The notes under the pieces: generated by a model
The model's input: only the letters and a program-made list of their open reading frames with translations
The model's database searches: none
What the model was told of the DNA's origin: nothing
IMG/VR virus record: IMGVR_UViG_3300030085_003139
Coordinates: 1-59,661 of that record
Source: a virus
Taxonomy: Duplodnaviria > Caudoviricetes
DNA length: 59,661 nucleotides
Direction: 5' to 3' (one strand)
In this document: positions 1 to 59,661 of the stretch, one piece after another
Position numbering within the stretch: position 1 is the stretch's first letter
Layout of the letters: every line of letters starts with the position of its first letter
Made by a program: the position numbers and the translations under genes

Positions 1-101
1 AAAACTTTTTCTTCTCCTAATCCACTTAGGGCAACAGCCGTTTCAATTTCAAACGCGTGGGGGATAAAACCTTTTTTCTTGACAGCAATCTGCGCCCTTT
101 T
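1..101. repeat. Terminal overlap, copy 1 (circular assembly)
   Basis: Matches 59561-59661 with one mismatch (position 99 T versus 59659 C). Confidence 0.97.
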
Positions 102-167
102 AAGTAAATCTAAATTTTTTGACGAAATATAACTTTTCGAAAAAACATATCTATTAAAGGGGTTCAT
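1..167 (-). CDS. 5' part of a 103-aa hypothetical protein spanning the circular junction (continues 59560 to 59416)
   Basis: ATG at 167 preceded by AAGGAGG; hand translation MNPFNRYVF...EEKVF-VVCDCYK...KLI* stays open across the join. Confidence 0.75.
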   Translation of the reverse strand, partial: MNPFNRYVFSKSYISSKNLDLLKRAQIAVKKKGFIPHAFEIETAVALSGLGEEKV

Positions 168-176
168 ATTTCCTCC

Positions 177-353
177 TTACCAATTTAAAGGTTTTTCTTC
201 CCCAGTAATGGGGCAATCAAAGCAGCCATCAGCATTGATATCCTGCTTATAATCCTCTTTCAGAATTCGATAGAATTCCTCTTCGTTCTTGGCTTCGATC
301 GTGCCGAAGGTAACTCCGTAGTCGCTTTCGAGCTGAAAATGATACTCATGCAT
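177..353 (-). CDS. Hypothetical protein (58 aa)
   Basis: 3' part of track ORF 177..461; ATG at 353 overlaps the stop of the upstream gene. Confidence 0.65.
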   Translation of the reverse strand: MHEYHFQLESDYGVTFGTIEAKNEEEFYRILKEDYKQDINADGCFDCPITGEEKPLNW

Positions 354-903
354 CTTCGCACTCCTTTTCATATTCTTTATATTCCTGAACGCGCTTAGCA
401 GTGCGCTCTTTAAGATGCTCTGGGAGCTCGGCGCCCTGATAAAGAAAAGCGCTGTCCTCATAAAGAATATCCATCCACGGTTCAGCGCACGTGGGAAGCG
501 GCTTGTGATACACTTCCACGTCGTCAGGATATTCCCAATTGTGATAATAAACGCAGTGCTTATCTTCGACGACTTGCGTCCAATGGATATCGTGTCCCGT
601 GCGTTCGCCCAAGCTTATAGCCAATGCTTTGCGTCGTTTGACTTCATCTTCGCCTTTATGCCAGTAAGCTTCGTTGTCTTGAACCGTCGCAACTCTGGTG
701 GCAACAACGTGCTCTCCCATGCCATTGGCAAGCGTTACTTTCTGCCCAACCTTCGAAGTTAAGAGTTCTCTTAACTTTTCGATCATGCCATCTTCGCCCC
801 AATACGCTTCTAAATTAAACTCTTCAGAAACAAAATTTTCCATTGTGCAGATCCTAGGTTTGACATCGCCATAACCTTCCAACCATTCTACTTTAAAGTT
901 CAT
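346..903 (-). CDS. Hypothetical protein
   Basis: 185-aa ORF with AAGGAG RBS, in a tight leftward operon. Confidence 0.75.
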   Translation of the reverse strand: MNFKVEWLEGYGDVKPRICTMENFVSEEFNLEAYWGEDGMIEKLRELLTSKVGQKVTLANGMGEHVVATRVATVQDNEAYWHKGEDEVKRRKALAISLGERTGHDIHWTQVVEDKHCVYYHNWEYPDDVEVYHKPLPTCAEPWMDILYEDSAFLYQGAELPEHLKERTAKRVQEYKEYEKECEDA

Positions 904-913
904 TCTTTTCTCC

Positions 914-1888
914 TTACAATTTATCTAAAAAGGCATACTGATCTTTGTGGGGAAAAATATCCCTTACCCGCGCATCAATCAGATCCCCATACTCTTCGTT
1001 AAGCTCGCACAAAATTGCTTGTCGCCCATGCTTCAAAGCAACTCCCGCCGTTGTTCCAGAACCGCCAAACGGATCCAAAACAGTATCGCCCATTTTACTA
1101 CCCGCCAGAATACAAGGCTCAATGAGCTCTGGTGGAAAAACTGCAAAGTGTGCGCCCTTGTACGGCTTTGCAGTTACTTGCCAAACGGAACGGCGATTAC
1201 GTTTAAAGTCGGACGGCATGTAGTCCGCGCGACTTCGAGCTAAGTCAGGGCGAGCTTCTTCATAGCTTCCAGCCCCACTGCCCTTGTTGTTCATTTTATT
1301 GCGCTGGAGAAAATCCTTAATGTTTTCTTCAGAACAATCCTCCTTTACCGCTTCACTATCGTAATAATACTTTGGCGACTTAGAGAACAAAAATATATAT
1401 TCGTGGCTCTTGGTGCACCTGTCCTTCACACTCTCAGGCATGGGATTAGGCTTGCTCCAGATAATGTCCTGCCGCAAATACCAGCCGTCGGCTTGTAGCG
1501 CAAAAGCCAAGCGCCACGGCACGCCGATCAAATCTTTTGGTTTCAACCCATCAGGAACAATCTTCGAATGCTTGTATTCCATGTTCTGCTGATCGTGGCT
1601 CTTGGTAAGATTACCCGCCGGACCTTTTCCACTACCCGCGTAACTGTCCCCAATGTTAACCCATAAAGTGCCATCATCTTTTAAAACTCTTTTTACTTCC
1701 CGAAACACTTCAACGAGCTTATCTACAAATTCTTCGGGAGTTTGCTCCAACCCAATCTGGCCGTCTTTGCCGTAGTCCCTCAAACCAAAGTACGGGGGGC
1801 TCGTGACGCAGCACTGTATTGAGTTGGGTTCGAGCGATCGCATCGACTTCATGCAATCGCCCATTAGTATTTTGTAGTCGCTAATCAT
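914..1888 (-). CDS. DNA methyltransferase, beta-class N4-C/N6-A (N6_N4_Mtase)
   Basis: TSPPY motif IV near the N-terminus, HFAVFP, and LDPFGGSGTT motif I near the C-terminus. Confidence 0.93.
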   Translation of the reverse strand: MISDYKILMGDCMKSMRSLEPNSIQCCVTSPPYFGLRDYGKDGQIGLEQTPEEFVDKLVEVFREVKRVLKDDGTLWVNIGDSYAGSGKGPAGNLTKSHDQQNMEYKHSKIVPDGLKPKDLIGVPWRLAFALQADGWYLRQDIIWSKPNPMPESVKDRCTKSHEYIFLFSKSPKYYYDSEAVKEDCSEENIKDFLQRNKMNNKGSGAGSYEEARPDLARSRADYMPSDFKRNRRSVWQVTAKPYKGAHFAVFPPELIEPCILAGSKMGDTVLDPFGGSGTTAGVALKHGRQAILCELNEEYGDLIDARVRDIFPHKDQYAFLDKL

Positions 1889-2183
1889 TCTTAACTTCCC
1901 AGTGCATTTCAATTTCAATGCCCGTATAGCGACAATAGCCTATAGCTTCGTGTGCTTTGCGCGGGTTAATATGTTCCCCAAACAGAGCTTTAGTTTTTCC
2001 ATCATCCTGCAAAACAAGATCCATGAAGTAGCCCCCTTCGTTGTCTTTACTATCCCAACACAAGACGCGCCCGTTTCGAGAAAGAGACGTAGGCGCCTCA
2101 CCAAGTATAACGCTGAGCTCGCATGCCGTGTCGACAAACTTGGAAATGCACTCAGGCATTGGCTCTTTTAGTTCGTAAGACAT
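1881..2183 (-). CDS. Hypothetical protein
   Basis: 100-aa ORF overlapping neighbours in the same operon. Confidence 0.65.
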   Translation of the reverse strand: MSYELKEPMPECISKFVDTACELSVILGEAPTSLSRNGRVLCWDSKDNEGGYFMDLVLQDDGKTKALFGEHINPRKAHEAIGYCRYTGIEIEMHWEVKND

Positions 2184-2329
2184 TCTTCGCCCCCTTTATC
2201 GGGCTCAATGCGCCACGTTCCATGTTTAACATCAGCAAACTCGAAGCGAGTGAGAAACTCCTCCATCGCTTCTTCTACATCTTCCGCTTCAATAGCTTCG
2301 GATAGCACAACAGAAACCTTGTAACGCAT
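2168..2329 (-). CDS. Small acidic hypothetical protein (53 aa, not in ORF track)
   Basis: TAATG coupling with the upstream gene; MRYKVSVVLSEAIEAEDVEEA...; fills the operon gap. Confidence 0.6.
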   Translation of the reverse strand: MRYKVSVVLSEAIEAEDVEEAMEEFLTRFEFADVKHGTWRIEPDKGGEECLTN

Positions 2330-2613
2330 TATTCTACCCCTGCTTTCTTACCGAGGTTCTTGAACCGCTCCATCAAAGCCCTGTTAACTATAAGAGTGTT
2401 TTCAGTTAGATCATTCTGCAAATTTTTAATTGCATTCTCCAACCGCTCGATCGAACAGTTAATCTGCCCGTAGTAAGGTATTTCCTTTTCAAAAGCCTCA
2501 CGATCCGCTTTCTTCCAATCTTTCAAAAGATTTTCAAAAAGAGTTATGTCCGCCTTAGCCGCGTCCAATTGCTGCCTGAAGTGGACTTCCAAAATATGGT
2601 ACTTAATTTCCAT
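2329..2613 (-). CDS. Hypothetical coiled-coil protein
   Basis: AAGGAG RBS before ATG at 2613; first gene after the divergent promoter. Confidence 0.7.
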   Translation of the reverse strand: MEIKYHILEVHFRQQLDAAKADITLFENLLKDWKKADREAFEKEIPYYGQINCSIERLENAIKNLQNDLTENTLIVNRALMERFKNLGKKAGVE

Positions 2614-2629
2614 TGTCGTCTCCTTGTTA

Positions 2630-2672
2630 CTTGACAAATATAAGATGATATAAGATATATGGGTTTGTCAAG
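2630..2672. promoter_or_regulatory. Overlapping divergent promoters with two TATAAGAT boxes
   Basis: CTTGACAAA...TTTGTCAAG places TTGACA on both strands at the strand switch; TATAAGAT at 2639 and 2649. Confidence 0.65.
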
Positions 2673-2694
2673 TAAAAAAACAAGGAAGTATATT

Positions 2695-3180
2695 ATGAAA
2701 GTAGAAGCGACCGTCGAAAACTGCGAAGAATGCAGTGGCACGGGTAAGATATCATATGAACGGCCAGAGCCGTGGATATCTAGAGATAGCCCCCCATCAT
2801 TAGAAGAGGTTACAGAAGACTGTAACGAATGCGGCGGTTTAGGAACCGTGCAAGTAATTAATTTAAATTCGGAGGAAAAAATGCTGACAACAATAACAGA
2901 TAAAAGACCCACGTTAAAAGAGGCTCAAGATATAGTCGGTGGTTATGTAGAAATGGTCATAGATACTGACCTAATGCAACTCATGGTCGATGAAGAAGGG
3001 CTCTTGAAAAATTTACCCTTCAATCCTGAAGCCAGCAAAATGGCAGATCGCCATATTGTAGGTAACGCGCTTGTTCTAAAGGGCTCTGCTATGTGGACGC
3101 ACGAAGAACCACCCGCGCAACAACCCATCGACGAAATGCTCGACGGCATCTTTAAAAAAGTTTTTAAAGATAAATGGTAA
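2695..3180 (+). CDS. DnaJ-type zinc finger fused to a DUF3846-like domain
   Basis: CEECSGTG and CNECGGLG; then LKEAQDIVGGYVE...DEEGLLKNLPFNPEAS...IVGNAL. Confidence 0.7.
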   Translation: MKVEATVENCEECSGTGKISYERPEPWISRDSPPSLEEVTEDCNECGGLGTVQVINLNSEEKMLTTITDKRPTLKEAQDIVGGYVEMVIDTDLMQLMVDEEGLLKNLPFNPEASKMADRHIVGNALVLKGSAMWTHEEPPAQQPIDEMLDGIFKKVFKDKW

Positions 3181-3193
3181 AAAACACGGCGCC

Positions 3194-3454
3194 GTGGTAC
3201 GCTTAGCTATGACAAATAAATTAGAAAATATGATCATAGACGCTAAAGTCACAACCGAGGTATTCACCGACGCGCTCGATGAATGCTTCGGTTACGCCTG
3301 CGACCCCAGTGTCGTCTATACATCAGCTCTTCAAACTGTCCTGCTTAGTATGCTACGGCACGCCCACGATAAACAAAGCGCCATAGAGACGGCCAAGTTC
3401 TGTATTACAGCCGCCTCAATCATGGACGAACAAGAAGAAAGCACCATCCACTAA
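3194..3454 (+). CDS. Hypothetical protein
   Basis: ORF coupled to the next gene by TAATG; start codon uncertain. Confidence 0.6.
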   Translation: MVRLAMTNKLENMIIDAKVTTEVFTDALDECFGYACDPSVVYTSALQTVLLSMLRHAHDKQSAIETAKFCITAASIMDEQEESTIH

Positions 3455-3642
3455 TGATATTCATTAATAAAGAAAAACACCTCATCGACGTCATATCCTC
3501 GCGCAAGGCCGCTGAGAAAGAATACGACGATATCGTTTGGGATTACGGGGTCAACGACCCACGGCTCGCGGAGCTCGCAAAACAAATCGAAGAATACGAA
3601 GAGCTCGAAAGAGACGGCGTCACCATCGCACCGAATTTTTAA
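3454..3642 (+). CDS. Hypothetical protein
   Basis: 62-aa ORF with translational coupling. Confidence 0.65.
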   Translation: MIFINKEKHLIDVISSRKAAEKEYDDIVWDYGVNDPRLAELAKQIEEYEELERDGVTIAPNF

Positions 3643-3658
3643 TGTTTCACGTGAAACA
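3643..3658. other. parS: parS site 1 (chromosomal ParB/Spo0J-type)
   Basis: Exact palindrome TGTTTCACGTGAAACA, intergenic. Confidence 0.85.
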
Positions 3659-3798
3659 ATTGAAAATCGTTTAAAAACAATGACTTACGGGTGCGACACT
3701 ATGTCGCATAGTAAATACCAGTAAGCTGTGGTACTCTTACGTATCGAACAAAGTTCGATACGTTATTTGACATCGTTGATTTTAGCCGACTAGGGCAA

Positions 3799-3814
3799 TG
3801 TTTCACGTGAAACA
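3799..3814. other. parS: parS site 2
   Basis: Exact palindrome TGTTTCACGTGAAACA, intergenic. Confidence 0.85.
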
Positions 3815-3861
3815 ATCGAGCCCGATAATGTCTATTCCACTTTTAATATGAGGTTAATATT

Positions 3862-4611
3862 ATGGTTAAAATAAAACCAGTTAACAATGCATCCAGCGAC
3901 ACAAATCGGTATTGCGGACCGGCTGTGATTAGCGCTGTAACGGGAATGACTACAGGAGAAGCTGCAAGGCTAATCCGACATGTCAGCGGTCAGAAAATGG
4001 TGAAGGGTTCACATACCTTCCACGTTCTTCGAGCCCTGTCACTTTGTAACATTCACAATAGGAGAATGACGGTTGCCACCAGATTTAGCGCTCCGACGTT
4101 AAATCAATGGCTTAAAGGTTCAAAAGACATGCGAACCTCTGGCCGAGTTTTCCTGATCGTTGCAGGCAATCATTTTCAGTTGGTCGAAGGCCGACGATAT
4201 GTTTGCGGAAGAACACGAGACATAGTCAGTGTTCGAAGCAAGTATGTGAAGCGACGATGTCGAGTCGAAACGGTTCACGAGCTAATCAGCGAAGGTAGAA
4301 TACAAATACCAAACGCAGCTCGTAAGCCCGTGGATCACGCGGCCAGCGATAGAGCCAAAGCACAACGCTTTGCTAAAAAGCTGGACGTCACAATTGATAT
4401 CGAAAGATATTACGATTATGACAACCGCTTCTCCCAGTATTGGGTCAATGGATATAAAGACGTTGATGCCAATGGCGAGGACATTGATTTTTCCCACGAA
4501 GGAATTATCGACGGTCACTGCGCTTACGACTGGGGCGAAGTTCTTGATAAGCTTCACGCCATCGCAGCCTACCGCGAAGAGCATGGATACAATATCAAGG
4601 AGGACGCGTAA
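3862..4611 (+). CDS. Hypothetical protein, possible papain/C39-like N-terminal domain
   Basis: YCGPAVISAVTG and a later LIVAGNHFQLV; GAGGT RBS. Confidence 0.6.
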   Translation: MVKIKPVNNASSDTNRYCGPAVISAVTGMTTGEAARLIRHVSGQKMVKGSHTFHVLRALSLCNIHNRRMTVATRFSAPTLNQWLKGSKDMRTSGRVFLIVAGNHFQLVEGRRYVCGRTRDIVSVRSKYVKRRCRVETVHELISEGRIQIPNAARKPVDHAASDRAKAQRFAKKLDVTIDIERYYDYDNRFSQYWVNGYKDVDANGEDIDFSHEGIIDGHCAYDWGEVLDKLHAIAAYREEHGYNIKEDA

Positions 4612-4901
4612 TGGCTTGGGAAGGAAGAGGTATGGTTTGGAAAAGTAAAGTGAGGTGCCGCAATTGCGGCGCCCACGCCAAAAAACTTACCGAACGATAT
4701 TGGGGGCACGAGCCCTATAACGGCAATCTCCAGATTGTTAAGGATAGCTCATACCAACACAAAGATACGGACGGTAACGTCGTTACTAGTTACAGCCTGT
4801 CTCTTTGGGATGGAGAATCCTATACCCTGTACGCTGGTAAATTCTGCACCAATAGATGCGCCATCGACTGGGCAAACGATTGGGCAAGAGATCCAGAATA
4901 A
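4611..4901 (+). CDS. Putative zinc-binding protein
   Basis: CRNC and FCTNRC; TAATG coupling. Confidence 0.65.
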   Translation: MAWEGRGMVWKSKVRCRNCGAHAKKLTERYWGHEPYNGNLQIVKDSSYQHKDTDGNVVTSYSLSLWDGESYTLYAGKFCTNRCAIDWANDWARDPE

Positions 4902-4910
4902 TAAACAACG

Positions 4911-4937
4911 AACCCCGCTTCACGGCGGGGTTTTTTT
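4911..4937 (+). terminator. Intrinsic terminator
   Basis: AACCCCGC-ttcacg-GCGGGGTT followed by a T run. Confidence 0.85.
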
Positions 4938-5055
4938 ATGCCAAAAAGTAAAAGGGGCGCATGATAAAACATACACCCCTTAATCTGATAAGCACAGATC
5001 CGTAGCATAATTTGTTTATAAGTTGTATTGTATTTAACGTCAATAGGAGGACACC

Positions 5056-5262
5056 ATGTCTAAAATTAGAAAAATCAAAAAAGAAGGCCATTTGCCTGAT
5101 TACTACTATGTGCTGCCAAACGATGATCGGATCGACATTCTTGTTCTGCGATCCAAAAAAGGAAATACTTATACAATGCACCTGCCGCAGCCGCACGGGG
5201 TCAAAGTCTTTCATAAGATGAACGAAATGCGCGAATTCCTGATCGCGGCCTTCGGTACATAA
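5056..5262 (+). CDS. Hypothetical protein
   Basis: AGGAGG RBS, 68 aa. Confidence 0.7.
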   Translation: MSKIRKIKKEGHLPDYYYVLPNDDRIDILVLRSKKGNTYTMHLPQPHGVKVFHKMNEMREFLIAAFGT

Positions 5263-5512
5263 TAAACGCCTTATATGTATATATGGCCAGAAAAATAAAA
5301 AAAATAATTTTTCAAAAAGTAGCCGCAACCCGTGTAACCGTGTAACTTTCCCAAATTCCCCTTATTATATAAGGGCTTATTAGTTACAAAGTTAGTTACA
5401 CTGTATTTTTACAGGTGTAACCGTTCCTTAATATCAAAAAGTCGTTATGCGGGTTTGAAAATAAAAAAAATAATTTTTGGTTTTCTGGCTATATATACAT
5501 AAAGCGTGTTTA
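5263..5512. repeat. Nested inverted/direct repeat region upstream of terS (ori or pac candidate)
   Basis: Imperfect inverted repeat of about 30 bp at the ends, duplicated A/T tract, TGTAAC/GTTACA boxes around CCCTTAT-tat-ATAAGGG. Confidence 0.7.
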
Positions 5513-5569
5513 CAAGAAGATATCCTTCGGTTTAAGGTGAGCTTACTTTATTTTACGAAGGAGAACAAA

Positions 5570-6208
5570 ATGAATAAAGCGGATCGTTATGTCATTCCCG
5601 AAGGTGCGGAAAGACCGAAGAAGAAATACTTAAAAAAATACTTGCCTGAAGATAAACCCTTAAACAGGCGTGAAGAGCTCTTTGTTAAAGAACTGGTTGC
5701 TAAAGACGGCCAGATAACTTTGCGCGATGCAGCCATCAATGCGGGATATCCGCCAAAGTCTGCTCACGTGCGAGCTCACGAACTTACCAACCCAGCGATT
5801 AAACCAAACGTTGTGAAAGCTATTAAGCAGTTTAGAGCTGAGCTGGATCAAAAGTATGGCGTCGAATATAAACGGCACCTTAGAGATTTACAGGTGATCC
5901 GCGATGCTGCTTTGGATAGTGGCGCCTTTAGTGCTGCCGTCCAAGCTGAGTACCGTCGAGGACAAGCGCAAGGGGACATTTACGTTAACAAGTCTGAAAT
6001 AAGGCATGGAACTATTGATAGCATGTCAAAAGAAGAAGTGCTAAATGCTATTAAAGAACTAAAGCAAACATATGACCCAGTCACTATTGACATTACACCC
6101 GTCGAAGAAAGCGACAAAAACCGCGACAAAGCCAGAAAGCGCGTTTTGGGCTCAGTTTCGGAAGAAAGTAACGACACTGAGGAAGTCTTGGAAGATGGAA
6201 AGAATTGA
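5570..6208 (+). CDS. terS: Terminase small subunit
   Basis: LNRREELFVKE...AAINAGYPPKSAHVRAHEL...P.VVKAI HTH pattern typical of TerS; AAGGAG RBS before 5570. Confidence 0.75.
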   Translation: MNKADRYVIPEGAERPKKKYLKKYLPEDKPLNRREELFVKELVAKDGQITLRDAAINAGYPPKSAHVRAHELTNPAIKPNVVKAIKQFRAELDQKYGVEYKRHLRDLQVIRDAALDSGAFSAAVQAEYRRGQAQGDIYVNKSEIRHGTIDSMSKEEVLNAIKELKQTYDPVTIDITPVEESDKNRDKARKRVLGSVSEESNDTEEVLEDGKN

Positions 6209-6536
6209 AAACTGGGCGGGGCTCGGTTTTCCTGACGTTTTCATTAATGCGGACGGGCAATTCCATTTGCTGGAATTGAAGTATTCTGACGGTAACGCGG
6301 TCAAGCTGCGCCCCCATCAAGTGTCTTTTCATAGCCGTAATCAAAACGGTTCAAGCTGGATACTGGTAAAGCGTGCCCCAGAAAGTAAAACGTCTGGATA
6401 CGATATGTCTCTTTATCATGCATCGCAGGCTATTGAAGTTGCTCAAAATGGTTTAAAGACACAACCAAAGTATAAGTTGAATAGTCGAGATAACTGGGAA
6501 AATCTTTTTGACGCTATTACAAAAGAGGGCTCATAA
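6072..6536 (+). CDS. VRR-NUC/Holliday-junction-resolvase-like PD-(D/E)xK nuclease
   Basis: RIEN...GFPDV...LLELK...LRPHQVSFH. Confidence 0.75.
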   Translation: MTQSLLTLHPSKKATKTATKPESAFWAQFRKKVTTLRKSWKMERIENWAGLGFPDVFINADGQFHLLELKYSDGNAVKLRPHQVSFHSRNQNGSSWILVKRAPESKTSGYDMSLYHASQAIEVAQNGLKTQPKYKLNSRDNWENLFDAITKEGS

Positions 6537-6664
6537 TGTTTTGGCTATTGGAGTATCTTGTTAAATGGCTGGATAGGGATAAAATGGATATAGACGAAGA
6601 GCTCAGGCAGGTTAAAGAGCGGCTGGGCTGGGATTGGGATAATGAGGACAAGCGGGGCAAATGA
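6536..6664 (+). CDS. Small hypothetical protein (42 aa, not in ORF track)
   Basis: TAATG coupling; MFWLLEYLVKWLDRDK...; ends at a terminator. Confidence 0.55.
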   Translation: MFWLLEYLVKWLDRDKMDIDEELRQVKERLGWDWDNEDKRGK

Positions 6665-6679
6665 GCCCCGTTTTTTTTT
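6653..6679 (+). terminator. Intrinsic terminator
   Basis: CGGGGC...GCCCCG followed by T9. Confidence 0.75.
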
Positions 6680-6738
6680 ATTTGACAAAAAAAGCTGTAT
6701 AGTTTACCGATTTTTACATAGCAGTTTAGGAGGTCAAA

Positions 6739-7422
6739 ATGACAAATGCTCAAGTAAAAATTAATCCAAGTTATCTTAAAGCCGCGATGATATGCGCATC
6801 AACTGAGGGAACGCGTTATTATTTAAACGGCGTTCATTTCATTATTACTAAAGATTGGGTTCGCTTAGTGGCTACCGATGGTCATCGCGCGTTTTATTAT
6901 AAAGACGCGCTGGAAGTGACCACGCGCAGCGCTTTTCCAGATAATAGTTTGGAAGTTATAGTCGATTTAAAAGACTTGAAAAAAGCTTTAACAGGCATCA
7001 AAGTAAATGCTGGGGCGATTGATGTAATGTTTGAAAAAGAGCATGCTTTAATCAATGGGGTTCAATGCCAGTATGTCGACGCAACGTATCCAGATACTAC
7101 CCGTATCATTCCGCAATCTGATTACCAGCCAGAATGTTATCAAAAGTTAAATGACCAGCCCTTTGAAATTCAGTTGGACGCGGCATATGTTGGGGACTTT
7201 GGTAAAATGGCAAAATTGCTAGGGGTTAGTCCCTCAAACGTCTTTATTCAAAAATTTGGATTAAATCCCGCAATTGTTAATTTTGGGAAGGATCAAACTT
7301 GCTTCGCATTGATTATGCCCAAGCGTCTTTTGGATAGCGCTGGGGCGGGAATTCCGTTTCATACCATGCATTCGATTGCGTCGACCGTTGTTAATAAACC
7401 CCAGCTTCGGGAGGCGTCTTAA
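6739..7422 (+). CDS. DNA polymerase III beta-clamp-like protein (truncated, about two domains)
   Basis: RYYLNGVHF...LVATDGHR and ATYPDTTRIIP are DnaN signature segments; 227 aa only. Confidence 0.75.
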   Translation: MTNAQVKINPSYLKAAMICASTEGTRYYLNGVHFIITKDWVRLVATDGHRAFYYKDALEVTTRSAFPDNSLEVIVDLKDLKKALTGIKVNAGAIDVMFEKEHALINGVQCQYVDATYPDTTRIIPQSDYQPECYQKLNDQPFEIQLDAAYVGDFGKMAKLLGVSPSNVFIQKFGLNPAIVNFGKDQTCFALIMPKRLLDSAGAGIPFHTMHSIASTVVNKPQLREAS

Positions 7423-7823
7423 TGTATGAGGTTTATAGATGGGAGCGGGATCAACTTGCTCAAACGTACTGGGCAGGCAATGGAAAGCACGAAAAGAAAT
7501 TAGAAATTTTGCACGATTTAATAGATGATAGAATTGTTCATAAAAGAACGTTATCCCCTTGCGGCTCTTATTACACTTCAACCAAAGCTTATATGCCGAG
7601 CTCACAAAAAGGCGGGAAAAATTGGCGTTTGGAGCAGTTAAGACGGGCTAAAAATGCGTACTATCGTTTATTTAATGACGGCGATTATAATCAACTTTTT
7701 GACAATGCTTTAAAAGAATTGCCGCCATTGATGGGGTATCGGTCACTTTGCCCCAGAAATATTGACCGCGTTATGAACTTAAAAATTAAACGCGCTTGGA
7801 ATGAGCAATTCGTGAATTTATAA
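7422..7823 (+). CDS. Hypothetical early protein
   Basis: TAATG coupling, GGAGG RBS. Confidence 0.7.
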   Translation: MYEVYRWERDQLAQTYWAGNGKHEKKLEILHDLIDDRIVHKRTLSPCGSYYTSTKAYMPSSQKGGKNWRLEQLRRAKNAYYRLFNDGDYNQLFDNALKELPPLMGYRSLCPRNIDRVMNLKIKRAWNEQFVNL

Positions 7824-7824
7824 A

Positions 7825-7903
7825 AAACTTGCCATTTACTGAAATTTACTATTTAACTGGGGGCGGGGTAAAACCGCCCCTTTTTAGTATGAGGTAAAAA
7901 ATG
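7825..7903 (+). promoter_or_regulatory. Repeated promoter-hairpin-RBS element, copy 1
   Basis: AAACTTGCCATTTACTGAAATTTACTATTTAA, GGGGCGG/CCGCCCC stem, T run, GTATGAGGTA, ATG. Confidence 0.8.
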
Positions 7904-8266
7904 AAAGTACATCACACGAAATATAAGCCGCGTTATGAGGCGTATATTCTGGATCATATCGACGTCGATTATGAAAACCAGCCATTGACCACCAAAGAGC
8001 AAAAAATTGAATTTTTGGCCAAGCGCTTCAATCGTGAAAAGAAAACAGATATTGAGCAAATGGGAACTAGGCCAGCTCTAATTGATTGGTTGCAAGGCTT
8101 AGCAATTCCGTTTGCTTGCTATAATGGGGAAATTATTGATCTGGCCATTGAATTGGGCTCAATAGATGAAAACCCCAGCAATAAACTTTGTGAACGCGTA
8201 GTTGAAAATTATTTCCCGTTTATGGCTAACATTATTTTGAATATGGAAGGGTTTAACGATGTTTGA
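7901..8266 (+). CDS. Hypothetical early protein
   Basis: Starts at the element's RBS/ATG. Confidence 0.75.
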   Translation: MKVHHTKYKPRYEAYILDHIDVDYENQPLTTKEQKIEFLAKRFNREKKTDIEQMGTRPALIDWLQGLAIPFACYNGEIIDLAIELGSIDENPSNKLCERVVENYFPFMANIILNMEGFNDV

Positions 8267-8684
8267 AAAATTAGGATTATTTCACACTCCCGAAGATTGG
8301 GCAGAATTGCAGGATAAAATTGAAGCGCACGGCAGCGGGGAACGAACGGTTGCGACGCTATTTGCTGCGATGGGCTGGAATTTAGCAATTCATTTATTTG
8401 ATAAAGCGGGTAGCGAGCACACCCGCCCCAGCGGTTTAATTCCTGAAAAGCTTAATTCATACCCCGTTTTAGCTAAAGCGCCCTATCACGGCAGGATAGG
8501 CGGGGATTATGCTGTTTTAGTGCGTCGCGATGATAACAGTTTGCACCCCTACGTCGTTGCTCATTGGAACAAAGACGCGAAAACGAATTGGAATTGGGGC
8601 AACTATTTTGAAACTTATGAGCAGGCTTTAGAGTGCTTTATTCAAAAGAGCTCAAAACAAACAACCGAAGCAAAAACGGGTTAA
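8259..8684 (+). CDS. Hypothetical early protein
   Basis: Overlaps the upstream stop; WNWGNYF motif. Confidence 0.7.
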   Translation: MFEKLGLFHTPEDWAELQDKIEAHGSGERTVATLFAAMGWNLAIHLFDKAGSEHTRPSGLIPEKLNSYPVLAKAPYHGRIGGDYAVLVRRDDNSLHPYVVAHWNKDAKTNWNWGNYFETYEQALECFIQKSSKQTTEAKTG

Positions 8685-8763
8685 ACTTTACATTTACGGG
8701 AAATTACTATTTAAATGAGGGGCGGGGGCAATCCTGCCCCTTTTTTAGTATGAGGTAAAAATG
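8683..8763 (+). promoter_or_regulatory. Repeated promoter-hairpin-RBS element, copy 2
   Basis: Colinear and highly similar to 7825-7903. Confidence 0.8.
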
Positions 8764-8871
8764 ACAAATTACGATAAAGACGCAGTTGATAAAGCAATAG
8801 CAACATCAACTAAACCCATTAGCAAAAAAGAGGCTAAGCTTATTCATGCCTTATTAAAGGGGAATAAATAA
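8761..8871 (+). CDS. 36-aa basic microprotein (not in ORF track)
   Basis: MTNYDKDAVDKAIATSTKPISKKEAKLIHALLKGNK directly after the element's RBS. Confidence 0.65.
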   Translation: MTNYDKDAVDKAIATSTKPISKKEAKLIHALLKGNK

Positions 8872-8873
8872 AA

Positions 8874-9137
8874 ATGGCTTACATTTGTTTTAAAAGAGAT
8901 TGGTGGAGGGATAACCCCAAATATCCAAACGGCTTGGAACCCTACGCAGGGGCAAAAAGTTACTTCAAAAATAAAGTTTTCGACACTGAGCAAGAAGCGC
9001 GCGAATTCTGCCAAGAGTACAACGAAAACAACGACGCTGGACGCTATTCTAGAAAAATGGAATTTGAGGAGCTGGATTTGCGGGTAGTTACTCCGCGCGC
9101 CCATGCTGCCCCAAAATACCAGCGTTATAATTTTTGA
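8874..9137 (+). CDS. Hypothetical early protein
   Basis: 87-aa ORF, tightly packed. Confidence 0.65.
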   Translation: MAYICFKRDWWRDNPKYPNGLEPYAGAKSYFKNKVFDTEQEAREFCQEYNENNDAGRYSRKMEFEELDLRVVTPRAHAAPKYQRYNF

Positions 9138-9634
9138 GGGGTTTTGATATGTTAGATAATGAGGGATTTTCAAAAACAGAATTGCAAGACGCGTTCGTTC
9201 GCGTTTTCGATGATTGCAACGGCAATTTGACACATCAAGATTTAGATCGGTTACGCCGTTTTGAATTGATTGAAGTTGAACATATGAACACCATTTCTGG
9301 ACGTAATGAACTTTGGCCAAATGAAAACGATGATAGCAAATTTATATTTTGCACAATGTCCGCCAAATTTAACGCGCGCCAATCGAATAATCATATTCAG
9401 GATCATTTGAGATTATTTGAACGTCGCTTGGCTAATACTTGGCTCTATTTCTTTGGAACTGGCCGTTGCCATTGTCAGCACGATTGTTGCGGCTGCGCTT
9501 TTGATCAGTGGACTACATGCCGAATTGATCCTCATTCAATAGGGGTTTTTAGCCTTCCAGATAGCTCTTATAATAAAAACCACCAATACCAGCTAGTTTT
9601 TAATATTGAGCATTGCATCGGCTATAATTACTAA
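9134..9634 (+). CDS. Cys-rich hypothetical protein
   Basis: CHCQHDCCGC cluster; start may be the downstream ATG. Confidence 0.65.
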   Translation: MRGFDMLDNEGFSKTELQDAFVRVFDDCNGNLTHQDLDRLRRFELIEVEHMNTISGRNELWPNENDDSKFIFCTMSAKFNARQSNNHIQDHLRLFERRLANTWLYFFGTGRCHCQHDCCGCAFDQWTTCRIDPHSIGVFSLPDSSYNKNHQYQLVFNIEHCIGYNY

Positions 9635-9715
9635 AACTTGCTATTTACTGAAAATTACTATTTAAATGAGGGGCGGGGGCATTCCCGCCCCGTTTTTGTA
9701 TGAGGTATTAATATG
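9634..9715 (+). promoter_or_regulatory. Repeated promoter-hairpin-RBS element, copy 3
   Basis: Colinear with copies 1 and 2. Confidence 0.8.
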
Positions 9716-9952
9716 AACAAAGAACGAAGAAAAATAATCAAAGACGTGATTGCCAAATTGGATGACGCCTATTCAAAGTTAGAGGAAGTTTACGAAAGCG
9801 AATATGAGGCAATCGAAAACATGCCAGAAAACTTGCGCTATTCATCCAAAGGCGAAGAACGCGAAGAAACAGCCGACTATATAGAAGAACATATGAGCAC
9901 GGTTGATAGCTTGCGCTGCGATCTCGAAGAAATAGCGGAGGGTACGCGATGA
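9713..9952 (+). CDS. Hypothetical acidic coiled-coil protein
   Basis: MNKERRK...ENMPENLRYSSKGE. Confidence 0.75.
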   Translation: MNKERRKIIKDVIAKLDDAYSKLEEVYESEYEAIENMPENLRYSSKGEEREETADYIEEHMSTVDSLRCDLEEIAEGTR

Positions 9953-10236
9953 AAAATATAACCAAACATGTAGGGCGCCTTAAACTTGTAAGGCGTCTTA
10001 AAAATAGTCACGTCGGCAATCCCCAGTTTGAGCTGGCGATTATTGAACATGAAAAGCAAAATTTAGGCTGGACGTTTAGAACGCCTAAAAATTCAATGCT
10101 TGGCTATTCTATCCAGAATTATCTGGATAAAATTGTTATCGTTTCAATTGGGACGCATTACGGCTGCGCGACATTAAACAGTGTCGAATTGTCCCCATGC
10201 CAAGCGCCGTTTATTTATCAAGAGGGGGGCGCGTAA
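9949..10236 (+). CDS. Hypothetical protein
   Basis: ATGA overlap, GGAGG RBS. Confidence 0.7.
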   Translation: MKNITKHVGRLKLVRRLKNSHVGNPQFELAIIEHEKQNLGWTFRTPKNSMLGYSIQNYLDKIVIVSIGTHYGCATLNSVELSPCQAPFIYQEGGA

Positions 10237-10433
10237 TGGGCACCAAATATGCAAATTGTTATGATGAAACGGGGGCGGACATTTCAATTGCTGTCCCCAG
10301 CGATATGACGCTGGATCAATTCAAAGACAGCTATCCAGAATATCAGTTTAGGTTTTGGCAGGAATACAGCGATCGCGAGCTGGCCGAATTCCGTTTGTCC
10401 CAAATAGATGATTACGATCTGGATTTATATTAG
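10236..10433 (+). CDS. Hypothetical acidic protein
   Basis: TAATG coupling within track ORF 10197..10433. Confidence 0.6.
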   Translation: MGTKYANCYDETGADISIAVPSDMTLDQFKDSYPEYQFRFWQEYSDRELAEFRLSQIDDYDLDLY

Positions 10434-10479
10434 CGTCGCCAGTTCGCGCATCCAGCGCGCTTACAAGCTTTTAAAACCC

Positions 10480-10510
10480 ATCCCCGCTACCAATGGCGGG
10501 GATTTTTTTT
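10480..10510 (+). terminator. Intrinsic terminator closing the early island
   Basis: ATCCCCGC...GCGGGGAT followed by a T run. Confidence 0.8.
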
Positions 10511-10535
10511 ATCCCTGTTAAAAATCGGTAAAACA

Positions 10536-10800
10536 GCGCCCCGCGCGCCGTCCCCAGTTAGCCTAAAACTTATGAGCTGGCAGCGAAAACCGCGACGGCT
10601 GCCGCGCGATGTTTGGTTGCTGGTTGGTGGTTGTTTGCCCCAGATCCGCGCGCCGCGTGCCGTGATTGCTGGGGATTGGCGCCAGATCCAGCGCCCCAGA
10701 TCCGCTACCAGTTAGCCGTCAATTTGCGGAAAATGTGCCCAGATCCGCGACTAGCTGGCCGCGCGCCGCGTGCCGCGTTTAGGATCCCCACATCCAATAG
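10536..10800. repeat. GC-rich non-coding repeat tract
   Basis: CCAGATCC four times plus CCACATCC; CGCGCGCCGCGTGCCG twice. Confidence 0.65.
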
Positions 10801-10942
10801 AGGCTAAAAAACGCAGCAAAAACAACGATTTAGAGCCCAAAAAAATTTTACCCCCTCCCCCCCACACGCGCGCATAAAGTGCATGTTCGTCACAAACAAT
10901 ATAAAAATAAAATTATACGAATAATTTCAGTCGGTTATGGAA

Positions 10943-10958
10943 TGTTTCACGTGAAACA
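10943..10958. other. parS: parS site 3
   Basis: Exact palindrome TGTTTCACGTGAAACA upstream of terL. Confidence 0.85.
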
Positions 10959-11084
10959 TCGTAAACAGTAAAAAGGTTTGCATGTTTCGGTTTTGCTGGT
11001 AAAAGTTTGGGTATAAAAATTTTTAAAAATTCAAAACATATCATCTTATAATATCTTATATGGTGAGACGTTTCAGGAGCCTCG

Positions 11085-12545
11085 ATGCCGACTATAAATG
11101 CCGAGAATGCCAGCGAAAGATTATTGAAGCTTCAATATCGGTTGGCGCAGATCGAAAAGAAGGAGCGGTCATACGAAGATTTTCTAACTTTTGTGAAACT
11201 TATGTGGCCAGAATTTATTGCAGGAAACCATCATAAGATAATCGCAGATAAGTTGCAGAGGATCGCATCGGGCGATTTAAAAAGATTAATCGTCAATATG
11301 CCTCCGCGACACACGAAATCAGAGTTTGCATCCTTCTTGTTCCCCGCGTGGATGATGGGGCGCAATCCCAACATGAAGATAATTCAGGCAACACACACAA
11401 CCGAGCTCGCCGTGGGCTTCGGTAGAAAAGTGAAGAACCTTCTGGACAGAGACGACTACAAGGAACTTTTTGACACGCGATTAGCTGCGGACTCAAAAGC
11501 TTCTGGACGTTTCGACACGGATCGCGGCGGCATGTACTATGCTGTTGGTGTGGGCTCGAACTTAGCGGGACGTGGTGGTGATCTTGTGATAATCGACGAC
11601 CCGCACTCGGAACAAACCTTAATGTCGAACAATGGTTTTGACGACGCGTGGGACTGGTACACTGGCGGACCTCGACAGCGTTTGCAGCCCGGCGGCGCCA
11701 TTGTTGTGGTTATGACGCGCTGGCATGAGAAGGATCTGACGGGGCAGCTTATTCGATCGCAGGCTAGGGACGACAAAGCGGATCAATGGGAGGTTGTCGA
11801 GCTCCCTGCCATAATGCCAAGCGGCAAATCTTGTTGGCCAGAGTATTGGTCTTTAGATGATCTTGAGCGTGTGAAGGCTTCTATTCCGCCCAGCAAATGG
11901 AACGCGCAGTACCAACAGGATCCCACGGGCGACGATAACAGTATCTTGCGCCGTGAGTGGTGGAACGTGTGGGAAGAGGATGATGTTCCTGAGCTTGAGT
12001 ATGTGATACAGAGTTATGACACGGCGTTTTCGAAGAAGGAGACTGCGGACTATTCTGCTATTACGACGTGGGGTGTGTTTTATCCAAAGCGTGACGGGGC
12101 GCCATCTTTGATACTTTTGGATGCGAAGAAGGGTCGGTGGGATTTTCCTGAGCTCAAGCGTGAGGCGTGGGATCAGTTTAACTTCTGGGATCCAGAGACC
12201 GTGATCATTGAAGCGAAGGCGACGGGCATGCCGTTGACGCACGAGCTGCGGAACATGGGTATACCTGTTGTGAATTTTACGCCGAGTCGGGGGAATGACA
12301 AGGTAAGTCGGGCTCATAGTATAGCGCCGTTGTTTGAGGCGGGGATGGTTTGGGCGCCAGATGAGCAGTGGGCACATGAGTTAATTGAGGAGTGTGCGGC
12401 GTTTCCGAACGGTGAGTATGACGATTATGTTGATAGCATGACGCAGGCGTTGATGCGTTATCGGCAGGGTAATTTTGTACAACTGCCCACGGACGATTGG
12501 GAAGAGAGTAGTGATTACGTGGAACCGAGGACGTATTATGGGTAA
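11085..12545 (+). CDS. terL: Terminase large subunit
   Basis: NMPPRHTKS Walker A, VIIDDP Walker B, MTRWH, nuclease SYDTA and YDDYVDS. Confidence 0.95.
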   Translation: MPTINAENASERLLKLQYRLAQIEKKERSYEDFLTFVKLMWPEFIAGNHHKIIADKLQRIASGDLKRLIVNMPPRHTKSEFASFLFPAWMMGRNPNMKIIQATHTTELAVGFGRKVKNLLDRDDYKELFDTRLAADSKASGRFDTDRGGMYYAVGVGSNLAGRGGDLVIIDDPHSEQTLMSNNGFDDAWDWYTGGPRQRLQPGGAIVVVMTRWHEKDLTGQLIRSQARDDKADQWEVVELPAIMPSGKSCWPEYWSLDDLERVKASIPPSKWNAQYQQDPTGDDNSILRREWWNVWEEDDVPELEYVIQSYDTAFSKKETADYSAITTWGVFYPKRDGAPSLILLDAKKGRWDFPELKREAWDQFNFWDPETVIIEAKATGMPLTHELRNMGIPVVNFTPSRGNDKVSRAHSIAPLFEAGMVWAPDEQWAHELIEECAAFPNGEYDDYVDSMTQALMRYRQGNFVQLPTDDWEESSDYVEPRTYYG

Positions 12546-12936
12546 GACGTTTATGGATTGTTTACATTTTTGGACGACGGTAGCGCCGTATTGTATGTAT
12601 CCATCTCAGACGATTGGTTGGCGGTTAGTTCCTGCTTTTGTGTATAATCGGTATTGGACTTGGTATGCGGAGGATGGTGGGTTACGCGGATTTGCGACGT
12701 GGGGATGGATGACGGATCGTGAGTTTGAAACGCGGGAGTATGACGGGTGGGAAGTTTTTTCTCGTGAAAAGGGAGAAAAGCTGGTAATAATAGATATGAT
12801 TGCACCCAAGGGGCGTTTTGATGTAGTATCTATATCAAAGGATGTTCGGAAGTTCTGCAAGCGGGACTTTCCTGAAGTAAAAACAGTGTGGGCTCACCGT
12901 GGCGACAGGGACGGTTGGTTCCCCAACAAAGGTTAG
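12538..12936 (+). CDS. HlyC/RTX-toxin-activating lysine-acyltransferase-like protein
   Basis: PAFVYNRY...GFATWGWM...GEKLVIIDMIAPKG parallels HlyC P.I..NQY...AYCSWA...GDR.WFIDWIAPFG. Confidence 0.65.
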   Translation: MGKTFMDCLHFWTTVAPYCMYPSQTIGWRLVPAFVYNRYWTWYAEDGGLRGFATWGWMTDREFETREYDGWEVFSREKGEKLVIIDMIAPKGRFDVVSISKDVRKFCKRDFPEVKTVWAHRGDRDGWFPNKG

Positions 12937-12940
12937 AAGT

Positions 12941-14209
12941 ATGAAACGCGGTCTTTTTGATTTCTTTTTTGTTCCACAGATAGTTTTTGGAGGCGGCGGT
13001 GATAGCGGCGGTGGATCGTCGGGTGGCTCAAGTTCCTCGTCTTCGTCTTCGTCTTCTTCAAGCAGCAGTTCTTCTTCTAAGAAGCAGGATACTGTTCCAA
13101 CTTTTAAGAACCTGACGGCAGCGGCGAAGGCTGGCTATCATGGCGCGGCGGTTAAGCTTGAAGGTAAGAAGGGGACTTATAAAGTTAAGTTTGCGGGAGA
13201 TTACGACGATCGCATGAAGAAAGCTTCAGACAGGAAGCAAAAAGCTACTGTTGCTAAGTTAAATACAAATAAAAACACGTCTGGTCAGTATACGACGCGT
13301 GATTTTAATCAAAACCCAAACACCTCCACTTCTTCCTCCGCCTCATCCTCTGCTAGTAGTTCTTCAAACGCCGACACTTCTGCCAGCACCAAGGTTAATA
13401 AGTCTGTCAAAGTAATTCCGCCGTTAGATGGTGGTAAAAACAAGCCAAATGCTTTGGGATACGGATACTACAATCGTTTGGGCGTATGGATTCCGCCCGA
13501 TATTGATATGCAGGACGGCGGCGGACCGGGCATATCGGGTGCTGTTTTTGGGTCAAAAGGTGGTGTTGAAGCGGATACTGATGGGGACATGTATGTTTCT
13601 GAGGCAGAAGCCAAAGCAGCGGCGGACAAAGGTATTTTTAAGTACGGCATTGGCCGTGTATCAAATGCCGTGGGCGCCACACCCTTTGGTTCTGGCCGAG
13701 CTCCTACGGGCATTGCGGGTACAGTAGCTGGCGGCGGCATTATAGGATCTGCTTTGGGTATGAAGTATACGCCAAGGGAACAGATGTTCGGTGAAGGCGG
13801 AACTACTATGACGCAAGAGCAGGTCGATGCGTATATGGCCGATGTAGAGAAAAGGCGTAAGCAGGCGGTTGCGGATCAACAACAGCTCATTCTTCACGGC
13901 TCACCGGCCGATGGTGGCAGCGGGGGCTCCAGTCCCGGTTTGCTTGCTCAAGTTGCAGATACTGTGGCCGCTGAAGATACGGCGGCTCCTGTAGATCCGA
14001 TAACCATTGGTCAACCTGTGGCTTACGATCCGATATCGTATAACCCTGTGCAGGGCGGAGGTCAGAATCCTCAGATTTTACCGTACCCTTATCCATATGA
14101 TCCGGGCTTCGGCACGTTGCCCGTGGGCAATTATCAACAACCTAATTTATTTGCGCAATTACCGCCGCCCGTGACTCAAGGGATCGGAAGCTTGAGAGGA
14201 ATAATATAA
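12941..14209 (+). CDS. Low-complexity Ser/Gly-rich protein, probable virion component
   Basis: Lies between terL and portal; poly-Ser tracts; ends GIGSLRGII. Confidence 0.65.
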   Translation: MKRGLFDFFFVPQIVFGGGGDSGGGSSGGSSSSSSSSSSSSSSSSSKKQDTVPTFKNLTAAAKAGYHGAAVKLEGKKGTYKVKFAGDYDDRMKKASDRKQKATVAKLNTNKNTSGQYTTRDFNQNPNTSTSSSASSSASSSSNADTSASTKVNKSVKVIPPLDGGKNKPNALGYGYYNRLGVWIPPDIDMQDGGGPGISGAVFGSKGGVEADTDGDMYVSEAEAKAAADKGIFKYGIGRVSNAVGATPFGSGRAPTGIAGTVAGGGIIGSALGMKYTPREQMFGEGGTTMTQEQVDAYMADVEKRRKQAVADQQQLILHGSPADGGSGGSSPGLLAQVADTVAAEDTAAPVDPITIGQPVAYDPISYNPVQGGGQNPQILPYPYPYDPGFGTLPVGNYQQPNLFAQLPPPVTQGIGSLRGII

Positions 14210-15117
14210 TGATGAAGCCTATGGAAGATTTATTTCGTCTAAGCATGCGGGAAGATTTGTTAGAGGAGTTTAGGCGGGGTGAGCGGAAGGGTTTGTCGCA
14301 AGAAGATATTGATAGAAACATACGGTATTTAAAGCGTCAGCTTGAAGAGAAGTATGGAATTCCTTTTAGCAAAGCCAAGGGTGGTGAGATTTTTACAACG
14401 GGTGTTGGGGCTATAGACCCTAAAGACTTTGATTATCGTTTTACGGAAAAGGAGCCACCGTCAGGGATTGGTTCTTTTTTACGAGATTTAGGACAATCAA
14501 CAAAAGATCTTTTTGATTTAACGGGAGAGCCTCCTTCTAAACCCGATCCCAGAGATTTTGATTTAGAAGACCAACGCCGTACCCGCGAAGAAATTGACGC
14601 AGAGGATCAAGAGTTTCAGGAACGCATTAAAGGTCGTCTTGCAGAGGAGCGAGAGAAAGAGTTTATACGTGAGCTGGAAGGTAGAGATTTTACTCAGGAG
14701 ATGCAGGACGAGCAAGACTTACGCGATAAAGAAAAACAGATGCTTGAAGATTCGGAACGCAAATTTCTTGAAGGTTTAACGGAACCTTTAGAAGCGCGTC
14801 CTGAAGAACCTATGTTCGAGTTAAACTCAATGACGTTTGACGGTCAAGAAGTGCCTGTCATTAAATTCAAAGATGGGGAAATTCTTTCTTTCCCTGAGAT
14901 AGAGGGATTGTTTAGAGCTTATAAAACGGCGCCAGAAACGAACTTAGGGCCTGAAACCACACGTCAAATTATGGAGTTCCTGCAACAGACTAATCCAACA
15001 AAGGAACAATTTATAAGACACTTTTTTCTATCCCGACGCCTCGCGGACGGCGGTGAGGTAGAGACGATGGGTGGTATAGGCACCTTGAATGAAACAGCGA
15101 AGAATATGTTTCGCTAG
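14209..15117 (+). CDS. Acidic hypothetical protein with xxGG motifs
   Basis: AKGGEI, LADGGEV; TAATG coupling. Confidence 0.7.
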   Translation: MMKPMEDLFRLSMREDLLEEFRRGERKGLSQEDIDRNIRYLKRQLEEKYGIPFSKAKGGEIFTTGVGAIDPKDFDYRFTEKEPPSGIGSFLRDLGQSTKDLFDLTGEPPSKPDPRDFDLEDQRRTREEIDAEDQEFQERIKGRLAEEREKEFIRELEGRDFTQEMQDEQDLRDKEKQMLEDSERKFLEGLTEPLEARPEEPMFELNSMTFDGQEVPVIKFKDGEILSFPEIEGLFRAYKTAPETNLGPETTRQIMEFLQQTNPTKEQFIRHFFLSRRLADGGEVETMGGIGTLNETAKNMFR

Positions 15118-15166
15118 TCAAAATATAGTTGACGTGCTAGTTTTGCGTTAACATTGGAGATACAGT

Positions 15167-17596
15167 ATGGGACTAAGGCCAAAGAATCCAGTTGCTTCTT
15201 TTGTAGAACGGGAAAACGACGATCCGCTAATTGAAGAGGCTGGCGTTGATCTGGATATAGAGATGCCGGGCACACGAGTTGCTTCGGACGAACCTGTAGA
15301 TGGCATTGATTTTATTGACGAAGAAGACGGTGGGGTCATTGTAGACTTTGATCCGCAGGCCATGTCTATGGCGGACGGCGGTGATTTTTTTGCCAACTTA
15401 GCGGAAGACATGGATTCTGGTGATTTGGGTGCGATATCCAGTGATTTAATATCTCAGTATGTTTCGGCTAAGGAAAGCCGTGGAGACTGGGAAGAAGAAT
15501 ACGATAAGGGTTTGGATCTGCTTGGTTTTAAGTACGAAGACAGAACGCAGCCTTTTCGCGGCGCTACGGGCGTAACGCATCCTATGTTGGCGGAAGCCGC
15601 CACGCAGTTTCAGGCTCAGGCATTCAATGAGCTCTTACCACCAGAAGGACCTGTGCGCACGCAGATTATGGGGCAGTTAACTCCTGAGAAAGAGGCACAA
15701 TCCAAGCGCGTTAAGGAGTTTATGAACTACTACATAACCAATGTTATGGAAGAATATACCCCTGAAATGGATCAAATGTTGTTTTATCTGCCCTTGGCAG
15801 GCTCAACATTCAAGAAAACATACTTTGATGAGGCAATGGGGCGCGCAGTAAGCAAATTTGTTCCCGCAAAAAACCTTGTCGTCCCGTATGACGCAGCAGA
15901 TTTGGAAACATCTCCCTTTATTGCGCAAGAAATACGCATGCCGTGGAACAATCTACGCAAACTACAGGTCGGAGGTTTCTATGTTGATGTCCCTGTAAGC
16001 CCGTCTCAGGCGCCGATGGACGATACAACCGATACAATTGACGGTATCGACGGAATGTCCGCATCAAACATTGATTATGACGTCACATTGCTGGAATTTC
16101 ACGTGGATTTGGAATTGCCGGGCTATGAAGAGAAGGATGAAGAGGGCGAACCAACAGGAATTATGGTTCCTTACGTCGTTACGATAGCCGAGGACACTGG
16201 TGCGATACTGGCTATACGCAGAAATTTCCGCGAGGACGACGATCAGAAGACAAAAATCCCATATTTTACGCATTATAAGTTTTTGCCGGGCTTCGGGTTC
16301 TATGGTTTAGGGTTAATTCATACAATTGGCGGTCTTTCACGCACCGCGACCGCTGCATTGCGGCAATTGATTGACGCGGGGACACTTTCTAACCTTCCAG
16401 CGGGTTTCAAGGCTCGCGGCCTACGGATCAGGGAAGATGCAGAACCGTTACAACCGGGTGAATTTAGGGATGTAGACAGCCCCGGCGGTGCTATTCGCGA
16501 TAGCTTGATGCCCTTGCCGTTTAAAGGACCTGACGCTACGTTATTTAACCTGTTGGGCTTTGTTGTTCAGGCGGGGCAGCGATTTGCAACAATCACGGAC
16601 ATGAAGGTTGGTGACGGCAACCAACAGGCAGCGGTAGGAACGACGGTTGCTATGCTGGAACAGGGGGCTCGTGTAATGAGCGCTGTTCACAAGCGTCTTC
16701 ACTACGCAATGAAGAACGAGTTTAAGATTCTGGCGCGTGTTATGTCGGAAAGCTTACCGCAAGAATACCCCTTTTCTGTTGCGGGTGGCGATCAGGCGGT
16801 TATGGCCAGCGATTTTGACAATCGTGTTGACATCATACCTGTATCAAATCCAAATATTTTTAGTCAGGCGCAGCGCATTGCTTTGGCGCAGACACAGATG
16901 CAGATGGCGGCTCAGGCGCCAGATCTTCACGATATGTACGAGGCGTACAAACGGATGTATGACGCATTGGGCGTTCGGGATATAGATAAGATCTTAAAAC
17001 CCAAACCAAGTCAGGAGCCACAGCCAAAAGATCCTGCACAAGAAAACATTGATGCTTTGGATCAGATACAGCTTCGAGCTTTTCAGGGGCAAAACCACGA
17101 CGCACATATTATGTCACATCTTGTGTTTGGTGCGTCAGGCATTGTTCAACAACAGCCAATGGTTGCGGTTACTCTTCAGAAGCACGTTATGGATCATGCG
17201 CGCGTGAAATCTCAGGAGATGGCGTTACAGCAGCTTGGCGTGCAGGAAATGACACCAGAGATCCAAGTGCAGTTTGAGCAGTTGGTTGCTCAGAACATTG
17301 CGCAGGAAATGCAGGCAATGAAACAGTTGTCCGCTCAGATCACAGGTGAGCAGGGCGCCCCAGATCCATTAATCGGACTTAAAGAGAAAGAGCTTCAGAT
17401 TAGGCAGCAGCAGGTTCAGGCCAACATTGCTAACGATCAGGCGGAGCTCCAGTTGGATCAGGCTAAAGCACAAGAACGAGCACGCGAATTTGATGAGCGC
17501 ATGGATCAGCAAGAGCGCTTGGCAAATAGAAAATTGCAAGCGAGCGCAGAACGTGAGATAATGCGATTACAGGCACAACAGCAACGGAGACAATGA
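15167..17596 (+). CDS. Portal protein
   Basis: 809 aa after terL; HPMLAEAATQFQAQA, GFYGLGLIH; Gln-rich C-terminal barrel as in P22-like portals. Confidence 0.88.
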   Translation: MGLRPKNPVASFVERENDDPLIEEAGVDLDIEMPGTRVASDEPVDGIDFIDEEDGGVIVDFDPQAMSMADGGDFFANLAEDMDSGDLGAISSDLISQYVSAKESRGDWEEEYDKGLDLLGFKYEDRTQPFRGATGVTHPMLAEAATQFQAQAFNELLPPEGPVRTQIMGQLTPEKEAQSKRVKEFMNYYITNVMEEYTPEMDQMLFYLPLAGSTFKKTYFDEAMGRAVSKFVPAKNLVVPYDAADLETSPFIAQEIRMPWNNLRKLQVGGFYVDVPVSPSQAPMDDTTDTIDGIDGMSASNIDYDVTLLEFHVDLELPGYEEKDEEGEPTGIMVPYVVTIAEDTGAILAIRRNFREDDDQKTKIPYFTHYKFLPGFGFYGLGLIHTIGGLSRTATAALRQLIDAGTLSNLPAGFKARGLRIREDAEPLQPGEFRDVDSPGGAIRDSLMPLPFKGPDATLFNLLGFVVQAGQRFATITDMKVGDGNQQAAVGTTVAMLEQGARVMSAVHKRLHYAMKNEFKILARVMSESLPQEYPFSVAGGDQAVMASDFDNRVDIIPVSNPNIFSQAQRIALAQTQMQMAAQAPDLHDMYEAYKRMYDALGVRDIDKILKPKPSQEPQPKDPAQENIDALDQIQLRAFQGQNHDAHIMSHLVFGASGIVQQQPMVAVTLQKHVMDHARVKSQEMALQQLGVQEMTPEIQVQFEQLVAQNIAQEMQAMKQLSAQITGEQGAPDPLIGLKEKELQIRQQQVQANIANDQAELQLDQAKAQERAREFDERMDQQERLANRKLQASAEREIMRLQAQQQRRQ

Positions 17597-17796
17597 TGCG
17601 AGTTAAGATTGTAAGTGGACGCGGCGCCGACGCGCCAAAGCCCGTAACAAAAGCCGAAATAAAAGGTCAGGGTTCCATACCTTATTGCCAGCTTATGGAC
17701 GTAGCGACGCCAAACATAGAAAAGGCAAAAGTTACTTCTGGCACAAAGCGTGGAATGGGTGCGGCTTTACGCGGCAAAAAGTTCACAAACGCCTAA
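17593..17796 (+). CDS. Small basic protein
   Basis: RGMGAALRGKKF; overlaps the portal stop. Confidence 0.65.
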   Translation: MMRVKIVSGRGADAPKPVTKAEIKGQGSIPYCQLMDVATPNIEKAKVTSGTKRGMGAALRGKKFTNA

Positions 17797-17801
17797 GTTA
17801 A

Positions 17802-18212
17802 ATGTCTGATAAGCTACCAAAGGTAAGTATCGCTGTAGTCGGGGTTGTAATAGCCCAGATCGGTGGCTTTATATGGTGGACGGCACAGCAAGCTAGTACA
17901 ATACAAAATCTTGAAGAAACGGTGAACGTTTTGACGGTAGAAAACAATGCTACCGACAGGACAAATCTCATTAGAGATGTGGAACATAACGCAGAGCAAA
18001 TTGAAGATCTCATTGATTATATTGTTGAACTTGAAGAAGAAGGCGAGGAAACTTTAGAGGACGTAATGTCAGAATTTGATGACGTATACGAAACCCAAGA
18101 GGGCTTCCTACTGCAATTTAACCAGATCGTAAAATTACAAGCTAGAGTTAAAACGCTTGAAAATACTTTAGAATATTTAACACGAAGCCCCGCACTTTCA
18201 GATGGAAGATAG
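17802..18212 (+). CDS. Membrane-anchored coiled-coil protein
   Basis: N-terminal hydrophobic helix followed by heptads. Confidence 0.65.
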   Translation: MSDKLPKVSIAVVGVVIAQIGGFIWWTAQQASTIQNLEETVNVLTVENNATDRTNLIRDVEHNAEQIEDLIDYIVELEEEGEETLEDVMSEFDDVYETQEGFLLQFNQIVKLQARVKTLENTLEYLTRSPALSDGR

Positions 18213-18214
18213 AA

Positions 18215-18670
18215 ATGGATCCGTTAACAATATTGGCAGGGCTGAAAACGGGGCTTGCCGCAGGTAAAACCGTTGCGAGTTTATCCAAGGAAATAGGTAA
18301 TTTTTTTGACGCTACAGATGCAGCCAAGAAAAAACTGCAAAAGAAAGGTGTGGGCAGCTCAGACGTAAATAGTGTTGCGCTAGACCGTTGGGCGAAAGAA
18401 CGTGAAGCGGCACAGGCTGAAGAAGAGCTCCGCGAGTGGGTGACAAACAATTTGGGTTTGAGCCAGTGGCAAGCGTTGCTACGCATAAGAAAAGAAGTGT
18501 TGCAGGAAAAGCGCGAGATGGAGGCTAGGCTGCGCCGTGAAGCTATAGAACGTCAAGAACTAATGATTACAGTAGCAGGAATTTTTGTGTTGCTCTTATT
18601 TTCTGCGGTAGGTTCTGCGTTGTACTTGGATTATATGGGATGGCTCGACATAAGGGATTACTTTAGATGA
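18215..18670 (+). CDS. Hypothetical membrane protein
   Basis: MDPLTILA N-terminus, C-terminal TM segment. Confidence 0.7.
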   Translation: MDPLTILAGLKTGLAAGKTVASLSKEIGNFFDATDAAKKKLQKKGVGSSDVNSVALDRWAKEREAAQAEEELREWVTNNLGLSQWQALLRIRKEVLQEKREMEARLRREAIERQELMITVAGIFVLLLFSAVGSALYLDYMGWLDIRDYFR

Positions 18671-18840
18671 TTTATGTTTTAGTATTCTTACATTTCATTA
18701 GCACAGATCGCCTACAATACTATCAGATAGGCACATATTCGGATAAAGAGGAATGTCTAGCTCAAGCGGAAAAGGCTCAGATAATGGTGACACACAACAG
18801 TATGAAGGTGACTTGCCTAGAAGTGAACAGCCAACAATAG
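18667..18840 (+). CDS. Small hypothetical protein (57 aa, not in ORF track)
   Basis: ATGA overlap; MIYVLVFLHF...C...C. Confidence 0.55.
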   Translation: MIYVLVFLHFISTDRLQYYQIGTYSDKEECLAQAEKAQIMVTHNSMKVTCLEVNSQQ

Positions 18841-18924
18841 TGGAGCATGGCAAAAAGTTTGCAGCTTATGATAAGAATGGTAAATTAATTATACTGGGTT
18901 ATAATAGACGAATAATACAGGAGT

Positions 18925-19236
18925 ATGCAGATGCCCAAAGCAAAATACGATTTGAACGACAACGGAAAGATTGATCCAGACGAACGCGATATTATGCTTG
19001 AAGATCGTCGCCGTATGATGGAGGACGCAGACGCAAAGCGTGATGCTCAGTTACGCATGACATGGTTTGCTCTAAGCGGTATGGTTTTGTACCCTTTTGC
19101 CATTGTGCTTGCTTCTTGGATGGGACTGGAACAAGCGTCTAACCTGCTTGCAGATATAGCTGCGGTATACGTGGTTGCTGTGTCGGGTGTAACGGCGGCA
19201 TATTTTGGGTTTACCAATATGGGGGCTAACAAATGA
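18925..19236 (+). CDS. Two-TM holin/antiholin-like protein with an EF-hand-like loop
   Basis: DLNDNGKIDPDE followed by two TM helices; in the lysis cassette. Confidence 0.6.
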   Translation: MQMPKAKYDLNDNGKIDPDERDIMLEDRRRMMEDADAKRDAQLRMTWFALSGMVLYPFAIVLASWMGLEQASNLLADIAAVYVVAVSGVTAAYFGFTNMGANK

Positions 19237-19616
19237 TAGGACAGTTATTAGGACCTGTAGCAGGTTTAGCTAGTAGTTGGCTTGATGCAAAGACTACAAA
19301 GCAAGCCGCAGAAGCAAAGCTTAAACTTACTGAGGCGGAAGCAAAAGCAAAGATTTTGTTGTCAGAAAAAACAAGCGTTGCTGATTGGGAACGCATTATG
19401 GCAGAGAACAGCGGTTCGAGCTGGAAAGACGAATTTTTCGTTATTGTGTTGTCAATTCCGCTTGTGCTTGCATTTATACCGGGCGCAGAAGGTATTGTAG
19501 ATAGGGGCTTTGAGCAGCTCCATAAGGCGCCAGACTGGTATTTTTACAGTTTAGGAATTGCAATTTCGGCCTCTTTCGGTGTGAAAGGGTACAAACAATT
19601 CGTTAGGAGAAAATAA
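19233..19616 (+). CDS. Putative holin (3TM, GTA-holin-like)
   Basis: SWKDEF...PDWY...ASFG; directly upstream of the endolysin. Confidence 0.65.
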   Translation: MIGQLLGPVAGLASSWLDAKTTKQAAEAKLKLTEAEAKAKILLSEKTSVADWERIMAENSGSSWKDEFFVIVLSIPLVLAFIPGAEGIVDRGFEQLHKAPDWYFYSLGIAISASFGVKGYKQFVRRK

Positions 19617-20089
19617 TGAGTTTTAAATTAAGCAGAAGAAGCCTTGATAGGCTTGAGGGAATTGATGACGGGCTCCAAGCCGTTGTCAAAATGGCAATAA
19701 CGCTAACTAAAACAGACTTTGGCGTTGTGCAGGGCATGCGAACCATTGAACAACAAAAAGAGCTCGTAGCGTCAGGAGCAAGTCAAACTATGAAGTCGAA
19801 GCACCTTGAAGGTAAAGCTTTTGACATCATGGCCTTTGTGAACGGACGGGCAAGTTGGGAACTTAATTTGTACGATGATTTAGCCGACGCAATTAAGGAA
19901 GCGGCGATTAATCTGAATGTCCCTGTTTGTTGGGGCGCTGCATGGGGCACACCAGAAATGCCGTATCCTATGGATATTCGTAAGTGGGAAGGCACAATGG
20001 AAGAAGCCATGAATGCTTATGTTGATTTGCGCAGGTCTCAAGGTCGGCGCCCATTTATAGACGGGCCTCATTTTGAATTAATTGATTAA
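19616..20089 (+). CDS. Endolysin, peptidase M15 (L-Ala-D-Glu peptidase-like)
   Basis: G.RT.EQQ, SKHLEGKAFD, DGPHFEL. Confidence 0.88.
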   Translation: MSFKLSRRSLDRLEGIDDGLQAVVKMAITLTKTDFGVVQGMRTIEQQKELVASGASQTMKSKHLEGKAFDIMAFVNGRASWELNLYDDLADAIKEAAINLNVPVCWGAAWGTPEMPYPMDIRKWEGTMEEAMNAYVDLRRSQGRRPFIDGPHFELID

Positions 20090-20157
20090 AAAATGGGTGG
20101 CGTCTAAGTATAAGACATGTTACATAATAATCGAATGTTATAAGATAGCGAGGTAGC

Positions 20158-20355
20158 ATGGACGACTTAGACGTCGTACAATTTGTTCAACGGTCTGTGA
20201 AAGAGCGTAAAACAATGGTGCTAGATGTTTTAGAAAACAATGGCATTCAATCAATGGAGCATTACCAGCGATGCATGGGCGAGCTGGACGCTTTAAACTT
20301 TATATCTCAGGAACTCGCGAGCCTGCTAGAAAAACAGGAGCATAACAATGACTGA
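20158..20355 (+). CDS. Hypothetical protein
   Basis: GAGG RBS; first gene of the capsid operon. Confidence 0.7.
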   Translation: MDDLDVVQFVQRSVKERKTMVLDVLENNGIQSMEHYQRCMGELDALNFISQELASLLEKQEHNND

Positions 20356-20794
20356 AGCAGTCAAATCGGTCGATTTAGAAGCCGCAAAAGCTGGAGTATC
20401 CAGCATGTACGTTGAACCACAAGAGAGGGTTCTTGACCCCTCTAAAGTGGATAAATCTCTCTTAGAAAGGATGCCTGAACCCACGGGTTGGAGAATGTTA
20501 ATTCTTCCCTATCGTGGCAAGGGCAAGACGCAGGGTGGCGTGTTTTTGCCAGATAGTGTTGTTGATGACGGTCAGATTACGACGGTTGTTGGATACGTTA
20601 TGAAGCAAGGCGAACTTTGCTACAAGGATCAGGAAAAATTCCCTAATGGCGCTTGGTGTAAGCAAGGCGACTGGGTAATTTTTGCTCGATATTCAGGGTC
20701 TCGATTTAAAATAGAAGGCGGAGAAGTCCGTATTCTGAACGATGACGAAATATTAGCCGTCATTAGTGATCCCGATGATATTTTAAGCCTCTAG
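20348..20794 (+). CDS. groES: GroES-like co-chaperonin
   Basis: PTGWRMLILP...TQGGVFLPD...GDWVIFARYSGSRFKIEGGEVRILNDDEILAVI. Confidence 0.85.
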   Translation: MTEAVKSVDLEAAKAGVSSMYVEPQERVLDPSKVDKSLLERMPEPTGWRMLILPYRGKGKTQGGVFLPDSVVDDGQITTVVGYVMKQGELCYKDQEKFPNGAWCKQGDWVIFARYSGSRFKIEGGEVRILNDDEILAVISDPDDILSL

Positions 20795-20803
20795 GAGAAA
20801 AAA

Positions 20804-21697
20804 ATGGAAGCAGTTGAGGAACAAAAAACAACTTTTGAACCATCTAAGGATGAAATTGAAATTGATACGACGGAAGCTCAGGAAACAGAAGTAGAGCTCG
20901 GTAAAGAAGCAGACGATAAAGAAGCTGCTGTAGAAGTTGAAGATTCAAATGAGCAAGAGCAACAGGTTAGCAGCGCTCAAAAAAGAATAAATCAACTTAC
21001 AAAGAAAATGCGAGATGCAGAGAAGCGCGAAAAAGAAGCTATTCGATATGCGCAACAAGTGCAGACGCAGGCAAAAGCTTTGGAAGAAAAGGTACAATCT
21101 TTAGACAAAGGCTATATGGAGCAATATGGCAAGAGTCTGGAAATTGAAACAGCTCAGGCAAAAGCAAACTTAAAGCATGCTATTGATATTGGAGATAGCG
21201 ATGCGATTGTTGCCGCACAAGAGCAGTTGTCTAATCTTGGTGCTAGAAATGTGCAATACTCTCAAGCACAGCAGCGTCAGGAAACTGTGCAGGAAAGAGC
21301 GCAAGAAAATGGGGCTCAAGCACAGCCAGCACAACAAGCACAGCCAACAGAAATCAAACGGCCAGATCCAAAAGCAGAGGACTGGGCAGCAAAAAATGTT
21401 TGGTTTGGTAAAGACGAAGTTATGACTTTTGCTGCTTTTGGGATACATAAAAAACTTATTGAAGAAGAAGGGTTTGACCCTGAGAGCGATGAGTATTATA
21501 ATGAACTTGATCGGAGACTTGTTTCAGAGTTTCCGAAAAAGCTCGGTTCTAGCAAACGTGCCGCTCAAACGGTTGCTGGAGTTAGCCGCCAAACATCTGG
21601 GCGCAGTAAAAGGGTCAAACTCACCCCGACCCAAGTTGCAATAGCTAAAAAGCTGGGTGTGCCGCTAGAAGAATATGCGAAATATGTGAAGGAGTAA
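20804..21697 (+). CDS. Putative capsid scaffolding protein
   Basis: Acidic coiled coil with C-terminal helix-turn-helix IAKKLGVPLEEYAK, upstream of the capsid genes. Confidence 0.65.
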   Translation: MEAVEEQKTTFEPSKDEIEIDTTEAQETEVELGKEADDKEAAVEVEDSNEQEQQVSSAQKRINQLTKKMRDAEKREKEAIRYAQQVQTQAKALEEKVQSLDKGYMEQYGKSLEIETAQAKANLKHAIDIGDSDAIVAAQEQLSNLGARNVQYSQAQQRQETVQERAQENGAQAQPAQQAQPTEIKRPDPKAEDWAAKNVWFGKDEVMTFAAFGIHKKLIEEEGFDPESDEYYNELDRRLVSEFPKKLGSSKRAAQTVAGVSRQTSGRSKRVKLTPTQVAIAKKLGVPLEEYAKYVKE

Positions 21698-21701
21698 GAA
21701 A

Positions 21702-22184
21702 ATGTCGAATACAAAAGATCGTTATGAAGGCATAGATCGTGCCCCTCGCGAAAACAAAACACGGGAGAAAACGGCGCAACGGCGTCCGTGGGCTCCCCCG
21801 TCCATGCTAGATGCTCCGCCTGCACCCGAAGGGTTCAAGCATCGCTGGATTCGTGCTGAAGTGCGTGGTCACGATGATCGCAAAAACATCTCAGCTCGAT
21901 TACGAGAAGGATGGGAACTTGTCCGTAGTGATGAATACCCTGACTTTGAGGCACCAGTGGTGGATACAGGTAAATATGAAGGAGTGTTTGGGGTTGGTGG
22001 ACTAGTTCTGGCAAGGATGCCTATTGAAACGGTTTTAGAACGAGAACATTATTTCTCGCAGCGAAATGCAGACCAAATGGAAGCCGTAGATTCAGACATG
22101 CTTCGTGAGAACGCACATTCAACTATGAGGATCGGCAACGCTGATCGTCAATCTCGTGTAACCTTCGGTGGCCCGCGTAAATAA
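21702..22184 (+). CDS. Conserved head-module protein
   Basis: PEGFKHRWIR...REGWELV; position in the head module. Confidence 0.65.
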   Translation: MSNTKDRYEGIDRAPRENKTREKTAQRRPWAPPSMLDAPPAPEGFKHRWIRAEVRGHDDRKNISARLREGWELVRSDEYPDFEAPVVDTGKYEGVFGVGGLVLARMPIETVLEREHYFSQRNADQMEAVDSDMLRENAHSTMRIGNADRQSRVTFGGPRK

Positions 22185-22217
22185 CGTGGTGTCCCCATTT
22201 AAAACGGAGAAAATCCT

Positions 22218-22868
22218 ATGGCAAACCAAGAAACTGCCTTTGGTCTTCGTCCCGTTGGGTTGGTCGGTAGTGCAACTAATAGCACCGGCCTTACCACCTA
22301 TGAGATAGATGCTACTAATGCAAACGCTATCTTCCAGTATGGACTTGTAACTCCAACAGCAGGCGGAGTTATAGATCGAGCTGGCGCAACAAGTGGCGGT
22401 ACAACCGCTGCGGTAGGTGTCCTAATGGGTGTGAAGTACCATGATAGCACGCAGAAAAAACCAGTTTTCTTAAACTATTGGCCGGGTGCGGGTTCAGTGT
22501 CTGTTAACACAAACTTTCCCGTTGAGGCGGTTGTCGCAGACAATCCAAATCAACTGTTTGTTGTTGCAGCAGATGCTACACTTACAGACCGCGCTACTGC
22601 TTTAACTGGTGTTTTTGCAAACGCGTCACTGGGCACGTCCGCACGTACAGGTTCAACTGATACAGGGCGTTCCAATTCTGAACTCAGTGTGTCTTCAATC
22701 GCAACTACAGCAACTTTACCTTTACGTATAGTTGGCTTGGTTGACGATGATGCAAACAATGATTACGCGTCGGCTGGCGCGCACTTACTCGTTCGTATCA
22801 ATGCACACTACAATGCAGCAACCCGTCGTTTTGATTCGCAGACTACTGCGGATTCAACCGGCACATAA
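22218..22868 (+). CDS. Putative capsid decoration/minor capsid protein
   Basis: MAN...FGLRP, beta-rich, immediately before the MCP. Confidence 0.6.
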   Translation: MANQETAFGLRPVGLVGSATNSTGLTTYEIDATNANAIFQYGLVTPTAGGVIDRAGATSGGTTAAVGVLMGVKYHDSTQKKPVFLNYWPGAGSVSVNTNFPVEAVVADNPNQLFVVAADATLTDRATALTGVFANASLGTSARTGSTDTGRSNSELSVSSIATTATLPLRIVGLVDDDANNDYASAGAHLLVRINAHYNAATRRFDSQTTADSTGT

Positions 22869-22884
22869 GGAAGGGGAATAGATT

Positions 22885-23790
22885 ATGGCTATCTCTCGCG
22901 CACAACTAGCGAAAGAGTTGGAACCCGGCCTTAACGCGCTGTTTGGTTTGGAGTACGACCGTTACGAAAACGAGCATGCAGACATCTTTGACGAAGAGTC
23001 CTCAGACAGGGCTTTTGAAGAAGAGGTGATGCTCGGTGGATTCGGAACGGCTCCAGTTAAAGGTGAAGGCGGAGCAATCTCGTTTGATGATGCACAGGAA
23101 ACATTTACTGCGCGTTATACACACGAAACTATTGCTTTGGCATTCTCAATTACTGAAGAAGCAATTGAAGATAACCTTTATGACCGTTTAGCTGCGCGTT
23201 ATACCAGAGCTCTAGCTCGTTCAATGTCTCAGACAAAACAAATTAAAGCGGCGGCTATTTTGAATAACGCGTTTAGCACAAGTGCTCCAGTTGGAGACGG
23301 TGCTGCACTTTGTTCAACAGCTCACCCAAGTTTGTCTGGCAACCAACGCAACAAGCTTTCGACTGCTGCGGACTTGAATGAAACATCTCTTGAGCAAATG
23401 CTCATTGATATTTCGGGTCTGACAGACGAAAGAGGCTTGAAAATTGCAGTTCGTGGAATGAAATTAATTATTCCAAAAGAACTTCAGTTTATTGCTGAAC
23501 GTGTCTTAAACTCAAATCTGCGTCCGGGAACGGCTGACAATGACGTCAACGCAATGCGCTCAATGGGCATGTTGCCAGACGGAGCGGTTGTCAACCATTT
23601 CTTAACAGACACAGATGCATTCTTTGTGAAAACGGATGCGCCAAACGGTTTTAAACTGTTTCAGCGTACTCCAATTAAAACAGCTATGGAAGGTGACTTT
23701 GACACTGGAAATATGCGTTTTAAAGCACGTGAAAGATACAGCTTTGGCGTATCTGACTGGCGTGCAGTTTTCGGTACAGAAGGCGCATAA
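22885..23790 (+). CDS. Major capsid protein
   Basis: MAISRAQLAKELEPGLNALFG...FKARERYSFGVSDWR; followed by a terminator. Confidence 0.88.
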   Translation: MAISRAQLAKELEPGLNALFGLEYDRYENEHADIFDEESSDRAFEEEVMLGGFGTAPVKGEGGAISFDDAQETFTARYTHETIALAFSITEEAIEDNLYDRLAARYTRALARSMSQTKQIKAAAILNNAFSTSAPVGDGAALCSTAHPSLSGNQRNKLSTAADLNETSLEQMLIDISGLTDERGLKIAVRGMKLIIPKELQFIAERVLNSNLRPGTADNDVNAMRSMGMLPDGAVVNHFLTDTDAFFVKTDAPNGFKLFQRTPIKTAMEGDFDTGNMRFKARERYSFGVSDWRAVFGTEGA

Positions 23791-23842
23791 AGTATGTTAT
23801 ACTAGAGGTATCTTTTTGCAAAAGATTACCTCCCTAATAACT

Positions 23843-23875
23843 AAGGGGTCTTTTCGAAGACCCCTTTCTTTTTTT
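23843..23875 (+). terminator. Intrinsic terminator after the MCP
   Basis: AAGGGGTCTT-TTCG-AAGACCCCTT followed by a T run. Confidence 0.85.
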
Positions 23876-23950
23876 GTTTCCTGTGTTATAGTGAAGTTAT
23901 TCCTGACAGTGACATAAGGTTACTGACAATAGCCCAGACAGGAGATCCAT

Positions 23951-24433
23951 ATGGCTAATACGACATTTAACGGTCCCGTCCGTTCAGAAAACGGTTTTAA
24001 ATCTATCATTAAAAACTCCACTACTGGAGGTCTTACTAATGAGATGACTCTTTCCACCTATACTGCAACCATTACCGTTGCAGCGAGTGGTACAGATCAC
24101 AAAGAAGCTTCTATAGGAATACCCTCAAACTTTATTCCAATGGGTGTTGCCGTGACTGTAACAAGCGCAGCGGCTAATGCTGTTAACCTTGTTGATATTG
24201 GCACAGACGCAGACACAGACGGCTTTGTTGATGGTATATCTGTTGCGATAAACTCTACGGGTTTCAAAGGATTTTTTCCATGCAATGGTGCGTTGGGAAT
24301 GTCAGGTGGTGCAACAACCGCAGCAACCGAAACTCCTGATGAAGTTGAAGTAGTGATTTCTGGCACTGCGGGTGCTGGTGGTGTATTATCTTTGAAGTTC
24401 TTTGGTATTTCATCTGATTCACCAACCGCTTAA
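23951..24433 (+). CDS. Putative virion structural protein
   Basis: MANTTFNGPVRSENGF; Thr/Ala/Gly-rich. Confidence 0.65.
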   Translation: MANTTFNGPVRSENGFKSIIKNSTTGGLTNEMTLSTYTATITVAASGTDHKEASIGIPSNFIPMGVAVTVTSAAANAVNLVDIGTDADTDGFVDGISVAINSTGFKGFFPCNGALGMSGGATTAATETPDEVEVVISGTAGAGGVLSLKFFGISSDSPTA

Positions 24434-24446
24434 TAGGAGGTAACAC

Positions 24447-24908
24447 ATGGCAGATGCAGCTACAGTAGTTATGAAAACTACAGTTCTACCGGACGAGATA
24501 GCTAAAACTATTGAGGCCACTACCACTGTTTCGCCAAAAGATGCGAACGATAAGTGGTATTACAAACTAACGAGTGTTACATCATCAAGCACAGATTTGA
24601 TTGCGGGTTACTTTACTGATTATACCGCAGTAAATGCTAACGTTAACCCAACAGCAATAGCAGCAGCTAATGATAAAGTTGAGTTTCTGTACATAAAAAA
24701 TACGGATTCAGCTAATCATATTTATGTCTGCTTTGATGGCGGCACCGCAGCAGCAACTCTTGCGGACGCTGTAAAGATTAGTCCAAATGAGTCTTTTTTC
24801 GCACGGTTACCAAATACAACCGTAGAAAACATTCATGCAATTGGGCATGATGGTTCAAGCAACGCCGCAGCAACATGTATAGTGGCAGCTTTAATTGACG
24901 ACGTATAG
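24447..24908 (+). CDS. Putative virion structural protein
   Basis: AGGAGG RBS; beta-rich. Confidence 0.6.
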   Translation: MADAATVVMKTTVLPDEIAKTIEATTTVSPKDANDKWYYKLTSVTSSSTDLIAGYFTDYTAVNANVNPTAIAAANDKVEFLYIKNTDSANHIYVCFDGGTAAATLADAVKISPNESFFARLPNTTVENIHAIGHDGSSNAAATCIVAALIDDV

Positions 24909-24922
24909 AAAAGGAAACCTAA

Positions 24923-25195
24923 ATGTCTGATTCTGATGTCAAATCAAAAAGAATTACAGCAACGGGCTCGCTTGCAGTCGGGCCTGCTCGTATTCGGCAG
25001 ATACAGTTGAAGACTGCTTCAGGTACGCCCCGTCTTACCGTCACTGACGGTAGCGGCGGGACAACCGTTCTTGATTTAGACTTTAATGCTTCTGATACTC
25101 ATTCGGTAAACATTCCATCTAACGGCATTCGTGTAAGCGATATTCACGTGTCTACTCTGACAAATATTACAGCGGCCACGTTCTTCTTTAACTAA
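24923..25195 (+). CDS. Putative small virion protein
   Basis: 90-aa beta-rich ORF. Confidence 0.6.
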   Translation: MSDSDVKSKRITATGSLAVGPARIRQIQLKTASGTPRLTVTDGSGGTTVLDLDFNASDTHSVNIPSNGIRVSDIHVSTLTNITAATFFFN

Positions 25196-25205
25196 GGTTA
25201 GTGCA

Positions 25206-25493
25206 ATGGCAGAACGTAAACGTGATAATATGCCAAAACGTAACAAAAAGAATTTTCGCCCCACCAGTAAAGGGGCGGGAATGACAAAGGCGGGTGTAGC
25301 CGCGTATCGGAGAAAGAACCCCGGCTCAAAGCTACAGACTGCTGTTACTGGCAAAGTCAAGCGCGGAAGTAAGGCCGCTAAGAGGCGCAAGTCTTTTTGC
25401 GCCAGATCTGCTGGTCAAATGAAAAAATTTCCAAAAGCTGCAAAAAACCCTAATTCAAGACTACGGCAGGCTCGAAAAAGGTGGAAATGTTGA
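25206..25493 (+). CDS. Highly basic protein (possible DNA-condensing core protein)
   Basis: Lys/Arg-rich, RRKSFCARS...RWKC. Confidence 0.65.
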   Translation: MAERKRDNMPKRNKKNFRPTSKGAGMTKAGVAAYRRKNPGSKLQTAVTGKVKRGSKAAKRRKSFCARSAGQMKKFPKAAKNPNSRLRQARKRWKC

Positions 25494-25651
25494 TGAAAGT
25501 TGCGGAAGTTTTAAGTTTAATGGAAAAACACGAAAAAGAGTCGAACAGACGATTCGAACGTATTGAAAAACAACTGGATAAATTAGACATGCGGTTATGG
25601 GGCATTGCAGGTTTAATTGTTGCAGCAGCTATTGCAGAAAGGTTTTTATAA
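25493..25651 (+). CDS. Small coiled-coil plus TM protein (52 aa, not in ORF track)
   Basis: TGATG and TAATG coupling on both sides. Confidence 0.6.
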   Translation: MKVAEVLSLMEKHEKESNRRFERIEKQLDKLDMRLWGIAGLIVAAAIAERFL

Positions 25652-25881
25652 TGCCGGGAACATCTAAAATGAAAACTCCACGTGGCTTATCTTATTTTCG
25701 AAAAGGCGGAGAAGCTTCTAAAAAAAGTAAAGGCAGTAAAATATGTCCCGCTGGTAAAGCTTGGGCAAAGCGAACTTTTGACACGTACCCTTCTGCTTAT
25801 GCAAATTTAGCAGCGTCAAAGTATTGTAAAGATCCAAATTACGCAAAGGGTGCAAAAGGTAAAAAGAAAGCGAAAGCATAA
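25651..25881 (+). CDS. Small basic protein
   Basis: YFRKGG, YPSAYAN; TAATG coupling. Confidence 0.65.
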   Translation: MPGTSKMKTPRGLSYFRKGGEASKKSKGSKICPAGKAWAKRTFDTYPSAYANLAASKYCKDPNYAKGAKGKKKAKA

Positions 25882-26264
25882 TGGGCGAGCTGCAAAAATG
25901 GTTGGATCAAGACTGGGTTCGTATTGGCACCGATGGTAAAGTAAAGGGCGAATGCGGAACTTCAAAGGATAAGAAAAACCCTGATCGGTGTTTGCCTCGC
26001 TCCAAGGCAAGATCGTTATCAAAGTCCCAACTAGCTTCAACAGCAAAGAAAAAGAAAAAAGCTGGCGCCAAAGGTAAGACGGTTGTTGCAAACACCAAAT
26101 CCGCTGAGGTTAAGATGGCTGCGCGTGGTGGGGAAATTATTTCACCTCAGAAAAGAAAACGTCCTTACAACGGTAAAAAAGTCACAGGGGCGGTTGTAGC
26201 GCGAGGTTGTGGTGCCGTTATGGAAAACAGAAGAAAGCATACAAAGGGGTCTGTATGTCAATGA
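25881..26264 (+). CDS. Basic protein (DUF5872-like)
   Basis: LQKWLDQDWV...CG...CLPRSKA; ARGCGAVM. Confidence 0.6.
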   Translation: MGELQKWLDQDWVRIGTDGKVKGECGTSKDKKNPDRCLPRSKARSLSKSQLASTAKKKKKAGAKGKTVVANTKSAEVKMAARGGEIISPQKRKRPYNGKKVTGAVVARGCGAVMENRRKHTKGSVCQ

Positions 26265-26866
26265 TTAATGTACATAATTTTTATGTTGGCGACGAAAAAG
26301 AGATTTGTGAAGAGATAAGAGCGTGGTCTGCTTTTGCTTTAGAAAAGAAATCACCTTATTTTAATAACATGCCCCCATGTCCTTACGCAAAAAAAGCTTG
26401 GTTAGATAATCGTGTAGCAATTGTTTTTAAATATGGCGGATCCCAAGCGTTGACTAGTTGCATGAGTAATTTTTCGGATTCTCTTGATTTGGTCATAATT
26501 GTTGACCAATTCTTTAAAAGAGATGCGGAATCTTTTCATGGTGAATTAGAAACATATAACGAAGCAATCTCTCAAGGTATTTTTGGGCAGAAAGATCTTT
26601 GGTTAATGGGTTTTCACCCTGACGATGACAGCAACGATTTAGTTGATGACGGGTCTTTTGAGCCCCACATAAACACCCCTTATGCTATGATATTTTTACA
26701 GAGATTATCTAAAGTCCAAGAAGCAGCATATACTTTGCGTGAGTTAGGATATTATGATAAGTATCAAGAAGACTACAATGTCGATGAAATATTTAATCAA
26801 CGTGAAACCCTTTACAGGAGACTGAAAGATGGCGATGAGACCCAGAAAAAAACCAGCAGCGGCTAA
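26255..26866 (+). CDS. DUF1415-like hypothetical protein
   Basis: PCPYAKKAW, GFHPDD; start uncertain. Confidence 0.55.
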   Translation: MSMINVHNFYVGDEKEICEEIRAWSAFALEKKSPYFNNMPPCPYAKKAWLDNRVAIVFKYGGSQALTSCMSNFSDSLDLVIIVDQFFKRDAESFHGELETYNEAISQGIFGQKDLWLMGFHPDDDSNDLVDDGSFEPHINTPYAMIFLQRLSKVQEAAYTLRELGYYDKYQEDYNVDEIFNQRETLYRRLKDGDETQKKTSSG

Positions 26867-26987
26867 GAAAATGCGTGGCGGAGGCATGGTTAAGAAAATG
26901 CGTGGCGGAGGCATGGTTAAGAAGATGCGCGGCGGAGGCATGGTTAAGAAGATGCGCGGCGGCGGTATGGTAAAAAAGAAGAAATAA
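26829..26987 (+). CDS. 52-aa basic repeat microprotein (KKMRGGGMV x4; not in ORF track)
   Basis: AGGAG RBS; four 27-bp units that differ only synonymously in this frame. Confidence 0.75.
   Translation: MAMRPRKKPAAAKKMRGGGMVKKMRGGGMVKKMRGGGMVKKMRGGGMVKKKK
26865..26972 (+). repeat. 27-bp tandem repeat x4
   Basis: AAGAARATGCGYGGCGGMGGYATGGTW. Confidence 0.95.
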
Positions 26988-26990
26988 GTT

Positions 26991-27659
26991 ATGGCGACCT
27001 CTGGCACAAAAACGTTTGAATTAAACGTCACCGATTATATTGAAGAGGCTTTTGAACGGTGCGGACTGGAAGTTCGCACTGGTTATGACGTTCAAACGGC
27101 TAAGCGGTCGCTAAACCTTATGTTAGCGGAATGGGCGAATAGAGGTATAAACCAGTGGACTATAGAGCAAACAACACAAACGTTGACTAAAGGGACGGCC
27201 AGTTATTCTTTGGGGGCAAACACCATAGACGTTTTGTCTGCTGTAGTCCGTAGGGACAGCACAGACTTTGGTTTAACTAGAGTTAGTCGCGACGATTACC
27301 TTAATATTCCAAACAAAAGCACAGAGGCACGTGTATCACAGTTTTTTGTTGACAGACAAATAGAGCCTCTACTGAAGGTTTGGCCAACCCCTGATAACAG
27401 CACTGATGTGATTATTTTTGATCGTTTAGTTCGCATGGATGATTCGGGTTCGGCGATAAATACGCTTGATGTCCCTTTTCGATTTTACCCTTGTTTAGCC
27501 GCAGGTCTTTCTTACTATCTAGCGATCAAACGTGCGCCAGATAGAATACAACTTTTGAAAGCGGTTTACGAAGAAGAAATTGATCGTGCAATGACTGAAG
27601 ACAGGGATCGAGCGTCCTTTAATGTCCAACCAAGCTTGGATTACTACAGGGTGAACTAA
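26991..27659 (+). CDS. Putative head-tail adaptor/tail tubular protein
   Basis: IEEAFERCG...RSLNLMLAEWANRG; position in the neck region. Confidence 0.6.
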   Translation: MATSGTKTFELNVTDYIEEAFERCGLEVRTGYDVQTAKRSLNLMLAEWANRGINQWTIEQTTQTLTKGTASYSLGANTIDVLSAVVRRDSTDFGLTRVSRDDYLNIPNKSTEARVSQFFVDRQIEPLLKVWPTPDNSTDVIIFDRLVRMDDSGSAINTLDVPFRFYPCLAAGLSYYLAIKRAPDRIQLLKAVYEEEIDRAMTEDRDRASFNVQPSLDYYRVN

Positions 27660-28447
27660 TGTCTAAATATGCGATTGGTAGAAAAGCATACGGTATTTCA
27701 GACCGATCGGGTTTCAGGTATCCTCTTAATAGAATGCGTAAAGAGTGGACGGGCTTAATTGTTGGCGCGGATGAGTGGGAACCAAAGCACCCACAATTAG
27801 AGCCTTTGCGGGACGTTTCCGATGCGCAAGCTTTAAAAGATGCGCGCCCTGAGACAGAGTTAAGTGTTCAGAGGAGCACTCAATATGGTTTTAATCCAGT
27901 CGGTTTTAAAGAAATATCGGGAGTAACGCCTGATAATGATTTAGTAGCTACGGGTGAAGTAGGTACGGTGACTGTCTTTTTACCAAAAACTTTAGGCGCG
28001 CAGGCCTTGGGCGGCGTGGGCACAGTAACCGTTCAACTCCCTGCTACTGTAAACCAAGCTCTTACAGGCTCTGTAGCTACGGGTGGCGTAGCGTCTGTTT
28101 CATTGTCTACAAACGTAACGACGTTCTATGTTACTGTCGCTAACCCCGGCAGCGGTAATGTTTACTATATCAACGGCACACCTCAAGCGACCATGAATTT
28201 GTTAGAGGGCAATATATACCATTTTGATCAAAGCGATTCGACCAATAGCGGACATCCGTTGCGCTTCTCAACAACTTCTGACGGCACACATGGCAGTGGC
28301 GTACCTTACACCACGGGTGTGGTAACTGTTGGAACACCGGGTAGCTTGGGATCGTACACAGAAATAACGGTAGCCGCAGGAGCTCCAACATTGTATTATT
28401 ATTGTACCAACCATTCAGGTATGGGAGGCCAAGCGAACACACCATGA
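27659..28447 (+). CDS. Virion protein with a C-terminal cupredoxin-like domain
   Basis: GHPLRFS...LYYYCTNHSGMGG. Confidence 0.6.
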   Translation: MSKYAIGRKAYGISDRSGFRYPLNRMRKEWTGLIVGADEWEPKHPQLEPLRDVSDAQALKDARPETELSVQRSTQYGFNPVGFKEISGVTPDNDLVATGEVGTVTVFLPKTLGAQALGGVGTVTVQLPATVNQALTGSVATGGVASVSLSTNVTTFYVTVANPGSGNVYYINGTPQATMNLLEGNIYHFDQSDSTNSGHPLRFSTTSDGTHGSGVPYTTGVVTVGTPGSLGSYTEITVAAGAPTLYYYCTNHSGMGGQANTP

Positions 28448-29106
28448 GTTTTACATACGACGGTTTAAAACAAGCAATTCAAGATTATACGGAAAATTCG
28501 GAAACGACTTTCGTAAACAATCTTCCTATATTTATAAGGGCAGCAGAAGAGCGGATATTAAAAAACGTTCAGCTCAATCTATTTATGCGGAATAAACAGG
28601 GTCTTACAAGCACTGGAAATCAATATTTAGGTGCGCCAACTGATTTCTTGGCACCCTTTTCAATTACAATTTATAAAGGAACGGCTTCAGGAAACTATGA
28701 AAAAGAGTTTCTTCAATTTAAAGATCTTTCGTTTATAGAGGAATATAACCCTGATTACACTGTAACAGGAAAGCCAAAATACTATGCGCAATTCGACGTT
28801 GGTAACTTTATATTGGCTCCTACTCCTGACGCAGACTATGATGTAGAGGTTCAATACCTTTATAGACCCGCCAGTCTTACATCTGGTGCGGGGACGGCTA
28901 CTTCTTGGTTGAGTGAAAACGCCGAGCTCTCCTTGTTATATGGGTCTTTAGTAGAGGCTTATACCTTTATGAAAGGAGAGCCCGACATGATGGCTCAATA
29001 CAATCAACGCTTTCAAGAAGCTCTAGTTGGGCTTAAAATGTTAGGTGAAGCAAAAGAAACCACACAAGAATATCGTGTTGGTAAAGTTATAAGGCCAAAA
29101 CAATAA
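28444..29106 (+). CDS. Putative head-tail connector protein
   Basis: FIRAAEERI...LAPTPD...LLYGSLVEA. Confidence 0.6.
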   Translation: MSFTYDGLKQAIQDYTENSETTFVNNLPIFIRAAEERILKNVQLNLFMRNKQGLTSTGNQYLGAPTDFLAPFSITIYKGTASGNYEKEFLQFKDLSFIEEYNPDYTVTGKPKYYAQFDVGNFILAPTPDADYDVEVQYLYRPASLTSGAGTATSWLSENAELSLLYGSLVEAYTFMKGEPDMMAQYNQRFQEALVGLKMLGEAKETTQEYRVGKVIRPKQ

Positions 29107-29399
29107 TGTTTAAACTTAATTTTGATGTTCCAGACGATCCAATCGTCAAAATACAAACAACAAACAATCGTGGGTTTAGTCCCGATGAAGTTGCAGAACG
29201 CTGCGTTGAGAAGCTAATCAGTGTATCTGATACAGCACATCCCGCTATCAGGGATCAGGCTCAAGCGTTCCAAAAGCACATGGAAAAGGTGGTTGCATTT
29301 TATATGCGCGAAGCTATTCGCAGTGACCGCACAACCGTGTATAATGCCCTTATAGATGCAGGGCATCCAAAACTGGCTGACGCAATAAGGAGATTATGA
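29106..29399 (+). CDS. Hypothetical protein
   Basis: TAATG coupling. Confidence 0.65.
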   Translation: MFKLNFDVPDDPIVKIQTTNNRGFSPDEVAERCVEKLISVSDTAHPAIRDQAQAFQKHMEKVVAFYMREAIRSDRTTVYNALIDAGHPKLADAIRRL

Positions 29400-29400
29400 C

Positions 29401-29829
29401 ATGGCGATCACGCAAGCAATGTGTACTTCTTTCAAGAAAGAGCTTCTTGAGGGAACACACAACTTTAAAAACTCAGGAGGAAGCACTTTTAAGCTTGCTC
29501 TCTTCACATCATCAGCAACACTAGGTGCTTCGACAACAGCGTATGCTGTAACTAACGAAGTTTCTGGCACAGGCTATTCTGCTGGCGGCAATACGTTGAC
29601 AAGAGTAGACCCAAGCTCTAGCGGCACAACTGCTTTGACTGATTTTGGTGACACGACGTTTTCAACAGCAACAATTACAGCAAATGGCGCATTGATTTAT
29701 AACAGTAGTGCGTCAGATAAAGCTGTTATTGTATTGGCGTTTGGCGGCGATAAGACATCGACTGCTGGCGATTTTACTGTTCAGTTCCCAACAGCGGACG
29801 CGAGTAACGCTATTATCCGTATCGCCTAA
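29401..29829 (+). CDS. Putative tail structural protein
   Basis: FKLALFTS...NEVSGTGYSAGG. Confidence 0.6.
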   Translation: MAITQAMCTSFKKELLEGTHNFKNSGGSTFKLALFTSSATLGASTTAYAVTNEVSGTGYSAGGNTLTRVDPSSSGTTALTDFGDTTFSTATITANGALIYNSSASDKAVIVLAFGGDKTSTAGDFTVQFPTADASNAIIRIA

Positions 29830-29842
29830 ACGGTAAAATCCG

Positions 29843-31003
29843 ATGACAGCGATTTCGGGTTGGGGTAGAGGTACATGGTCTCAATATAGTTGGGGCGAAC
29901 CCCTCCCAGTGGTTGTCACGGGAGTGGCAGGAACAGGTGCGGTCGGTTCTGTTTCTGTCGTTGCGGAAGCTAATGTTCCAGAGACAGGGCTGGCGGCTAC
30001 AGGTGGCGTCGGCTCTGTTTCGGTTGTAGCGGAAGCAAATACAGCCGTTACGGGTTCTGAGGGAACAGGTGCGGTTGGATCAGTTGTTGTTGCGGCTGCG
30101 GCTGATGTAGGTGCTACAGGTTCTGCTGGTACAGGAGCCGTAGGCACAGTCACTATGACAGGTGACGCAAATGTTCCACAAACAGGTATATCTGGCACGG
30201 GAGCCGTAGGCACGGTTGTTGTTGCGGCGAATGCAGATGTCGGCGTAACAGGCGAGTCTGCCACAGGTTCTGTCGATTCAGTCACCGTTACAGGTACAGC
30301 AAACGTTGCTGCTTCTGGGTCTGCGGGTACAGGAGCCGTAGGATCACCAACGATCAGTGGTGATGCGATTGTCCCAGAGACAGGTATTTCAGCTACAAGT
30401 GCGGTTGGTAGTGTAACGATTGCAGCGAATGCGGACGTAGGCGTAACGGGATCTGCTGGTACAGGTGCGCTTAATTCTGTTACTGTGCAGGGTGCAGCAA
30501 ACGTTCCAGAGACAGGTATTTCTGCCACAGGCGGCGTTGGTAGCGTTACAGTTGTAGGCGTTGGCAACATAGCGGTCACAGGAGAAGAGGCCACAGGCGC
30601 GGTTGGCACGGCTACCGTTGATGCGGCGGCGAATGTAAATATTGTAATCAATCCTGTTGGCAGCGCAGAAATTGCCCGTGGTCAAGTCGGCACCGTTATT
30701 GCTGGTATTTCTGTGGACTTTGTAACAACGGGATTGTCTAGTAGCACAAATGTTGGTAATGTAACGGTAAAAGCAAACGCAGATGCTATCGTAACTGGTT
30801 TTGAGTTACAAGGAGATGTAGGAAATGTTAGAGTATTTGATCAGGTCATTCCCGTTCAAAACCCGAACTTCCAGCCCCCTGTACCCGGTACGCAACCGGG
30901 CGATCCTTTATCTAGCCCTGCTTACAAGCAACCTCAAGGAGCACCCGGTGGGTTTGTGCCGGGGGATCGTTTACAAGCTGCCGCATGGAAAGACGTAGCA
31001 TAG
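29843..31003 (+). CDS. Repetitive Val/Gly/Ala/Thr-rich fibre-like protein
   Basis: Repeats of about 22 aa, TG.AGTGAVGSV.V...ANV. Confidence 0.7.
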   Translation: MTAISGWGRGTWSQYSWGEPLPVVVTGVAGTGAVGSVSVVAEANVPETGLAATGGVGSVSVVAEANTAVTGSEGTGAVGSVVVAAAADVGATGSAGTGAVGTVTMTGDANVPQTGISGTGAVGTVVVAANADVGVTGESATGSVDSVTVTGTANVAASGSAGTGAVGSPTISGDAIVPETGISATSAVGSVTIAANADVGVTGSAGTGALNSVTVQGAANVPETGISATGGVGSVTVVGVGNIAVTGEEATGAVGTATVDAAANVNIVINPVGSAEIARGQVGTVIAGISVDFVTTGLSSSTNVGNVTVKANADAIVTGFELQGDVGNVRVFDQVIPVQNPNFQPPVPGTQPGDPLSSPAYKQPQGAPGGFVPGDRLQAAAWKDVA

Positions 31004-31012
31004 GAGATTTAT

Positions 31013-31615
31013 ATGGCGAGTACGTTTACAACAAACTTTGCGATTGAAAAGCCGGGCACTGGTGAACAATCGGGTACATGGGGTACGACCACAAACCTTA
31101 ACTTTGATATTTTTGATCGGTTAGCTGGATACAAAAGCGTTACCATATCGGGCACAACGCATACTTTGACAGTAAGACCAAGCTCTCCATCGTCTGGATC
31201 GAGCAACGCATCAGATGGTATGTATCGTGTTATTGAGTTTGTAGACGCAGGATCTGATCTGGGTGCAGACGTAACGCTTACAATCGCACCAAATACAACT
31301 CAGGCCTTTTTTATCTTTAAAAATTCACTTACTGCGGATAGAAATATAATCGTTACACAAGGTAGCGGAACCAACGTCACAGTGCCGGGAACAGGCAAAG
31401 TAAGCATTGTATACGGTGATGGTGGCGGATCAGGAGCAAATGTGATAAGTGTTAGTGACACTCTGGCGATGTCAAACCCTGAAATTACAGGTGGGGTGGC
31501 GACAGGGTTGACGGACTTGAGCATGGCAGATGCTACTGCACAGGCGAAAGCCCACACAGGGTTAAATGTAGACGCGGCGGGTACTGCTGTCGCATTATCA
31601 ATTGCGTTAGGGTAG
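31013..31615 (+). CDS. Putative tail protein
   Basis: GEQSGTWGTTTN; ends ALSIALG. Confidence 0.6.
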   Translation: MASTFTTNFAIEKPGTGEQSGTWGTTTNLNFDIFDRLAGYKSVTISGTTHTLTVRPSSPSSGSSNASDGMYRVIEFVDAGSDLGADVTLTIAPNTTQAFFIFKNSLTADRNIIVTQGSGTNVTVPGTGKVSIVYGDGGGSGANVISVSDTLAMSNPEITGGVATGLTDLSMADATAQAKAHTGLNVDAAGTAVALSIALG

Positions 31616-31619
31616 TTAG

Positions 31620-31967
31620 ATGGCAACAAATACATTCAAACGAAAGATCTCAGCAGGTATAGGAACCACGGCTACGGCGGTTGGTGGCTATCAGGTTTTA
31701 TTAGACGTTCAAACCACAGCGATTGGTTTGGCTCTGGCAAACGTAGCCTCTTCTCAGATTACTGTGAGCGTGACGTTAAACACGCAAGCGGGTGATACGG
31801 TTCATATTATTAAGGACGCACCGATCCCAAGCGGTGGTGCGTTAATCCCGATTGGTGGGGATCAAAAGGTTGTTATGGAGCATAATGATCAAATTAAAGT
31901 CGTGTCGGATACCGCATCGTCAGTAGATGCTATCCTGAGTATTCTTGAGATAGACACATCAACGTAG
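31620..31967 (+). CDS. Putative tail protein
   Basis: MATNTFK...SILEI, beta-rich. Confidence 0.6.
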   Translation: MATNTFKRKISAGIGTTATAVGGYQVLLDVQTTAIGLALANVASSQITVSVTLNTQAGDTVHIIKDAPIPSGGALIPIGGDQKVVMEHNDQIKVVSDTASSVDAILSILEIDTST

Positions 31968-31976
31968 GAGCTATAG

Positions 31977-33023
31977 ATGCCATATTTAGGTAACGAACCA
32001 GCCGTAGCATACACAAGCACCACGAAGGATAGCTTTAGTGGTGATGGCTCTACAACAGCTTTTACAATGTCCAAGTCCGCAAACGTCAATGCGGTTCGCG
32101 TAGTTGTAGAGAACGTTATTCAAGATCCAAGTGTGGCATACGCTTGTAGCGGAACAACATTGACATTCACATCGGCACCCCCTTCAGGCACAAATAATAT
32201 CTACGTTGTGCATCTAGGTCCACCCGCCGCGACTGTTGCACCGCCTTCCACTATTAACAATGCGACTACATTCACCAGTAACGTTACTTTAAAAAGTGAA
32301 GTTCCTGAAGACACAGACGGTGGCAGAGGAAGAGGAATTGATTTTCAAGGTACGCAATCAGGTGGTGAAGTTAGTAAGTTAGCGCAAATATTAGCTTCTC
32401 ACGATGGTACTGCGGATGATGAGAAAGGGAAAATTTCTTTTAAAACCAATGACGGAAATGACAGCAATTCTCCTACAGAACGGTGGTTGATTACAAGTGA
32501 GGGGCATTTTAAAGCAGCGGCTAACGGATACGGTATTGATTTTTCTGCTACTGAAGGAAGTGGTGCAGCTACAAATGGCTCTATTCTTGATGATTATGAA
32601 GAAGGAACTTGGACGCCAGTAATTAAAGATGGGGCCACTGGAAATGCTGCTGGTATGGCCTCTCAAGATGGGCTTTATACAAAAATTGGAAATTTAGTTT
32701 ATGTAATTTTTCAATTACAAATAAACAGTGTAAGCGGTATGACAGGTTCTAATCAGTGTCATATTACTGGTTTACCTTTTACAGTAAACAACGATTTAGG
32801 TAACGGTGCAGAACCGTCTGGTGGAATTATAACATATATTAATAATCTAGACACTGCGAATTATGGATTAATATTTGCAAGAGCTAACAATGGTACCACT
32901 AATATAGAAATTAAATACACGGGAACTAGCTACGATGTTGGGGGTGGTGGTAGTTTTTTAGTAAATAATTTTGATTCTGGTGCGGATACCTTTATGACTG
33001 GCAGTGTAATGTACAGAATATAA
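31977..33023 (+). CDS. Tail fibre/receptor-binding protein
   Basis: MPYLGNEP, FSGDGSTTAFT, LDDYEEGTWTP, YTKIGNLV, ITGLPF. Confidence 0.75.
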   Translation: MPYLGNEPAVAYTSTTKDSFSGDGSTTAFTMSKSANVNAVRVVVENVIQDPSVAYACSGTTLTFTSAPPSGTNNIYVVHLGPPAATVAPPSTINNATTFTSNVTLKSEVPEDTDGGRGRGIDFQGTQSGGEVSKLAQILASHDGTADDEKGKISFKTNDGNDSNSPTERWLITSEGHFKAAANGYGIDFSATEGSGAATNGSILDDYEEGTWTPVIKDGATGNAAGMASQDGLYTKIGNLVYVIFQLQINSVSGMTGSNQCHITGLPFTVNNDLGNGAEPSGGIITYINNLDTANYGLIFARANNGTTNIEIKYTGTSYDVGGGGSFLVNNFDSGADTFMTGSVMYRI

Positions 33024-33069
33024 AAACCTATACCTCTAGTGGAATCTAGGGGCGGACAAGGAGATGAAA

Positions 33070-33351
33070 ATGGCACTAACGGAAGAAGCAGTAGAAGACA
33101 AAATTGAAATAGTCGGCAAGTTCAAGCACATACAAGTGCGAACAGCTACCGTTATTAAACGTGATGGTGTAGAGATTAGCAGAGTGTTTTCACGCCATGT
33201 CGTTGCACCAAATATAAGTGCAGATGATTTAGCTAATGAAAGCGCAGATGTCAGAGCTATTGCTGCACAAGTACATACTGATGCAGTTAAGACAGCCTAC
33301 GCTGCAAATCTTGCAGAAAATAAACCTGAACATACTTCAGACGGAGACTAG
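33070..33351 (+). CDS. Tail-fibre-associated small protein
   Basis: IQVRTATVIKRDGVEISR; follows the fibre gene. Confidence 0.6.
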   Translation: MALTEEAVEDKIEIVGKFKHIQVRTATVIKRDGVEISRVFSRHVVAPNISADDLANESADVRAIAAQVHTDAVKTAYAANLAENKPEHTSDGD

Positions 33352-33354
33352 ATA

Positions 33355-34449
33355 ATGAGCAAGGCACGAGAACTAGCTGAACTAGGTGCGGTTTACGATA
33401 GCGGTGCCTTGTCGAACAGGAACCTTGTGATTAATGGTGGGATGCAGGTGGCTCAAAGAGCTACGTCTGTAACGGGTATAGGCACAAATGCTGGAGCATA
33501 TCATACATTAGATAGATGGAAGCTATATGCTAACAATACAGCAGGAAGATTAACTATGTCTCAAGCTTCTGATGGACCTAGTGGCTTTGCTAACTGTTTA
33601 AAATTTGATTGCACTACAGCCGATACTTCTATTGCTGCTGATGAAGCCCTTATATTAATTACTAGGTTTGAAGGACAAGACTTACAAAAGTTTGCTAAAG
33701 GAACTTCAGATGCTAAACCTTTTGCTGTATCTTTCTATGTAAAAGGTGACGCAAATGCAACTTACGTTTGTGAATTGCGAGATGAAGATAATACTAGAAT
33801 TATAAGTAAACTTTTTTCTGTAACAACAGCATGGACAAGAGTTGAAATAATATTTCCTGCGGATACAACTGGTGCTTTTACAGATGATAATAACCTCAGT
33901 TTGAGTATGAATATTTTTTTACACGCTGGTTCAAATTATACTAGCGGTACATTAAATTCTTCTTCTTGGGCTGCTAATAATAATGCAAATAGAGCTGTGG
34001 GAATATCTTCTTTTTTTGATAGTACAAACAGAGAATTTTATTTAACTGGCGTCCAACTCGAAGTAGGAGACACAGCAACTCCGTTTGAGCATCGAAGCTT
34101 TGATGATGAGTTGCGGAGGTGTTACAGATATTATCAGCAATTAAAAAACACATTAGGTACACATTATCTTGGTATAAACCAAGCCTATTCTACTGGTGCT
34201 GTATTTGGGATGGTAAGAGACTATATTGTACCTATGAGAACAGTTCCTACTGTTGGACAAGATGGAAATTTTTCATTTTCCCAAGCAGATTCAGCAGCAA
34301 TTAATACAGGGGCTATACAAAATCTTGCTGCAAATGACGCTGGATGGTATTGTGGCGGTTGGTCTGGTGGTTCTGGTTTAGTATATGGTGGAGCTTCTGT
34401 TCTTTATTGGGCAGTTAACGCAAAATTAACAGCCGATGCGGAGTTATAA
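33355..34449 (+). CDS. Tail fibre/carbohydrate-binding-type protein, paralog A
   Basis: NRNLVINGGMQVAQR...TGVQLEVG..ATPFEHRS..EL.RC.RY. Confidence 0.72.
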   Translation: MSKARELAELGAVYDSGALSNRNLVINGGMQVAQRATSVTGIGTNAGAYHTLDRWKLYANNTAGRLTMSQASDGPSGFANCLKFDCTTADTSIAADEALILITRFEGQDLQKFAKGTSDAKPFAVSFYVKGDANATYVCELRDEDNTRIISKLFSVTTAWTRVEIIFPADTTGAFTDDNNLSLSMNIFLHAGSNYTSGTLNSSSWAANNNANRAVGISSFFDSTNREFYLTGVQLEVGDTATPFEHRSFDDELRRCYRYYQQLKNTLGTHYLGINQAYSTGAVFGMVRDYIVPMRTVPTVGQDGNFSFSQADSAAINTGAIQNLAANDAGWYCGGWSGGSGLVYGGASVLYWAVNAKLTADAEL

Positions 34450-34451
34450 AT

Positions 34452-34625
34452 ATGAATATTGAGTCAGCACAATATATTAAAGATATAGATGAAACTAACA
34501 TTGCTGTTTCTGCTGTAATAGATGGAGAAACATTATCCATACCTTTAAATATAGAAGGAAATCGACATTGGGTAGCTCTACAAGCATGGGTAGCTGAAGG
34601 AAACACAATACAGGAGGCTGATTAA
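34452..34625 (+). CDS. Small fibre-associated protein, paralog A (57 aa, not in ORF track)
   Basis: MNIESAQY...NRHW...WVAEGNTIQEAD. Confidence 0.65.
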   Translation: MNIESAQYIKDIDETNIAVSAVIDGETLSIPLNIEGNRHWVALQAWVAEGNTIQEAD

Positions 34626-36505
34626 TGCCATATATAGGTAATCAACCGGGAACAGGTGTAAGAAGCCGTTTTATCTATACAGCGACTGCCTCCCAGACCA
34701 CGTTCTCAGGGGCTGACGATAACAGCAAAACGCTGAAGTACGCAGATTCTGCATACGTTGACGTATTTTTAAATGGAATCTGTCTCGTGCCGGGAACAGA
34801 CTACACCGCCAGTACAAAGACCAGTATCGTATTGACCCAAGCTGCTTCGTTAAATGACACCTTAGAAGTGGTTGCGTATGATATAGCGTCAATGGATGAC
34901 TCTATTTCAAAGTCTAGTGGTGGGACGTTTGAAGCTGATATCGGTGTAAGCAATACTTCTCCTGATCTTACTTTTACAAATAGTACGTCTGAGGATACGG
35001 ACGGAGGCCGAGAGTCTACCATTACCTTTAAGGGTAAACAATCTGGTAGTGAAGAGAGTACGTTAGCTCAAATTCAAGCAAGCCATGACGGTACATCGGA
35101 TGATGAAAAAGGCGATTTGATATTTAGAACTAATGATGGTTCTGATGGCAATAGTCCAACTGAGGCTATGAGAATTGATAGTGCAGGACGTACTATTATT
35201 GGTCATACTGATGGAACCGATGGTTCACTTTCTGCTGAGTTTAAACTTCAGTTATTAGGAACAGATTATACAACTAGCGGTATAGGTTTAGCTAGATTTG
35301 AAAATGGTGTTAACGCTTCTACAATCACTTTACATAAAAGTAGAGGAGCTTCTATCGGAGATGATACTGTTGTTCAAGATGATGACGAGTTAGGAAGGTT
35401 TCGTTTTTTTGGTAACGATGGCACGGACTTTGCGGAAGGAGCAAGAATAACAGCAAGAGTAAATGGTACACCCGGAAGTAATGATATGCCAAGTGAATTG
35501 GTTTTTTCAACAACTCCTGATGGCGCACAAACTCCAGTTGAACGTATGACTATAGATAATGGCGGTCATACTTTTTTTACTTTGGGAACAAATGCAATGG
35601 GTTCCTTTTCAGATAATATTAGTGAAGTTGGAACAGGTAATTTTTGTTTTCAAGTTGCAAACTCTTCTGCGGCTGCACTAAAGCCATTGGGTATTAGAGC
35701 CGAAGATATTCGTTTTGCTATTGGGTCAGCAGAACGTATGCGTATTGCTGATACAGGTACTCTTGGTCTTAAAGCAAGTGCAGACAATATGCTTCTTGAT
35801 CGTGGTGCAGTTAACGTAAATCATATCCAAGAGGCTAGTGGCGGTGAGTTTACTAATCCACATATTGCTCTTAATTTGGGTTCAAGTCCAACTAATAATA
35901 GTTCTGTTTGTATGATTTCATATGCTACTAGTGACTCTGATAATTATGGTTATACTGTTGGAAGTAAACGATCAAGCGCAGGTAATGGTAGTTTTCTTAT
36001 TAATCACCACGTAAATGATGCATCTGGAACAACCAGACTTTCAATCAATGGTAGTGGAAGTTTGAATGTAATGGGTGTTTATAATGATACAACCACGTCA
36101 AGTGCGAATGTTAATGTTGCTTCTGATGGTCATATTAGAAGAGTTGTTTCATCTAGGCGTTATAAAAATACAATCAATGATGCCACACATGGTTTAGCAG
36201 AATTGTTAACACTTCGTTCTGTTACCTACAAAGGTAATAATGAAGATTTTGTGGTAGGCGGTTTGATTGCTGAAGAAGTGCATGATGCAGGATTAACAGA
36301 GTTTGTTGAGTATGATGATGATGGTGAACCAGATTCATTAGCATACAGCAATATGGTATCTTTGTGCATTAAAGCTATTCAAGAACAGCAAGCTACAATT
36401 ACTGCTCAAGCAACAAAAATTGAAACATTAGAAACCCAAAACACAACCCAAGCAACACAGATAGCTGACCTCATAACCAGAGTAGAAGCATTGGAGGCAG
36501 AATAA
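34625..36505 (+). CDS. Tail fibre with C-terminal intramolecular chaperone (peptidase S74)
   Basis: SSRRYKNTI...GLIAEEV...KAIQEQQ followed by a coiled coil. Confidence 0.8.
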   Translation: MPYIGNQPGTGVRSRFIYTATASQTTFSGADDNSKTLKYADSAYVDVFLNGICLVPGTDYTASTKTSIVLTQAASLNDTLEVVAYDIASMDDSISKSSGGTFEADIGVSNTSPDLTFTNSTSEDTDGGRESTITFKGKQSGSEESTLAQIQASHDGTSDDEKGDLIFRTNDGSDGNSPTEAMRIDSAGRTIIGHTDGTDGSLSAEFKLQLLGTDYTTSGIGLARFENGVNASTITLHKSRGASIGDDTVVQDDDELGRFRFFGNDGTDFAEGARITARVNGTPGSNDMPSELVFSTTPDGAQTPVERMTIDNGGHTFFTLGTNAMGSFSDNISEVGTGNFCFQVANSSAAALKPLGIRAEDIRFAIGSAERMRIADTGTLGLKASADNMLLDRGAVNVNHIQEASGGEFTNPHIALNLGSSPTNNSSVCMISYATSDSDNYGYTVGSKRSSAGNGSFLINHHVNDASGTTRLSINGSGSLNVMGVYNDTTTSSANVNVASDGHIRRVVSSRRYKNTINDATHGLAELLTLRSVTYKGNNEDFVVGGLIAEEVHDAGLTEFVEYDDDGEPDSLAYSNMVSLCIKAIQEQQATITAQATKIETLETQNTTQATQIADLITRVEALEAE

Positions 36506-37590
36506 TGGCAGTATCAAGAATCAACGAAGCTGGCCTCAACGTTAACCAGTATGGGAACAGGAACCTCGTAATTAATGGAGCGATGCAGGTGGCGCAAAGA
36601 GGTACTTCGTTTGCTAGTGTATCATCAGGTGAAGCATATACTGTTGACAGGTTTGGTAGATATATAAATGCAGCAGGAACTTGGACTATTACCCAATCAA
36701 CAGACACACCTACTGGGCAAGGATTTGCAAGCTCAATTAAATTTGATTGCACAACAGCCAACGGAAGTTTAGCTGCTAATTCAGAGTATTTGTTTTTCCA
36801 AAGATTTGAGGGTCAGGACTTACAAAGATTAAAAAAAGGAACTGCAAATGCAGAAAAAGTAACTTTATCGTTTTGGGTAAAGTCGGCTAAAACAGGTACT
36901 TATATTACAGAGCTTTACGATAATAATAATTCAAGACATATAAGCAGAGCATACACAATTAGTTCTGCTAACACTTGGGAAAAGAAAGAACTTACCTTTG
37001 ATGGTGATACAACAGGTGCAATAACAAACAATACAGCAACTTCGATCCAATTAAACTTCTTTCTTGCTAATGGTTCTAACTGGCAGTCAGGTACTTTACA
37101 AACTTCGTGGGGTGCAAACACTCAAGCTAATAGAGCTGTTGGTCAAGTTAATCTAGCTGATAGCACAAGTAATGATTGGTATTTAACAGGCGTCCAACTC
37201 GAAGTAGGCGACACCGCCACGGACTTTGAGCATCGGTCATTTGGGGATGAGTTGGCTAGGTGTCAGAGGTATTGTGTTGATTTAACGCCCACTTCTGCTC
37301 CTTATATACCCGGAACAGGGGCTGTGCCGCATAATAATACTGCTGTTGCTGTAACTCATGTAGCTTTACCAGTAACAATGAGAGCCTCACCCTCAGTTAG
37401 TATTACTACTGCTAGTGATTATTCTCTTTATGATGGCACTACATTTACTTGTAACGCTGTCGCTGTAAATGGTTTAAGCGCGAATGGTGGTGGTATTAAT
37501 TTTGGTGTTGCTAGTGGTTTGACGGCAAGGTCAGCCGTTGGGATTTACACAAATGGCGATAAAAGAACTTTGATTATTGCGGAGTTATAA
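36505..37590 (+). CDS. Tail fibre/carbohydrate-binding-type protein, paralog B
   Basis: Colinear with 33355..34449. Confidence 0.72.
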   Translation: MAVSRINEAGLNVNQYGNRNLVINGAMQVAQRGTSFASVSSGEAYTVDRFGRYINAAGTWTITQSTDTPTGQGFASSIKFDCTTANGSLAANSEYLFFQRFEGQDLQRLKKGTANAEKVTLSFWVKSAKTGTYITELYDNNNSRHISRAYTISSANTWEKKELTFDGDTTGAITNNTATSIQLNFFLANGSNWQSGTLQTSWGANTQANRAVGQVNLADSTSNDWYLTGVQLEVGDTATDFEHRSFGDELARCQRYCVDLTPTSAPYIPGTGAVPHNNTAVAVTHVALPVTMRASPSVSITTASDYSLYDGTTFTCNAVAVNGLSANGGGINFGVASGLTARSAVGIYTNGDKRTLIIAEL

Positions 37591-37592
37591 TT

Positions 37593-37772
37593 ATGAATAT
37601 TACTAGTGCAAAATATATAGCTGATATTATCACAGGCGAAAATTCTTGTATTAATGTTGTTTTAAGTGACGATACTTTAATGTCCGTTCCCCTTGACCCA
37701 AACAATCGCCACTATCAAGCCATCCTCGAATGGGCAGAAGAAGACGGCAACGAGATCCAAGCAGCGGAGTAA
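37593..37772 (+). CDS. Small fibre-associated protein, paralog B (59 aa, not in ORF track)
   Basis: MNITSAKY...VPLDPNNRHYQAILEW...GNEIQAAE. Confidence 0.65.
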   Translation: MNITSAKYIADIITGENSCINVVLSDDTLMSVPLDPNNRHYQAILEWAEEDGNEIQAAE

Positions 37773-37778
37773 TGTTAC

Positions 37779-39647
37779 ATGCCACTAAGCAAACTCCAGT
37801 TCAAGCCGGGAATCAACCGAGAAGGCACCAACTATTCTAACGAAGGTGGTTGGTTTGACGGAGATAAGATCCGTTTTAAGTCTGGCTATGTGGAGCGTAT
37901 TGGTGGCTGGCAAAAGATAGCAACAACCACGTTTCAAGGTAGTTGTCGCAACATGCTGGACTTTGTTACGCTTGCTTCAGAAAACTTTTTGTTTATGGGT
38001 ACGCACGAAAAAGCGTACCTTGAGGACGGTGGAACTTACTATGACATAACCCCGATCCGTACGACCTTGACCCTTGGATCTAATCCTGTTGCAACGGGCA
38101 CCGCAGGATCTGGTATTATTACCGTAACGGCTAATTCGCATGGTGGATCTGCTGGGGGCTATGTTACTCTTGCGGGTGCTACGGCTGTAGACGGCATTAC
38201 AGCGGATGAAATAAATCAAAACTTTGAGATTTTGACAGTACCTAACGCCAATACTTTTACTGTAGATACAGGAGGCTCAGCTTCTTCTGGATCAACATCA
38301 GGCGGCGGAAGCTCTGTTACCGCAGCTATGGAGATAGATGTTGGTCTTAACACCACGCTTCTTGGTAATGGTTGGGGCGCAGGGACATGGGGTCGTTTTA
38401 CTTGGAGCTCTGGCGCGGGGTCGCTGGCAGGGCAAAACCTTCGTCTTTGGAAATCGGACTCTTGGGGCGAGGATTTGGTGGCAAATATCGTAGATGGAAG
38501 CATTTACTATTGGGACGCTACAAATGGTAAAACAACTAGAATGGTTGAGTTGAGCTCACTAGCTGGTGCATCCGATGTCCCCACAACCACGCGTCAAGTT
38601 ATGGTATCAGACACAGATCGTCATGTCTTGTGCTTTGGTGCTAATCCCATAGGCAGTGCTACGTTTGACCCATTATTAATTAGATGGTCTAGTCAGGAAA
38701 GCGTAACAGATTGGACACCCACGGCCACGAATACTGCTGGCGATATACGGTTGTCTCAAGGTTCTGAAATTGTCTCGGCTATCAGAACAACACGTCAAAT
38801 CCTTGTTTTTACAGAAAATAGTTTACACAGTGTACAGTTTATAGGACCGCCGTTCACTTTTGGTACGGCGATTCTTGGTACGAATGTGCGTATCGCAGGT
38901 CCGAATACAGGTATAAGTGTAAACGATTTGGTATTTTGGATGGGTCAAGAAAACTTTTATGTTTATGATGGTCGAATTAACCCTATACCGTGCAGCGTAA
39001 GACAATATGTTTTTGACGACATGAATAGAAACCAGTCCTTTAAGTTTTTTGCTGGAAGCTTATCCAGTAACTCAGAAGTTTGGTGGTTTTATTGTTCTGG
39101 AAGTAGTTCCGAAATAGATCGGTACGTTATATATAACTACTTAGAGCAGGTTTGGTATTATGGAACGCTTGCTAGAACCGCTTGGAATGACAGAGCGTCA
39201 GGATCTCGTTTATTTCCACAAGCGCCCGGCACAGACGGTGTGTTGTACAACCACGAAAATGGTTTGGATGACGGTAGTGTTAATCCTGCGGTTCCTATAA
39301 ATGCCTTTGTTCAGTCGTCTGATTTTGATATTGGCGACGGTCAACAATTTATGTTGGTTAATAGAGTAATACCCGACCTTAACTTTTCTGATTCCACGGC
39401 CACCGCGCCACAAGTAACCTTAACAATGGGCTCTCGTAACTACAATGGAAGCGCAGCAGGGCAGGGGACACAAAGCGGGGACGTTATAAGAAGTTCTGTT
39501 GTTTCGGGTAAGGATAATTACACTGATCAAGTTTTCATGCGGTTAAGAGGGCGACAAGTTAATTTAAAAGTTGAGAGCAACACAACAGGCGTACAATGGA
39601 GGCTGGGTGCACCTAGATTAGATGCACGACCAGACGGGCGCCGATGA
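37779..39647 (+). CDS. Tail nozzle/packaged-DNA stabilization protein (P22 gp10-like)
   Basis: Beta-rich 622 aa, IRWSSQE, ends PDGRR; precedes the internal proteins. Confidence 0.6.
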   Translation: MPLSKLQFKPGINREGTNYSNEGGWFDGDKIRFKSGYVERIGGWQKIATTTFQGSCRNMLDFVTLASENFLFMGTHEKAYLEDGGTYYDITPIRTTLTLGSNPVATGTAGSGIITVTANSHGGSAGGYVTLAGATAVDGITADEINQNFEILTVPNANTFTVDTGGSASSGSTSGGGSSVTAAMEIDVGLNTTLLGNGWGAGTWGRFTWSSGAGSLAGQNLRLWKSDSWGEDLVANIVDGSIYYWDATNGKTTRMVELSSLAGASDVPTTTRQVMVSDTDRHVLCFGANPIGSATFDPLLIRWSSQESVTDWTPTATNTAGDIRLSQGSEIVSAIRTTRQILVFTENSLHSVQFIGPPFTFGTAILGTNVRIAGPNTGISVNDLVFWMGQENFYVYDGRINPIPCSVRQYVFDDMNRNQSFKFFAGSLSSNSEVWWFYCSGSSSEIDRYVIYNYLEQVWYYGTLARTAWNDRASGSRLFPQAPGTDGVLYNHENGLDDGSVNPAVPINAFVQSSDFDIGDGQQFMLVNRVIPDLNFSDSTATAPQVTLTMGSRNYNGSAAGQGTQSGDVIRSSVVSGKDNYTDQVFMRLRGRQVNLKVESNTTGVQWRLGAPRLDARPDGRR

Positions 39648-39928
39648 GTAGAAAGATTGTTCGATCTATTATTCCTATTGCTCCACCGCAATACGACTCT
39701 GCCTACGTAAACCAGTTAGCTAGGTCATTAGACAATTTTATAGATGAAACAAGAAACCCTCTTTTAAACATACCAAATATGCCAAACGTAAGTGCGGTGA
39801 GCGTTTTGGAAGAAGGCGATCTTTTTGAAGACAATGGTTTTGTTAAGATTAAACGTGCAAGTTCAACAGTTGCAGCAACAAATGTTGGCACATCAGCAGT
39901 AGGAACAGTAACAGTGGTGATTTCATGA
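39644..39928 (+). CDS. Hypothetical virion protein
   Basis: ATGA overlap. Confidence 0.6.
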   Translation: MSRKIVRSIIPIAPPQYDSAYVNQLARSLDNFIDETRNPLLNIPNMPNVSAVSVLEEGDLFEDNGFVKIKRASSTVAATNVGTSAVGTVTVVIS

Positions 39929-40149
39929 CAGATATTCTTATTATGCCTGACGGTAGTAGGTGGAAACCTTCGACAAGTTCTGATACAGTGGAATGTGTAA
40001 ACTGTAGTAACGAAGTAGATACACCAGAAGAAATAGCTTCTTATCCAGATGGAAATTGCCCAGATTGCGGAGAGTCATGGACAGGAAGCGAAAAGCGGAG
40101 TACAATAATAATTGTTACTATGCCAGAACAAATGTCAGGAGATAGTTGA
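39925..40149 (+). CDS. Zinc-ribbon protein
   Basis: CVNC and CPDC. Confidence 0.6.
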   Translation: MTDILIMPDGSRWKPSTSSDTVECVNCSNEVDTPEEIASYPDGNCPDCGESWTGSEKRSTIIIVTMPEQMSGDS

Positions 40150-41570
40150 TGGCGGCTGTTGATGTAGTTGATTTACCAGACGGGGGTTTAGCGTCTTTCC
40201 TTACCTCTAATTTAGATGAGCTCGATGATCGTGCTCTAGCGTTTGGACGTCAAGGCGGTTTAAATTCTTTTGGCGATGTTGCGCAACAAATGGTTTCTTT
40301 CGGTAGAAACGGTGATGACAAACTTATTCATGCTAAAACAGGTGAGTTGGTGGTGTCTCCTGAGATACTGCAAGAAAACCCTGAGCTTGTAGAAAAACTT
40401 GCAGAAAGTTTTCAGAATTCTGACGTTGACATGGCGCGGTATATCGTAGGTAACGACAACAACAGCATTAACCCTTTTACTGGACAGCCAGAATTCTTTT
40501 TTAAGAAAATTGTATCGGGTGTTAAGAAGCTCGCAAAAAAAGCTTTTAATGTTGTTAAGAAAATTGCTCCTGTAATCTTACCTTTTGCAATTAATGCCAT
40601 AGCGCCGGGTTTAGGATCCGTGGCCTCTGGTGCGTTGGGCGCGGGTCTCGGATCATTAATACAGGGCAAGAGTGTTAAGGATAGTCTTAAATCTGCTTTA
40701 ATCGGCGGGGCAATAGGTGGTTTGACGGCTGGTTTTAAAGGAATGACTATGGAGGGCGGATCTTTTGGGGAGGGCTTTCGACAGTTTGGTATGCCGAAAG
40801 GCATGCTTGGCGGAACGGGCGAACCAATTATTGGTGGTAAACTTGCTGAACAAGTAGCCGACCAAGCTGCGGGGCAGGGCTCTGGTTTCTTGGGCAATGC
40901 TGTAGAAAATACAGTTCAATCAGGAAAAGATTTTTATAACTACTTAATGCCAGACGCATCTTCTTTGCAGCAGGCTAACTATGAAGCGGCTCAGAAAGCA
41001 ATGGGCGCAGATGCTTTTGAAGCGTTAAGTTCTTCGGATAAATTGGCGTTATTTCAAGACTCCGCGCCTACTTTTATGCAGCAGTACGGTAAGGCAGCGG
41101 CGGCTGCTGGCGCAGGGGCTGCGGCTCTTGGTGCTTTTGATCCACCCGAACAGGACGAATTGAATGTTGCAGGTTATGATCCTGACGATACAGCCGAAAA
41201 ACGACTGGAAGAAAACAAAGAAAAATATAGTGTGGGGGTAGCGGGTGCACCGACATATTTAACTATTGATGATGTGATGGTTGAGCAACCTCCTTTTAGT
41301 ATTGCTTCAAATTACTTATACCAACCACTTATGGCTATTCCGCCTGTAAGAGCTGCGGCGGGTGGTGAGATGGAAAAGTTTCCTCGGCGCTCAGGAGCTA
41401 TCGCAGGTGCAGGTACAGAAACCTCGGACGACGTGCCTGCGATGCTCTCTGACGGTGAATTTGTAATGACAGCTCGCGCCGTTCGTGGTTTAGGTAACGG
41501 AAGCAGAAAAGCGGGTATCAAGAAAATGTACGATCTGATGTCAAGATTTGAAGGAGGAGTACGAGCATGA
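40146..41570 (+). CDS. Putative internal virion/ejection protein
   Basis: INPFTGQPEFF, Gly/Ala hydrophobic stretch, SDDVPAMLSDGEFV. Confidence 0.6.
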   Translation: MMAAVDVVDLPDGGLASFLTSNLDELDDRALAFGRQGGLNSFGDVAQQMVSFGRNGDDKLIHAKTGELVVSPEILQENPELVEKLAESFQNSDVDMARYIVGNDNNSINPFTGQPEFFFKKIVSGVKKLAKKAFNVVKKIAPVILPFAINAIAPGLGSVASGALGAGLGSLIQGKSVKDSLKSALIGGAIGGLTAGFKGMTMEGGSFGEGFRQFGMPKGMLGGTGEPIIGGKLAEQVADQAAGQGSGFLGNAVENTVQSGKDFYNYLMPDASSLQQANYEAAQKAMGADAFEALSSSDKLALFQDSAPTFMQQYGKAAAAAGAGAAALGAFDPPEQDELNVAGYDPDDTAEKRLEENKEKYSVGVAGAPTYLTIDDVMVEQPPFSIASNYLYQPLMAIPPVRAAAGGEMEKFPRRSGAIAGAGTETSDDVPAMLSDGEFVMTARAVRGLGNGSRKAGIKKMYDLMSRFEGGVRA

Positions 41571-42481
41571 GCACAACAACCTCCATACAGATTGCAAAGC
41601 AAGATCCCGCAATTGAAGCCTATCGTCTAGGCTTACTTGGTGACGTACAACAGTTTACCAGAGACCGTATAGCAGCAGGCACACAAATGCCTGATTATCA
41701 GGTTGCAGGGCTTTCCCCAAACGAGCAGCGTGCAATTTCTGGTGCTCAAGCAGGTGTTGGAGCTTACCGTCCTTTTATTCAACAGGGGTCGGGCGCCATT
41801 GGTGCAGGCATTGGTAGTTTGACAGGCGCTGCTTCTGAGTTTAATCCAATGACCAGAATAGGTGGTTATTTTAATCCCTATGAAAATGTTGCAGTGCAGC
41901 AAGCTTTGTCAGACATTGGCAGGCAGGGGCAGATCCAACAGAACCAAGCCGCAGCTCGCGCTGTGGGTGCAGGCGCTTTTGGTGGAAGCCGAGAAGGAAT
42001 AGAAAGAGCCGAAATAGGCCGTAATATATTAGAACAACAAGGCAGGACTGCTGCACAAATGCGCGCAGCAGGTTATCAACAGGCACAGCAAGCCGCCATG
42101 CAAGGCTTTGAAAATGCTAGGCAAAGGCAGCTACAGGGCTCCCAGTTGATGGGGCAATTGGGAGTCCAACAAGCAGGATTAGGTGAAATACTTCAGAATC
42201 TGCAAGGGTCTGACCTACAAAACCTAATGGCTACAGGCGGACTAGATCGAGGCGTTCGACAGGCAGGATTGGACGCGTTACGTTTAACTAATCTGCAAAG
42301 ATACACTCAACCCTATCAACAGTATGGCTTTTTGTCTGACATTTATTCAGGCACGCCCACTGGGTCATCTACCTTGACTGCTGCGAGTGCACCACAAGTT
42401 TCACCATTTCAGACAGCCATTGGTTTAGGTATACAAGGTTTGTCCGCCGCCGCAGGCGCTAACAGAGCGGGGTTATTTTAA
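41567..42481 (+). CDS. Putative internal virion/DNA-transfer protein
   Basis: Gln/Ala/Gly-rich, AGAFGGSR. Confidence 0.6.
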   Translation: MSTTTSIQIAKQDPAIEAYRLGLLGDVQQFTRDRIAAGTQMPDYQVAGLSPNEQRAISGAQAGVGAYRPFIQQGSGAIGAGIGSLTGAASEFNPMTRIGGYFNPYENVAVQQALSDIGRQGQIQQNQAAARAVGAGAFGGSREGIERAEIGRNILEQQGRTAAQMRAAGYQQAQQAAMQGFENARQRQLQGSQLMGQLGVQQAGLGEILQNLQGSDLQNLMATGGLDRGVRQAGLDALRLTNLQRYTQPYQQYGFLSDIYSGTPTGSSTLTAASAPQVSPFQTAIGLGIQGLSAAAGANRAGLF

Positions 42482-42482
42482 A

Positions 42483-45400
42483 ATGAATGTACCTTCTAAA
42501 TTCAAAGGCTTCTCCAAGCTACCTGAGAGCGTTCAGCAAAAGATGAGCCCTGAGCTGGCTGAAAAGTACAATATGGGTGGCGCCGTAATGGATCGTCCCT
42601 TGTTCAGACAAATGGGCGGCGACGTAGCGCCCGTGCCTCCCGCACCAGCAATGCCAGAAGCAGCGGCGGAGGGGATTATGTCCGCTGAAATGGGCATGAG
42701 AGATAAAGCGCAAATGATGGCGCAAGATTATTTGGCAAATACAGAACAGCGCTTAGACATGGCGGAATCTCCTGAAGAGGTCATCAACGCTATACGTGGT
42801 AATGATCGCCCTGTAGAAGACCGATACAGAGAATTAGCAATGTATGTTGGCGAACAAGACGCCATGCAAACCCCAGAGTCTGTTTTGGCAATGGTGCAAC
42901 CTACCTTAATGCTGACAGAAGAAGGCGCTTTGGACAGCGGTATTGGCGATCTGGTCAAAAATCTAGCTGGCGATATAGAAATGGAAACATCTGAGGGTGA
43001 TGCTACAGCAATGGGTGGCGGGCTCGGTTCCCTAATGATGGCGGGGGCGGGCAACACTCCACCCGAAAATTTTAGCCAAGGCGGAGCCGTCCGCCTAGCA
43101 AACGGCGGCGAAGTCAGACCTTACTACGACGCAAGGTTACCAATATATCAGGAAATAATGGGCGGTGGAGACGACGCTAAGCGCATGTCTCAAGCACAAG
43201 CCCTCTTTGCTATCTCGGATGCGGCGGGACGCTTTGCCTCTGGTGTTGGGGCGCAAGGTCAGGACGTTCGTGGGTTGTCCCCCGCCGCGCAACTTGCAGC
43301 GGCGACCACGGGTCTTGGTACGCAGCTAGGCGCTATTGGAGCGCAGACAGAGCAATTAGACCGACAAGCGCGGCTCGCGGCGCTTACTGCGGCGGAGTCT
43401 GATTTAGCTAAAGATAAAGCGGCAGCATTGGCAGCGGCCAATCGACCAATTGGTAAGATGTACGAGGCTTTGGATGCCAAGGGAAACATTATCGCAACGC
43501 AACCGCTATCGACACAAAGCGATTATGACGCTTTTCAAAAAGCAAATCCTAATGCTCGCATAAGAGAAAAAGTGCCTCCAAAAGGCGCGTCTATGAAAAC
43601 AATGATCAACCTTAATGATCCAACTCAAATTATTGCCGTCGATGTAAACAATGCAGAGGATTATAAGTCGGCTGTAGGAGCTGGTTTTGTCGATTTGATG
43701 GACGCAAAATCAATAGACGACTTTAGGAACCCAGATGTTCAACAAATTAATTTATATAGCAAAGATGGTGTAGTCACTTTTGATTTATCAAAACCAAAAG
43801 AACGTGAAAGGTATGACAAATTAAGAACTCAAGACGGCTATTCTGGTGATCCAACGCTCTTCAAGACACAAATTGCAGAGAAGTCACAAATGAAAGTTTT
43901 CAAGCAGCAAGAAGAAATTAAGGTTGCTAACCAAATTGAAGCCGAACTTAGGGCGAGAGGCTATAGAATTGAAGATGAGGATCGTGCAGAGCTGAAAAAA
44001 ATTGCAGCAGAAGAAAGAGCTCAAGGTTATAAGCTCACTAACGACGAACGAGCAGAACGTTTTCAGATTGCTAAAGAAGAAAGAGCCAAAGCAGACGAAA
44101 TTGAAAGAGAACTAAGGCAGTTAGATACTACGCTTGCAGCCGAAGAAAGATTGTTAAAACGAACGCTCGATGCAGAAGATCGAGAAGTTTTACGAGAGAT
44201 AGCAGCAGAAGAACGCGCTCTTAATAGGACGCTTAGCGCAGAAGAGCGTGCGCAACGTTATCAGGAACTTAAAGAAGATCGCGCGGAAGAACGTGATATA
44301 GCCCAAGAATTAAGACAACAAGGGTATATTGAAGCCGCAGAGGATAGAGACTTTGTAAGAGAACTTGCTAGAGAAGAGCGAGCGCTCGAAAGAGATCTGA
44401 GCAAGGAAGAGCGTCAGCAAAAATATCTTATCTCTAAAGAAGAGCGCGAAGTGGCAAGAACCATTGAAGCCGAACTTAGGCAAGAGGGTTATACGGTTAA
44501 AGCAGAAGACAGAGCTTTCCTTAGACAACTTGCCAAAGAAGAGCGCGAGTTGAACAAAGAGCTTAGTGCCGAAGAGCGTAAGAAAAAGTACGACGAATAT
44601 CTATACAACCGTGACAGAGCGGATGCCGATACTGTTATGTATGAATTGGATGACGGTACTACGAAAGTTGTTCGAAAAGGCTCAGATGAAGAAGATGCAA
44701 TACTTGCAGCAGGCGGAGCCAAATTAGTTTCTAAGACAAAATCAGACCGCAGCCTCCTAGAAGATACGGAATTAATGAGTCGATATGCAAGCGGGGACGA
44801 AACGCTAGACCCTGATACAGTGGCGCAAATTCAACGTGCTATCAACGATTATATTAAACCACAACCGGGTGCTACCGTAAGCACTCCTGTACCACCTCTC
44901 GTGGAAAATGCCGAAAAATTAAGATCTAGTTTAGGGCTCTCAACTACAATTCGTTTCCCGCCGCCACAACCAATTTCTACAGCAGATAATTCTGCATTAG
45001 AAAAATTTGGAGGAGCTGCGTTTGGTACAGGTGCATTCTTTAGAAATATGGTAAACCTTGGCGTTGGACTGCTCGATATTAATGCCCCCGCAGAACAGAC
45101 GGAAACCGCCTTAACAGAGCTGAATACGCTAAATGAAAGTGCTAAAATAGCTTTTAGAAATATTGTGCCGGGCAGATCACAGGAAGCAGTCAACCAGTTT
45201 GCTACAACCCTCCCTCAAGGCAAGGCTCTTACAGGCACAAGACAAAAAGCCTCTAAGGAAGTTCAGGCTTTAATAACTTTATTTAGAAGAGAAGTAGATA
45301 AAGCTCAGCAAGATCTCACTACAATTGTTTCGCCGAGTGAGCGTGCCTCCGCAGAAAATGCTATTCTTCAATCAGAAGCAATTATTCAAGCTTACGAAGC

Positions 45401-45488
45401 CCTATTGGTAGGAATTAAGGGCGGTAAAAAAGTTGGGGTGGATCCGTCTAAATTCGACAAACGAAAAACAAAAACCACGGAAAACTAA
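42483..45488 (+). CDS. Putative internal virion protein with a long hendecad coiled coil
   Basis: 11-residue xxxE[ED]Rxxxxx periodicity over about 220 aa. Confidence 0.6.
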   Translation: MNVPSKFKGFSKLPESVQQKMSPELAEKYNMGGAVMDRPLFRQMGGDVAPVPPAPAMPEAAAEGIMSAEMGMRDKAQMMAQDYLANTEQRLDMAESPEEVINAIRGNDRPVEDRYRELAMYVGEQDAMQTPESVLAMVQPTLMLTEEGALDSGIGDLVKNLAGDIEMETSEGDATAMGGGLGSLMMAGAGNTPPENFSQGGAVRLANGGEVRPYYDARLPIYQEIMGGGDDAKRMSQAQALFAISDAAGRFASGVGAQGQDVRGLSPAAQLAAATTGLGTQLGAIGAQTEQLDRQARLAALTAAESDLAKDKAAALAAANRPIGKMYEALDAKGNIIATQPLSTQSDYDAFQKANPNARIREKVPPKGASMKTMINLNDPTQIIAVDVNNAEDYKSAVGAGFVDLMDAKSIDDFRNPDVQQINLYSKDGVVTFDLSKPKERERYDKLRTQDGYSGDPTLFKTQIAEKSQMKVFKQQEEIKVANQIEAELRARGYRIEDEDRAELKKIAAEERAQGYKLTNDERAERFQIAKEERAKADEIERELRQLDTTLAAEERLLKRTLDAEDREVLREIAAEERALNRTLSAEERAQRYQELKEDRAEERDIAQELRQQGYIEAAEDRDFVRELAREERALERDLSKEERQQKYLISKEEREVARTIEAELRQEGYTVKAEDRAFLRQLAKEERELNKELSAEERKKKYDEYLYNRDRADADTVMYELDDGTTKVVRKGSDEEDAILAAGGAKLVSKTKSDRSLLEDTELMSRYASGDETLDPDTVAQIQRAINDYIKPQPGATVSTPVPPLVENAEKLRSSLGLSTTIRFPPPQPISTADNSALEKFGGAAFGTGAFFRNMVNLGVGLLDINAPAEQTETALTELNTLNESAKIAFRNIVPGRSQEAVNQFATTLPQGKALTGTRQKASKEVQALITLFRREVDKAQQDLTTIVSPSERASAENAILQSEAIIQAYEALLVGIKGGKKVGVDPSKFDKRKTKTTEN

Positions 45489-48400
45489 TGGCAGAAGAGC
45501 AAAAAATAAATACGTCATTTGGTGAAAAAATACCTTTCGAATACGGTCAGGCTCGTAGAGAAGGTTTGACAGACGAAGACATTGCTTCTTATCTAAGCCA
45601 AGAAACAGGCTACGATTTAGACGCAGCGTATGAATCTGGTCTTAGTTCAACCGACGTCATTACTTATCTTGCAGATGTTGAAGACGATCCCACCGCAGCA
45701 ACTTCAAGAGGTCTTTTACGAGGCTTAGGACAAGGTTCAGGCATGGTTACTGGTGGGATGCTAGGCGCCCCCTTCGGACCTGTCGGTATAGTTGGCGGAG
45801 CTTTGACAGGTTTAATCTTTGCCGAAGGTTTAAATTCAATATTTTTAAATGATCAAGAATATACAAACGTTGGCGCAGAAGCTTTTGGAGAGTCAATGGG
45901 TGCAGGTGTTCCAATGGTGGCTGCTCCTTACAGACTAGCCGCGCAACAGCCGTTACAGAGCACCAGTATTTTTATTTCCGATTATCTTAAAAGCAGAGGC
46001 ATACAACCGGGTGTAAGGGTTACACCCGTTGATAAAATTTTAGATACAGCTCGCCGTAGTCCCGGCACCTTCGGTGCATATGAAGTGGGAGCTTTAACAT
46101 CTGCATCAACAGCAGGTGCCTTGGCGGAGCAGTCCGACCCCGGCAATACCCTTAAAAGATTTAGTGCTGAATTGGCTGGTGGTACAGTATTCAATCCTGC
46201 CAACTATGCTACGTTGCTTTATAATCCAATCAAACAATCCATAACAAACTTTATCCGTGGTGGCAGAGAGGGAACAAAACAGCAAAAGTTAGGCTCTCAA
46301 ATTGTAAAAATATTAGAGGATTTCGGAGAAGATCCTGAGCAAGTTGCTAAAGCGCTGGATGATTTAAGCGAAACTGAATTACAAACGCGTGCTAGACAAT
46401 TTAACGTAGAGCCCGGCAAGATAAGATCCGCATTAAAAGCACAAAGTCCTGCTTTAGCCTTATTAAACAATGCTTTAATTAGAAGTAAGCGATCCTCTCC
46501 AAAGGCAAAAAGAGCGGTTGAACAAAATGCTCAAGCAATGAGCACGATTGTAGATCTTTTGGTACAAATGGATGATCCAGACGCTTTAGCCTTAGCTGCC
46601 GAGGTGCAATTACAAAATTACGAGACAACGCTTTCTTCTTTACTCGACTCTGCTCTAGCCGATGCAATGGAAACAGCTAGTAGAACCTTATCGACTCCAG
46701 AAGATGACGGAGCAAAGGCTGGTCAAATCATCAGCGACAGCATTAGTCGTGTAATGAAATTGGCAAGGGAACAAGAAAAAGCTCTTTACAAAAAAGTAGA
46801 TCAAAGAGGCAATGCAAATCCAATAAATATTGTCCAAACATTTGACCGAATTACAGAAAGGGAGGTTTTACCCGAAGAGCCGCTGCCTTCTTTAATTACG
46901 AAGTTTGTTGCTCGTGTGTCTGGTAGAGATATAGATCAAATTGACGATTACACAAAAAGGTATAATGAGAGCAAGGATGACATCAAAGCCCTGCAAGATC
47001 GTGCCGCTAAATTAGGACAGGTGGCGGAAGATTGGGGACAAAAGTACCGTCATACTCAACCCGAAGTTGAAAACCGTTTAATTGGAAATTTCCTTAATAG
47101 ACAGGATAATGACTTGGTAAAAGTCATTAACGAGATGAAAGAAATGGATACTGCTCCTTGGGATGATTTAATTAGGGAGCTTTCAAATACGTCAGCAAGA
47201 TATCGCGAAAAAGGTTATTTCGGTCGTGAAGAACGCTATGGGTTTGAGTATTCGGCAATAGAGCGTAATCGAATAGCGTCATACGCAGAAAAAATGATTG
47301 ACTACGCCCAAGCTTTAAAAAAAGTGCAGGAGGCAAGGCTTCAACAGAGAGTAGACTTTGATCTTGAACAGAAGATGGACGGAGATTTTCGGCCTAAAAC
47401 TCAAATTTTAGAAGCAAACCGCCCAGATGTAACCGTCGGAGATCTAATGAAGTTTAGAAGCACGATGTTAGCTTACACACGAGACTCAATTGCTGCGGGA
47501 CAATATAGAAACGCATTCTTTTATGGCAAAATGGCAGAAGCGGCTTTGGACGATTTAGGTTTAACTATAACTCCCATGTTCGGGTCATTCGCAACAAGAG
47601 AACGTGCTGCAAATGAGATGTTGACGGAAAATCAACAAAGATTAAAAGACGCTTTTAATTATAGCAAAGCCTTAAATGATGTTTTTACAAGAAGTTTTGC
47701 TGGCAGTGTCTTGTCAAAAAAAGGAACAGGAAGCGATAGGATACCTCCAGAGCTTCTTAAAGACAAAGTGTTGGGCGGTAGCGTCAACTCAACCAATCTA
47801 AATTTATTACAACTACAGGATGCGGCGGAATTTTTAGTTAAAAATGTTGGTGAAGAATTTGCGGAAACGTCTGCGGCGGAGCTCGGAACGGTGCTCGCGG
47901 CTCAAGAAACAATGCTTAGAAGCGCTGTCTCTCGATTCTATAATCCACAGACTGACCGCGTTAATATGGCTGGTTTGACAACTTGGATGAACCAGAATGA
48001 TGCCGCTTTATCACGGTTTCCTACGCTAAAAGAAGAACTTGGCAATGCTGTAGTAGCGCAAAAAATCTTAGCGGATACAAAAAAAGAAAACAGCTTGTTT
48101 AATAAAAACCTTAAAGATCAACTTTCTTTTGGAAAGTTTCTTGGTCAAGACGAACGACCCGGCGATGTAATAGGTGAGATCATTGGGGATCCAAACAACA
48201 GAACAGCCACGCCCTCAAAAAATATGAATGCTTTGATGGTGGCTTCAAGACGAGCAGGCGATGATGTTTTTAGAGGATTGCGATCTGCAATCATGGATCA
48301 TGCCTACGCTTATTCAGGCTTGCACAAAGGTGAGGGCGAGGGTAGCTTAATAGCTTACAAGGACTACTTCACAAAGCCCTTGGCTCGCGGCAAAGACTCG

Positions 48401-49162
48401 TTGCTTACCATGATGCGCAAGCAAGGGATGTTTTCAGATAGCGAAGCCACACGATTTAATACTTTGTTAAATGAAATGGCCTTCGTTGAAAGAAATTTAC
48501 AAAGTGGAAAAGCAGCAGAACTTGCGCCTGAAGATGTGCCAGATAGTCTACGAGATCTTGTTGTTCGTGTAATTGGTGCAAGAACTGGTTCGCAAGTAGC
48601 ACAAACCTTGGGCATGACTGGATCCATCCAAGTGCCGGGTTTCTTTGCGCAAGAAGCTCGAAACCGTTTTATTTATATGCCAAAGAAATATATGGGCGAC
48701 CTGTTGGTGCAAGCCGCAGAAGATCCGAAGCTTATGTCTTTAATCATTGCCCGTGGCGTTGAGGGTCAAACAAACAATCAAAAGATGCGTTTAAACCGTC
48801 AGTTGCGCGGCTATTTATACAATGCTGGTTTTGTTCCATCCCGTGAGGAAATAGAGGAAAACATGGGCGAGTTTAACATGCCTAGCCTTAATCTTGTACC
48901 AATGGCCGAGGCTTCTGAAATGCCCTCCCAGCAAGAACTTGAAAACTATTTATCTTCGGTGTCCAATCAACCCCCCCAGACGGCGCCGATTAAGCCTGTA
49001 CCACCCCAGCCATCTCCTCCCGTGGCTAACCCCAGTGGTACAGGCAATAACAACCAGAGAACGCAATACTCAACGGTTTTTCCGAATGATCCAATTGCGA
49101 ACTTAATCAAAGAACGAGAACAAGGTACAAAAGCAGGTATCGGTTCTTTGTTTGGTAACTAA
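45488..49162 (+). CDS. Large internal virion/ejection protein
   Basis: 1224 aa, helical, last gene of the structural operon. Confidence 0.6.
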   Translation: MAEEQKINTSFGEKIPFEYGQARREGLTDEDIASYLSQETGYDLDAAYESGLSSTDVITYLADVEDDPTAATSRGLLRGLGQGSGMVTGGMLGAPFGPVGIVGGALTGLIFAEGLNSIFLNDQEYTNVGAEAFGESMGAGVPMVAAPYRLAAQQPLQSTSIFISDYLKSRGIQPGVRVTPVDKILDTARRSPGTFGAYEVGALTSASTAGALAEQSDPGNTLKRFSAELAGGTVFNPANYATLLYNPIKQSITNFIRGGREGTKQQKLGSQIVKILEDFGEDPEQVAKALDDLSETELQTRARQFNVEPGKIRSALKAQSPALALLNNALIRSKRSSPKAKRAVEQNAQAMSTIVDLLVQMDDPDALALAAEVQLQNYETTLSSLLDSALADAMETASRTLSTPEDDGAKAGQIISDSISRVMKLAREQEKALYKKVDQRGNANPINIVQTFDRITEREVLPEEPLPSLITKFVARVSGRDIDQIDDYTKRYNESKDDIKALQDRAAKLGQVAEDWGQKYRHTQPEVENRLIGNFLNRQDNDLVKVINEMKEMDTAPWDDLIRELSNTSARYREKGYFGREERYGFEYSAIERNRIASYAEKMIDYAQALKKVQEARLQQRVDFDLEQKMDGDFRPKTQILEANRPDVTVGDLMKFRSTMLAYTRDSIAAGQYRNAFFYGKMAEAALDDLGLTITPMFGSFATRERAANEMLTENQQRLKDAFNYSKALNDVFTRSFAGSVLSKKGTGSDRIPPELLKDKVLGGSVNSTNLNLLQLQDAAEFLVKNVGEEFAETSAAELGTVLAAQETMLRSAVSRFYNPQTDRVNMAGLTTWMNQNDAALSRFPTLKEELGNAVVAQKILADTKKENSLFNKNLKDQLSFGKFLGQDERPGDVIGEIIGDPNNRTATPSKNMNALMVASRRAGDDVFRGLRSAIMDHAYAYSGLHKGEGEGSLIAYKDYFTKPLARGKDSLLTMMRKQGMFSDSEATRFNTLLNEMAFVERNLQSGKAAELAPEDVPDSLRDLVVRVIGARTGSQVAQTLGMTGSIQVPGFFAQEARNRFIYMPKKYMGDLLVQAAEDPKLMSLIIARGVEGQTNNQKMRLNRQLRGYLYNAGFVPSREEIEENMGEFNMPSLNLVPMAEASEMPSQQELENYLSSVSNQPPQTAPIKPVPPQPSPPVANPSGTGNNNQRTQYSTVFPNDPIANLIKEREQGTKAGIGSLFGN

Positions 49163-50610
49163 AGTAACCACTGCTTTGCTTCTTCACCTAGTACGCGGCC
49201 AGCAAGATTAATCTTGTTACGAAGCGCCTGTATTATCTTTTCGTCGATTGTTTTCTCTGCAAGCAAATCAATGTACGTTACAGGCTTTTCCTGTCCTATT
49301 CTGTGGGCTCGGTCTTCAGATTGAAGTCGTATCTCCAAATCGTAGCTGTTGCTAAAGTATATCATGGTGTTGGCAGCAGTCAGGGTAATGCCATATCCGC
49401 CTGTCTTTGGTTGCCCGACAAAGAAACGCAAGGGATTGTTTTCGTCCTGAAACGTATTCACAATCTGCTGGCGTTCGCTTTGCAACGTTTCTCCATAGTA
49501 GCAAGCCGCAGCGTCATCGCCGTATTTTTTCTTTAATGCATTTGTGATTTCCACAATGTCGTGCGACCACGTTGCCCAGATAATAGCTTTGCCGTTTACT
49601 TCTTCCACAACGTCTAACAGATCGTTCAATCGGTTGCTTTTTAAATTAAGCATTTCACCTTCGTCTGTTTTAAGGTGCCCACAAGTAATTTGCTGCAAGC
49701 GCATAATCTGAGTCAGTACGCTTTGTGTTGTTGTGAGCTCGCCGTTTTCTAGCAATACAAGCGCATGTTTTTTCATTTGATCGTATGCTTTGCGCTGCTC
49801 CAAAGATAGCTGGACGGTACGTGCCTGATATACTTTTTTCGGCAAATCTAGACAGTCTTCTTTAAGGACGCGCGTGCTAATGGGCTCCAGCTTCTCTGTA
49901 AGCTCGTCTAAGCGCCGATAACCAACTACTTCGTTAAATGACCTAGCTCCCATCGTTCGCTTCTGTATGACCGCGTAGCGGCTCTGGTAGGCAAAGAAGG
50001 AATTAAACCCCAAACACTTTTCGGCTAGAAAATCACATTGACTGAACAAATCCATAGGGCTTTTTGTAATGGGCGAGCCCGTCAAAATTCTACGGTATTT
50101 ACAAAGCCTGCCACATTTAATGATGTTCTTGGTTCTTTGTGCCTGCCTGTTCTTTATGGTTGTGCTTTCGTCAACAATCATAATGCTTTTGGGATTAAGC
50201 TTGAGGAAATCCATAGCAGTTTCGGCGCCCTTGCCAGATGAAAAGGCTTCGACATTCATTACAAACAGGTGCAAGGTCTCTGGCTCACGGAACTTGGGTA
50301 TTGCAAAATCTTTGAGCTCTTGGAGAAACTTTTTCGATACATTTGGTTGCCATCGCAGTATCTTATGTTTGATTCGGTCAGGCAGGTGCGTTGGTATTTC
50401 GCCCTGTATCCAGTTGTCATAAACTCCTTTTGGCGCCAGTATTAAAGCAGTATCTATTTCTCCTGCTTCGAACAATGCGGCTATAGTATCAATGGCTACT
50501 TTAGACTTTCCTGTACCCATTTCCATAAATAAAGCGTAGTATTCTTTCCGCCAAGATTCTTTCCACGCTTGCCTTTGGTGCTCGTATGGTTCAGTCTTAA
50601 ATTCGTACAT
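49159..50610 (-). CDS. SNF2-family helicase
   Basis: MEMGTGKS, VDES, LTGSP, GITLTAA, QSEDRAHRIGQ. Confidence 0.92.
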   Translation of the reverse strand: MYEFKTEPYEHQRQAWKESWRKEYYALFMEMGTGKSKVAIDTIAALFEAGEIDTALILAPKGVYDNWIQGEIPTHLPDRIKHKILRWQPNVSKKFLQELKDFAIPKFREPETLHLFVMNVEAFSSGKGAETAMDFLKLNPKSIMIVDESTTIKNRQAQRTKNIIKCGRLCKYRRILTGSPITKSPMDLFSQCDFLAEKCLGFNSFFAYQSRYAVIQKRTMGARSFNEVVGYRRLDELTEKLEPISTRVLKEDCLDLPKKVYQARTVQLSLEQRKAYDQMKKHALVLLENGELTTTQSVLTQIMRLQQITCGHLKTDEGEMLNLKSNRLNDLLDVVEEVNGKAIIWATWSHDIVEITNALKKKYGDDAAACYYGETLQSERQQIVNTFQDENNPLRFFVGQPKTGGYGITLTAANTMIYFSNSYDLEIRLQSEDRAHRIGQEKPVTYIDLLAEKTIDEKIIQALRNKINLAGRVLGEEAKQWLL

Positions 50611-50622
50611 GGTCTTTTTCTC

Positions 50623-50663
50623 CTTGACACCTTACGATATATAGAAATATATAAGATGGCAAG
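50623..50663. promoter_or_regulatory. Divergent promoters with a TATAAGAT box
   Basis: TTGACA on plus; TTGCCA-N17-TATCGT on minus. Confidence 0.65.
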
Positions 50664-50716
50664 AGGCTACAAACCTCTTTAATAACGAAACATGAAACAC
50701 GGAACACGGAGCTTAC

Positions 50717-51289
50717 ATGAGTAGCATTCTTAGTTTAATGGAAGACGATGCGTCTTCAAACAGCGTTGAAACCGTATCTGGTGAAGGGCTGAAATCAGTT
50801 GCAGAGATAGCAACAAGAATTCGGGAAACCGAGGAAGAGATCGAAAAGATCGACACATACCTTAAAGAAAAGAAGAAAGAGTTACTGAAGTTAACGGACG
50901 AAGATATGCCGTCAATGCTGACAGAACTCGGAGTATCTTCTTTTACATTAGCAGATGGGGCAAAGGTTGAAGTGAAGCCCTTGTACGGAGCTGCTATACC
51001 CTCAGCAAAGAAAGAAGAAGCTTTCGAATGGCTGCGGGAAAACAACCATGCAGACATTATTAAGAACGTAGTGTCGTGCAGTTTTGGTAGAGGCGAAGAT
51101 AAAAAAGCCGCAGAGCTTTTATCTGACATGAGCAAGAAGGGCTTAGTGCCCGAACAAAAAGAAGGCGTGCACAGTGCTACCTTACGAGGGTGGGTGCGTG
51201 AGCGTGTAGAAAATGGGGACTCTTTCCCTATGGATTTATTTGGTGCTTTTGTAGGAGAGCGCGCAGTTATTAAGAAAGGAAAAGTATAA
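50717..51289 (+). CDS. Conserved replication-module protein
   Basis: AFEWLRENNHADIIKN, VHSATLRGWVRE. Confidence 0.65.
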   Translation: MSSILSLMEDDASSNSVETVSGEGLKSVAEIATRIRETEEEIEKIDTYLKEKKKELLKLTDEDMPSMLTELGVSSFTLADGAKVEVKPLYGAAIPSAKKEEAFEWLRENNHADIIKNVVSCSFGRGEDKKAAELLSDMSKKGLVPEQKEGVHSATLRGWVRERVENGDSFPMDLFGAFVGERAVIKKGKV

Positions 51290-52065
51290 TGGCTGGCAAG
51301 GAAGTAGCAACAAAAGGCAAAACAGAAGTAGCGGCATTTGACATGTCAATCTTTGAAGCGGACGCAGGCGTTGGTAATGAAAACATTACGCAAGACGATC
51401 TTGCCCTTCCGTTTCTAAAAATACTGTCTGGCCTAGATCCTTTACTTGACGAGCTCGAAGATGCTCGCAAGGGGGACATCTATAACACTGTAACAGGCGA
51501 ACTGTTTTCAGGCAAAGACGGTGTGAAGGTCATACCGTGTGCGTACCAGCGTAGGTTCATTGAATGGGCTCCGCGAGGCACGGGCACTGGCGCACCAGTC
51601 AATATCTTTACGCCAGATGAAAAACGTCCAGAGACAGAGCGTTCGAAAGACGACAATCGCGACTACGTTAAAGGTGGTGATGGGACATATATTGAAGACA
51701 CTCATCAGCATTTTGTTTTGGTTATGGACAAGGACGGGACTGCACAGCCAGCTTTGATTGCAATGAAATCAACGCAGCTCAAGAAGTCTCGTAAATGGAA
51801 CTCTATGGTTCAGGGTCGCATGGCCACAGGCAAAGACGGTAGGCCGTTTCAAATGCCTCGGTTTAGTCACGTGTATAGCCTGAAGTCTGTTAAGGAAGAA
51901 AACAGCAAGGGCGCATGGCACGGCTGGGACATTGCTTTAGACAAGCAAGTGGACGACGTATCTGTCTACGGGCAAGCAAAACAGTTTGCTCAATCTATTC
52001 AAGCGGGTGATGTAAACGTTAAACATTCTCAAGACGACGAAAACAGCGGCGAAGTTCCGTTCTAA
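51289..52065 (+). CDS. Putative ssDNA-binding/annealing protein
   Basis: DLALPFLKIL; acidic tail ending EVPF; upstream of primase. Confidence 0.5.
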   Translation: MAGKEVATKGKTEVAAFDMSIFEADAGVGNENITQDDLALPFLKILSGLDPLLDELEDARKGDIYNTVTGELFSGKDGVKVIPCAYQRRFIEWAPRGTGTGAPVNIFTPDEKRPETERSKDDNRDYVKGGDGTYIEDTHQHFVLVMDKDGTAQPALIAMKSTQLKKSRKWNSMVQGRMATGKDGRPFQMPRFSHVYSLKSVKEENSKGAWHGWDIALDKQVDDVSVYGQAKQFAQSIQAGDVNVKHSQDDENSGEVPF

Positions 52066-52117
52066 AATTAAATTGGGTCGCACTTAGTTGCGACCCTAAT
52101 TGTCTCTTGAGGTTAAA

Positions 52118-53656
52118 ATGTCTGACGCAAAAAAGTTTGCCGAAATATTTGACGGCCTAAAGCAAGCCTTTGGTACATACAAAGTCAACAAGCAACAGGC
52201 AAACGGCAAAAATACAGGGAAAGCCACGGTAGTTCGTGAGGAGCGGACAACAGAGCTTTGGGAAGGCCACTTGTCTGGCAAAGGCCAAAGCGTTGGTATC
52301 ATTCCTATCAACGAGGAAAACAAAGTTAAGTGGGGTTGTATTGACGTCGATCAATATCCGCTTGACCACAAAAAAATTATTGAGCGGGTTCGAAAGATTA
52401 AACTGCCCCTGATTGTATGCCGATCTAAATCAGGCGGCGCCCACCTGTTTATCTTTGTAGATGACTGGGTGCCAGCCAGAGAAATGCAGGACGTGCTAAA
52501 TCATATGTCTGCGGCTCTTGGATATGGTGGATCAGAGGTATTTCCAAAACAAGTTAAGTTGTTTCTGGATCGAGGCGACGTAGGGAACTTCCTGAACTTA
52601 CCCTATTATGATCAGGAAATGGGCTTGCGATACGCCTTCAACGACGATGGATCTGCGGCTAGTCTGGAAGACTTCTTTAAGCTGCATGAGAAGTATGTAC
52701 AAACACGCGAGCAACTGCTTGCGCTAACAGTAGAAGAGAAGCCTGATGAGATACTACCAGACGGACCGCCCTGCCTACAGCTTTTAGCTAAGCAGCGTAT
52801 TTCGGAAGGTGGACGTAACAACGGCCTGTTTAATCTGGGTGTTTATCTGCGCAAAGCATATCCTGATAGCTGGGAGTCGGAGATACTGACTTACAACATG
52901 CAGTATCTGGATCCGCCATTGCCGTTAAGCGAAGTCAACATTGTTGCCAAACAGCTTCTAAAGAAAGACTACGCATACAAATGTAAAGACGCGCCCATCA
53001 ACAGCTATTGTAACGCGGAACTATGCAGAACTAGGAAACACGGCATAGGAGCCGCTGTAGCAGGGGCTACAATCGCGAACTTGCGTAAGTACAACTCTAT
53101 CCCCCCTGTATGGTTTATGGACGTCAACGGAGAGCCTCTGGAGCTCGACACAGAAGCCTTGATGAACCAGACACAGTTTCAGCGTGCTTGCGTAGAGCAA
53201 TTGAACCACCTACCGCGAACCGCGCGCAAGGAACAATGGGAAGCTCGGATCAATCAGTTGCTGATGGATATGACAGAAACAGAGGGCGCCATTGTTGAAG
53301 TGTCTGAAGATGCGTCCATCGACGGCCAGTTCTACGATTATCTGGAAGAGTTCTGTACAACAATGCAGCAAGCCGAAGTGCGGGAAGAAATACTGTTGCG
53401 CCGACCTTTTACAGATGACGACGAAGGCCGCACGTATTTTAGATTGAAAGACTTCGAAGCGCATTTGCGTAAGAACAAATTCTTTGAGTACAAGTCCCAC
53501 AAGATTGCCCAGCGCTTACGGGATCGCAATGGCGAAAGCACTGTCGTAAAAATCAAAGGCAAAGCCGTGCGGGTTTGGGTTATTCCCTCTTTTGAAAATG
53601 TAGCGGTGGTCATGGATACGCCTGACTTCGGAGAAAGCAATGAGGCGCCGTTCTAA
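52118..53656 (+). CDS. Primase (AEP/prim-pol type with PriCT-like domain)
   Basis: WGCIDVD, RSKSGGAHLF, GNFLNLPY, EGGRNNGLF. Confidence 0.8.
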   Translation: MSDAKKFAEIFDGLKQAFGTYKVNKQQANGKNTGKATVVREERTTELWEGHLSGKGQSVGIIPINEENKVKWGCIDVDQYPLDHKKIIERVRKIKLPLIVCRSKSGGAHLFIFVDDWVPAREMQDVLNHMSAALGYGGSEVFPKQVKLFLDRGDVGNFLNLPYYDQEMGLRYAFNDDGSAASLEDFFKLHEKYVQTREQLLALTVEEKPDEILPDGPPCLQLLAKQRISEGGRNNGLFNLGVYLRKAYPDSWESEILTYNMQYLDPPLPLSEVNIVAKQLLKKDYAYKCKDAPINSYCNAELCRTRKHGIGAAVAGATIANLRKYNSIPPVWFMDVNGEPLELDTEALMNQTQFQRACVEQLNHLPRTARKEQWEARINQLLMDMTETEGAIVEVSEDASIDGQFYDYLEEFCTTMQQAEVREEILLRRPFTDDDEGRTYFRLKDFEAHLRKNKFFEYKSHKIAQRLRDRNGESTVVKIKGKAVRVWVIPSFENVAVVMDTPDFGESNEAPF

Positions 53657-55164
53657 TGTTTCGTATATTCGGGCCGCCGGGCACAGGCAAAACAACAACC
53701 CTGCTTAACATGGTGGATACAGCTATCCAAGAAGGCACGGATCCAAGCAACATTGCGTTCCTAGCGTTTACCAGAAAAGCTGCGTATGAGGCCAAGGAAC
53801 GCGCCGCACGGCGCTTTGACCTGAACCCTGACAAAGACTTGCCGTACTTTAGGACGCTGCACTCTTTGGCCTACATGATGTTAGGGCTCAAAGAAAGCCA
53901 GCTCATGCAAAGGGAACACTTCGATGAGTTGTCTAATAAAATCGGCATAACCCTTACGGTTAGATCAGCCGTGCTCGACGAAGATGATGTTGGCCTGATA
54001 ACCTCAGACCACCCCATCATAGGGCTCATCAATCTGGCGCGACTCAAAAAGACAACCTTGAGGACAGAGTACAATCGTAGCGATATAGAAGAAGAGTGGA
54101 TGACGGTAGATTACGTCAACCGCGCTTATCACGACTACAAGAAAGCACATGGTCTAATCGACTATACCGATATGCTGGTGGAGTTTGTAGACAACGCTGT
54201 AAACTACTGCCCAGAGTTTGACCTATGCTTTATGGACGAAGCGCAGGATTTGTCCCCGTTACAGTGGGACATTGCTCATGCCTTAGATAAGAGGGCAAAG
54301 AGCATGTACGCTGCGGGGGACGATGATCAGGCGATTTATAAATGGGCAGGCGCCGACGTAGATCATTTTATAGAATTGCAAAGCGGTTCAGAAGTGCTTG
54401 AGCAATCTTATCGTATCCCCGCAGAGGTGCATAAAGTAGCCGCGCGCATATCCAGCCGAATTCAAAACAGGTTTCCAAAGAAGTATCTGCCCCGAAAAGA
54501 AACAGGCAAAGTCCAACGCATTTACAGCATTTCAGAAATTGATATGTCCGAAGGGGATTGGCTCATAATGGCGCAAGCGAACTACATGCTATCCAGCGTA
54601 GCAACGCAGCTCAAGTACGACGGCTATCTGTTCGAACGCAACGGCCACCGATCCATATCTGAAAAGATAAGCACGGCGGTAAATGGTTGGGAGCGCCTAC
54701 GCAAAGGGCATCAAATTGATTGCAACACGGCTCAGGCAATATACGATTATATGACGGGCAACGGCGTGCGCATTGCACGAGGCTTCAAGCGGTTTAGTGA
54801 ACACGATAAAGACAAGTCCTTTGATCTGCCAACCCTGCAACTACAGTATGGGCTCGGAGCTGACGATACCATGATCTGGCACGAAGCAATGGATAAACTG
54901 CCCGTGGTGGATCAGATATACATCACATCGCTGTTGCGCAGGAGAGAAAAGTTTAATGCCGTGCCCCGCATAAGATTATCCACAATCCACGGGGCAAAAG
55001 GTGGAGAAGCGGACAACGTAGTTTTGTTTACCGATTTATCTACTGCCGCATTGAAAGAACGAGGGGACGACATTCATCGTGTCTTTTACGTGGCTGTAAC
55101 AAGAACGAGACAAAATTTATACATCGTTGAACCCGAAGACGTATTAAGGAGTTATACAATATGA
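53656..55164 (+). CDS. UvrD/Rep-like SF1 helicase
   Basis: GPPGTGKT, DEAQD, GDDDQAIY, TIHGAKGGE, YVAVTR. Confidence 0.92.
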   Translation: MFRIFGPPGTGKTTTLLNMVDTAIQEGTDPSNIAFLAFTRKAAYEAKERAARRFDLNPDKDLPYFRTLHSLAYMMLGLKESQLMQREHFDELSNKIGITLTVRSAVLDEDDVGLITSDHPIIGLINLARLKKTTLRTEYNRSDIEEEWMTVDYVNRAYHDYKKAHGLIDYTDMLVEFVDNAVNYCPEFDLCFMDEAQDLSPLQWDIAHALDKRAKSMYAAGDDDQAIYKWAGADVDHFIELQSGSEVLEQSYRIPAEVHKVAARISSRIQNRFPKKYLPRKETGKVQRIYSISEIDMSEGDWLIMAQANYMLSSVATQLKYDGYLFERNGHRSISEKISTAVNGWERLRKGHQIDCNTAQAIYDYMTGNGVRIARGFKRFSEHDKDKSFDLPTLQLQYGLGADDTMIWHEAMDKLPVVDQIYITSLLRRREKFNAVPRIRLSTIHGAKGGEADNVVLFTDLSTAALKERGDDIHRVFYVAVTRTRQNLYIVEPEDVLRSYTI

Positions 55165-55403
55165 AGAAAAAAGAAAAAAAGGGTGGCCATTATACAGTGC
55201 AAATGGAGGACGGATCGATTTGCACTTTGCAGCATTGGATGGATGGAACGTCTACTTTAGAGGTTACAAAGTTAGGTAAGGAAGGAAAAAAAGTTGTCCC
55301 TGTAACAGAAGTACACGAATGGACTACTCCGCAACGAGAAGAAAGAATTGAAGATTACGAATTAAGTATTCAATCAGGAAAAATAACGGTGGTGGAAAAA
55401 TGA
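55161..55403 (+). CDS. Hypothetical protein
   Basis: ATGA overlaps on both sides. Confidence 0.6.
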   Translation: MKKKEKKGGHYTVQMEDGSICTLQHWMDGTSTLEVTKLGKEGKKVVPVTEVHEWTTPQREERIEDYELSIQSGKITVVEK

Positions 55404-55738
55404 GACGTGAACAAGTTTTAAAGCAAGCAGACAATCTTGTGAACGGCGATCGGGCAAAAGATTATGGCGATGCGTTTGAAAACCATGAGCGCATTGCTGA
55501 CGGTTGGAACCTCATTATAAGTTCCGCCCTTTTAAATCATGGTAAAATAACCCCTGCACACGTTGCACTAATGATGGACTGGGTCAAAACCAGTCGGTTG
55601 TTAGAAACTATAGACCACATGGACTCATGGATAGACAAGTGCGGGTATTCTGCGTTGGGCGCAGAGTTTACAAAAAATCAAAGAGAGCAGGATGAAAACA
55701 ACAAAAATGCAATTTCCACTATTCACGCCAAAAACTGA
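55400..55738 (+). CDS. DUF6378-like protein
   Basis: GDRAKDYGDAFEN..RIA..W...DSWIDKCGY. Confidence 0.7.
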   Translation: MRREQVLKQADNLVNGDRAKDYGDAFENHERIADGWNLIISSALLNHGKITPAHVALMMDWVKTSRLLETIDHMDSWIDKCGYSALGAEFTKNQREQDENNKNAISTIHAKN

Positions 55739-57599
55739 GTGGGTTCCGCCGTCGGAGCTGCCAGACCTACGTGGATCTAAAGTTCTATGTATAGACGTAG
55801 AAACAAGAGACCCGCACATTAAACAAAAAGGGCCGGGCTGGCCGACCAAAGATGGTGAGGTAATAGGCTACGCTATTGCCACGGAAGGTTGGTCTGGATA
55901 CTTCCCAACGCGGCATCTCGGCGGAGGCAACATCGACGAAAGCATCGTCAAGAAATGGTTGCAAGCGCATCTCAAAACAGAATGCGATAAAGTCATGCAC
56001 AACGCCCAGTATGATCTGGGCTGGTGCCGTGCGATGGGCTTCGAAGTCAACGGTCGCATTATAGACACAATGATGACCGCCAACTTGTTAGATGAAAACA
56101 GGTTTAGCTACAGCCTGAATGCGCTGGGTTACGATTATCTAGGTCAAACAAAAAACGAACGTGACCTTGTAGAGGCCGCAAAAGAATTTAACGTCGATCC
56201 CAAAAGCGAGATGTGGAAGTTACCCGCTCAGTTTGTCGGACAGTATGCCGAACAGGACGCTACGCTGACCCTCAAACTATGGGAGCATTTTCAAACAATG
56301 CTGAACCGTGAGGAGCTCTGGAACATTTGGGAGTTGGAAACCAAGCTTCTGCCCTGCCTCGTCGATATGACAATGCGGGGTGTGCGCGTGGATCTGGATC
56401 GTGCGGAGCGTAGTAAGCAACACGTTATGAAGCGTGAAAAAGAATTAATGGGCAAAATTAAAAAGACTGTTGGCGCCGACGTAGAAATATGGGCAGCGCA
56501 ATCCATTGCTAAAGCTTTTGATAAAGTTGGGCTTGAGTACCCTAGAACAGAAAAGGGCGCCCCATCGTTTACAAAGCAGTTTCTTAGCGAACACCCGCAC
56601 GAGCTGCCGCAAGCTATTGTGCAAGCGCGAGCTTACAACAAAATCAACGGCACGTTTATCGACGGCATTCTTCGCTTTGTTGGTAAAGACGGACGCATCC
56701 ACGGGCATATCAATCAAATCAGATCAGACGATGGGGGCACTGTATCTGGGCGAGTTTCCATGTCAAACCCCAACCTTCAGCAAATTCCTGCACGGGATCC
56801 TGAGCTCGGCCCGATGATCCGTAGTCTGTTCCTTCCTGAAGAAGGGGAGCAGTGGGCGTCCATAGATTTCTCGCAACAGGAACCTCGGATCGCGGTTCAT
56901 TACGCAGATGCGTATGGAAAAAGCACAAACACGGAATTAAGTGGCGTAGCTGACATGGTAGATGCATACACGAACAATCCAGATACAGACTTTCATACGA
57001 TGGTTGCGGAAATGACAGGGCTAAAACGTAAAGCTGCCAAGTCTGTAGGGCTCGGTATCATTTATGGTATGGGTGTGAACAAGCTTGCAGGCGAATTGGA
57101 TGTATCCGTGGACGAAGCAAAAGATATTCTGAAGCAATTTAACTCCAAACTTCCCTTTCTGAAGCAGCTCAATAGTGGTGTACAGCGCAGATTAGAAGAT
57201 CGTCGCTCCAGCGGATCCATACGATCCTTGCAGGGGCGCAAGTGTCGCTTTAACCTTTGGGAGCCCGACACGTTTGAAATGCATAAGGCCATGCCTTACG
57301 ACGAAGCGGTCGCGGCTCACGGGGCAACCACGCGATTAAAGCGTGCGATGACTTATAAAGCGCTCAACCGACTTATACAGGCGTCCGCAGCCGACATGAC
57401 AAAGACGGCGTGGGTCAAAGTATACGAAGCGGGGCACTTGCCGCTCATTCAGGTACACGACGAACTAGCTTTTAGCGTGCCAAACCTTGATAAAGCCAAA
57501 GAAATACGGGAAATCATGGAAAATTCCATGCCTTTGTGCATTCCAAACAAATGCGATATTGACATTGGCGCCAATTGGGGAGAAACTAAAGAGACTTAA
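55692..57599 (+). CDS. polA: Family A DNA polymerase with 3'-5' exonuclease
   Basis: IDVET, HNAQYD, PNLQQIP, DFSQQEPR, AKSVGLGIIYG, QVHDEL. Confidence 0.95.
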   Translation: MKTTKMQFPLFTPKTEWVPPSELPDLRGSKVLCIDVETRDPHIKQKGPGWPTKDGEVIGYAIATEGWSGYFPTRHLGGGNIDESIVKKWLQAHLKTECDKVMHNAQYDLGWCRAMGFEVNGRIIDTMMTANLLDENRFSYSLNALGYDYLGQTKNERDLVEAAKEFNVDPKSEMWKLPAQFVGQYAEQDATLTLKLWEHFQTMLNREELWNIWELETKLLPCLVDMTMRGVRVDLDRAERSKQHVMKREKELMGKIKKTVGADVEIWAAQSIAKAFDKVGLEYPRTEKGAPSFTKQFLSEHPHELPQAIVQARAYNKINGTFIDGILRFVGKDGRIHGHINQIRSDDGGTVSGRVSMSNPNLQQIPARDPELGPMIRSLFLPEEGEQWASIDFSQQEPRIAVHYADAYGKSTNTELSGVADMVDAYTNNPDTDFHTMVAEMTGLKRKAAKSVGLGIIYGMGVNKLAGELDVSVDEAKDILKQFNSKLPFLKQLNSGVQRRLEDRRSSGSIRSLQGRKCRFNLWEPDTFEMHKAMPYDEAVAAHGATTRLKRAMTYKALNRLIQASAADMTKTAWVKVYEAGHLPLIQVHDELAFSVPNLDKAKEIREIMENSMPLCIPNKCDIDIGANWGETKET

Positions 57600-57693
57600 A
57601 CCTCGATCCGCAAGCTACTAGGTTTAAGTACTGCTCGATAAGGTCAACAGCGGTCTTTCCTTGTTCTCGTGTTGACATATTGACCTCATACTA

Positions 57694-57732
57694 GCCCCTG
57701 ACTTCTCTCCTTACGAAGTCAGGGGTTTTTTT
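57694..57732 (+). terminator. Intrinsic terminator
   Basis: CCCCTGACTTC...GAAGTCAGGGG followed by T7. Confidence 0.85.
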
Positions 57733-57787
57733 CTTGAACTTTCTATACAATCTTATATATTCTCAGATAAAATAAGGGTTTTGTCCT

Positions 57788-58048
57788 ATGGATACAAAAA
57801 AATGGGCGAGTGTGCTTGTACCACGAGAAACCTACGAGGAGTTGGTGGCCGTGGCATTCATTGAGGGGCGCACAATTGGCGGTCAATTACGCATGATGTT
57901 TGAGTTTTGGAAAAGCAAAAATTTGACGCCAAACGATTTGAAAGTCGTGCAGAGTCAAATAAGAAAAAACAAAGCGGCTAGAGACGAAGCCAAAAAAGAA
58001 GAGCTCGACGCTGCCGCCAAAGAAGAATTAGATAAGATCGTTATTTAA
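57788..58048 (+). CDS. Putative ribbon-helix-helix transcriptional regulator
   Basis: Strand WASVLVP, helix RETYEELVAVA, EGRT turn, helix IGGQLRMMF. Confidence 0.6.
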   Translation: MDTKKWASVLVPRETYEELVAVAFIEGRTIGGQLRMMFEFWKSKNLTPNDLKVVQSQIRKNKAARDEAKKEELDAAAKEELDKIVI

Positions 58049-58242
58049 ACTCGATAACCTTTACTACGCCATCTGGAAGTTATTTTTTTTAGTTGCGCCT
58101 GAGCGCGCCATAAGTCCTGTTGCGCGCTCGGCGGGGCATCGTTTCGTCGTGCCGTGTCTTCAAGATTATCGACTATGGTATTCCAATACTTCAAAGTTCT
58201 TTCATCTAAGTAATGCAGTGGAATACGTTCGTCTTCAGTCAT
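58045..58242 (-). CDS. Hypothetical protein
   Basis: End of the leftward operon. Confidence 0.6.
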   Translation of the reverse strand: MTEDERIPLHYLDERTLKYWNTIVDNLEDTARRNDAPPSAQQDLWRAQAQLKKITSRWRSKGYRV

Positions 58243-58441
58243 TTTTTATTTGTCTCCTTCCGCCACGATTGTCTTTCCTACGGAAAAACAAGTTGTACCG
58301 CTTAGCTTGGCTGTAGACGCACTGTGGAGAGACGTCCAGCGCGCGAGCGGTTTCAGCTATAGTATACCCATCTTCAGAAAATTTTCGATAATTTTCTAAC
58401 GGTATACCTTTTTTAAGCGGATGCTTGCTCGGTTCACTCAT
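58235..58441 (-). CDS. Small HTH protein
   Basis: GYTIAETARALDVSPQCVY. Confidence 0.7.
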   Translation of the reverse strand: MSEPSKHPLKKGIPLENYRKFSEDGYTIAETARALDVSPQCVYSQAKRYNLFFRRKDNRGGRRQIKND

Positions 58442-58679
58442 TCTGCACCCCCTCTGGACGGAGCTTGGGTCTGATCAATTTAGATACAGTGTTCGACTTT
58501 TGACACGTCATCATTATGTCGTTGCCGTAAAGGTCGTACAGATGGTTGTAGAGACCATCTGCACTTCCGCTGTTCATAGCTGACGAACAATGTTTCTCGC
58601 TTTGAAACCAAACCGCCGTTTCAAACTCTTGGTCTTGCACACTGTATGCAATCACCATCGCGGTAAAGTATTCAATCAT
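58434..58679 (-). CDS. Hypothetical protein
   Basis: Overlapping operon gene. Confidence 0.6.
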   Translation of the reverse strand: MIEYFTAMVIAYSVQDQEFETAVWFQSEKHCSSAMNSGSADGLYNHLYDLYGNDIMMTCQKSNTVSKLIRPKLRPEGVQNE

Positions 58680-59005
58680 GATACCCTCCAGACACGATAG
58701 GCGCCGTCCCTTCTGTCGAGTTTGGCCGCTTTCGTAACAACGCCTTTGACGCCGCGTTTTTTGCCCCAGAAATTATGTATAGAAGCTTTAAGGATCTTTG
58801 CCTCCTTACTGTCGGCTACTAATACACTGCTGCCAGCAACCATTTTGCTGGCCAACAAAGACCATCGCCCAGATGTTTCAGGTACGGGTATCTTTTGCGT
58901 TACGTCATACAAAACTTTACCCGCTTCTTTTGCCTCGTGAATAGTGCGGACATCAGAAGTCTCTGTTTTTCTACCAACTTGATCCAAAATAAACGTCCCC
59001 CTCAT
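58676..59005 (-). CDS. Hypothetical protein
   Basis: IP.P...W...M..G.SV...RVWR pattern. Confidence 0.6.
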   Translation of the reverse strand: MRGTFILDQVGRKTETSDVRTIHEAKEAGKVLYDVTQKIPVPETSGRWSLLASKMVAGSSVLVADSKEAKILKASIHNFWGKKRGVKGVVTKAAKLDRRDGAYRVWRVS

Positions 59006-59397
59006 ATCGCGATGACCACGGCAACAATTAAAATTGCAATCAGTAGAGCCCAGATAACCATACGCTTACGCTTCTGACTTTCTGTTTCTGCTACCAGTTG
59101 CCCCTGAACAGAACGTTCGACGGCTTCTACAAAAGGATCGACCTTTGGCTCCTCAATCGTGCGTATACGATCGCGCGCCACGGGCGTCTCTTTGGACTTG
59201 GCGTTTTGTTTAGCCCATTTGTTGATTTCGGTTTTAGACCAATGTTTTTTCTTTTTGTATTTTTGTTGACTTGGACTAATACCCGTTACTTCTTCGGGCT
59301 CTGGAAACGTTTTAAGCCGTGTACGACGGTAAATGGTTTGTACAGACAAACCCGTGATTTCCGACACTTGGTCGATATTATATAATTGTTTTGGCAT
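59002..59397 (-). CDS. AlpA/excisionase-like HTH protein with a C-terminal TM helix
   Basis: IDQVSEITGLSVQTIYRR...FPEP...W; KRKR then MVIWALLIAILIVAVVIAI. Confidence 0.75.
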   Translation of the reverse strand: MPKQLYNIDQVSEITGLSVQTIYRRTRLKTFPEPEEVTGISPSQQKYKKKKHWSKTEINKWAKQNAKSKETPVARDRIRTIEEPKVDPFVEAVERSVQGQLVAETESQKRKRMVIWALLIAILIVAVVIAI

Positions 59398-59415
59398 TTT
59401 TTCCTCCTTACCAAA

Positions 59416-59661
59416 TTAAATTAATTTTTCTTTTTTTGATGAGCCATAAACTTGTTCAATTTCTAGCCCCATCAAAGTGGCCTTACCCCTCTTGTCTACA
59501 TAGAATTCAACGTAAGCCTTAAATATTTTATTAAGAGATTTATAGCAGTCGCAGACTACAAAAACTTTTTCTTCTCCTAATCCACTTAGGGCAACAGCCG
59601 TTTCAATTTCAAACGCGTGGGGGATAAAACCTTTTTTCTTGACAGCAATCTGCGCCCTCTT
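59416..59661 (-). CDS. 3' part of the junction-spanning hypothetical protein
   Basis: In frame with the ATG at 167; TAA at 59418-59416. Confidence 0.7.
   Translation of the reverse strand, partial: KRAQIAVKKKGFIPHAFEIETAVALSGLGEEKVFVVCDCYKSLNKIFKAYVEFYVDKRGKATLMGLEIEQVYGSSKKEKLI
59561..59661. repeat. Terminal overlap, copy 2
   Basis: Matches 1-101. Confidence 0.97.

Follow-up and report, generated by a model that had tools for sequence, protein, structure and literature searches.

Host-type parS palindromes in a marine podovirus and their probable reading by host ParB

Why would a phage with no partition protein of its own carry several perfect copies of a bacterial chromosomal centromere? 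The stretch of DNA analysed here (59,661 nt, hereinafter the window) comprises the whole 59.7-kb genome of an HTVC023P-type marine podovirus with a G+C content of 45%, for which a preliminary description had reported three parS-type palindromes, all intergenic and together bracketing the early/terS region. Scanning the whole window recovered exact copies of TGTTTCACGTGAAACA at the same three places (Table 1). No fourth match was found in the window at up to three mismatches (chance expectation, 0.32 matches), and none of 100 dinucleotide-preserving shuffles of the window reached three sites. The intergenic placement holds as well, all three sites lying outside long ORFs and site 3 being overlapped by no more than a 43-aa antisense ORF, and so does the bracketing: sites 1 and 2, whose starts are 156 nt apart, and site 3 enclose ORFs 3862-10433, among them a small-terminase-like gene (5477-6208; PHROG 51, E 9e-11).

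Table 1 Positions of the palindromes and of neighbouring features in the window
Feature	Position	Strand	Description
parS site 1	3643..3658		Exact 16-bp consensus palindrome; first base directly after the stop codon of ORF 3454-3642
Spacer between sites 1 and 2	3659..3798	+	140 nt; small hairpin at ~3687-3705, hairpin with 11-bp stem at 3739-3763, then TTATTTGACA
parS site 2	3799..3814		Exact consensus; ATG of ORF 3862-4611 lies 47 nt further on
First gene past sites 1 and 2	3862..4611	+	249 aa, no Pfam family; listed as context
Intrinsic-terminator-like hairpin and T-run	10480..10511	+	Closes gene block 3862-10433
G+C-rich repeat island	10540..10800		CCCAGATCCGCG-type repeats, between terminator and site 3
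parS site 3	10943..10958		Exact consensus; terL ATG (11085) lies 126 nt past its end and 142 nt past its start
Large terminase gene terL	11085..12545	+	Heads the structural block; preceded by site 3

The palindrome had been taken for the chromosomal parS consensus, and bacterial genomes bear this out. It agrees with the chromosomal-type consensus TGTTNCACGTGAAACA at 16 of 16 positions in all three places, and is identical to sites beside parA-parB in two marine alphaproteobacterial MAGs (G007 and G003). A MAG titled Maricaulis contains it twice, flanking mnmG and just upstream of rsmG-parA-parB, with the ParA and ParB domains confirmed; a MAG titled Rhodobacteraceae also has two copies. Among 81 alphaproteobacterial genomes sampled, including one unpublished genome (G042), 76 hold the 16-mer at no more than one mismatch, usually as two copies about 2 kb apart, while a reversed control sequence matches in 3.

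The phage itself lacks the proteins that act on such a site, as first proposed. Six-frame HMM searches of the window at E<=10 gave no match to ParB models (PF02195, PF17762 and TIGR00180; ParB_N, HTH_ParB) or to ParA-type ATPases (AAA_31, PF13614), while control genomes were matched in both cases (14 of 14 for ParA), and the same type of search returned neither an integrase nor a resolvase. The window therefore does not hold a self-encoded partition cassette of the phage or plasmid type, for which both ParA and ParB are missing, and shows the phi29-type combination of a non-integrating genome, no par genes of its own and several host-consensus parS sites. The nature of the host is another matter. 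Relatives of the phage have been binned with MAGs titled Rhodobacteraceae, Verrucomicrobia, Maricaulis and Halieaceae, although such binning of phage contigs is unreliable, and the same parS is present in the MAGs that hold them. Nothing links this phage of 45% G+C, whose group has been cultured on Pelagibacter only, to the Caulobacter-type host with PopZ or MipZ originally envisaged. Pelagibacter retains a ParA-ParB gene pair, according to the preprint 10.64898/2026.04.03.716430.

We compared 80 IMG/VR relatives (TerL 75-96% identical; 815 kb). They contain 26 exact copies of the 16-mer, every one 50-306 nt upstream of terL, and 60 control palindromes with permuted half-sites have none in the same 815 kb. 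Where at least 350 nt of upstream sequence is available (70 loci), TGTTYCACGTGRAACA lies within 400 nt of terL in 29, and a syntenic counterpart of site 3 is present in 30-32 of the 80 relatives. Between lineages the flanks cannot be aligned and the 16-mer is unchanged. Since 26 copies stand against none for 60 controls, all before terL and amid diverged flanks, the comparison shows, at the level of sequence, that the sites are held by strong purifying selection and excludes chance. Most relatives have a single site, and 41 of the 70 with enough upstream sequence have none at terL. The two-site cassette before gene 3862-4611 is retained in seven relatives, with site 1 at -216 to -321 and site 2 at -59 to -63 from the downstream gene. 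The group can dispense with the site: in the 80-relative sample all members with 35-42% G+C are without it, and HTVC023P, 023Pt_psg01 and DSL-LC04 show no copy even with up to 1-2 mismatches allowed. HTVC027P, a cultured phage that grows on Pelagibacter HTCC1062, has a one-mismatch site between convergent genes. More distant relatives (TerL ~27% identical) carry 3-5 exact sites within ~0.9 kb upstream of terL, arrays that look like a centromere array.

The surroundings of the sites contain further elements. The 3739-3763 hairpin (-14.1 kcal/mol, z -4.4; equalled by 0 of 200 shuffles) has two stem positions altered on both sides in relatives, and we infer that this terminator-like element and the -35-like TTGACA in the following TTATTTGACA serve as terminator and promoter, respectively. 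The protein of gene 3862-4611 has an invariant Cys18 and His104, and its fold bears a weak resemblance to C39 peptidase domains. Of 80 loci with a homologue, 11 have a parS no more than 400 nt upstream, and one homologue stands 165 nt from parS in an otherwise unrelated contig. The repeat island before site 3 is found family-wide, independent of parS.

Which molecule reads the palindrome can be approached through its carriers. In IMG/VR at least 118 stretches contain the 16-mer, whereas two control palindromes of equal composition are found in 2 and 5. Among the 118 carrier loci listed, one has a ParB-like tblastn match and none has ParA, which suggests that orphan parS is widespread among uncultured viruses; 79 of the loci share no protein at all with the window. 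The most widespread protein family reaches at most 25 of these 118 listed contigs, pointing to a host-encoded binder and making a common phage binder unlikely. This bears on a rival idea, in which the palindrome would serve as operator for a dimeric DNA-binding protein made by the phage and missed as ParB by Pfam, the identity with parS being coincidence or mimicry. Translations do offer small HTH- or RHH-like candidates (for example 57788-58048, 58235-58441 and 59002-59397), and the sites lie near promoters in several lineages. Such an operator would, however, have to match parS at all 16 positions and to vary just where host parS varies, a remarkable coincidence, the phage variants (C at position 5, G at position 12, an outer C and a central CATG) being those of host chromosomes. 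It would also have to stay unchanged while TerL differs by 25-73% across lineages, and to recur in unrelated phi29-like contigs; moreover, an HTH_ParB-like segment is absent from the window at E<=10. We regard this explanation as very unlikely. A role as a nucleic-acid hairpin (RNA leader, 3'UTR hairpin or DNA cruciform) to the exclusion of a protein site is scarcely credible, even though the palindrome is perfect, its frequent variant TGTTCCACGTGGAACA has a compensating change in both arms, and sites 1 and 2 occupy a 3'UTR and a possible 5'UTR position, respectively. The palindrome folds only weakly (-4.7 to -5.7 kcal/mol, z -1.2 to -1.4; equalled by 19-22 of 200 shuffles), the invariance of the loop and of every stem base across lineages exceeds the needs of a hairpin, one-sided variants that break pairs occur in L133, L135, L137 and L261, and the sequence is that of host parS.

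A weightier alternative accepts that host ParB binds and places the payoff in regulation or antagonism: ParB would repress the adjacent 3862 and terL/structural blocks at low copy, until phage replication multiplies parS, titrates ParB, frees the late genes, strips the host origin of ParB and blocks host segregation and division. The sites indeed head transcription units (terL, gene 3862, and the portal gene in L136, L146 and L183), with the palindrome 1-20 nt past a TATAAT in L136, L146, L153 and L134 and occupying the TTGACA-TAAAAT spacer in L133. According to PMC12753301 these phages do not encode an RNA polymerase, so host RNAP must be steered; P. aeruginosa promoters by parS3 and parS4 are reported to be repressed by ParB (PMC5521831), and SGI1 replication is reported to increase parS copies and destabilise the helper plasmid (PMC10954446). 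Against this, -10-like hexamers end 0-12 nt upstream of the palindrome in 15 of 50 contexts (4 of the 50 being host loci) compared with 35% at control offsets (p 0.81), the best -10 in the window's own clade comes ~90 nt after site 3, the HTVC027P site is placed between convergent genes, and the phi29 sites are mostly within genes. On balance we consider a purely regulatory or antagonistic payoff unlikely, though a serious contender.

We favour, at a probability of about 60%, the reading that the three palindromes are host-type cis-acting parS sites through which host ParB couples the unintegrated phage genome to ParABS. The comparative data fit a cis site read by a host factor, because the 16-mer is invariant where its flanks have diverged and no phage protein is common to its carriers. 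A cis-only system had been proposed from the outset; its sequence side, including the missing par genes, has stood, and recruitment of host ParB would be its probable complement. On entry of the phage DNA, host ParB would load at the parS sites as a CTP-dependent clamp and assemble a complex of the partition type on that DNA. Tied in this way to the ParABS system of the host, the unintegrated genome could be placed in the cell, kept there and passed on in the manner of a chromosomal origin whenever lytic growth is slow or deferred. We infer both the binding of ParB and its consequence, that is, segregation or retention over regulation or titration. As PMC12753301 describes the group as lytic and a carrier state is undocumented, a need of the phage for partition is our assumption. 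Partition alone leaves unexplained that the exact copies in the 80 relatives all stand at the head of terL, a placement that may stem from the scarcity of large intergenic regions.

The two functions could also be combined. It is conceivable, if rather improbable, that phages of this most abundant pelagiphage-type group, which are called lytic and do not integrate, persist as silent episomes actively segregated by host ParB on their parS sites, with ParB silencing the structural genes until replication exceeds the ParB pool; one motif, without any phage protein, would then act as a switch between carrier state and lysis in dividing, non-sporulating marine bacteria. If much of the group recruits host ParB, these lytic viruses would carry in their genomes a connection to the segregation of the host chromosome. 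Such a connection could lie behind pseudolysogeny or carrier states, an arrest of division, or late expression timed by replication in ocean bacteria that grow slowly.

Known systems place these sites in context. P1 (parABS) and N15 (sopAB, with dispersed sopC sites near phage promoters) are temperate plasmid-prophages with self-encoded partition proteins and a centromere sequence of their own; they too have centromere sites on a phage genome, whereas the present phage encodes neither protein and uses the host consensus. With chromosomal ParABS of Alphaproteobacteria and most bacteria it shares the identical 16 bp and a close pair of sites (156 nt apart here, ~2 kb in hosts), but the phage sites are on a virus, not beside parAB, the origin or mnmG, and come without a cognate protein. 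SGI1, as portrayed in PMC10954446, is likewise a mobile element with the cis site alone (two copies), for which ParB comes from another replicon (IncC ParABS) and parS copy number matters; it differs in targeting the ParB of a helper plasmid rather than the chromosomal ParB proposed here, in being an integrative island rather than a lytic phage, and in that its function, stabilisation and helper displacement, was shown experimentally.

A close likeness is to the Bacillus phage phi29, whose genome, with five parS sites, is segregated into the prespore by means of Spo0J (PMC2731898; the source, Meijer et al. 2005, is taken as cited there and in PMC9437464). Because of this precedent, phage use of host ParB is not a new idea. 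In NC_011048 we found five parS-like sites, four at one mismatch and one at three, and the site at 17243-17258 directly follows a stop codon, as site 1 does here, and comes just before a terminator. Both phages are virulent and non-integrating, lack parA and parB, carry several near-consensus host parS sites (five versus three), and exploit a host segregation protein in trans (Spo0J for phi29; host ParB proposed here). In phi29, Spo0A boxes bind a host master regulator and thereby suspend the lytic cycle. A counterpart of the Spo0A box was sought in the window with one candidate, the CtrA-type TTAA-N7-TTAAC, and none was found (2 overlapping matches versus 1.28 expected; 37 of 100 shuffles had as many). 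Pelagibacter are not spore formers, and with non-sporulating marine bacteria as the group's known hosts spore entrapment is most likely not the purpose. Further differences are that phi29 is a 19-kb protein-primed phage and the present one an unrelated 59.7-kb HTVC023P-type podovirus, and that the phi29 sites lie mostly within genes, whereas here the exact consensus stands at conserved intergenic operon heads. What is new here is the phage group, the non-sporulating hosts and the fixed operon-head position. The group in which parS use would thus be seen is very abundant and unrelated to phi29, and, if the proposed reading is true, the phi29/Spo0J principle would extend from spore formers to Gram-negative plankton.

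The 16-bp palindrome TGTTTCACGTGAAACA occurs exactly three times in the window (sites 1 to 3; see the table), as the preliminary description had reported, and the window contains no other match at up to three mismatches. By chance, 0.32 matches would be expected, and none of 100 shuffles reaches three copies. Six-frame HMM searches of the window with the ParB_N, HTH_ParB, TIGR00180 and ParA-type AAA_31 models, all positive in control genomes, return no match at E≤10, confirming the initial reading that ParA and ParB are missing. Rfam matches within 3300-11200 are all sub-threshold, with none at the sites. A CtrA-type box is not enriched in the window, and the Caulobacter-type frame in which the sites had initially been placed finds no support.

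Coordinates of parS sites, intergenic cassettes and parS arrays
Feature	Position	Context
Site 1 (window)	3643-3658	first base directly after the stop codon of ORF 3454-3642
Site 2 (window)	3799-3814	47 nt ahead of the ATG at 3862
Site 3 (window)	10943-10958	start 142 nt ahead of the terL ATG at 11085
Intergenic cassette (window)	7824-7900	between early or middle genes
Intergenic cassette (window)	8685-8761	between early or middle genes
Intergenic cassette (window)	9635-9712	between early or middle genes
Exact parS array (distant relative L062)	10535-11462	
Exact parS array (distant relative L024)	2657-3444	
Exact parS array (distant relative L074)	240-961	

The 59,661-bp window is an entire IMG/VR virus record, has ~45% G+C and is rated 100% complete by CheckV. 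Bases 1-98 are repeated at 59561-59658, indicating that the assembly is circular or terminally redundant; the IMG/VR entry is linear, without end repeats. The closest TerL and DNA polymerase A sequences (48-63% identity) come from 023Pt_psg01, the Pelagibacter phages HTVC027P and HTVC023P, and DSL-LC04, with which the window also shares its gene order (replication module, small terminase, terL, portal, GroES, capsid). The window therefore belongs to the HTVC023P-type marine podoviruses, for which PMC9599517 describes 82 genomes with a G+C content of 42.1 ± 6.4%. Neither an integrase or resolvase (six-frame HMM searches) nor tRNA genes are found in the window, and positions 3000-12000 have no nucleotide match among cultured phages. 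In contigs of four sequencing runs (X2, X4, X7 and X9), none of the 40 single-letter differences listed (there are 1124 further ones) falls in a 16-mer and six fall in the 140-nt spacer between sites 1 and 2, a distribution to which we give no weight.

Host assignment through MAG binning yields MAG titles spread over four taxa. A MAG titled Maricaulis, which also contains a contig of this phage group, carries the identical 16-mer twice around mnmG, directly upstream of rsmG-parA-parB, and its ParB_N, HTH_ParB, ParB_C and ParA domains are confirmed by Pfam; the same pair is present in a MAG titled Rhodobacteraceae. Among 81 sampled genomes of Alphaproteobacteria, including one unpublished genome (G042), 76 contain the 16-mer at ≤1 mismatch, typically as two copies ~2 kb apart, compared with three that match the reversed control 16-mer. 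The host parS variants comprise an outer C, a central CATG, a C at position 5 and a G at position 12. Judged by sequence identity, the palindrome of the window is the host's parS. Three small genomes of the sample (G014, G087 and G069; 1.4-2.1 Mb) contain 7-16 parS-like sites, an unusual number against the two-copy norm; these are dispersed on the genomes' own contigs, many far apart, and no link between them and the phage was found.

For comparison within the phage group, 80 IMG/VR relatives were fetched via TerL (75-96% identity, 815 kb in total). All 26 exact copies of the 16-mer in this set lie 50-306 nt upstream of terL, and 60 control palindromes built from permuted half-sites do not occur in it. 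The 16-mer is invariant between lineages, whereas its flanks are unalignable. At ≤2 mismatches, a site is located ≤400 nt upstream of terL in 32 of the 80 loci; under the stricter pattern TGTTYCACGTGRAACA, by which the one- and two-mismatch variants of loci L124 and L132 count as none, the site is present in 29 and absent at terL in 41 of the 70 loci with at least 350 nt upstream. On a quick IQ-TREE version of the TerL tree, built without L139 (TerL translation <400 aa), loci with the site group into at least four clades; the 4-6 changes that this requires are matched by none of 500 label shuffles. Clades without a site at terL sometimes carry it ahead of the portal gene (L136, L146 and L183) or elsewhere. 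In more distant relatives (TerL ~27% identical), the ~0.9 kb preceding terL holds an array of three to five exact sites. This comparative evidence indicates that selection maintains the sites in this group of phages. The site is missing from every relative with 35-42% G+C, as well as from HTVC023P, 023Pt_psg01 and DSL-LC04; the absence from these three phages, and at terL from 41 of the 70 relatives, counts against any essential role.

The cultured Pelagibacter phage HTVC027P (MN698241.1) has CGTTTCACGTGAAACA at 16412-16427, between genes gp31 and gp32; the nearby gp30, gp33 and gp34 are placed in two extra temporal clusters by a transcriptome paper (PMC12753301). Many relatives (L134, L140, L153, L185, L197 and others) conserve an TAGGGTCCCC-like motif immediately 5′ of the terL start codon, and a related CTAGGGCAA stands ahead of site 2 in the window.

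The spacer between sites 1 and 2 contains a hairpin at 3739-3763 (-14.1 kcal/mol, z -4.4) with compensating changes at two stem positions, followed by TTATTTGACA; we read the two as a putative terminator and a subsequent promoter -35. Seven relatives, two of them only 56% identical in gene 3862-4611 (+), keep the two-site cassette ahead of this gene, with one site at -216 to -321 and the other at -59 to -63; four further relatives have a single site at -119. The gene was rejected as an obligate parS partner, with a site ≤400 nt upstream in only 11 of 80 homologue loci; 67 of the 80 have no site within the fetched flanks. Its 249-aa product has 456 uncharacterised homologues, no Pfam or PHROG family, and an invariant Cys18 (in YCGP) and His104. 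An AlphaFold model (pLDDT 77) bears a weak likeness to the C39 peptidase domains of PCAT1 and ComA (Foldseek E 5e-3 to 4e-2), and Atlas gives a lead, and a lead only, to Peptidase_C39 (score 0.86). The gene product may be a papain-like cysteine peptidase.

Upstream of terL, a G+C-rich island at 10540-10800 (up to 62%, genome 45%) contains four or five repeats of the CCCAGATCCGCG type plus three copies of CCGCGCGCCGCGTGCCG; it may serve as a pac site or an origin. Comparable islands occur in relatives both with and without parS, and a link to parS was rejected (mean excess 0.23 in 23 loci with a site versus 0.19 in 31 without). The three near-identical intergenic cassettes of the window each comprise a -35/-10-like TTGCCA...TACTATTTAA, a G+C-rich hairpin with a T-run, and then GAGGT with a start codon; a promoter with a terminator directly after it suggests regulated read-through.

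What binds the site can be approached through its other carriers. The 16-mer is present in at least 118 IMG/VR stretches, whereas two control palindromes matched in composition are found in 2 and 5. Among the matches listed (118 loci), a ParB-like tblastn match is found in one locus and ParA in none, 39 loci have at least one protein in common with the window and 79 have none, and all-against-all clustering of ORFs gives no family in more than 25 loci. The second-largest set among these matches (20-25 loci) encodes a protein-primed-type DNA polymerase, a phi29-type terminase, a head protein and an upper collar connector, a gene content that marks it as phi29-like. With no widespread family and a phi29-like second set, it is unlikely that all carriers share a phage-encoded binder. 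Host ParB, whose specificity is conserved across phyla, fits as the putative binder. A purely structural role for the palindrome is likewise unlikely, since its RNA hairpin is weak (-4.7 to -5.7 kcal/mol, with 19-22 of 200 shuffles folding equally well) and one-sided variants that break a pair exist. The 20-25 small contigs of the phi29-like set (L101, L005, L009, L023, L107 and others) have one to four exact parS sites each, which in L101 lie in both terminal inverted repeats (132-147 and 11579-11594), consistent with published phi29/Spo0J biology.

The virulent phage phi29 has five parS sites, and Spo0J is involved in segregation of its genome into the prespore (PMC2731898; summarised in PMC9437464). 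Our scan of NC_011048 (phi29) gives four sites with a single mismatch and a fifth with three; none of 200 shuffles reaches five. The element SGI1, with its two parS mimics, relies on the ParB of an IncC plasmid (PMC10954446). Cis-only parS that borrows the ParB of another replicon is thus already known as a principle, and the preliminary description overrated the novelty of the sites, given phi29. In the literature searched, supplementary files aside, neither HTVC023P-type phages nor other lytic phages of marine bacteria are described as carrying parS, and a term search of the main text of PMC9599517 finds no mention of it.

On the sequence evidence, the parS system of this non-integrating marine phage is real, under selection and of host type, and the comparative data support the earlier proposal of cis-only recruitment of host ParB. 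In the best-supported reading, to which we assign a probability of about 0.6, host ParB would load on the phage sites and so tie the genome, while it is unintegrated, to the ParABS machinery of the host, a strategy also seen in phi29. The main rival, which we consider rather improbable, retains ParB as putative binder and places the benefit in regulation and titration. In its favour, the sites lie at operon heads, and in some lineages they abut or fill a sigma-70-like core promoter; however, -10 hexamers are not enriched near the site (15 of 50 contexts, four of them from the host MAG loci L220 and L221, versus 35% at control offsets; p 0.81), and in HTVC027P the genes on either side of the site are convergent.

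If ParB loading does couple the genome to ParABS, the closest comparison is with phi29, whose genome is segregated into the prespore, whereas the known hosts of the HTVC023P-type phages do not, to our knowledge, sporulate. The benefit must therefore differ from that in phi29, and might be that the genome is retained and segregated while infection is slow or deferred, or that it is positioned within the cell. The window resembles SGI1 in having parS in cis only, with a ParB supplied, as proposed here, by another replicon.
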